Positions 1 through 32,000 of a stretch of DNA of 32,000 nt are shown here, in pieces (the first letter of the stretch is position 1; the number at the start of each line of letters is the position of its first letter). The notes under the pieces were generated by a model. The model worked only from the letters and a program-made list of their open reading frames with translations. It was not told the origin of the DNA and did not search any database. Location: NCBI RefSeq assembly GCF_000698785.1, contig NZ_CP007536.1, forward strand, positions 2,100,001 through 2,132,000, written 5' to 3'. The stretch comes from Nitrososphaera viennensis EN76. Its GTDB lineage: Archaea > Thermoproteota > Nitrososphaeria > Nitrososphaerales > Nitrososphaeraceae. Both the position numbers and the translations under genes were made by a program.

Positions 1-385
1 CCGCGTAAAAAGGCTTCCAAATGTGTCCGTTTATGTCCTGGAAGGCGCGACCGTACATCCAGCCATAGTCTTGCGCTTCTCTGTATTCAGAGCCTCCGGC
101 TGCCACGGCTTTCTTGATCATCTCGTCAACTTTTGCACGACTTTCAAGGGACAGCGCAACTAACGACTCGGTGCTTTTGCTAGAGTCGCAGATCTCTCTG
201 CCCGGTATGAAGCTCTTGAAGAACTTTTCAGTCAACAGCATGGCGTAAATGTCCTCGCTGATCACCATGCAGGCGGCGTTCTCGTCGGTAAACATTGGGT
301 TGAACCCGAATCCCAGATTGCCAAAAAACTCCATCGTCTTTTTGAGGTCTTTGACTGGCAGGTTGACGAATATCTTGGTACTCAT
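1..385 (-). CDS. VOC/glyoxalase-fold family protein; 3' end runs off the window start
   Basis: Absent from the ORF track because it is open at the window edge. My translation from the ATG at 385..383 reads MSTKIFVNLPVKDLKKTMEFFGNLGFGFNPMFTDENAACMVISEDIYAMLL...QDYGWMYGRAFQDINGHIW, a pattern typical of small VOC-fold proteins. Confidence 0.75.
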   Translation of the reverse strand, partial: MSTKIFVNLPVKDLKKTMEFFGNLGFGFNPMFTDENAACMVISEDIYAMLLTEKFFKSFIPGREICDSSKSTESLVALSLESRAKVDEMIKKAVAAGGSEYREAQDYGWMYGRAFQDINGHIWKPFYA

Positions 386-613
386 ATGTTCCCTGTAGCA
401 AATAGCCTAAAAGCAATTGCCCCCCCCCACAAGGAGAGGCTCTTCCCGTAAAACACGTCGTTTATCTTCCAGAAAGTACGTCACTATCAACCCGGTCGTG
501 CACATAGACAAGGAGAGCAATAACTTGGAAGAGGCCGAGGTACTTGGCGTGCAAAAGGATGACTATGTTATCTATGGCAGCGCAGTTGAACAACATAAAA
601 AGGGAGAAGGGAA

Positions 614-1015
614 CTAGGCACGGAAGAGTTGGCACGTCTTATCTTTGTGCATATCTCTCAGCCAATCTACGTGGGCCTTGTTTGTTATCTTGTTGCCGTC
701 CAACACAGTTTTCTTGCCATCGGTCAGCTTGCTTCCGACCAGAATCTCCTCTTTTCGGATAGACTCGTCTGGACCGAACTCCACAGTTAACCTGAGGAAA
801 TTCTTCCGATTGTCATATATGTTCACAAGCTCGTATTCTGTAAAGTCGGCATCGTGCTTCTTGTCGTGAATTGTGGATATTTCCTTGAAGATTAGTCTTG
901 ATTTTGGAGGCATTTTTGTCCGCGCCAATTCGCTCAAGAGTGATGCGTTCTTTTTCCAGAATGGTCCTAGTTCCATTCGACGAACTTTCTGGGTTGTTAT
1001 CGCTGCAGAAGACAT
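614..1015 (-). CDS. hypothetical protein
   Basis: 133-aa ORF with protein-like K/E/D-rich composition. I recognise no motif. A TATA-like TATAATATT lies just upstream, so the real start may be the internal Met14. Confidence 0.5.
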   Translation of the reverse strand: MSSAAITTQKVRRMELGPFWKKNASLLSELARTKMPPKSRLIFKEISTIHDKKHDADFTEYELVNIYDNRKNFLRLTVEFGPDESIRKEEILVGSKLTDGKKTVLDGNKITNKAHVDWLRDMHKDKTCQLFRA

Positions 1016-1058
1016 GCAATATTATACTCAGGCTTTGATTTAACCGATTTGTCTGCAG

Positions 1059-1081
1059 TGGCTTTTCAAAAAGTCAGAAGT
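1059..1081. repeat. copy 1 of a shared intergenic element, TGGCTTT-T-CAAAAAGTCAGAAGT
   Basis: 22 of its positions recur at 23477..23501 with a 1-versus-3 nt indel. Both copies lie 43-50 nt upstream of a minus-strand start codon. Confidence 0.5.
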
Positions 1082-1093
1082 CTCATAAGATGG

Positions 1094-1318
1094 CTAATTC
1101 GAGCTGCGCATGTCTACATAGGCCACTCTGACAGTCTTTATCTTGTACTTCATCAATCTAGATCTGGTCCGCAGCCGATAGTTGCAACATGGACGATTAG
1201 GACCCATCCATGTAATGAATATGTCGCATATCCTGCAGCGCTTTTGCCCTGCTGCATATCTTATCCCATCCGTAGGCCTAGTCGCCCTGTGCCGAACACA
1301 GATATTCCTGCAACTCAT
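1094..1318 (-). CDS. small zinc-finger/zinc-ribbon protein (CxxxC...CxxC...CC)
   Basis: Taking Met12 of the track ORF gives MSCRNICVRH...GQKRCRICDIFITWMGPNRPCCNYRLRTRSR. This start forms an ATGA overlap (1315..1318) with the stop of the upstream ORF. The cysteine pairs are spaced as in zinc ribbons. Confidence 0.55.
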   Translation of the reverse strand: MSCRNICVRHRATRPTDGIRYAAGQKRCRICDIFITWMGPNRPCCNYRLRTRSRLMKYKIKTVRVAYVDMRSSN

Positions 1319-1632
1319 TGCCAGTAAGGGTAGACCTCGCCACCAAGCCACTTTATGTCTCTGTCAGCAGCTATAGCCATTACCGTTTCTAGGTCAGATT
1401 GCAGATCTATCTGATAGTGGCCGTGTCCATGATTGTTTGGAAATCTGCCTACAAGATAGTGCATCTGTTTCGACTTGCCATCTTTATTGATCCCCTGAAT
1501 GTAATGGATTTCAAGAAAGAACCTCTGTTTTCTCTCGCGGGGTATTTTCTTTTCAGCATCGAGGACTTTATGAGCAGGAACGGGTCGATGTTCTGCCACC
1601 TTCTCTGAAGCGACGCTACAATGCTGTCGCAC
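1315..1632 (-). CDS. hypothetical protein, translationally coupled to the zinc-finger gene
   Basis: 105-aa ORF. Its stop overlaps the downstream ATG (ATGA). I recognise no family. Confidence 0.45.
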   Translation of the reverse strand: MRQHCSVASEKVAEHRPVPAHKVLDAEKKIPRERKQRFFLEIHYIQGINKDGKSKQMHYLVGRFPNNHGHGHYQIDLQSDLETVMAIAADRDIKWLGGEVYPYWQ

Positions 1633-1802
1633 TCTTGTGTCACGTGTTCTACAGACATGGGCAAGGTGGATAGATCACATATTTTCAAGAGGTAGGATTG
1701 CACTGTACCTCATTGCACGCAATATTTGGCAAGATGAAGGGTGTACGGGAAACAGAAAACCCTAGACGGCTACAGGGTTAAAGGATGGACACCGTCTAAC
1801 TG

Positions 1803-1849
1803 CAGCCGTTGCAGGCCTGACTTGGACCCTTAAAGGCCTGCGACGGCTG
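1803..1849. other. 15-bp stem hairpin (CAGCCGTTGCAGGCC / GGCCTGCGACGGCTG) with a 17-nt loop
   Basis: Read directly from the sequence. Arm one is 1803..1817 and arm two is 1835..1849. The single non-complementary position is T opposite G, a G-U wobble on the + strand RNA. Smaller hairpins flank it (AACCCT/AGGGTT, CCCTTGCAAGGG). Confidence 0.6.
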
Positions 1850-1886
1850 ACCGGAACCCTTGCAAGGGCAACCCTGTAAGCTGCAG

Positions 1887-1903
1887 GTATACAGTGCATT
1901 GCA
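1887..1903 (-). repeat. motif copy in inverted orientation (reverse complement TGCAATGCACTGTATAC, 15/17 match)
   Basis: The + strand reads GTATACAGTGCATTGCA. Its reverse complement differs at 2 positions from TGCAATGCAGTGTACAC. Confidence 0.6.
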
Positions 1904-2006
1904 AAACCTGCCAACATGCATTAGCTGCAAAACCTTCCGCGGACCTGATTTGTCATGCAGTGCAGACATATCATATATACTTGAAAGGGGTCTCTGTCAG
2001 ACCTGC

Positions 2007-2309
2007 ATGTCTGACGTGGATGAAGAACTATGCAAGGAAGAAGTCATGGCATTGGACGGAGCGATAGGATTTGCGGCTATGGTCAATAACCTCCGCAGAT
2101 TGTTGCGAGTGAGTACAGAATCGGACAAATTCCCTTACTGACAACTTAGGATAGATCTCAGCGAGGCACTCGAACCAAAGCTAGGAAGAACGATCTATAC
2201 ACTTGCAATGTATGAAAAGATAAAGCGGGTTGCAATCCTGCCGGCAGGCAACTTCATTTTCATGGTGTCTTTTGACCTGCAGCCCGACCACGAAACCATT
2301 ATCCTATAA
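2007..2309 (+). pseudogene. decayed paralogue of the IRFAG-motif small protein family, with an in-frame TGA at 2139..2141
   Basis: The single-frame translation is MSDVDEELCKEEVMALDGAIGFAAMVNN...FPY*QLRIDLSEALEPKLGRTIYTLAMYEKIKRVAILPAGNFIFMVSFD. It aligns with 2738..3107 (SEFCKLVLDLDPGIRFAGIVE...ELGKALYSITTYEKVKRATIP...LLLVSFD). The middle is about 20 aa shorter and interrupted by a stop. Confidence 0.6.
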
Positions 2310-2472
2310 AGGATAGCGCCGCTATTGAAAAGGCAGGGTTTGTTAATTGACCATCCAAATTACAGTCAACGATATTGCTAATTCATGCCAAGTTTTGTTT
2401 CGTAATCTGCCACTAGCATCACAGCTTCTGACCTTACTGTAAGCAGGCATATTGTGAACCTGCGTTTCTGTA

Positions 2473-2485
2473 ATGCAGTGTACAC
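2473..2485 (+). repeat. motif copy ATGCAGTGTACAC
   Basis: Exact 13-mer, followed after 7 nt by TTATAGAATAAAG. Confidence 0.8.
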
Positions 2486-2737
2486 GCGCTGCTTATAGAA
2501 TAAAGTAGCACGAGCCTACCGGTAGGCAGATAGACATGGTCAAATTGGTCCTGCTCCGCAACTCTCTTCTCCCAACGACTCGCAATACCATTGGAGCAGG
2601 ACCCTCCATGCGGTACCATGATGGTTGGATACAGACCTTCGTATGAAAAACCATATTGTCGAGGGGATCAGAAAGAATCATTGAAAAATTGGAATGTTTT
2701 CTGCTCTGCAGCACTCATGGTGTGGAGGACATAAAAA

Positions 2738-3107
2738 TATGTCATCAGAGTTTTGCAAACTAGTCCTTGATCTCGATCCAGGGATAAGATTTGCTGGCAT
2801 TGTAGAAACGAACGGCACTATTGTTGCTGCAGAATATCGAAAGGATATCGTCCCTCTACTTGATAGGAGTACACTCGAGATCTCTATTTTGCAATCTGTC
2901 ATTAGGTTCGCTACAAGAGAGATTCTCGAAAGTGAGCTAGGCAAGGCCCTGTATAGCATAACGACTTATGAAAAAGTAAAGCGAGCTACAATACCGATCC
3001 ATGGCGATGAACAAAGGCTTCTCCTTGTTTCTTTTGACACTACAGCTAGACCTGGACCTATTATAAGAAAAAAAATTATGCCCTTGATTGAGGAACGGTT
3101 ATCCTAG
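2738..3107 (+). CDS. small conserved hypothetical protein (IRFAG-motif family), paralogue of 12145..12669
   Basis: Start placed at the internal ATG (MSSEFCKLVLDLDPGIRFAGIVETNG...) by alignment to the N-terminus of 12145..12669 (MRAEQFSKNVLALNPRIRFAGVVEKSG...). The similarity continues through EIS..QS and ELG blocks. Confidence 0.75.
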
Positions 3108-3534
3108 GATTCCGTAGGTCAGGAACAGAGACTTGTCATCCGGCGTAACGCCGGCTGACTTTAGCCGTGGGCAGCTGACTATAGCGTAGCAGTCCTTCTT
3201 CAGGAAAAAACACAGGAACATAGACTCGTTCTCGCTGCTAAAGTCGTCCATGCCTGCCGGCAAATATCCGAAAGAAATGGAGATTCTTGCAGATCATGCT
3301 CTACCCGCACTAGATAGAGGGTGAAGTGGTATCCCGCAAGATACTTGACATGATGGGCATCATACCCTCAAAGCACGGTCACCATGACATTGTATTGCAT
3401 GCAAGCCTCGACACTGTGCTGACCATTGTCGCTCTGGTTGGAATCGACTGAATTTTAGAGGAGCGGTCTATCCAAACACATAGCAGCGAGCTCTAGCTAC
3501 TCTGCGTTCCAGAACATACGACTCCATCCGGCCG

Positions 3535-3741
3535 CTAATCTTCAGTGTGATGTGTCACACCGATCACCAGAAAGTCGCGCAACTCCAGATCAACCCGTTT
3601 CCCTATAAGGGATCCGAGCTTTCCCAGGTTGACATTTGCCTCGCATTCATAGTCCTCCTCAATCGACCTTCTGAGAATCCTGACAGTCTTGCTTTTTGTG
3701 TCCACCGACAACAGCTCGCCTCTTGCGCCGCTAAGTATCAT
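3535..3741 (-). CDS. hypothetical small protein
   Basis: 68-aa ORF with plausible composition (GELLSVDTKSKTVRILRRSIEEDYECEANVNLGKLGSLIGKRVDLELRDFLVIGV). A motif copy lies 58 nt upstream. No family recognised. Confidence 0.35.
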   Translation of the reverse strand: MILSGARGELLSVDTKSKTVRILRRSIEEDYECEANVNLGKLGSLIGKRVDLELRDFLVIGVTHHTED

Positions 3742-3798
3742 GCATCGCTGATAGGAGCATCCTGAATAAATCCTTAACAGAAATATAAGGTGAAAAAG

Positions 3799-3815
3799 TG
3801 CAATGCAGTGTACAC
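3799..3815 (+). repeat. motif copy TGCAATGCAGTGTACAC
   Basis: Exact 17-mer, identical to 4432..4448. It continues as TTGCA, giving the near-palindrome TGCAGTGTACACTTGCA. TATTTTTGAAC lies 16 nt downstream. Confidence 0.8.
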
Positions 3816-3879
3816 TTGCAACTTGTGTGTGTATTTTTGAACAGTGTCGAATAAGTATCCCTATCGAGTTGTCTGCTGT

Positions 3880-4179
3880 CTATGCACAATCTTGAATGTC
3901 CGCTACCGAAGACTTACCGATACTAGCATCCAAAGCCTTTAGGTTGGAGAATATCTGGTTACGGAATAGATCCTGATATGCTCGCCGCACAGACTCATTT
4001 CTGTTTCTTTGCCAGCTCGATTACTTTACTATCTGTCCTTTCAGGTCCATCTGGTTGGCAATATCCTGCAGGGTGTGGCCTCCTTCTTAGTGGTTCATAA
4101 TCTGCTCCATCTTCTACCTGTCAATTCTAATATGCACGAGCTTTGGAATATCCGCGTCAGGAATTCGACCTACATCGAT
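3880..4179 (-). pseudogene. decayed helix-turn-helix gene with in-frame stops and no frameshift
   Basis: The single minus-strand frame reads ...IPKLVHIRIDR*KMEQIMNH*EGGHTLQDIANQMDLKGQIVK*SSWQRNRNESVRRAYQDLFRNQIFSNLKALDASIGKSSVADIQDCA*. Stops are at 4114..4116 (TAG), 4087..4089 (TAA) and 4021..4023 (TAA). The GxTLQDIAxxM...V pattern is HTH-like. Confidence 0.4.
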
Positions 4180-4214
4180 TTATTCTTGAGAATTGCACTT
4201 TTACAAAAATCGCC

Positions 4215-4227
4215 ATGCAGTGTACAC
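4215..4227 (+). repeat. motif copy ATGCAGTGTACAC
   Basis: Exact 13-mer, followed after 4 nt by TATTTTTATGAG. Confidence 0.8.
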
Positions 4228-4431
4228 GCACTATTTTTATGAGACGTACCTTGGAAGAATCCCACACCAAAACAATTCAAGCGGTCACCGGCTCATCTCC
4301 GCCGCGGTCATCTCAGCACATGAAACTCCGTTGATGGCGGAGATGGGCCACAGAGTATCTGAAGGGAAAAGACAGCGTTTTATGACTAGTCTGAATGATC
4401 TGTGGTTTATGTCACTGGTTGCTTAGATTTT

Positions 4432-4448
4432 TGCAATGCAGTGTACAC
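4432..4448 (+). repeat. motif copy TGCAATGCAGTGTACAC
   Basis: Exact 17-mer, followed after 6 nt by TTTTTATTTTT. Confidence 0.8.
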
Positions 4449-4706
4449 GTCCTGTTTTTATTTTTCTCTTCGACAATTCGCGTCACCGATAGACGTTAGC
4501 CATATGGTCCCGGCCGGTCCAGCCAACCTGCGCTTTCCAAAACCGGCGGGGCCCTCATTCTTTCGGTCTCCGCAGCTGTCAAATATCTTCAGCGCGCTTT
4601 TGCCATGATTTGTCAGCGATATCTCGCTTTTTCTTTTCCAGTCTCTCTGACAATAATCGATGTGCTCTTTTATGGGTCGCCCGTGTATTTGAACCCATAA
4701 CGTGAA

Positions 4707-4780
4707 TGGGGCCAGTGGGATTTGAACCCACGACCTCCAGCGCCCCGGGCTGACATCCTTCCAAGCTAGACTATGGCCCC
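4707..4780 (-). tRNA. tRNA-Pro (anticodon GGG), 74 nt, no encoded CCA
   Basis: The reverse complement folds by hand as a cloverleaf: GGGGCCA TA GTCT AGCTTGGAA GGAT G TCAGC CCGGGGC GCTGG AGGTC GTGGG TTCAAAT CCCAC TGGCCCC A. A TATA-like TTTAATAG lies about 30 nt upstream. Position 33 reads C instead of the usual U. Confidence 0.85.
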
Positions 4781-4814
4781 ACTGGGGTGTCACGCTAGGC
4801 TACCTCTATTAAAC

Positions 4815-5594
4815 CTACACCGCTTTCATGCGCTTAAAAGAATAGATGCCAAAGAGCCCGAGCGCGCTGGTGTACGCAGTCAATATCGCAAAGTTAAATG
4901 CCGCGCTTTCCGCGCCTATGCCAAGCATAGTCCCGCGCATTGCGCTCACGCCGTACGTCGCCGGGTCGATGGCGGTGAGCACCGACAGCCATGCCGGCAG
5001 GTTGTCAAGTGGAAAGAGCGCGCCGGACAGAAAGAACAGCGGAAACACCACGAAACTCACTATCATCTGGAACCCCTCCAGGCTGTACATGTAGCTTCCA
5101 AGCGCAAGCCCAAGCGAGGTGAGGCCAAACGACATCAGCAGTATTACTGCTACTGCCTGCACCACCGAAAGCGGGGTCAGCGGTATCCCGATTGCGGCGC
5201 CGATTGCAAGCAGTATGAGCGCCTGCACAAGCGAGTTTGTCATGCCGCCAAGCGTCTTGCCCACAAACACCGCGCCCCTGCTCACCGGCGCCACCATCAC
5301 GCTCTTTAAAAAGTCGAACTTGCGATCCCAGATGATGTACGAGCCATAAAACACCGACGTGAATATTATGGACATGCTGACGATCCCCGGAAAGATGAAC
5401 TGCTGGTAGTCAAGGCCCGGCGCGGCGCTGACCGTAGTCGCCGAGCCGATCCCGGAGCCGATTACAAAGAGCCACAAAATAGGCGTGAACGTTGACGCGA
5501 CGAGCCTGCTTTTTTCGCGCAGGAACACCTTGAACTCGCGCAGCCATATCGCGTACACCTTTGCAATGTGGGCCTGCGCCTCTTCAATCATCAT
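4815..5594 (-). CDS. ABC-2 type transporter permease
   Basis: 259 aa with about 6 hydrophobic spans. It overlaps the end of the upstream ATPase gene by 11 nt, the typical ABC-2 exporter arrangement. Confidence 0.85.
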   Translation of the reverse strand: MMIEEAQAHIAKVYAIWLREFKVFLREKSRLVASTFTPILWLFVIGSGIGSATTVSAAPGLDYQQFIFPGIVSMSIIFTSVFYGSYIIWDRKFDFLKSVMVAPVSRGAVFVGKTLGGMTNSLVQALILLAIGAAIGIPLTPLSVVQAVAVILLMSFGLTSLGLALGSYMYSLEGFQMIVSFVVFPLFFLSGALFPLDNLPAWLSVLTAIDPATYGVSAMRGTMLGIGAESAAFNFAILTAYTSALGLFGIYSFKRMKAV

Positions 5595-6540
5595 ACTGGG
5601 CGTACCTCTCCATGAACCCGCCTTCTGCCTGCTCCTTGATGTTCCTTCCAGTCAGGTGTATGAACACGTCGTTCAGGGTGGGGCTTGAAAACTCGGCCTG
5701 CTCGGCCTCGATGTTCTGCAGCAATATCGGAAGGCTGCGCTTGGCGTCCCTGACCGACAGTACCAGCAGGCCGTCGACAAACTCTGCTTTTTGTACAAAG
5801 TCAAGCCTGCCTGCGATCAGGTCTGCGTCCTTTGACTTTGTCTTGATCTTGATGATGTCGCCTCCAAGGGCCGCCTTTAATCTTGCCGGCGTGTCAAGCG
5901 CGACTATCCTGCCCTTGTCAATCACGCCGATTCTGTCGCACAGCATGTCTGCCTCCTCCATGTAGTGCGTGGTAAGGATGATGGTTACTTTCTCCTCCTC
6001 GACCAGCCTGCGCACGTACTTCCACATCGTCTCCCTGCTTGCCGGGTCAAGCCCGAGCGTGGGCTCGTCAAGGAACATCACGCGGGGCTTGTGGAGAAGC
6101 CCTCTTGCTATTTCCAGCCTGCGCCTCATGCCCCCGGAGTACGTCTTTACCCTGTCGTTCTTCCTGTCCAGCAGGCCCACGAGCTCCAGCACCTCGTCTA
6201 TCCTCTTTTTCCTGATGTCGCGGGGAACGCTGTACAGCAGTGAATGAACGTACAAATTCTCATAGCCTGTCAGCATGTCGTCGCTGCTTGGCGCCTGGAA
6301 CACGATGCCGATGCTCTCGCGCACCTTGGCCGGCTGCCTTACGATGTCATAGCCGTTGACGGTGGCGGTGCCTGACGTCGGTTTCAAAAGCGTGGCAAGC
6401 ATGTGGATGGTAGTCGTCTTGCCTGCGCCGTTTGAGCCAAGGAGCCCGAATATCTCGTTCTCCTCGATGTCAAGCGTCAGGTCGTCCACAGCCACAAGGT
6501 TGCCGTAGCGCTTGGCGAGGCTCTTTATCCTTATCATCAT
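5584..6540 (-). CDS. ABC transporter ATP-binding protein (ABC-2/DrrA-like exporter subfamily)
   Basis: Walker A GSNGAGKTT, signature YSGGMRRRLEIA, Walker B VMFLDEPTLGLD. Confidence 0.95.
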   Translation of the reverse strand: MMIRIKSLAKRYGNLVAVDDLTLDIEENEIFGLLGSNGAGKTTTIHMLATLLKPTSGTATVNGYDIVRQPAKVRESIGIVFQAPSSDDMLTGYENLYVHSLLYSVPRDIRKKRIDEVLELVGLLDRKNDRVKTYSGGMRRRLEIARGLLHKPRVMFLDEPTLGLDPASRETMWKYVRRLVEEEKVTIILTTHYMEEADMLCDRIGVIDKGRIVALDTPARLKAALGGDIIKIKTKSKDADLIAGRLDFVQKAEFVDGLLVLSVRDAKRSLPILLQNIEAEQAEFSSPTLNDVFIHLTGRNIKEQAEGGFMERYAQYDD

Positions 6541-6636
6541 TTTATGTCAAACGCGTACAGTCACGCGCAATCGGCTATTATACCTTAGAAAATAAAAAGT
6601 GTAAAAAAGGTGGTGGTGTCGTTGTTGCGGGGTGGT

Positions 6637-6774
6637 TTAACCGCCTATCTTGAACATCTTGGTGCCGCATTTGGGGCAGGTGCCCTGGGTGGCCGGCTTG
6701 CCGTTCTTCATGGTAATCTTTTTTGGGTCCTTCATTTCGCGCTTGGCTTTGCACTTCACGCAGTATGCTTCCAT
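6637..6774 (-). CDS. small zinc-ribbon protein (45 aa; resembles the DUF5679-type family)
   Basis: Below the ORF-track length cutoff. My translation is MEAYCVKCKAKREMKDPKKITMKNGKPATQGTCPKCGTKMFKIGG, with two CxxC pairs. It sits in an otherwise empty gap between genes. Confidence 0.65.
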   Translation of the reverse strand: MEAYCVKCKAKREMKDPKKITMKNGKPATQGTCPKCGTKMFKIGG

Positions 6775-6816
6775 AAGGGCGGTACGGGGGTGGGGGTAAA
6801 AGAGTTTTTCCACTGG

Positions 6817-7224
6817 CTAGCTCTCGGGAACCAGCCAGTCGGTCAGGGCGTCAAGCTCCTCGCAGTTTATCGTGACGCGGATGGGCCCAAGGGGCGATTC
6901 CTGCTCGTCCTCAATAACCGCGGCAATGCCGGCAGTTGCGGCCTGCTTGTTGAGCAGAAACCCAGTGCTCGTGCCTGCGCGGTTGTCAAGGAGCATCCTC
7001 CTCAGCACGCCCATCGCGGACCTGGAGCGCACCTGTTCGTATATTATCGACAGTGCCTCGCTTCCTGTCGCCCTGCCGATAACCCTGCTGCCGTAGCGGA
7101 ACTCTGGCGAACATCTTTCAATGACGTTCTCAATTGCGCTGATGACCTTCTGCGGGTCCTCAGACGGGTTCACTGCCGCCTCGACCTTTACCTCTATTGG
7201 CGACGACACGCGGGGGTTTTTCAT
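6817..7224 (-). CDS. UPF0201/COG1931-type putative RNA-binding protein
   Basis: 135 aa, overlapping the upstream P-loop kinase gene by 4 nt. I recall a UPF0200/UPF0201 pairing as conserved in archaea. Family assignment is by pattern memory, not a search. Confidence 0.6.
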   Translation of the reverse strand: MKNPRVSSPIEVKVEAAVNPSEDPQKVISAIENVIERCSPEFRYGSRVIGRATGSEALSIIYEQVRSRSAMGVLRRMLLDNRAGTSTGFLLNKQAATAGIAAVIEDEQESPLGPIRVTINCEELDALTDWLVPES

Positions 7225-7802
7225 CTTGCCTCAGCAGCCGCCTCCGCAAGCCATACCTTCACTATTGCGTACGCCTTCTCCTTCAGCTGGTTGATTGTTA
7301 TCTCGTTGTTTGACAGAGTCTCGTCGGCAAGCGCGATCGCCTCGCTTATCCCCACCGACAGCTCGCGCTTATCCCTGCCTGCAAACTCGTCCGGGTTTGT
7401 GGGCGCGTCCGACCTGCCCCTCTCTGTCAGGTGCTTAAAGCGCGTGTCCTGCGACGCGTGTATTGCAAGCAGCCTGACCTCGCCTATTGTCTTCAATACT
7501 TCGACTTCGGGGATGCTCCTTATGCCGTCTATCACCAGGTTGTTCTCATCACCGTCCCTTTCCAGCTTTTTCAGTATCAGGTGCGCGACCGCGCCCTGGC
7601 CGAGGTCCTGCCTTAGCTTCAGCATCATGCTCCCGAGGTTTGCGTCCGTGGGCTCTAGCCTCTGCCTCCTGGCCTCCTCCCGCACCACGTCGCCCATGGT
7701 TATTACGGAGAACCCTTTTTCCTTCAGGTACGACGCCACGGTAGACTTGCCGGCGCCCGGCATCCCCGTGAGGCAGACTATTAATCTTCTCTTGTTTGGC
7801 AA
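7221..7802 (-). CDS. P-loop nucleotide kinase-like protein (archaeal UPF0200 / dephospho-CoA-kinase-like)
   Basis: Walker A GMPGAGKST near the N-terminus. 193 aa, with NMP-kinase-like length and layout. Confidence 0.8.
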   Translation of the reverse strand: MPNKRRLIVCLTGMPGAGKSTVASYLKEKGFSVITMGDVVREEARRQRLEPTDANLGSMMLKLRQDLGQGAVAHLILKKLERDGDENNLVIDGIRSIPEVEVLKTIGEVRLLAIHASQDTRFKHLTERGRSDAPTNPDEFAGRDKRELSVGISEAIALADETLSNNEITINQLKEKAYAIVKVWLAEAAAEAR

Positions 7803-7860
7803 TTGTATTAAACGATATATGTGTGCCTGCCAGCTGGTTTATCTGTCTTTGTCATTATTG

Positions 7861-8781
7861 CTATTCTGCTGAAAGGTCCCAGTAGTTGGCTTCCTTGAAC
7901 TCGTCCTTGGGCTTGCCAAGCGACTTCCACTCCTTGAACGACTTTGGATACAGCTTGACGTTGTTGTAGCCGGCAAGCTTTAGCGCATAGTATGCAAGGC
8001 CAGACAGCGTTCCGACGCTTCCGCAATAGGTGATTATCTCGGAATCTGGCGCGATGCCGCGGTTCTCTATCATGCGCTTCAGCTCGTCTGCCTTTCTCAG
8101 GATGCTGCCGTTTGCGCCAAGCATCGTGTAGGGGATGTTCCTTGCGGTGGGGATGTGCTCTGTCAGAAAGTTGAGCCGCTCTCGCGAATCGACGAGCAGC
8201 TTGCCCTGCTGCGACTGCGCGGCCTCGACGTACTGCGCGTCCGCGTAAATGTCCTTGTTTATGGCAAGCGGGTGCTCTGAGCGAGGATAGTTATTGGCCT
8301 TTGTTTCAGTTTCAAGGCCAAGCTCCTTCCACTGCTTGAAAGTCATTTCCAAAAGCGCCGTGTTTGTATGGCCGACATACTGGAACGTCCATGCTACCCT
8401 GGCGGCAAGCGCGCCAAACGTGTCGTCGTAAATCACCACGGGCATCTTTTCTGTGATGCCAAACTCTTCCAGCAGCTGGATCACGCGCTCTGGCTTGTCG
8501 TCCTCAAGAAGGCGCGCAAGCGGGAGCGACACTGCGGTGGGAATGTGGCCGGCGTCATAGTCGTCTGCCTTGCGGACGTCGACTACTCGCACCGCCTTTT
8601 TGCGTACAAGGGTGCGCAGCGTGTCAGCGTCGCACACTATGGGCAGCTGCACAAACTCCTGCTTTTTTGTTGCTGTTGTTGTTGCAGCAGGCTTGGCCTT
8701 TTTGACGGCCTTGGGCTTTTGCTTTGCCTTGACTTTTGCCTTTGATGCTGCCTGCGCTGTTTTTTTTCTCAAGCCGCGCAT
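7861..8781 (-). CDS. tandem-rhodanese sulfurtransferase (thiosulfate/3-mercaptopyruvate type) with a Lys/Ala-rich N-terminal tail
   Basis: Two rhodanese-like halves, with the active-site loop YCGSVGTLSG in the C-terminal half. Start moved to the ATG at 8781 (MRGLRKK...), because the longer track ORF runs inside the reductase gene. This start overlaps the reductase stop by 13 nt. Confidence 0.85.
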   Translation of the reverse strand: MRGLRKKTAQAASKAKVKAKQKPKAVKKAKPAATTTATKKQEFVQLPIVCDADTLRTLVRKKAVRVVDVRKADDYDAGHIPTAVSLPLARLLEDDKPERVIQLLEEFGITEKMPVVIYDDTFGALAARVAWTFQYVGHTNTALLEMTFKQWKELGLETETKANNYPRSEHPLAINKDIYADAQYVEAAQSQQGKLLVDSRERLNFLTEHIPTARNIPYTMLGANGSILRKADELKRMIENRGIAPDSEIITYCGSVGTLSGLAYYALKLAGYNNVKLYPKSFKEWKSLGKPKDEFKEANYWDLSAE

Positions 8782-10637
8782 TCTCCCCTTGCGGTCTTGG
8801 CAGTGAACTTGGAGTCGCTGCCATAGTCGCGGTAGGCATCCGGGTCCTGCTCGACTGCAGGGAGCTGGATGACAGGCACGAGCGCGTTCTTGATGTCCTC
8901 GAGGCTCTTTACGGCGCCTGTTCCCTGGCCCCTTACTATCTTGACGACCCACTGGTGGAACGTCTCGCCCTGTACGCGCTCTGCCCTGTACATCTCTATT
9001 ATCTTTAGTAGCGCGTCAATGACGCGCTTTGCCGGCACGCGCATCACCGACCTTCCAAGCTCGCCCTGCTCGCCTGCGCTCCCTCCAAACAGCATCGTGT
9101 AGGTGGGAGACATGGCGTTTCCAATTCTTGAGGCGCCGCCGAAAAAGCCGACGGTGGCTATCTCGTGCTGGCCGCACGAGTTGGGGCATCCGCTTATCTT
9201 TATCGTGGCGTCGCGCAGGTCGTCGTCGGTGTCAAGCCCGAGCTCCAGGAACTTGCGCTGGACCTCCTTTGCCAGCCTGTGCGAGTTGGTGATTGCAAGG
9301 TTGCACGACGTCGTGCCGGAGCAGCCGACGGAGGACGCGATGGTGAGTGCGCCCGGGTTTGCAAGGCCGGCAGTGGCAAGCCTGTCGTAAAAGTCGCGCA
9401 GGTCCGTCCCGCGCACGTAGCGTATCGCAAAGTTCTGCTGGGGCGTGTTTCTTGCCGCGCCCTCGGCGGAAAAGTCGCGTATCGCAGACGCAAGGACGCG
9501 CAGCTGGCTTGCGGTGATGTCGCCTGCTCCCAGCGTCACAAACACGGTAAAGTAGCCTTCCTGCTTTTGCGGCACGGTGTTGGAGTGCAGCCAGCGCTCA
9601 AACGCCGGGCTGTCCTTTGTCACCTTGTCAAACATCGGCAGTTTTGTCATGCGGGAAGAAGGCGCCTTTGGAAGCTGGCGCTTGTCCTCCTGCGACTTGA
9701 CGTCGTACATGGAAGCAGTGGCAAGCGAGGTCGTCATCTCGACTGCCGTGCGCTCCTTTAACACCATCTTCTGGAACTTTTCCCAGCCCATCTCGTGCAC
9801 CAGGTAGCGCATCCTGTTCCTGGCCATGTTCTCGCGGTTTCCGTGCCTGTCAAACAGCCTGACGGTCGCCATGCACGTTGAAAGGACGCGGTCCTCCGGG
9901 GTGAAATCTTCAAGCGGGTGGCCGATGAACGACGCGGCGCCAAGGCCTCCTCCAAGGTATATCCTGAATCCCCTGGCCTTTGCGCCGTTTTCTCCCTCCT
10001 TTACGGTGGGCACGAGGCCAATGTCTGCAACTTTTACCAGGCCGTGCTTTTCGCAGCAGCCAAAGTTGATCTTGAACTTGCGCGGAAGGTTCTGGCACAT
10101 CGGGTTTCTCAAAAAGAACCTTGCAATCGCCATCGAGTACGGGGTGGCGTCAAACGCCTCGTCAGGGCAGACTCCTGCGAAGTGGCTGCACATGACGTTT
10201 CTGACGGTGTTGCCGCACGCCTCCCTCGTGGTCAGCCCTGATTCGACCAGCCCGCGCATCACCTCGCTCACGTCTTCCAGCTGCACCCAGTGCAGCTGGA
10301 TGTTCTGGCGGGTCGAGACGTGCGCCGAGCCTATCGAGAACGCCTCGGACAAGCTTGCTATCTTTTCAATCTGGTCCGCAGTTATCTCGCCTGACGGCAC
10401 CTTGATCCTTACCATGCTGTAATCGGCGTGCAGGCGCGATCCGTAGGCGCCGTGCTGCAGCCTGAAGCGGCGGAAATCGTCTTCACTAATCTTGCCCTGT
10501 CTGAAAAGCTTGACTTTTTTTGCGAAAAACTCTGTCTCTTCCTCCCTCCCCCACCTGGGGTTGGGCTTTGGGGTCGAGACGCCCTTTTGCTTGGAGTTGG
10601 CGGCGGTAGCAGTAGTAGCCACTCTGGACCTGCTCAT
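8769..10637 (-). CDS. sir: ferredoxin-type sulfite/nitrite reductase (siroheme, 4Fe-4S)
   Basis: 622 aa with duplicated NiR/SiR halves. Cysteine cluster motifs are SSVGCSGTTSCNLA and CPNSCGQHEIATVGFFG. Confidence 0.9.
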   Translation of the reverse strand: MSRSRVATTATAANSKQKGVSTPKPNPRWGREEETEFFAKKVKLFRQGKISEDDFRRFRLQHGAYGSRLHADYSMVRIKVPSGEITADQIEKIASLSEAFSIGSAHVSTRQNIQLHWVQLEDVSEVMRGLVESGLTTREACGNTVRNVMCSHFAGVCPDEAFDATPYSMAIARFFLRNPMCQNLPRKFKINFGCCEKHGLVKVADIGLVPTVKEGENGAKARGFRIYLGGGLGAASFIGHPLEDFTPEDRVLSTCMATVRLFDRHGNRENMARNRMRYLVHEMGWEKFQKMVLKERTAVEMTTSLATASMYDVKSQEDKRQLPKAPSSRMTKLPMFDKVTKDSPAFERWLHSNTVPQKQEGYFTVFVTLGAGDITASQLRVLASAIRDFSAEGAARNTPQQNFAIRYVRGTDLRDFYDRLATAGLANPGALTIASSVGCSGTTSCNLAITNSHRLAKEVQRKFLELGLDTDDDLRDATIKISGCPNSCGQHEIATVGFFGGASRIGNAMSPTYTMLFGGSAGEQGELGRSVMRVPAKRVIDALLKIIEMYRAERVQGETFHQWVVKIVRGQGTGAVKSLEDIKNALVPVIQLPAVEQDPDAYRDYGSDSKFTAKTARGECAA

Positions 10638-10786
10638 TATCTACAAGAAATGGTCGTTTTAAATCATATATTTTTTGTGGATAAGGGAATAACTGGCAGC
10701 CGCACTTGAGAATGGCGGCAATAACGCGTCATCTGTGTGTGTGCGCGCACACAAGCCTTAATACCGCCCGGCGGCAAGTGTGGAAT

Positions 10787-11269
10787 ATGACAAAGGTCAG
10801 CCCGATTCCAAAGGGATACCACACGATAACGCCCAATATAGTCGTCAAGAACGGAGAGCAGGCAATCGAGTTTTACAAAAAGGCGTTTGGCGCCAAGGAA
10901 GGCGGCCGCTTCTATATGCCGGACGGCAAGGCCATCGCGCACGCGGAACTAAAGATAGGCAACTCTCGTTTTACGCTGGCTGACGAGATGCCCGAGATGA
11001 AGGTCTTCTCGCCGCAGTCTGTGGGCGGGCCGAGCAGCAGCCTCTGGCTGTACGTAAAGAACGCGGACAAGTTTTACGATCAGGCGGTAAAGGCGGGCGC
11101 AACCGCTACCATGCCTGTCATGGACGCCTTCTGGGGCGACCGCATGGGCCAGCTTGTCGACCCGTTCGGGCACGTCTGGTCGGTTGCCACGCGCAAGAAG
11201 AACCTCACAAAGAAGCAGATGGAGAAGGCCGGCGCAGAGTTCTTCGCCTCCCAGCAGCAGAAGCAATGA
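10787..11269 (+). CDS. VOC family protein (PhnB/glyoxalase-like)
   Basis: From the internal ATG: MTKVSPIPKGYHTITPNIVVKNGEQAIEFYKKAFGAKE...AHAELKIGNSRFTLADE...FWGDRMGQLVDPFGHVWSV, classic PhnB-like motifs. Confidence 0.85.
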   Translation: MTKVSPIPKGYHTITPNIVVKNGEQAIEFYKKAFGAKEGGRFYMPDGKAIAHAELKIGNSRFTLADEMPEMKVFSPQSVGGPSSSLWLYVKNADKFYDQAVKAGATATMPVMDAFWGDRMGQLVDPFGHVWSVATRKKNLTKKQMEKAGAEFFASQQQKQ

Positions 11270-11321
11270 TGATAGCACAAGCTTAAAATCACCTATCGGC
11301 AGGCTTGACTGTGGATAATAA

Positions 11322-12062
11322 ATGGGCAAGCGAACACTAGTGCGCCGCCGAGGCCGCGGAGGCAAGCAGTTCCGCGCGATCATAGTCGGCAAAATCGCAC
11401 CGGCAAAGTATCCCAATTTCAAGCTAGAAGAGAATCACAAGGGCACCGTAGTTGACATTGTCCACGAGAGAGGGCGCGACGCGCCGCTGGCAAAGGTGTT
11501 CTTTGACGACGGCCGCTACTCGTACGTCCCGGCGCCAGAAGGCACCATCGTCGGAAGCACCATCCAGGTCGGTCAGGGCTCGCCGGCAAGCAAGGGCAAC
11601 ATCCTTGCCCTCGAGTCAGTCCCGGACGGCACGCTCGTGTGCAACATTGAAAAGAACGTAGGCGACGGCGGCAAGCTGATAAAGGCCGCCGGCTCGGGCG
11701 CCATCGTCTTTGCGCACGGCGCGGAGGGAGTCACGATCAAGTTCCCGTCAGGCAAGTTCCTGACGCTAAACGCCAAATGCAGGGCGATGGTCGGAACCAT
11801 CGCAGGGGCAGGCAGGAAGGAAAAGCCGTTCCTGAAGGCAGGAAACAGGGCAAAGTACATGCAGGCCCGCGGCAAGCTGTACCCGACCGTCAGGGGCATT
11901 GCGCAGGCAGCCGTCTACCACCCGCACGGTGGTGGAAGGCACCAGCACATCGGCCGCCAGTCGTCGGTGTCGAGGAACACGCCGCCAGGACGCAAGGTCG
12001 GCAACATCGCGCCGAGAAAGACCGGCCGTGGCAGGGTAAAGGAAGTCCCGCAAAAGGCGTAA
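11322..12062 (+). CDS. rpl2: 50S ribosomal protein L2 (uL2)
   Basis: 246 aa, with the YHPHGGGRHQHIG motif and a basic C-terminus. Confidence 0.97.
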   Translation: MGKRTLVRRRGRGGKQFRAIIVGKIAPAKYPNFKLEENHKGTVVDIVHERGRDAPLAKVFFDDGRYSYVPAPEGTIVGSTIQVGQGSPASKGNILALESVPDGTLVCNIEKNVGDGGKLIKAAGSGAIVFAHGAEGVTIKFPSGKFLTLNAKCRAMVGTIAGAGRKEKPFLKAGNRAKYMQARGKLYPTVRGIAQAAVYHPHGGGRHQHIGRQSSVSRNTPPGRKVGNIAPRKTGRGRVKEVPQKA

Positions 12063-12066
12063 CGAC

Positions 12067-12095
12067 TTTCCTTTTTTCCTCTCTTTTCCCCTTTT
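12067..12095 (+). terminator. oligo-T tract downstream of rpl2
   Basis: The sequence TTTCCTTTTTTCCTCTCTTTTCCCCTTTT starts 5 nt after the stop. Archaeal termination typically uses T-runs. Confidence 0.4.
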
Positions 12096-12144
12096 ACTTC
12101 AAAAAGCCTAATATTCCGTCCCCAGTTTTAAAGAGTGTAAAAAT

Positions 12145-12669
12145 ATGAGAGCCGAGCAGTTTTCCAAGAACGTCCTTGCACTGAACCCCAGGATCCGCTT
12201 TGCCGGAGTGGTGGAGAAGTCGGGTCACCTCTACGCCAGCGCCAGGAGGGAGGATGCCCCGGCCCGCCTTTCGGACAGGAGCAGCGAGATAAGCCTGTCG
12301 CAGTCGGCCTACATCATCGACCTGCGCAAGATATTCTCCAAGGAGCTTGGCACCCTGCGCTCCGTCGTCTACAACTACGACACCGTGAGGCTCGTCAGCA
12401 TACCCGTCAAGGACCACATACTTGTGTTCTCGACAGAGGCCGACGTCAACCTTGACGAGCTGACGCCAAAGGTGCAGGAATACGTCAAGTCAGTCGAGGG
12501 CGACCTGTCGCTCTACCCTCCTGCAAACATCGTCAACGCGGAAAAGAAAGAGGCGCTGCGCAACCTGCTTGAATCCGGCATATCGGAGGACCTCGTGGCC
12601 GAGCAGCTGGACCTTGACGTCAACACCGTAAAGGCGCTTGCGCAGGAAATGAAGATCGTCAGCCTATAG
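12145..12669 (+). CDS. conserved hypothetical protein (IRFAG-motif family) with a C-terminal extension
   Basis: 174 aa. The N-terminal 110 aa are paralogous to 2738..3107. The C-terminal part is acidic and helical. Confidence 0.8.
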   Translation: MRAEQFSKNVLALNPRIRFAGVVEKSGHLYASARREDAPARLSDRSSEISLSQSAYIIDLRKIFSKELGTLRSVVYNYDTVRLVSIPVKDHILVFSTEADVNLDELTPKVQEYVKSVEGDLSLYPPANIVNAEKKEALRNLLESGISEDLVAEQLDLDVNTVKALAQEMKIVSL

Positions 12670-13282
12670 TCCTGAATTTTTCGAGCGACTTCCACATGTA
12701 CCATGTGGCGACGCTCCTGTAGGGCCGCCACGGCCTGGCAATCTTTTCCATCCTTTCCGGCGTCGGCGGCTTGTGCAGGCAGTACGCCTTTTGAATCGCC
12801 CTCTGCAGGCCAAGGTCGCCCACCGGGAGCACGTCGGGCCTGCCAAGACAAAAGATCAAAAACATCTCTGCCGTCCACCTGCCTATCCCCCTGACCGTGG
12901 TCAGCTGCTCGATCACCTGCTCGTCTTCCATCGTGGCAAGCGACGCAAGGTCCAGCCTGCCGCCTGCCACGCCTGCCGCAAGCCCCTTCACGTACTCCAC
13001 CTTCCTGCCGGAAAGTCCGACCGCACGCAGCTGCGCGTCAGGGGTGGCGGCAAGCCTTGCCGGAGAGGGGAACCTTCCGCTATACAGTTTCAAGAACCGC
13101 GCGTGGATGGCGTCTGCCGCGCTGCCTGCAAGCTGCTGGTACATTATAGAGCGCACGAGCGACTGGAACGGGTCGCCGCCGGTCACGATTGTGTAGCTTC
13201 CTACTGCCGTGATTATGCTGCCAAGGCGTTCGTCAACGCCTGACAGGTGCAAAATTGCGTCCATGCCGGTTATCATCATCAT
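12659..13282 (-). CDS. alkA: DNA-3-methyladenine glycosylase II (HhH-GPD family)
   Basis: HhH motif VRGIGRWTAEMFLIF, followed by the catalytic-Asp region VLPVGDLGLQRA. Confidence 0.85.
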   Translation of the reverse strand: MMMITGMDAILHLSGVDERLGSIITAVGSYTIVTGGDPFQSLVRSIMYQQLAGSAADAIHARFLKLYSGRFPSPARLAATPDAQLRAVGLSGRKVEYVKGLAAGVAGGRLDLASLATMEDEQVIEQLTTVRGIGRWTAEMFLIFCLGRPDVLPVGDLGLQRAIQKAYCLHKPPTPERMEKIARPWRPYRSVATWYMWKSLEKFRTIG

Positions 13283-13285
13283 ATA

Positions 13286-14113
13286 TCAGCCGTAGAACGG
13301 TTCCTTTGGAAGTGCGGCCTGCTGCTCGCTGCGTATCCTTTTCAGTGTCTTTTCCATGACCTCTGCCTCCTTTAGCAACGCCGGCACGTCGCACGAGGCA
13401 CCCGGCGCAAGCTTGGCAAGAGCCTCTGCAACGGCAGCTCCGGCCCTAAAGTCAGGCATGTCGCGCACCACCTTTACCAGGAGCACGACTACGTCATAGT
13501 TGCGCCACGCGCCCTCGTTGAGCAATATGGCAGGTATGCCAGAAACAGAGCCGTTCAGGACAGGCGGGATGCCTGCCTCTGCCGCCCTTTTGAGGGCGGA
13601 CGGAGTGCTCCCCACCGCAAACACCGGCGGGCTTTCCTTTGCGTCCTCGCCTTCCTCGTACGGGATTCCGGCAGCGCTGATGAGGAGATCGCAATTGCTG
13701 TCAAGGGCCCAGTCGATCATCATGTTGGCGACGGGCCGGAACATCACAGGGTCAAGGTTCAGCTCCGACACGAACATTGCCAGCTTTAACTCTTCGCTTG
13801 CGTATACCCGCGCCGGAAAGTTGGGCATGGCGTTTTTGATTATCGAAAGGGGCGGAAAAGCCGACGAGTCAATGACTGCCACGAATTCTGTCTTTAACGA
13901 ATGTATCAGGCACTCTGACGCAATGGCGTTTGCAAGGCCGACGCTTGGAAAGCCGTCCACCACGATCCCGCCCTTCAGGTTCACGTTTTTCAGCTTGCGT
14001 ATGTCGATTGCAGGCTCTGCCAACGGCGCAACTACGCAGCCTGAGTTAAAAAATATAGCTTGCTTGCAGTCAGGCAACAACAACAAGCGCCAGGATTGCG
14101 TCAAGATTTTCAC
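13286..14113 (-). CDS. PAC2-family proteasome assembly chaperone-like protein
   Basis: GGIVVDGFPSVGLANAIASECLI is the typical PAC2 N-terminal motif. The true start may be the TTG at 14023, about 28 nt downstream of an internal TATATTTTTTAA box (leaderless). Confidence 0.75.
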   Translation of the reverse strand: MKILTQSWRLLLLPDCKQAIFFNSGCVVAPLAEPAIDIRKLKNVNLKGGIVVDGFPSVGLANAIASECLIHSLKTEFVAVIDSSAFPPLSIIKNAMPNFPARVYASEELKLAMFVSELNLDPVMFRPVANMMIDWALDSNCDLLISAAGIPYEEGEDAKESPPVFAVGSTPSALKRAAEAGIPPVLNGSVSGIPAILLNEGAWRNYDVVVLLVKVVRDMPDFRAGAAVAEALAKLAPGASCDVPALLKEAEVMEKTLKRIRSEQQAALPKEPFYG

Positions 14114-14846
14114 GCGTCTGGTCGCGCTTGTATTTCTTTAGCGCGCCTATTGCGGCCTCTTTTTCGACCTGCAGGACTCTGGCAAGGGCGCTTGCGACTG
14201 CGCCGGACACAAGGAGCGACTGGCCGGCGGCAGAGACGTTTGACGCCTTGCGCTCCGTGCTTGCGCTTTCAAAGTCGATGATGGTGGTAGCGGCTTGTAC
14301 GCCACTGACTATGATGTGCCTGTCGACGTGGGAGAGCTCGCCGTGGTCAAGCCCTGCCCTGTCAAGCGCATAGCACTGCTCGAGGGCAGACCTTGTGACC
14401 GCAGACGCCTGCTTGCCGTCGATTTCGCCCTGCGCCCATTCTGCAATGGTCGCGCCTTCTGCAAACTCCATCAGCATGAAATTGTCCGAATAGCCGACAA
14501 GCCTTGGGCCCACGCCTGCGCCGTTTGCTATCTTGTGGTATCTCACCTCGTCGTGCATGGTCGGCCTGTTGGCGTCCATTCTCCTTATCTTGAGCGCGCA
14601 CATTTTTCCATGCGCCTTCGCTCTTACAACGAGCCCAACGCAGCCCTTGCCGGCGATGCTCGTGCCTCCTATCACCGTCCTGCCTCCTGCAAAGACCGCA
14701 GTCACGCCGAGGCCCTTTAGCTCTGCAAGGCGCGCCGCGTACTCTTTGTCGCTTCCGCGGGGATATGTCAGTATCTTGGCAAGCTCGGGCGAGCCAAGAA
14801 CAAGCTCACCTGAAAATGAGGCTCTCTGTTGAGACAAGTTCGTCAA
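14070..14846 (-). CDS. atypical Ser/Thr protein kinase (RIO-like / COG2112-type)
   Basis: Glycine loop and catalytic lysine region GKGCVGLVVRAKAHGKMCALKIRR. Catalytic region DHGELS..HIIV and IIDFESA. Confidence 0.7.
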   Translation of the reverse strand: MTNLSQQRASFSGELVLGSPELAKILTYPRGSDKEYAARLAELKGLGVTAVFAGGRTVIGGTSIAGKGCVGLVVRAKAHGKMCALKIRRMDANRPTMHDEVRYHKIANGAGVGPRLVGYSDNFMLMEFAEGATIAEWAQGEIDGKQASAVTRSALEQCYALDRAGLDHGELSHVDRHIIVSGVQAATTIIDFESASTERKASNVSAAGQSLLVSGAVASALARVLQVEKEAAIGALKKYKRDQTRENLDAILALVVVA

Positions 14847-16155
14847 CGGCCTCCTTCGCCATACCTGAAAGCCTCCTTCGCCCGCTTCCGCTATAAATCT
14901 TGACCCTGCCTGTTATCATGTCCCTTGCAATCCCGTTTGCCTCCGGCCTGCCAAGCAGCGTCTTGACCAGCTGCCTTGCGTCAACGGCCTTTCTCTCGAC
15001 TATTGTTGATACCCTCATCTCCCTGTCGGCCCACATTGCAAGCGGCCTTGCGGCCTTGACAAAGCTCTCTGTGTCCTTTGCCCTTGCGATCTCGGGGCCC
15101 CTGCGCATCATGTACTCTGGCAGGACAAGCGATTCAAGCAGGAACGCAAACGCGCCGCTCTTTTTCTCGTCGGTGTTGCACGTCGTCCTGAAAACTGTAA
15201 AGCCTGCAAGCTCTAGCTGCTTGGCAAGCGAGTTGGCGCTGCGCTTTAGCTGACCCCATATCGTGTCCGGGCTGCGCTCCCTGTGCGAAAACTCTACCAC
15301 CAGCACGTTTCTGTACAGCCTTTTGTTGATGTCTGGCTTTTGCCTTGCAAAGAATCTTGCAGAGGGGTTGCGCAAAAACGCCCTTGCGGCAAGCGCAAGC
15401 CTGCCGGCGCTCTCGGGCGATATCGCAGTCCCGAGGTTGCGCCTTGGGTCGACGGGGTCGATTATCACAAGCGGGCTTGAAAACCCCTTTGCAACGTCAG
15501 AGTCATAGTCGCCTACTGAAACGACCTGACCCTGCTTGAATTCCGCGGCTGCGGCAAGCGCGCCTTCAAGCGAGCCGTATTTTGCTATCAGCACCTCAGA
15601 GACATAGCCGGAAAAGCCTCCGGTAGATATCTCGGCGCCGTAGATGCCGGTTGATTTCAGGAACTTTTTCAAGAGCCTGACCTGCTCTTTTCCGGCTGCA
15701 TCAAGCGTCTCCGTGATGTACTGCGTGTGGAAGGGCGACCTGTCGGCCGCGCTCTTCCACTGGCCCTTTTGCACGTCGTAGCACGGGACGATGTTTATCC
15801 TAGTGCCTCTGACTGTCGCCTCGACGTACGGGTGGTCAGAATAGCGCAGCCTAGGCCTGTATTTCTTTAAGGCTGTTTTGCCGATCTCGATTCCCAGCTT
15901 TTCAAACTTGTCCTCGCTGGCGGAAGGATCGATCTTTACAAAAATGTCAATGTCGGCGTCGCCACGGAGCCACGTGCCCTTGGCAAACGAGCCGCCAAAT
16001 ATGACGCCTCTCACTTCCGGCGTCGTCCTGCTCTGCTGCTCCACGAGCTTTTTTGCCTCCTCTGCAACAGCGGTTATCTTTTTTTCCTCCGCGGCTGTCG
16101 GGTTGCACAGCACAAGTGCCTTTGCAAGGACGTCCTGGATGATGTTATCGGTCAA
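14806..16155 (-). CDS. cca: CCA-adding tRNA nucleotidyltransferase (archaeal class I)
   Basis: 449 aa. Nucleotidyltransferase motif GGSFAKGTWLRGDADIDIFV, with the characteristic archaeal Cca length and layout. Confidence 0.92.
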   Translation of the reverse strand: MTDNIIQDVLAKALVLCNPTAAEEKKITAVAEEAKKLVEQQSRTTPEVRGVIFGGSFAKGTWLRGDADIDIFVKIDPSASEDKFEKLGIEIGKTALKKYRPRLRYSDHPYVEATVRGTRINIVPCYDVQKGQWKSAADRSPFHTQYITETLDAAGKEQVRLLKKFLKSTGIYGAEISTGGFSGYVSEVLIAKYGSLEGALAAAAEFKQGQVVSVGDYDSDVAKGFSSPLVIIDPVDPRRNLGTAISPESAGRLALAARAFLRNPSARFFARQKPDINKRLYRNVLVVEFSHRERSPDTIWGQLKRSANSLAKQLELAGFTVFRTTCNTDEKKSGAFAFLLESLVLPEYMMRRGPEIARAKDTESFVKAARPLAMWADREMRVSTIVERKAVDARQLVKTLLGRPEANGIARDMITGRVKIYSGSGRRRLSGMAKEAVDELVSTESLIFR

Positions 16156-16709
16156 GCTCCCTTTTCCTTTGCGGCGCTGACGGTATAAATGTTCGAGTAC
16201 GTCGGCCCGGAAGGGGCAAGGTCGCTTTTCTTCAGGTGCACCCTGTCGACGACGCTTGTGCCAAAGGTCCTGCCCGCGTATCTTGCCACGTCGACTGCAA
16301 CGTGCCTGTTCTTGGCCCGGAAGATGGTGAGGTGCGGCGAAAACGGCTTGTCCTGCACAAAGCCTGCTTCGGCCATCCTTGCGACCACCTGACCTGCAAG
16401 CGCCTCAAGCCTGGCCGCCCCCTCTCGGTCAAGGCCTACCCAGACTACTCTTGCGTTTGACGCCTTGGGAAATGCCCCGACGCCCGTGTACGTGATGGGA
16501 AACGGCTCGAACTTTATCCCGGCAAGCCTTTCCCTGACCTTTTCTGCCTGCTGGCCTGTTATCTCGCCAAGGAATATCAGCGTGAAATGAAAGTTATTCG
16601 GCTCCACGGGCTTGACCTCCCTTGGGCTCCACCCCGACGACGATGTCATTTCCTGCTGGAGTCCTGCTATCTCGCTCCCGGGAGCGTCGACTGCGACAAA
16701 AGCCCGCAC
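16152..16709 (-). CDS. thpR: RNA 2',3'-cyclic phosphodiesterase (2H family, LigT/ThpR)
   Basis: Two HxTx motifs (HFTLIFLG and HLTIFR). 4-nt overlap with the cca start. Confidence 0.9.
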   Translation of the reverse strand: MRAFVAVDAPGSEIAGLQQEMTSSSGWSPREVKPVEPNNFHFTLIFLGEITGQQAEKVRERLAGIKFEPFPITYTGVGAFPKASNARVVWVGLDREGAARLEALAGQVVARMAEAGFVQDKPFSPHLTIFRAKNRHVAVDVARYAGRTFGTSVVDRVHLKKSDLAPSGPTYSNIYTVSAAKEKGA

Positions 16710-16795
16710 AGTATTCCTGTCCGGCGGGTTTGTTTATAATATTTTTTGCCGCCTGCCTGCGATCGATTAAATAATTGCGAATGCGATGTTGACGC

Positions 16796-17185
16796 GTGGC
16801 CGGCGCGGACAGCTTTGCAGTAGAGCAGGGCAAGGGCGAAAAGGCAGTAGCCTGGATGAACGAGTACGCAAAAAAGAACAACATCAAGTTCGAGGCCCGG
16901 CTGAAACAAGGCCACACGATGTCGACGACCAAGTTCGGCGGCTTTGAGTTCATCTCGTGGAAGGGCGAGTGGCCGGCCGCGCGCAACATCATCAAGAGGG
17001 CAAGCGGCAAGCTGGGCGTCAAGACCCTCGAGTCAGGCTACCATGAAAAGAAGGACCTTCTTGCGTCGATGTTTGGCTCAAGCTCCGAGTTTGCCAAGGT
17101 CTATTCAAACGGCAACTTGGTGGGGCAGCTAGAGATGTCGCTAAAGGGGGGCAGGTGGGTCGTCAAGAACGAAGTGTTCTCATGA
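16796..17185 (+). CDS. hypothetical protein
   Basis: 129-aa ORF (GTG start, or Met21 giving MNEYAKKNNIKFE...). Protein-like composition. No motif recognised. Confidence 0.5.
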   Translation: MAGADSFAVEQGKGEKAVAWMNEYAKKNNIKFEARLKQGHTMSTTKFGGFEFISWKGEWPAARNIIKRASGKLGVKTLESGYHEKKDLLASMFGSSSEFAKVYSNGNLVGQLEMSLKGGRWVVKNEVFS

Positions 17186-18328
17186 TCTCTTGTTGTTGTT
17201 GGCAAAGTAGATCTTTTTCATTTCCTGCACCCATTTGTCCTTCTTGGCATAGATCTCTTTTTGCTTCCTTGGCTTGCACACCGAAAGCGCGTACGAGCAC
17301 AGCAGCGGGAAATACACAGACGAGTCGCCGTACACGATGACGTTTCCGCGGTGCGACGTCTTGATCTTGCCCCAGCTCTTGCCCTCCTGCAGGGTGGCGC
17401 CGGAAAGGCCGCCGGTGTCCGGCCTTGCGTCGGTTATCTGGATCAAATAGTCCTGCCCGCCCTCCTTTATCTTCAATATCTGGTACAGCGCCGGCCCTGT
17501 CTGCTGGAAAAAGTTTTTCGGCACGCCGCCTCCAAGCTCCAGCCCGCCGGATTTCTTGCTCTTCCACAGTATGGCCGCGGATTCTGCAACGTCAAGTATC
17601 GTGTTCGGGAAAACGCCCTTGCCTTCGAGCAAGAGCGGGAGCATGTTGAGGCCGATTGACGAATCTCCTATCGCCGGCATGTAAACGGGCACCTTGTGCT
17701 CGTACGCCTTCACTAGGAACGACTTGTCTGGGTGTTTCGCGTTCTCTTTTGCGGCCTTGCCGAGCGCGTACGCAATGTCGGCGGTGGACGCGTTCTTGGG
17801 TATCTCCTCCGACCGCTCTGCAATGTCCTTCTGGACAAGGAGATCTTGAGCCTGCAAAGTCTCCATTTCCTTGATGTAAACGTCATAGATGCGGACGATC
17901 TGCCTTGCATAGAGCACGTCGTCGTCGACATCAAAATGGCCCTGCTTTACAGGCAGGCCGTATGCAAAGTGCAGGTCGTGGTACACGTTTGCGCCCGTCG
18001 CCACTATCCAGTCTATGAACCCTGCCTCGATCATCTCGGATATCGCCTTGCCCATGCCTATCGGCGTCATGGCGCCGGCAAGCGTCAGGCAGACGGTAGA
18101 GCCGGTGTCTATCATGTCCTGCAGTATCTCGGCGGCCTCTGCAAGCCTCCTTGCGTTGTAGCCGGTCGAGCCGTAGAACTTTATCAAATCAGGAACGGTC
18201 ATGTTTGGAGAGACTGTCGGCGGGTCTATCTTGCGCCCGGAAAATGTGTGTCTTGGGTCGCTGTCATGGCCGCCGTGATGGTGGTGATGATTATGATGGT
18301 GGTCGTGGCTGTCGTCGTGGTCGTGCAC
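17180..18328 (-). CDS. deoxyhypusine synthase family protein (divergent paralogue) with a His-rich N-terminus
   Basis: DHS-like blocks TLAGAMTPIG, LELGGGVPKNF and GGLSGATLQEGKSWGK. Start set at the GTG at 18328 because a TTTTTTAAAT box is centred about 29 nt upstream (leaderless geometry). This gives an N-terminus of (M)HDHDDSHDHHHNHHHHHGGHDSD. Confidence 0.8.
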   Translation of the reverse strand: MHDHDDSHDHHHNHHHHHGGHDSDPRHTFSGRKIDPPTVSPNMTVPDLIKFYGSTGYNARRLAEAAEILQDMIDTGSTVCLTLAGAMTPIGMGKAISEMIEAGFIDWIVATGANVYHDLHFAYGLPVKQGHFDVDDDVLYARQIVRIYDVYIKEMETLQAQDLLVQKDIAERSEEIPKNASTADIAYALGKAAKENAKHPDKSFLVKAYEHKVPVYMPAIGDSSIGLNMLPLLLEGKGVFPNTILDVAESAAILWKSKKSGGLELGGGVPKNFFQQTGPALYQILKIKEGGQDYLIQITDARPDTGGLSGATLQEGKSWGKIKTSHRGNVIVYGDSSVYFPLLCSYALSVCKPRKQKEIYAKKDKWVQEMKKIYFANNNKRS

Positions 18329-18351
18329 CCTTTTGTTAGAAAAGCACCTCC

Positions 18352-18362
18352 ATTTAAAAAAT
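18352..18362 (-). promoter_or_regulatory. TATA-like box for the minus-strand DHS paralogue
   Basis: + strand ATTTAAAAAAT, centred about 29 nt from the GTG at 18328. Confidence 0.4.
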
Positions 18363-18400
18363 TCTGTTCTGTGCGGCTCGCATTTTTCTATGCGCAGGAC

Positions 18401-18412
18401 ATTTTTATTATA
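18401..18412 (+). promoter_or_regulatory. TATA-like box for the plus-strand DHS gene
   Basis: ATTTTTATTATA, centred about 29 nt upstream of the ATG at 18435. Confidence 0.4.
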
Positions 18413-18434
18413 GCGCGCCCTGTACGGCGCTGTA

Positions 18435-19406
18435 ATGGCCGGCAAGAAAAACAAGGGAGATGACGACCTGCTGCACAGCGCAGTAAAGGATCACGCTATT
18501 TCCAGAGATTCTGACGTGAACTCGATATTTGCAAGCATGGCAAGCTCGGGCGGCTTTGAGTCGCGCAACCTCGCAGACGGAGTCGACATCCTGAAAAGGA
18601 TGATAATAGACGAGCCAAAGTGCACCAAGTTCCTGTCCTTTGTGGCCGCGCTGATGTCCACCGGGGCCCGTGGAATCGTCCGGGACATGCTGAAGAACAG
18701 GATGTTTGACGTCGTCATAACGACGTGCGGTGCGCTCGACCACGACATCGCAAGGTCGTACGACAAGTACTATGCCGGCGACTTTCGCATGGACGACATG
18801 ACGCTCTTGAAAAAGAAGGTCCACCGCCTCGGCAACGTGCTCGTGCCAATGACCGCCTACGGCCCGCTCATCGAGGAAAAGGTGCAGAAATGCCTGAGCG
18901 ACATGTACAAGGCAGGCCACCGCGACGTGTCGACCTATGAAATAGCCGACTATATCGGTAGCACGCTGGGCGAGTCGTCGTTTCTGTACTGGGCCCACAA
19001 GAACAAGATACCGGTTATAGTGCCGGGAATAGTCGACGGCGCAGTCGGGAGCCAGATATGGCTGTTCAACCAGCAGCACAAGGATTTCAAGCTCAACCTG
19101 CTAAAGGACGAGACAAAGCTTTCAGACATGGTGTTTGGCGCCGAGAAATCCGGCGCCTTCATGATAGGAGGCGGGATATCAAAGCACCACACGCTCTGGT
19201 GGAACCAGTATCGCGGAGGCCTCGACTATGCCGTTTACATCACGACGGCGCCAGAGTGGGACGGGAGCCTGTCGGGCGCGCTCGTGGCAGAGGCAATATC
19301 GTGGGGCAAGGTCACGACAAAGGCAAGGCAGACTACCATCCACGGAGAAGCCTCGACGCTGCTGCCGTTCATCTACGCAGCGCTTGCGGCGGCAGCACGC
19401 CGCTAG
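18435..19406 (+). CDS. dys: deoxyhypusine synthase
   Basis: 323 aa with FMIGGGISKHH (catalytic Lys region) and EWDGSLSGALVAEAISWGK. Length is typical of archaeal DHS. Confidence 0.9.
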   Translation: MAGKKNKGDDDLLHSAVKDHAISRDSDVNSIFASMASSGGFESRNLADGVDILKRMIIDEPKCTKFLSFVAALMSTGARGIVRDMLKNRMFDVVITTCGALDHDIARSYDKYYAGDFRMDDMTLLKKKVHRLGNVLVPMTAYGPLIEEKVQKCLSDMYKAGHRDVSTYEIADYIGSTLGESSFLYWAHKNKIPVIVPGIVDGAVGSQIWLFNQQHKDFKLNLLKDETKLSDMVFGAEKSGAFMIGGGISKHHTLWWNQYRGGLDYAVYITTAPEWDGSLSGALVAEAISWGKVTTKARQTTIHGEASTLLPFIYAALAAAARR

Positions 19407-19792
19407 CCTTCCGCACCGTAAAACGCGCTCGACCTGATGACAAGACCGTCGCCTGAAAACTGGAACTTTTCCACCACGAGCGTTTTTTGGCCGTTCAGTA
19501 AAGAGACGTACTCGAAAAAGCACTCCTTGTTGTCATCATTTATCGCAAAGGCTAATGGAGTGAAATGCAGCTCTTGGTGCTTTTGCAGCGCAAGCGACCA
19601 GTATCGTTCTAACTCTTTTTTGCCCTTTACCCTGCCCTCGCTTTTCTCCGGCATCACCACCCTGATCTTGGGGCTTGTGAACTCGATGTCGTCGGAATAC
19701 ATGGCGAGGATTGCCGCAAGGTCGCGGCTGTTCCACGCCCTGACCCACCTGTCAATGTGCTCACGCGCAAACTCCTCTGAAATTCCCAACAT
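19403..19792 (-). CDS. SnoaL-like / NTF2-fold protein
   Basis: 129 aa. The N-terminal REHIDRWVRAWNSRDLAAILAMYSDDIEF is the canonical SnoaL/NTF2-like opening. Confidence 0.75.
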   Translation of the reverse strand: MLGISEEFAREHIDRWVRAWNSRDLAAILAMYSDDIEFTSPKIRVVMPEKSEGRVKGKKELERYWSLALQKHQELHFTPLAFAINDDNKECFFEYVSLLNGQKTLVVEKFQFSGDGLVIRSSAFYGAEG

Positions 19793-19869
19793 CCAAAATT
19801 TACTGCAAGAGCCGTATTAAACATGCCGGAAACGATTATTATTACGGCTCGCAAACCAGCAAGCACCGC

Positions 19870-20664
19870 TTGGAACTGGAAGAAGAAGACACGCTGCGGC
19901 ACTTGCTTGCCGCCGGCAGACAGGCCGCAAGACTGCTGAAGGACAACTTTGGCGACTCGACAACCTACAACGTTTCAGTAAAACACGATCGCTCGCTCGT
20001 GACCAGGGTGGACGGCGAGTCGCAGGAGCTCATAATGTCGTACCTGGAAAAGCAGTTTCCTGGCATCCCCTTTGTCGCCGAAGAGCAGGACAGGCAGGTC
20101 AACGCCGGCGTGAAAAAGGACGGCTATTATTTCGTCATAGACCCGCTTGACGGCACTGCAAGCTTTGTAATAGGCATCCCGTTCTTTTGCACGTCTGTTG
20201 CGCTCTGCAAGGGCACGCAGACACTGGCCGGCGTCCTTGTAGACCCGAACCACAACGAAGAGTTTACCGCGATCTCTGGCAAGGGCGCGTTTTTGAACGG
20301 CGGCAGGATATCCGTTACAAAGAGGCGCAACATCGAAGAGCTGTACCTGAACGTGAACCACACCAAGTTCGACCAGCACAGGTTTGAGCGCATCAACGCA
20401 AACATCCTGAAAAAGATAAAGCGCTTCCACAAGCTCGGGAGCCTGTGCCTTGAGGTCGCGTACGTCGCCTCCGGCCGGCTCGACGGCACGATAAACAACG
20501 ACCTGTCGATGTGGGACATTGCAGCCGCCGGCCTGATTCTTGAGGAGGCGGGCGGCAGGTGGACGCTCCTTGACGGGGGCAAGCCTGCGTTTCCAGTGTT
20601 TGAAAAGCTGGACATCGTGGCCACAAACGGCCTGATTCACGACGACATCCTGAAAGCTCTCTAG
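19870..20664 (+). CDS. suhB: inositol monophosphatase family protein (IMPase/FBPase type)
   Basis: Motifs FVAEEQ, VIDPLDGT and WDIAAAGLILEEAGG. TTG start. Confidence 0.88.
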   Translation: MELEEEDTLRHLLAAGRQAARLLKDNFGDSTTYNVSVKHDRSLVTRVDGESQELIMSYLEKQFPGIPFVAEEQDRQVNAGVKKDGYYFVIDPLDGTASFVIGIPFFCTSVALCKGTQTLAGVLVDPNHNEEFTAISGKGAFLNGGRISVTKRRNIEELYLNVNHTKFDQHRFERINANILKKIKRFHKLGSLCLEVAYVASGRLDGTINNDLSMWDIAAAGLILEEAGGRWTLLDGGKPAFPVFEKLDIVATNGLIHDDILKAL

Positions 20665-23426
20665 CGGGGCACTATTTTTACGGAAATCACCCTTGCGTCG
20701 TCAGGGTTTACGATCTGATCGCTGTTATCTCTGTCGCCGCCCACGGTCGGCTTGCTCGCGATCTTGTCCACGACGTCCATCCCCTCTATCACGCGCCCAA
20801 AGGCGGTGTACTGGCCGTCAAGGGCCATCCTTATCTGTTCGTTGTCATCGAGCACGATGAAGAACTGCGAGCCGGCGCTGTTGGGGTCGTCGGCCGTCCT
20901 TGCCATCGACAGTATGCCCCTGTTGTGAGGAATGTCGGTGAACTCTGCATCTACTGTGGTGCCTGGGCCGCCGGTTCCCCACGTGCTCCTGTCGGCAGTC
21001 GCATTCTTGGTGTTCGGGTCTCCGCCCTGTATCACAAAGCCGGGAACGAGCCTGTGGAATGCCGTGCCATCGTAAAAGCCCTCGTTGGCAAGCTGGATAA
21101 AGTTGTCAACGGTCTTTGGGGCCGCCTTGGGGAAGAACTCTGCCTTTATCACGCCCTGTGAAGTGGTTATCTCGGCTACCTGCGGGCCCGGCGTCATGTC
21201 TGCCAGGGTCGCGCTTGTCGGGTTGTACGGGTCACGCGTTGGGTGCGGCACATAGTCCTTGTTGACCTTGTATATCAGGACGCCTGTCACGATGCCACTG
21301 CTGTCATCGTTAAAGCTTGGCGACGCGTACACAAGGTGGAACGGCTGGCCCGGGTCGCCATCGGCGGGATACTTGACGTTCTTTGTGTAAAGTTGTACCA
21401 GGCCCGGCTTGTACGTTTTCTCGACGTTGCCAATACCGTTTGGCGTTAACGCCACATAATTGCCCGGCTCGTAGGGTACAAGCTTGCCAAGGAGCGTGTT
21501 TGTCCAGAACGCGGGCTTGGGCGTAAAGCCGTCGCTCTCGATGTATTTTGAAGTGTCATAGCCTGCAATCCTGATTATCCAGTTCTTTTTGCTCTCCTCT
21601 CCGCCCTGCCCGAGGGTGTAAATTGGCACATTCACGTCGGTAGAGTTGCCGCCCGGCGTGCCGTCAAACTGGTGCTGGCCTACGACATAGACCACAACAT
21701 AGTCGGCTTTCAGGTCCTGTGCTATCTTTATGCCTGACTGCTCGTCGCCGGAGAACATCTTGGCTATGGACTCGATGCGGGTCTGGTTTATGGTGGCGTT
21801 GTCTGCAATCGTGGTGCGGTTGCCGAGCGTGGTTATCCAGTAGCCATAGTCCCACCACGACGCAATGACCGCGTCCTTCTCGGTGTTCTCAGCTATCCAC
21901 TGTGTCGCGTCTATCCAGTCCGTGCTCGTGGTCCTGAACACCGTGCCGCCGTTTCCGATGGCGGTAGGCACGTCGACAGCCTGCACCCAGTTGGAGTTTG
22001 GTGGGTAGAACACGGGGATGAGAAGCATTGCTATTATGACGCCCACGTAGGCCATCTTGACCGCCTTGCCCATTGGCTGCTTTGCCGCCGCTTCTCTGCG
22101 CTTGCCCTTTTGCGGGCCGGATGCCTGCGCTTCTCTGTGCTCAAGGATGCTTCTTGTTATCTCAAAGAGGCCGATGCTGGCAAGAACTATAATGCCTATC
22201 GACGCAAACACTAGCAGGCGGGCAAACGTGGCGCTCACGTACACGCCCGTGATGCCTATTATCAGAGCAAACACTGCCGTGTCGTTGCGCCTCTGGAACG
22301 CCATCCACGCGCCAAAGCCTGCAAACATCAGCAGGATAGAAAAGTCGACGAAATAGTCTGCAATCGTGGGGGTGAGGTGCTCTGCCACCGATTCTACCAG
22401 CGCGTTCTGCGACGATGTAAACGGATTGATGGCGTTGAGGTACCTGAAGCTGGGCGAAATGTACGAGCCTGTGGCTATCAGGCCGATTCCGCCGGCTATA
22501 AAGGCGATCAGCAGGAACGCCATGTTGCGCTGCCTCGCGCGCTCGTTGTCCTTGCTTATCCTGCCGACAAAGTTGGCAGCGACGAGGAAGACGGTGGACC
22601 CCATCATGGCTATGCCCGGCAGGCCTGCAACAAACGACATTCCCGGCCTCGGAAATGCTGCTGCAGAAATGAGCGTAAATACCGTAAAGGCGACTGCGAC
22701 GTACATCGGTATCGTCAGGTCGCGCCTGAAAAAGGGAAGCGCAAGGAAGAACAGCGCTATCGGTATGCTGAAATACTGTATGCCGCCCCACGAGGCGTTT
22801 GCAAGGCCGAGGATAAGTCCGCCGAGCACCGCCTTTGGTATGGCATACTTGATCTCCTTGTGCTTGATGGCAGAGATGAACAGGTATGCCGCCAAAAGGC
22901 CAAAGAACAGGCCGAGAGGCTCTGACTTGAACCAGCCGAGGTTGCCCCTGAGGATGATGGGCGGGCTGAGCGCAAACAGGAGCGACGCAAAGAGCCCTGC
23001 AGTCGTGCCGGCAAGGACGCGCACGAGCGCAAAGACGATGATTACCGTGAGCGAGCCCATTACAACAGGAAACATTATGGTAAAGTCCATGAGAGACCCG
23101 CCGGCTCCAAACATGGAGTACATTATCGCCGCAGTCACGTGCAACCCGGACTGCGAGGTGGCGGGGATGTTGCGCCCCTCCGGGTACCACGACATGGTGT
23201 CGTGCCACTTCCAGTAGGCGTCAAGGCCGTTGTCAAGGATGTATTTCGTGGCCCTGTAGTCGAAATACGGGTCAAACTCGTTGAGGTACGCGCCGTACTT
23301 TATCGGGTACGACCTCATGATGACTGCCGACGAAAAGGCCATCGCAAGGACGGCTACGATGAGAAGGTGTTTTGCCTGGAATTCAAAAGAGCCGACTCTG
23401 AACAGCGACTTGCCTCCTTGCAACAT
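20661..23426 (-). CDS. aglB: oligosaccharyltransferase AglB/STT3 fused to a C-terminal cyclophilin-type peptidyl-prolyl isomerase
   Basis: 921 aa in one ORF. It has a multi-span N-terminal membrane domain and the WWDYGYW motif (about 21841..21870). The last 172 aa (20664..21179) carry FHRLVPGFVIQGGDP and GILSMARTADDPNSAGSQFFIVL, which are cyclophilin signatures. Confidence 0.9.
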   Translation of the reverse strand: MLQGGKSLFRVGSFEFQAKHLLIVAVLAMAFSSAVIMRSYPIKYGAYLNEFDPYFDYRATKYILDNGLDAYWKWHDTMSWYPEGRNIPATSQSGLHVTAAIMYSMFGAGGSLMDFTIMFPVVMGSLTVIIVFALVRVLAGTTAGLFASLLFALSPPIILRGNLGWFKSEPLGLFFGLLAAYLFISAIKHKEIKYAIPKAVLGGLILGLANASWGGIQYFSIPIALFFLALPFFRRDLTIPMYVAVAFTVFTLISAAAFPRPGMSFVAGLPGIAMMGSTVFLVAANFVGRISKDNERARQRNMAFLLIAFIAGGIGLIATGSYISPSFRYLNAINPFTSSQNALVESVAEHLTPTIADYFVDFSILLMFAGFGAWMAFQRRNDTAVFALIIGITGVYVSATFARLLVFASIGIIVLASIGLFEITRSILEHREAQASGPQKGKRREAAAKQPMGKAVKMAYVGVIIAMLLIPVFYPPNSNWVQAVDVPTAIGNGGTVFRTTSTDWIDATQWIAENTEKDAVIASWWDYGYWITTLGNRTTIADNATINQTRIESIAKMFSGDEQSGIKIAQDLKADYVVVYVVGQHQFDGTPGGNSTDVNVPIYTLGQGGEESKKNWIIRIAGYDTSKYIESDGFTPKPAFWTNTLLGKLVPYEPGNYVALTPNGIGNVEKTYKPGLVQLYTKNVKYPADGDPGQPFHLVYASPSFNDDSSGIVTGVLIYKVNKDYVPHPTRDPYNPTSATLADMTPGPQVAEITTSQGVIKAEFFPKAAPKTVDNFIQLANEGFYDGTAFHRLVPGFVIQGGDPNTKNATADRSTWGTGGPGTTVDAEFTDIPHNRGILSMARTADDPNSAGSQFFIVLDDNEQIRMALDGQYTAFGRVIEGMDVVDKIASKPTVGGDRDNSDQIVNPDDARVISVKIVPR

Positions 23427-23476
23427 ATATTGCCGTTTGTGGAGCCTTTACCTCTTTTTTAAGGTACTGTCCGTCC

Positions 23477-23566
23477 TGGCTTTGTGCAAAAAGTCAGAAG
23501 TTGAGCGTGGGAATCTTGAACTTATGATACTGATTGAGCGTGGCTAAGTCACTTTTTAAACAAAGC
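23477..23566. repeat. composite intergenic element: imperfect inverted repeat enclosing two TTGAGCGTGG direct repeats
   Basis: GGCTTTGTGCAAAAAGTC (23478..23495) pairs with CACTTTTTAAACAAAGCC (23549..23566) at 15/18 positions. TTGAGCGTGG occurs at 23501..23510 and 23534..23543. The left arm also matches 1059..1081. Confidence 0.55.
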
Positions 23567-23574
23567 CGTCCGTC

Positions 23575-24228
23575 CTATTCCTGCTCCAGTATCTCCACGG
23601 GGCAGGCCCTGACAAGCTCCTTAAAGCGCGCGGCGTCTTTCCTGGAGCCGACGATTGACGCATAATGCATCGGGATCGCAAGCATCTTCGGCTTTATCTT
23701 TTCGTTGACCGCCCTTGCGGCTTCGTCTGCCGTCATGACGTACGTGCCAGAGACAGGCACCAGCGCGATGTCCGGGTGCACCTGCGACATCTCTGGTATG
23801 TCGTCGGCGTCGCCGGCGTGGTAGACGCGCATGCCCCCAAGCGTCATCACGTAGCCGACCTTCTTGTCGGCCTTTGGGTGGAACGTCTTGTTGGTGTTGT
23901 ACGCCGCGACCGCTTCAACCTGCACTCCCTGAACGGTCACCCTGTCGCCAGGGGCCACAAGACTTGTCGCAAGCCCGAGCGGCTTTAGCTGCTCCGCGCA
24001 TTCCCTGGCGGCGACTATGTCGGTCTTTTTGCCCACGACCTGCTTTATGTCGTCCATGCTCAGGTGGTCAAAGTGGTTGTGGGTTATCATGACAATGTCC
24101 GCGTCGTTTTTCCCGTGCTGCGCCTTGGACAGCTGGTACGGGTCTATGTAGATGGTCTTGCCGCCGGCGACAATCCTGTAGCCGTCGTGGCCAAGCCAGT
24201 GAAACTTTATCCCCTTGTAATCAAGCAT
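23575..24228 (-). CDS. MBL-fold metallo-hydrolase (UPF0173-like)
   Basis: 217 aa with the HNHFDH metal-binding motif and later D/H ligands. Confidence 0.85.
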   Translation of the reverse strand: MLDYKGIKFHWLGHDGYRIVAGGKTIYIDPYQLSKAQHGKNDADIVMITHNHFDHLSMDDIKQVVGKKTDIVAARECAEQLKPLGLATSLVAPGDRVTVQGVQVEAVAAYNTNKTFHPKADKKVGYVMTLGGMRVYHAGDADDIPEMSQVHPDIALVPVSGTYVMTADEAARAVNEKIKPKMLAIPMHYASIVGSRKDAARFKELVRACPVEILEQE

Positions 24229-24262
24229 AAGAAAGTCTCGCCTGAAATTTATTTAAGGTTTC

Positions 24263-24652
24263 TCAGCCGAGGTTCGGGTTTGCCACGACAAGCCTGTCGC
24301 GGCTCAATGTCAGCACAAGCACCTGGTTTGCGATAAGGCGCCTGCGCAGGTTGGTGTCTATGGTCGCCACCGCGCACTTGTTCTCAGTCGCGTACTCGAC
24401 AATAGCGTCGTCTACGTGCGCGGCCTCTGGGACCTGCACCTGCTTGAATTTTGCGCCGACGACTTCGATCGCGGTCTTGGCCATCATGGCGCGCTTTGGC
24501 CCCGCTTTTTCTGCAAGCCTCCTCAACTCGTCAACGACTATCTCTGGCACGATAAAGTCGAGCCGGCCAAACTCGTGCTCCACCCTGTCTATGTATTTTA
24601 TCGGCTTTTCCACTAGGACCATGAGGAAGCTTGTGTCGCAGAGGACCTGCAT
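24263..24652 (-). CDS. PIN-domain ribonuclease (Fcf1/COG1412-like)
   Basis: N-terminal acidic residue in VLCDTSFL and C-terminal VATIDTNLRRRL. It lies immediately downstream of eIF2-gamma, as I recall is common in archaea. Confidence 0.8.
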   Translation of the reverse strand: MQVLCDTSFLMVLVEKPIKYIDRVEHEFGRLDFIVPEIVVDELRRLAEKAGPKRAMMAKTAIEVVGAKFKQVQVPEAAHVDDAIVEYATENKCAVATIDTNLRRRLIANQVLVLTLSRDRLVVANPNLG

Positions 24653-24659
24653 AGTGATT

Positions 24660-25922
24660 CTAGACCGCTATCCCGGACCCGATGAGGCGCCACCTTTCTG
24701 CGATCCTGCGGCTGACGGCGACCCTGCTCTTTGGCATCAGGCACACCGGCTTTTTCAGCTTCACTTCCATCTTGCCGTCGCGAACACTGGTAACGGTGCC
24801 GACTGCCGCCGCGGTGCCGATGTTGAGCCTGAGCGGCTCCTTTGCCTTTATCGGCTCGACCTTGACCATGTCCTGCGTGCCAACCGCCGTGTCAAAGAGG
24901 TGCGTCTCTACCGTCACGTCCTCGACGTCCTTTGGAAGCGTCCCGGGCCTGCCGATGACAGAGCCTATCAGAGAATCGCTCTTTGTGTACGTCGGGTCAA
25001 GCTTCGTCCCGATGGCGACGAGGCCGCCCGGCTTGACGTTGTCCACCAGTCCGGCGCCCGTCCCAAGCGTGGAAATCACAGAGGTTATGGGCTCGTACCT
25101 GTTCTTCTTTTCGTCCATGAGCCCCGGCCTTATCTCGATCTCGTCGCCGACAGAAAACTCGCCCTGTACCAGAGCGCCTCCGAGGATCCCGCCCTTGACC
25201 TGCTTTATCGGCGCACCCGGCTTGTTGATGTCAAACGAGCGCAGCGCGTGCATTATCGGCGGGACGTCCTTGAGCCTCTTGGGCGTCTTGATGTTTGTTT
25301 CAATAGCTTCGATGAGCGAGTCGATGTTGAGCCGGTGCTGCGCAGACACCGGCACGATGGGCGCCTTGTCGGCGATGCTCCCCTTTACAAAGTCCTTTAT
25401 CTGCTTGTAGTTGTCCATCGCTTCGTCATAGGTGGTGAGGTCGGCCTTGTTCTGAACTAGGACGAGCTGCTGTATGCCAAGGACGGAAAGCGCAAGGAGG
25501 TGCTCGCGGGTCTGCGGCTGCGGCACCTTTTCGTTTGCCGCCATGACTAGAATCGCGCCGTCCATTAGGGCGGCGCCGGAAAGCATGTTTGCCATCAATG
25601 ATTCATGTCCGGGCGAGTCGACAAAACTCACGACGCGCAAAAGTTCCGCTTTTCCGCCGCATCCCTCGCAGGTCGGCTGCGTCCCGTAGCACTGCGGAGG
25701 CTCGCACCCCGAGCACTTGTAAAACGCCGCGTCTGCATAACCCACCTTGATTGTAATGCCGCGCCTGAGCTCCTCGCTGTGGGCGCTTGTCCACACGCCT
25801 GTGATGGCTTCTACGAGCGTGGTCTTGCCGTGGTCCACGTGGCCCGACGTGCCAATGTTAACGCTCGGCTGGTACCCAAATTCCTTTATGTACCAGTCCG
25901 GCAGTGTCTCTTTCCAGTGCAA
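24660..25922 (-). CDS. eif2g: translation initiation factor 2 subunit gamma
   Basis: G1 motif GHVDHGKTT, zinc-knuckle region CSGCEPPQCYGTQPTCEGCG, NKADL. 420 aa. Confidence 0.96.
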   Translation of the reverse strand: MHWKETLPDWYIKEFGYQPSVNIGTSGHVDHGKTTLVEAITGVWTSAHSEELRRGITIKVGYADAAFYKCSGCEPPQCYGTQPTCEGCGGKAELLRVVSFVDSPGHESLMANMLSGAALMDGAILVMAANEKVPQPQTREHLLALSVLGIQQLVLVQNKADLTTYDEAMDNYKQIKDFVKGSIADKAPIVPVSAQHRLNIDSLIEAIETNIKTPKRLKDVPPIMHALRSFDINKPGAPIKQVKGGILGGALVQGEFSVGDEIEIRPGLMDEKKNRYEPITSVISTLGTGAGLVDNVKPGGLVAIGTKLDPTYTKSDSLIGSVIGRPGTLPKDVEDVTVETHLFDTAVGTQDMVKVEPIKAKEPLRLNIGTAAAVGTVTSVRDGKMEVKLKKPVCLMPKSRVAVSRRIAERWRLIGSGIAV

Positions 25923-25976
25923 TTGATATCTACCGTTTAATTCTCTCTGATATTAAGGTAAGGAAGGAGTAAAAAA

Positions 25977-26405
25977 TTACTTTTTCTTCTTTTCTTCCTT
26001 TGCCGGGGCTGCAGCTGCTTCGGCCGCCGCTGCAGGAGCTTCTTCCTTTGGCTTTTCCGGCAGCTTGCCTTCAACCAGGCTGACGTTCAGCTGGTAGATT
26101 TCCTCTGTGACCATGTTGCCCCTGACCAGCTTGCGGATCCTGCCTCCTTCGAGGTTCTTGGCGCCGACTCCTTCGGACATCAACACGTACTTCTTTACGC
26201 CGCCGTGAACGTCAGAGCGCATCGGGGTGCCGGACTTGTCCGAGCCGCCGGTTATCTTGACCTTGCCTCCTGAAATGCCTATTACGGATGAATCGAGAAC
26301 TGAGCCGATCCTCGCACCAAGCAGCGGCTGCGCGGCCCTATCCTTGAGCTCCTGCGACACGCTCCTGCCTGTCGAGTCGGAAATGACTAACTTGAACTGC
26401 GCCAT
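25977..26405 (-). CDS. rps6e: 30S ribosomal protein S6e (eS6) with an Ala/Glu/Lys-rich C-terminal tail
   Basis: MAQFKLVISDSTGRS...GGSDKSGTPMR is the typical S6e pattern. Confidence 0.93.
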   Translation of the reverse strand: MAQFKLVISDSTGRSVSQELKDRAAQPLLGARIGSVLDSSVIGISGGKVKITGGSDKSGTPMRSDVHGGVKKYVLMSEGVGAKNLEGGRIRKLVRGNMVTEEIYQLNVSLVEGKLPEKPKEEAPAAAAEAAAAPAKEEKKKK

Positions 26406-26430
26406 ATTGCAGAATCAAGGCGCCTTTTGG

Positions 26431-26440
26431 ATTTAATTAA
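26431..26440 (-). promoter_or_regulatory. TATA-like box of the rps6e operon
   Basis: + strand ATTTAATTAA, centred about 30 nt upstream of the rps6e ATG at 26405. It overlaps the stop codon of the HicB-like gene. Confidence 0.4.
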
Positions 26441-26685
26441 CCTTTGGCTTGCAGGTCTTGCGATATTGCTAGTTCTTTGACCTGCTGGTTCTTTATCATC
26501 TGCATTTCGTCAGGAAATGCATCCAGATAGCTGCGGACTGCCTTGTTTAGTTTATCTTCTATTTCCTTTGGCGTCTTTGCATACACCATGACCGCGGGTA
26601 TCTCTACACACTTGGCGATATAGGCGCCGTCCTTTTTCTTGAGGTGGTAGTGCAGAGTTGGCATATTCATACTGTCTTTGTGCAT
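26437..26685 (-). CDS. HicB-like (UPF0150) antitoxin-fold protein, no HicA partner seen
   Basis: LHYHLKKKDGAYIAKCVEIPAVMVYAKTPKEIEDKLNKAVRSYLDAF fits the HicB N-domain pattern (DG-Y-A-x-x-x-E-hP-G..G-T-xEA...A...YL). Confidence 0.6.
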   Translation of the reverse strand: MHKDSMNMPTLHYHLKKKDGAYIAKCVEIPAVMVYAKTPKEIEDKLNKAVRSYLDAFPDEMQMIKNQQVKELAISQDLQAKG

Positions 26686-26731
26686 AGACCTGCATATAGG
26701 ATTATATCATAACCTGATGATACTGGTTGTT

Positions 26732-26797
26732 TGCATAAGGCCGGATTTTGAGCGTGCATAAATGCATAATTTGAGCACGGCTGTGCATAATTTGCCA
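26732..26797. promoter_or_regulatory. array of four TGCATAA boxes in the divergent intergenic region
   Basis: TGCATAA occurs at 26732, 26755, 26763 and 26784. The last two extend to TGCATAATTTG. TTTGAGC-n-GTGCATAA occurs twice. Confidence 0.5.
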
Positions 26798-26915
26798 AAC
26801 ACTATGGCAGCTTTTCAAGTCATTCATTTTGGAAGATTGAGAGGGTAGATCGAGAATAAAAGAACTAATTTTGCCGTTGTTAGTTCTTTAATTCTACTTT
26901 AGATAATGCAAGCCT

Positions 26916-27386
26916 GTGTCTGAAGGAGAGGTAGTAAAGAGCGAGCCCGATATTGAACTTGAGAGCCGGCGGGCAAAGGTGATCTCGCTTTACAGCAAGG
27001 GACAGAGCCAGGCCGAGATAGCGGCGAAACTGGGCGTGAACCAGTCTACTGTCAGCAGGGACTTGTACGAGATAAGGAAGCAGTCAAGAAAGACAGTAGA
27101 AGAGCACGTCGTCAAGGACGCGCTCTTTGAATACTATAGATGGGCGGCCGCTGTCGACGAGGTGACGAAAAAAGCATGGGAGATAGCAGAAGATGAAAAG
27201 GCCAGCCAAAAGTCAAGGATAGAGGCGCTAGCGTTTTTGATGAGCTGCTACAACAAGAGGCTGGAGGCGATGGTCGGAGGCCCTGCTTCCGGGTACGATG
27301 CGCAGCATCATGTGGAGGACATCTGGGCGCACAGGCGCGTCTACATGAAAAAGAAGTACCGCGGACCTTATGTGTACAAGGAGTGA
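26916..27386 (+). CDS. helix-turn-helix DNA-binding protein (sigma-r4/HTH_23-like N-domain plus helical C-domain)
   Basis: 156 aa. YSKGQSQAEIAAKLGVNQSTVSRDLYEIRKQ is a canonical HTH. The C-terminal half is helical. GTG start. Confidence 0.8.
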   Translation: MSEGEVVKSEPDIELESRRAKVISLYSKGQSQAEIAAKLGVNQSTVSRDLYEIRKQSRKTVEEHVVKDALFEYYRWAAAVDEVTKKAWEIAEDEKASQKSRIEALAFLMSCYNKRLEAMVGGPASGYDAQHHVEDIWAHRRVYMKKKYRGPYVYKE

Positions 27387-27447
27387 AACATGAAATAGGA
27401 GACTAGAATTATACGAGTTTGAACCTCTGATATGTCTTCTCACAATA

Positions 27448-28605
27448 CTATTCTTCTGGCTTTGAAGACTTCTGCTCAGTATTTGGGACAGTCTCACTCT
27501 CTTTAATGAGTTCCAAGATTGTCTTGTTCTTTGCTCTTCTTTCCTTAAATTTATCTTGAAGGGCTGCAAGACTCTGATCCATCTCTTGTTCCTTATCTTT
27601 ACTAATTGTGTACTCTATCCATTTTTTTCTTAGTTCTATTTCACGAGAGTCGGCTTTCTTTTTCTTTGACAGGATATGGTATCTTCTCTTTTCTAACTCA
27701 ATGGTAAGTTCCTTTTCTCGCATCTCAATGTATTTGATCTCGATAGCATGGTTCAAGATCTCGTCTGCAATTTTGCGGATTTCTTCTTCTTCAAGATAAT
27801 CAAATTCTCGCTTTGTGATTTCGAGAAAGTCATCAAAAGAAAATGTCCCATCTTTGTCTTCTCTGATTAACGTAAGTAGAGATAATTTTGCAAAGGGATG
27901 GCTTTCAACAAACACACTTTTGAATTCACTAGTTGTTGCTACGTTTGTGAGAATTCTGCTAAAATTTTTATCATGAAGCATTGTCTTGCCTGTCAGACCA
28001 TCTTCACTAGCCGGAGTCACTAATGCAAGTGTCTCTTTTCCGCCTGTTATGTCGATGCCAATTTCCCATATCTTTATCTGACCTCCCCTGCGCAACACTG
28101 TTTTCATCATATTATTTCCATTGGGCCATCCCACACCTATGACAAACTCGTTTGAATAATTAGAATTTTTCAGATAACGTGTTTTGATATATTCTGAATT
28201 CTTACCTATCACATCGATTCGTTCTTTCATTTCATCTACCACTCTTCCTGGATCATTTACTTGACCTTTAGCTTCCCCAAAGATCACCTTGGCGGGCAAA
28301 TTAGGATGATAAAGAAGAAAATCTGTGTTGGGCACATTTAATTCACGCAGCGGTGATGCTCTGAGGAAAGTATATCCATATTTCTGAATAGAATCATCCT
28401 GAGCAAATGGGAAAATGCAAGCATTCAGGATCATTCTATGATTCTGATCCTGTTTTATTCCTTCGAGCTTGCACTTAACAATCTCTAGTTCTTCTCTCTC
28501 GTACCTTTCCTCTATAGAACTCAATAATGATTTCTTCTCTTTTTTATACTCGTCAATAAGCTCAGGGAATGTCAGATATTCTATGAATTGGGAATCATTT
28601 AGCAA
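27448..28605 (-). CDS. uncharacterised protein with a PD-(D/E)xK-like nuclease signature and a C-terminal K/E-rich coiled coil
   Basis: A 385-aa ORF in about 30% GC DNA is unlikely by chance. NTD95FLLYHPNLPAKVIFGE111AK113G (nt 28267..28323) fits D-x15-ExK after a hydrophobic strand. The last ~110 aa are heptad-like (EKELTIELEKRR...KEQEMDQSLAALQDKFKERRAKNK). No Walker A motif. Confidence 0.85.
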   Translation of the reverse strand: MLNDSQFIEYLTFPELIDEYKKEKKSLLSSIEERYEREELEIVKCKLEGIKQDQNHRMILNACIFPFAQDDSIQKYGYTFLRASPLRELNVPNTDFLLYHPNLPAKVIFGEAKGQVNDPGRVVDEMKERIDVIGKNSEYIKTRYLKNSNYSNEFVIGVGWPNGNNMMKTVLRRGGQIKIWEIGIDITGGKETLALVTPASEDGLTGKTMLHDKNFSRILTNVATTSEFKSVFVESHPFAKLSLLTLIREDKDGTFSFDDFLEITKREFDYLEEEEIRKIADEILNHAIEIKYIEMREKELTIELEKRRYHILSKKKKADSREIELRKKWIEYTISKDKEQEMDQSLAALQDKFKERRAKNKTILELIKESETVPNTEQKSSKPEE

Positions 28606-29722
28606 TTATTGGTTCACTGAATGTGGCTAGCGTTGCAGAGTCATCAAAGTTTTCTACTATGGCGTTATAGAACTTGATAAATGATTCGAATGTTGTCCTG
28701 TGCTTTGGAATCAATGCAATCTCATTTTCGATTCCGCTAAGGCCAAAAACAGTACCCTTCTCCTCATCAACAACAGTAGCTCTAAACATCATAGGATCTT
28801 CTTGAATATAGGTATCAATAAATGAAAAGTCAGCTTCTATCTCAGACATCACATCAATATCCGAGTCAGACTGAATTCTCTCGTCTATTTCATTTTGCTT
28901 GAACATATTTCTTATCATTATCTCTGATAACTTGGTACGTGGAAGGATTATTTTCCCAGCTACAATTCTTGGAATATTGAATTCTCTGTCTCCTAGAGAT
29001 ACCTTTCTAGTAGTGGCATCAAACTTTTCTGAAGTATCGCGTATTACTGTCTGCTCTACAATAACTCTTTGAATAATCTCTTGGAGGATGCTGACTGTTT
29101 CTAAATTGGCCTGTCTCAACAAAAATAGGCCATCTCTGTTAATTTGTATTTTTGATTCTCCAATCTGCATATCTATTGACATCGGGATCACACCGTAAAG
29201 CGATTGTAATTCCTTAAGAGCTTCATTGGCATCATTTCCAGAATAGGAAATACGTCGGTCCTCGTCAGGTCTAATGCGTGCAGGCATCTTCCAATGACCA
29301 TACCTCCTGCTTATGAATCTGTAAATCTTCGCATCAAACTTGCTGACTAGGTAATTCTTCATATGATCTAATGTTATGGGTCTGATCCATGCAGGTGAGA
29401 TTCCTCTTCTTGCTCGAATAAACTGCTCGAGGGTCTTTTCATACAGTTTCTCTGTGGACGAGGTGAACATCATAAGTATACCTGGCGCCCATTCATATGC
29501 GTAGAAATCGACTACTTCATTCTTATTTGCAAATAAGATTTTAGTAATTTCTCCGTAATTTTCTGGATGAAGTTCTGTGAATGTAGTCTGCCAATCCTTT
29601 CTGACGTATAATAGGTGTCCCTTTAACCACTTGAGCTGACCCGGACCAAAAACATCCTCCTTATTTCTGGCAATGTACTCTAGGAATGTTTCCAGAGAGT
29701 AGCGTTGAGGAGGAATATTCAC
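28595..29722 (-). CDS. uncharacterised 375-aa protein, first gene of the two-gene operon
   Basis: Long ORF in AT-rich DNA. GTG start preceded by GGTGA (SD-like) 7 nt upstream. 11-nt overlap with the downstream gene. No NTPase or other motif recognised. Acidic cluster SDSDIDVMSEIEADFSFID. Confidence 0.85.
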   Translation of the reverse strand: MNIPPQRYSLETFLEYIARNKEDVFGPGQLKWLKGHLLYVRKDWQTTFTELHPENYGEITKILFANKNEVVDFYAYEWAPGILMMFTSSTEKLYEKTLEQFIRARRGISPAWIRPITLDHMKNYLVSKFDAKIYRFISRRYGHWKMPARIRPDEDRRISYSGNDANEALKELQSLYGVIPMSIDMQIGESKIQINRDGLFLLRQANLETVSILQEIIQRVIVEQTVIRDTSEKFDATTRKVSLGDREFNIPRIVAGKIILPRTKLSEIMIRNMFKQNEIDERIQSDSDIDVMSEIEADFSFIDTYIQEDPMMFRATVVDEEKGTVFGLSGIENEIALIPKHRTTFESFIKFYNAIVENFDDSATLATFSEPIIAK

Positions 29723-29758
29723 ATGTGGTCACCGAAGGAGAGTATAAGATTTCCTTGG

Positions 29759-29776
29759 GCTTATATGAATATAAGC
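29759..29776. promoter_or_regulatory. inverted repeat GCTTATAT-GA-ATATAAGC overlapping a TATA-like sequence upstream of the operon
   Basis: 8+8 nt perfect arms, centred 45 nt upstream of the GTG at 29722. Confidence 0.5.
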
Positions 29777-29843
29777 AATCCGTTTATGTGTGGCATTTCT
29801 GGATAATGTAGAGATCTTTCGGTGTTAATGTATAGGCTTTTTC

Positions 29844-30116
29844 TCAAAAATCCATTATCGCTTTAACCAGCGGGCTATCCCTGTTTACCCTGTACAACTT
29901 AGTCTTACGTACAGTCCTGCAGACCTCGACTATCTTCTCTTCCTCCAAAAGCTCAAAATATTTGTTAAAAGTCTCGCTGTTCATGTCAAGGGCTTGCCTC
30001 AATTCCCTCTTTGTAAACTCGCTTGCAGGAAAGTTCAACATGCAGTCAAGAATCTTGATGTTGTGCGTATAACCAAAAGTCCTTGACAAGAGCGACAGGA
30101 ATTCCATGTAGCTCAT
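29844..30116 (-). CDS. winged-helix transcriptional regulator (small archaeal wHTH)
   Basis: From Met64 of the track ORF: MSYMEFLSLLSRTFGYTHNIKILDCMLNFPASEFTKRELRQALDMNSETFNKYFELLEEEKIVEVCRTVRKTKLYRVN. This is an HTH plus wing (KLYRVN) layout. The upstream 63 aa of the track ORF look like the antisense of a + strand zinc-ribbon ORF. Confidence 0.7.
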   Translation of the reverse strand: MSYMEFLSLLSRTFGYTHNIKILDCMLNFPASEFTKRELRQALDMNSETFNKYFELLEEEKIVEVCRTVRKTKLYRVNRDSPLVKAIMDF

Positions 30117-30143
30117 AACTGTACGTCGCCCAAGCGGTTTAAA

Positions 30144-30155
30144 GGAATTAATTCC
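30144..30155. promoter_or_regulatory. perfect 12-bp palindrome GGAATTAATTCC in a divergent intergenic region
   Basis: Lies between the wHTH start (30116, minus) and the zinc-ribbon start (30201, plus). Confidence 0.45.
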
Positions 30156-30200
30156 AAGAATGATTGAAACGGTTAAAAGCACGTACCTGAAAGCATAGGC

Positions 30201-30338
30201 GTGGCAGAAACAGAGACAAAGGAAGCTATTGAATGCCCGCGCTGTGGCTTTGAAATGAAGAACATGACAGCATGCCACATGATCTGTCCAAATTGCGGAA
30301 GTCACCTCGACTGCAGCGACAAATCGTTTTACTGGTAA
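30201..30338 (+). CDS. small zinc-ribbon protein (45 aa)
   Basis: Below the track cutoff. The GTG-start translation is VAETETKEAIECPRCGFEMKNMTACHMICPNCGSHLDCSDKSFYW, with CPRCG and CPNCG knuckles. Its stop abuts the stop of the convergent zinc-ribbon gene. Confidence 0.5.
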   Translation: MAETETKEAIECPRCGFEMKNMTACHMICPNCGSHLDCSDKSFYW

Positions 30339-30521
30339 TTAGAAGGGATTTTTGTCCCAGTTCATCTGATAATCGTCGGCCATCGTCACGGCTTTGCCTT
30401 TCATCAATTCAATATATTCGTCGTACGTAGCCGAGTAGCCGCAGAAGTCGCACCTGACGTTTGCCATGTCGTCATCGACCTGCGCCTTTTTTCCGCACTT
30501 GGGGCACTTGGCTTCAAGCAC
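30339..30521 (-). CDS. small zinc-ribbon protein (60 aa)
   Basis: MLEAKCPKCGKKAQVDDDMANVRCDFCGYSATYDEY..., with two CxxCG knuckles. Confidence 0.65.
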   Translation of the reverse strand: MLEAKCPKCGKKAQVDDDMANVRCDFCGYSATYDEYIELMKGKAVTMADDYQMNWDKNPF

Positions 30522-30600
30522 ACCCTGTCTTTGTGGCCGGCGAATATCTGTCTTGTGGATGCGTCATTTGGGGAGTAACGCCTTTTATTCCAAGTGCGGC

Positions 30601-30753
30601 ATGAGGTACATGGCAGTAATCCAGAAAATCGCCCCGTGCCTGTGGTTCGACGGGCAGGCAGAAGAGGCGGCCAAGTTCTACACGTCGATTGAACGTGGGA
30701 CGGAAGGGAACGAACGGCGAAGGACACCTGAAGGAAGGAGACAAGAGCGATGA
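30601..30753 (+). pseudogene. remnant of a PhnB-like VOC gene (N-terminal ~25 codons only)
   Basis: MRYMAVIQKIAPCLWFDGQAEEAAKFYTSI matches the conserved N-terminus of that family as I remember it. It then degenerates into ERGTEGNERRRTPEGRRQER and stops in an ATGA overlap with the next gene. Confidence 0.55.
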
Positions 30754-31523
30754 CGCAGCACAGGACCGGGACACGTGAAGAGTGGCTCGCAGCGCGGCTC
30801 GGGCTGCTCAAGGCGGAGAAGGAGCTCACGCGGCGCAGCGACGAGCTGGCGCAGCGGCGGCAGGAACTGCCGTGGGTTCGGGTCGACAAGGAGTATCGAT
30901 TCGAGACCGACGAGGGGAGCGCCTCGCTGGCGGACCTCTTCCGAGGGCGCTCGCAGCTCCTCGTCTACCACTTCATGTTCGGGCCCGACTACACGGCGGG
31001 CTGCCCGTCCTGCTCGGCGATCGCGGACGGCTTCAACGGGTTCGCCGTGCACCTGGCCAACCACGACGTGATGCTCTGGGCGGTGTCGCGGGCGCCGCTT
31101 GCAAAGCTGCAGGCGTACAAGCGGCGGATGGGGTGGACGTTTCCCTGGGCGTCCTCGCTCGGCAGCGACTTCAACTTCGACTTCAACGTCTGGTTCACCG
31201 AGGAGCAACAGCGAGAGGGGGGCGTCGAATACAACTACCAGCGCGAGGAGGCGTGGCAGTGGCGCGAAGGTCAGGAGAGTGGCGACGAGGGGCCCGTCGC
31301 CCAGATCGCGGCCATGACCGGAACCGACGTGGCCACGTACATACGCGAAAGGCCGGGCATGAGCGCGTTTGCGCTTGAGGACGGCGTCGTCTACCACACC
31401 TATTCCACCTACGCGCGCGGACTGGACGGCCTCTGGGGCATGTACCAGTGGCTCGACCGCACACCCAAGGGGCGCAATGAGACGGGCATCTGGTGGCGCC
31501 GCCACGACGAGTACAAGGGTTGA
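30750..31523 (+). CDS. DUF899 thioredoxin-like family protein
   Basis: 257 aa. REEWLAARLGLLKAEKELTRRSDELAQRRQELPWVRVDKEYRFE...LLVYHFMFGPDYTAGCPSCS is characteristic of DUF899. An AAGGAGA Shine-Dalgarno lies 8 nt upstream. Third codon positions are very GC-rich. Confidence 0.9.
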   Translation: MTQHRTGTREEWLAARLGLLKAEKELTRRSDELAQRRQELPWVRVDKEYRFETDEGSASLADLFRGRSQLLVYHFMFGPDYTAGCPSCSAIADGFNGFAVHLANHDVMLWAVSRAPLAKLQAYKRRMGWTFPWASSLGSDFNFDFNVWFTEEQQREGGVEYNYQREEAWQWREGQESGDEGPVAQIAAMTGTDVATYIRERPGMSAFALEDGVVYHTYSTYARGLDGLWGMYQWLDRTPKGRNETGIWWRRHDEYKG

Positions 31524-31526
31524 GCT

Positions 31527-31775
31527 GTGTCGTGGCGCAACTGCGGGGCGGAGATCTCACGGCGCATGGCTTCCGATCGAGCCCCTCCAAGCAAGCATTT
31601 TTTTGGCATCTCGGCGCTGCTCTTCGCTGCCAGTGTGGCGGTAACGATCGTCTGGTGCACATCCTTGTCGGCGAGGGGCGAGATGCTGCAGAGTAACGTT
31701 CAAGCATATTACTACTCGAAACAAATCTCTTCTCTGCCCTGTTCAAGATATGATACTATGCCATCGTTGATTTGA
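31527..31775 (+). pseudogene. probable 3'-truncated membrane-protein gene at the edge of the high-GC fragment
   Basis: The GC-rich part up to about 31685 encodes MASDRAPPSKHFFGISALLFAASVAVTIVWCTSLSARGEM, which contains one hydrophobic span. The ORF then continues into AT-rich unrelated sequence. Confidence 0.3.
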
Positions 31776-32000
31776 AAGCGATGCTCGCGCGTCCAGCTGG
31801 TCTTGTCCTGGTTGGTGTAGATAATGTCCCCGCCTGAGCAAAGAAGGGAAACCTGCAGAATCCTGTGCGACTTTTCGCCCGTTATCACCCACATGTAAAG
31901 ATAAGAATCGCTCCGGACGGCCGTGACATTGGAAGGGTCTATTGGTTTGCCTTCAAACGCGGATTTGCTTATCTCGTGTATGACGAGAATATCTGAACCC
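31712..32000 (-). CDS. hypothetical protein; 5' end runs off the window end
   Basis: The frame of the 60-aa track ORF stays open to position 32000 (...SDILVIHEISKSAFEGKPIDPSNVTAVRSDSYLYMWVITGEKSHRILQVSLLCSGGDIIYTNQDK...). No family recognised. Confidence 0.5.
   Translation of the reverse strand, partial: GSDILVIHEISKSAFEGKPIDPSNVTAVRSDSYLYMWVITGEKSHRILQVSLLCSGGDIIYTNQDKTSWTREHRFQINDGIVSYLEQGREEICFE

Follow-up and report, generated by a model that had tools for sequence, protein, structure and literature searches.

An overlapping gene pair of Nitrososphaera viennensis encodes a PF27341 protein and a predicted PD-(D/E)xK-type nuclease, a possible archaeal conflict cassette

Layout and composition of the gene pair

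The window analyzed here is a 32,000-nt stretch of the Nitrososphaera viennensis EN76 genome (NZ_CP007536.1, positions 2,100,001 to 2,132,000; GCF_000698785.1), and all coordinates refer to it. On its minus strand lie two long open reading frames. Gene A (28595..29722), the upstream gene of the pair, was called as an ORF of 375 aa with a GTG start and belongs to PF27341 (AF_0896_M), and gene B (27448..28605) has a TTG start and encodes a predicted PD-(D/E)xK-type nuclease of 385 aa with a winged helix and a C-terminal helix. Direct reading of the sequence places the stop of A and the start of B in an 11-nt overlap on the minus strand (28595..28605), as an earlier note on this DNA, made from the letters alone, had described, and this arrangement suggests translational coupling. 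An identical 11-nt overlap, again with a TTG start, is present in three other loci (L008, L021 and L023), and overlaps of 8–26 nt were found in a further three (L001, L004 and L020). The probability of an open frame of this length arising by chance in DNA of 38% GC is ~1e-11, and full-length A and B are deposited for N. viennensis as hypothetical proteins (AIC16805.1 and AIC16804.1). A and B are real genes, co-oriented and overlapping at stop and start, and they diverge as a unit, the identities of their homologues to the two window proteins being correlated with a Spearman coefficient of 0.93 across 14 lineages.

Upstream of A, the sequence contains a palindromic TATA-like element, GCTTATAT-TC-ATATAAGC (29759..29776, minus strand), 37–54 nt 5' of the A start, which is a putative archaeal promoter or operator, and a GGTGA Shine-Dalgarno-like site (29729..29733, minus strand) read directly 6 nt 5' of the GTG codon; the earlier note had reported both. 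A promoter and terminator scan was uninformative because its consensus is bacterial and the host is an archaeon, and an Rfam search returned a tRNA-Pro only.

The GC content is 0.372 for B and 0.387 for A, higher than the 30–33% previously estimated by hand counting, against ~0.57 in the flanks, and the GC3 of the pair (0.36–0.38) likewise departs from the value of ~0.7 in the adjoining genes. Foreign composition is confined to A, B and their spacers, and the foreign-composition island proposed earlier is not supported. Around the insertion, no convincing att-like direct or inverted repeats were found. The small winged-helix gene upstream of A (29844..30116, minus strand; 90 aa in the gene call for this genome) has an intermediate GC3 of 0.60 and gave only weak winged-helix matches in profile searches. 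It may have a regulatory role in the cassette but is not conserved as a partner, with one faint similar neighbor elsewhere (locus L020, E = 0.006). An HTH gene (26916–27386, GC3 of 0.68) and a Zn-ribbon gene (30339–30521, GC3 of 0.71) had been taken for dedicated regulators, but both are host-like in composition and neither is conserved beside the A/B pair elsewhere. An ORF of 113 aa at 27228–27569 that overlaps both B and the HTH gene was taken as putatively spurious.

Predicted architecture of proteins A and B

Protein A had been called an unrecognizable orphan, but it belongs to a Pfam family with hundreds of members. A precomputed PF27341 match is recorded on the identical gene in loci L006 and L007, 54 of 56 homologues of A carry the same domain, and the A family comprises 232 cluster representatives. 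PF27341 (AF_0896_M), which takes its name from Archaeoglobus fulgidus AF_0896, is a domain of unknown function without functional annotation. Scans of A against NCBIfam, PADLOC and a Pfam-A version lacking the PF27341 model assigned no family, and a PHROGs scan matched phrog_24372 (E = 6e-24), a PHROG that is itself without annotation. In the AlphaFold (AF2) model (pLDDT of 88), A is built of three alpha/beta modules of TBP/Iml3-like type, and its sequence has an invariant cluster of Arg, Arg, Tyr and Asp. Foldseek returned Iml3 (4it3, E = 6.3e-4, probability 0.98) and 4je3_A (probability 0.97), followed at lower rank by TBP and the RnlA N-domains. The TM-scores of these matches are low (0.2–0.3), so the likeness to Iml3 and TBP indicates a common fold class only and not family membership. 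Repeated modules of a beta-sheet plus helix are likewise found in RnlA/LsoA toxins, TBP, Iml3/CENP-L and the RNase HIII N-domain, but A lacks a HEPN domain and resembles none of these proteins in sequence.

Among the polar motifs of A, the best conserved spans aa 151–171 (29210..29272, minus strand; RPxxxRRISYSGxDA...E) and includes R151, R156, Y160, G162, D164 and E171. Y160 and D164 do not vary across 22 sequences with identities down to 18%, in which the conservation of R151, R156 and E171 is at least 90%. The motif is a candidate ligand-binding, nucleic acid-binding or active site. The acidic cluster for which the earlier note had proposed metal binding (aa 285–303) instead lies in a disordered loop, annotated at aa 279–296 (28835..28888, minus strand; pLDDT below 50), which varies in length and is missing in many homologues in the alignment of 22 A sequences.

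The catalytic signature of B, D95 ... E111-A-K113 (28267..28323, minus strand), is located within ...DFLLY...KVIFGEAKG, and its recognition in the earlier note was borne out by its conservation in all apparently intact homologues and by a model with a restriction-endonuclease-like topology. In an alignment of 21 sequences with identities down to 27%, E88, N93, D95, K113 and R129 are invariant, among others. Position 111 is Glu or Asp in every apparently intact homologue, the sole exception being the frameshifted copy in L017, and the halobacterial copies retain PNFDFLLW...IFGEAKSS. The AF2 model of B is confident (pLDDT of 87) and predicts a nuclease core at approximately aa 56–195 (28021..28440, minus strand) in the order helix, three strands, helix, strand, helix, strand. 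Within it, D95 stands at the start of strand 96–100 and E111 and K113 at the end of strand 105–113, core strands 2 and 3, respectively. This placement of a conserved acid at the head of strand 2 and of a conserved (D/E)xK motif on strand 3 is that expected of the PD-(D/E)xK superfamily. For the core, Foldseek gave weak matches only, the best nuclease-like ones being to PD-(D/E)xK proteins (BsmI, XisH, YaeQ and MmcB-like).

Behind the core, the model places a winged-helix-like domain at approximately aa 237–311 (27673..27897, minus strand), with helices at 237–246, 257–267 and 273–289 and strands at 254–256, 293–295 and 308–311, and Foldseek matches it to forkhead and PadR winged helices with probabilities of 0.6–0.9. 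The charged C-terminal helices follow at aa 318–372 (27490..27654, minus strand), one of about 42 aa and a short one, with an invariant W329, and are a probable oligomerization or docking element. Because the winged helix precedes it, this tail is not the coiled coil of about 110 aa that had been described. In the predicted model of B, the strands that bear the PD-(D/E)xK signature are those expected for a core of restriction-endonuclease type; a putatively DNA-binding winged helix and one long helix come after it. B is likely to be a DNA-cutting enzyme.

B shares the placement of the D...(D/E)xK triad, in a predicted alpha-beta-beta-beta-alpha-beta core, with the PD-(D/E)xK superfamily (Mrr/type IV, XisH, YaeQ and BsmI) and has an extra conserved Glu, E88. 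It differs from that superfamily in having an obligatory partner gene and in matching no Pfam, NCBIfam or PADLOC nuclease family. Mrr-type enzymes also combine a nuclease with a winged helix; theirs is N-terminal, whereas that of B lies C-terminal to the nuclease core, and hhalign detected no similarity between B and a neighboring Mrr_cat protein. Scans of B against Pfam-A, NCBIfam, PADLOC and PHROGs assigned no family, and a Pfam scan of 21 B family members produced scattered chance matches only. Weak matches to PDC-M01B and SngA were dropped because whole-family scans gave only such scattered chance matches, not shared across family members. With PADLOC-DB v2.0.0 (5027 models), the 21 B and 22 A sequences gave only single chance-level matches (E of at least 0.014), each in one member. 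Profile searches of PDB sequences found nothing relevant to A or B, and a regular-expression search found no Walker A motif in either, as the earlier note had stated, so that a P-loop NTPase partner is not evident. Across Pfam, NCBIfam, PADLOC, PDB sequences and Foldseek, neither protein matched any housekeeping or virion family with confidence, again in line with that note, and a search of the literature on AF0896 and on the protein accessions found no paper about these genes.

Distribution and genomic neighborhood

The A/B pair spans lineages from Nitrososphaerota to the megaplasmids of Halobacteria, with B after A at nearly every site examined. In 18 of the first 19 loci examined and in all 31 metagenome loci, the gene immediately downstream of A is B, and the A-then-B order is kept on five halobacterial megaplasmids. 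The overlapping pair is conserved in almost all loci, as the reading in the earlier note requires. A pattern scan of one genome per species in 185,579 species, which reaches close relatives only, found 8 loci, and pattern scans of IMG/VR viral contigs with A, B and their halobacterial and viral homologues, of the same close-relative reach, found no relatives. A divergent copy is present in the pleolipovirus Harhisp1, a provirus of Haloarcula hispanica, and in the branch formed by Harhisp1 and two plasmids the D..ExK motif is seemingly lost, which implies that nuclease activity may not be essential in every member. The best reading of this distribution is that A and B were acquired horizontally as a self-contained cassette of two genes, which has spread widely, though patchily, among archaea.

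A host housekeeping function in DNA repair or chromatin, which we consider very improbable, would find some encouragement in the weak resemblance of B to repair-type PD-(D/E)xK nucleases (MmcB-like and "DNA repair protein" matches) and in those copies that lie among translation and repair genes. It is contradicted by the patchy distribution (the 8 loci among 185,579 species, in a scan limited to close relatives), by the foreign codon composition, by variable neighborhoods in which an identical A protein is found in two different contexts, by copies on plasmids and in a virus, and by the existence of pseudogenized copies.

The neighbors of the pair are often defense genes, including Mrr, OLD, McrBC-like, DUF499/DUF1156, PLD and Fic/Doc, and mobile-element genes such as integrases, Orc1/Cdc6 and primases are also frequent; the defense-island and mobile-element setting anticipated in the earlier note is therefore recurrent. 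One neighborhood contains OLD, AddAB-like, SNF2 and DUF1156 genes and another an SF1 helicase with PLD, and a halobacterial one combines a restriction endonuclease with DUF499-DUF1156. On a further plasmid, an AAA gene accompanies a restriction endonuclease, plus DUF1156, and Doc and GIY-YIG genes occur beside the pair elsewhere. Methylases, Eco57I and AAA_5 are among 90 further neighbors. Counting against a defense reading, many loci carry mobile-element replication genes rather than defense genes, and several copies sit amid housekeeping genes. No methyltransferase adjoins the pair in the window or in most loci, methylases being only occasional island neighbors, and the conserved cognate methyltransferase of classical restriction-modification (types I–III) was not found.

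The replication genes raise a different possibility, that the pair is a replication, recombination or partition accessory of archaeal mobile elements, in which A would process DNA by means of a TBP fold and a catalytic Tyr160, much as Rep_trans and Rep-Arvir initiators do, and B would be a winged-helix nuclease or resolvase that binds origins or centromeres. TBP-like folds are indeed used by Rep_trans and Rep-Arvir initiators (PMC13107129), in which the fold precedes winged-helix domains (Rep-Arvir/Rep_trans, DUF7845 and PF02486) and which occur in archaeal viruses and plasmids including pleolipoviruses (PMC13107129). The invariant Tyr of A is flanked by conserved Arg residues, and the pair adjoins Orc1/Cdc6 in Harhisp1 and a Halomicrobium plasmid, lies near a Cdc6-like gene in L001, and adjoins Prim-Pol or D5 primases in L030 and L020. 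In the cassette, however, the winged helix is on B and not on A, and A has no similarity to the DUF7845 Rep of Harhisp1 (hhalign probability of 0.1%) and no DUF7845 or Rep_trans match in Pfam. Rep proteins are not among its top Foldseek matches. Harhisp1 has its own bona fide DUF7845 Rep (E = 3e-124) besides the A/B-like pair, and since the elements bearing the pair already have their own replication proteins, the pair is an accessory there. It is also intact in 2.3-kb chromosomal insertions without other element genes and inside defense islands on megaplasmids of 400–600 kb. We regard this replication reading as improbable.

The decay of individual copies bears on a third alternative, an addiction or toxin-antitoxin-like maintenance module of mobile elements in which A would inhibit a toxic B nuclease, cells that lost the element would be killed by the freed B, and chromosomal copies would be stranded remnants. 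B decays while A stays intact, through an in-frame stop at the invariant W180 in Halapricum and through a frameshift with E111K in Nitrosopumilus, and A is kept alone in one lineage. The inhibitor-first order and the overlap of the genes agree with such a module, as do copies on plasmids, a provirus and integrase-bearing elements and beside the toxin-antitoxin genes RelE/CopG, Doc and HicB-like. Antitoxins are usually small and fast-evolving, however, and A matches B in size and is the slower-evolving of the two (31–81% identity for A, 29–66% for B). Compared with type II toxin-antitoxin systems, the gene order and overlap fit, but the 375 aa of A and its higher conservation than B are atypical. 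Its invariant polar cluster may point to an activity of its own, and many copies lie in chromosomal defense islands or at bare chromosomal sites. We judge the addiction reading unlikely overall. Addiction and abortive-infection defense are not mutually exclusive.

A possible role in conflict and its significance

With these alternatives weighed, we favor an undescribed nuclease-based archaeal conflict cassette, acting in defense or for mobile elements, a reading drawn from guilt by association that has perhaps an even chance of being correct. Since neither protein is related to any PADLOC model, the defense assignment derives solely from the neighborhood. In such a cassette, A and B would be made in about equal amounts and would form a complex. 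Sensing or regulation would fall to A, whose concave beta-sheet modules would bind a nucleic-acid feature or a small ligand, and B would be the effector, binding DNA through its winged helix and cutting it with Mg2+ at D95, E111 and K113. Carried in chromosomal defense islands and on plasmids and proviruses, the cassette would provide innate immunity against, or exclusion of, viruses and rival mobile elements. Because no methyltransferase is a conserved partner, discrimination of self from non-self would not be that of classical restriction-modification.

Hachiman HamA/HamB, Gabija GajA/GajB and McrBC resemble the A/B pair in being compact operons that join a nuclease effector to a partner of comparable length, with a location in defense islands and mobile elements and a patchy distribution; they differ in the partner, A being an alpha/beta protein of TBP/Iml3-like type rather than a helicase or NTPase. 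More speculatively, the pair might be the founding member of an archaea-specific innate immune system, in which a multi-module TBP/Iml3-like sensor with an Arg-Arg-Tyr-Asp site, unlike any described defense sensor, licenses a PD-(D/E)xK/winged-helix nuclease, the nuclease-dead offshoot of Harhisp1 and two plasmids having been re-used with a pentapeptide-repeat (DNA-mimic-like) protein and Orc1/Cdc6. We hold this extended proposal to be doubtful.

Apart from CRISPR and restriction-modification, the immune systems of archaea are poorly charted. In a 2026 survey, almost one third of the archaeal genomes had no other detectable system (PMC12988326). The cassette is compact and easy to test, being present in the cultivated ammonia oxidizer N. 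viennensis and in two haloarchaea amenable to genetics, Halorubrum lacusprofundi (on pHLAC01, HLAC_RS16615/16610) and Haloarcula hispanica (in the provirus Harhisp1, HarHp1_105/100). If the defense reading is true, the pair would represent a new sensor-effector pairing and give a function to PF27341; if it stabilizes mobile elements, it would help to explain the persistence of archaeal plasmids and proviruses.

Gene structure and distribution of the pair

The two minus-strand open reading frames reported in the earlier note are present as described: the upstream gene, here A (28595..29722), begins with GTG and encodes 375 aa, and the downstream gene, B (27448..28605), begins with TTG and encodes 385 aa. 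The 11-nt overlap also stands, with the stop of A (...GCT AAA TGA) read against the start of B (TTG CTA AAT GAT), as do the upstream palindrome GCTTATAT-TC-ATATAAGC at 29759-29776 and the GGTGA, which lies 6 nt 5' of the GTG of A. The probability of 375 codons without a stop in 38% GC DNA is ~7e-12. Both proteins are deposited at full length as hypothetical proteins of Nitrososphaera viennensis (A, AIC16805.1/WP_075055484.1; B, AIC16804.1/WP_075055483.1). Because the starts are non-ATG, some public automatic gene calls (protein records P0001 and P0016) give shorter versions from internal ATG codons, of 255 aa for A and 260 aa for B, the latter of which would drop the entire D..ExK motif. Homologues of A and B can be aligned from residue 1, and the long forms are therefore supported.

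A had been called an orphan, a description that fails: a word-indexed search returned 56 homologues, nearly all with Pfam PF27341 (AF_0896_M), and when 1.84 billion representatives were searched exhaustively with a profile, 232 clusters were recovered at E≤0.001, 82 of them at E<1e-30. Full-length members of the family are mostly about 350-390 aa, and there was no sign of domain fusions among those from the profile search. For B, fewer relatives could be detected, and it falls in no Pfam family. A check of co-occurrence placed a co-oriented B homologue directly 3' of A in 18 of the 19 first fetched loci, in 31/31 additional metagenome loci, and on five halobacterial megaplasmids (hhalign probability for B, 99.9%). 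Among the loci fetched from databases (L numbers), the 11-nt overlap and TTG start recur in L008, L021, and L023, with overlaps of 8-26 nt in L001, L004, and L020. In a comparison of 14 lineages, percent identity to the window protein varies together for A and B (Spearman 0.93), A being the better conserved partner in every one. Hosts of the pair are Nitrososphaeraceae, Gagatemarchaeum, and Nitrosopumilus; Bathyarchaeia; Thermoplasmata and Methanomassiliicoccales; and Halobacteria.

Within the window, the pair stands among core genes as a bare insertion, flanked by S6e/eIF2-gamma and, at its other end, by DUF899. Its GC content is 38.7% for A and 37.2% for B against ~57% in the window core, so that the 30-33% claimed previously was too low. 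Foreign composition is limited to A, B, and their spacers: GC3 is 0.375 for A and 0.358 for B, compared with 0.675 for the HTH gene (26916-27386), 0.705 for the Zn-ribbon gene (30339-30521), 0.70 for S6e, 0.60 for the upstream winged-helix gene, and 0.55 for the HicB-like gene. None of these neighbors recurs beside the pair at other loci (sole similarity, E=0.006), which leaves the proposed foreign island with dedicated regulators unsupported. Direct repeats around the insertion were looked for and none was found. The acquired unit is essentially a 2.3-kb two-gene cassette. A role in housekeeping repair is very improbable, given the foreign codon usage, the patchy distribution, and the carriage by plasmids and a virus.

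The HicB/UPF0150-like gene (26437-26685, minus strand, 82 aa; Pfam E=0.007, PHROG E=7e-4) has an intermediate GC content of 0.45, and no adjacent ORF of at least 50 aa could serve as its HicA partner. Positions 1-4700 are low in GC (0.45-0.47), almost without long ORFs, and abut tRNA-Pro(GGG) (4706-4781, minus strand); it could represent the decayed remains of an integrated element, or else non-coding DNA continuing past the window edge.

Conserved sites and predicted folds

Among 21 B sequences, down to 27% identity, the residues Asn-61, Pro-66, Phe-67, Pro-85, Leu-86, Glu-88, Asn-93, Asp-95, Phe-96, Gly-110, Lys-113, Arg-129, Val-155, Trp-180, His-211, and Trp-329 are invariant. The proposed catalytic residues Asp-95, Glu-111, and Lys-113 were located as claimed, and position 111 is Glu or Asp except in one frameshifted copy. 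The AlphaFold2 model of B is confident (pLDDT 87, pTM 0.81) and predicts two long N-terminal helices, a core (strands 79-83, 96-100, and 105-113, helix 119-135, strand 150-159, helix 160-172, and strand 177-184), a helix-strand-helix-helix-strand-strand unit at 237-311, and a C-terminal long helix 318-359 and short helix 363-372. Asp-95 opens strand 96-100 and Glu-111-x-Lys-113 closes strand 105-113, and the modeled order of core elements is the canonical restriction-endonuclease order. Foldseek with the whole B chain gave no significant match; its only nuclease-type matches, all non-significant, were PD-(D/E)xK proteins (BsmI (E=0.05), XisH, YaeQ, and an MmcB-like viral protein). The 237-311 unit matches forkhead and PadR winged helices.

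The model of A (pLDDT 88, pTM 0.85) has three consecutive sheet-plus-helix modules, with top Foldseek matches to Iml3/CENP-L (E=6e-4, prob 0.98), TBP, and the TBP-like N-domains of RnlA, indicating a predicted fold in the TBP-like class, with low TM-scores. In an alignment of 22 sequences reaching down to 18% identity, Gly-57, Tyr-160, Asp-164, Gly-198, Asp-319, Pro-339, and Asp-360 are invariant, and Arg-151, Arg-156, Gly-162, and Glu-171 are at least 90% conserved. The motif RPxxxRRISYSGxDA...E comprises Arg-151, Arg-156, Tyr-160, Gly-162, Asp-164, and Glu-171, and the conserved pattern suggests a site for binding or catalysis more than a mere scaffold. The acidic cluster suggested to bind metal was rejected, since its loop has pLDDT <50, is variable, and is often absent from homologues.

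Neighborhoods, decay of B, and a divergent branch

Defense-type neighbors, counted within about 8 kb of the pair, were Mrr_cat (L008); a PLD nuclease and an RNase_H_2-domain protein (L014); an SF1 helicase and PLD (L016); an OLD-family nuclease directly upstream, AddAB-like genes, and SNF2 with DUF1156 (L019); Fic (L021); a helicase-related protein and a PD-(D/E)XK family protein (L025); a restriction endonuclease, with DUF499-DUF1156 directly downstream (L026); AddB/UvrD, an AAA protein with a restriction endonuclease, and DUF1156 (L027); and Doc toxin and GIY-YIG (L028). Hallmarks of mobile elements also occur: integrases in L001, L004, and L014, a Cdc6-like ATPase in L001, a D5 primase and HNH nuclease in L020, and Baseplate_J in L018. 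The 90 ORFs flanking 13 further loci included N6_Mtase/Eco57I (two), N6_N4_Mtase (one), Endonuc_Holl (two), and AAA_5 (two), and also plain housekeeping genes. The L023 pair, adjoining EF-2, is another bare insertion among core genes. One identical A protein, P0019, lies in two unrelated contexts (L030 1036-3249 and L031 8245-9862), one a Prim-Pol element (L030) and the other with response-regulator, aquaporin-family (MIP), and methyltransferase genes, which indicates recent movement. The two genes make up an archaeal cassette that is real, conserved, and mobile.

Methanomassiliicoccales, Halorubrum, and Halapricum, although distant lineages, each have a methylase-like DUF1156 system, accompanied by DUF499 and SNF2, beside the pair (L019 12381-21080, L026 8701-13961, and L027 14973-17077), and in two of the three AddAB-like nuclease-helicase genes lie on the opposite side.

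B is disrupted beside an intact A in Halapricum (L027 9102-10217; the invariant Trp-180 is an in-frame stop) and in Nitrosopumilus (L017 11080-12118; frameshift and E111K), and one lineage keeps A without B, adjoining ProRS (L015, L022). Such decay is a hint that, of the two partners, B is the costly one. An addiction module would fit both the gene order and the selective decay of B, but the large size and slow evolution of A argue against it, and we regard it as unlikely.

The temperate pleolipovirus Harhisp1 (L024, MW344767: 14549-16764, 11924-13240) carries a homologous, very divergent pair, HarHp1_105 matching A with hhalign probability 98.8% and HarHp1_100 matching B with only about 65%. 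It adjoins an Orc1-type Rep gene, near a RelE/CopG pair, and has relatives on two Haloarculaceae plasmids (L033, 5357-9165; L034, 3532-9111). Orc1/Cdc6 lies <3 kb from the divergent pair in two of these three loci, and all three have a neighboring pentapeptide-repeat protein of roughly 440-510 aa. The B-like protein of this branch is without the D..ExK motif. A replication or partition accessory would account for the Orc1, Cdc6, and primase neighbors and the invariant Tyr of A; the lack of Rep similarity in A and the stand-alone chromosomal copies of the pair make this improbable, more so than addiction.

Proposed function

The earlier statement that the pair matches no described system held: A and B matched none of 5027 PADLOC models, nor did any of the 21 B and 22 A family members scanned, and searches of Pfam-A, NCBIfam, and PDB sequences gave no match for either protein. 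Classical restriction-modification was ruled out because a methyltransferase is not a conserved partner. In working terms the pair resembles two-gene nuclease-plus-partner defense systems, although it is a member of none described, and also a large toxin-antitoxin pair, although it belongs to no described family. A Walker A motif is absent from both proteins, as had been noted; A, unlike the NTPase partners of defense systems, is not an NTPase, and its profile shows no relationship to that of the TBP-fold Rep-Arvir/DUF7845 initiators. Effector B is of a known kind, whereas partner A is undescribed in any defense system.

From gene structure, conservation, predicted folds, and neighborhoods we infer each step of the function that we favor, to which we give an even chance: a co-translated sensor and DNA-cutting nuclease. 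A and B would be translated together and joined in one complex, in which the TBP-like sheets of A and its Arg/Arg/Tyr/Asp site may serve to sense a ligand or some feature of nucleic acid, and the winged helix of B would bind DNA for cutting at the Asp-95/Glu-111/Lys-113 site. The outcome would be immunity to, or exclusion of, viruses and rival elements. The function of the cassette is probably conflict-related, and the cassette is of moderate to high interest because haloarchaeal models allow it to be tested directly.
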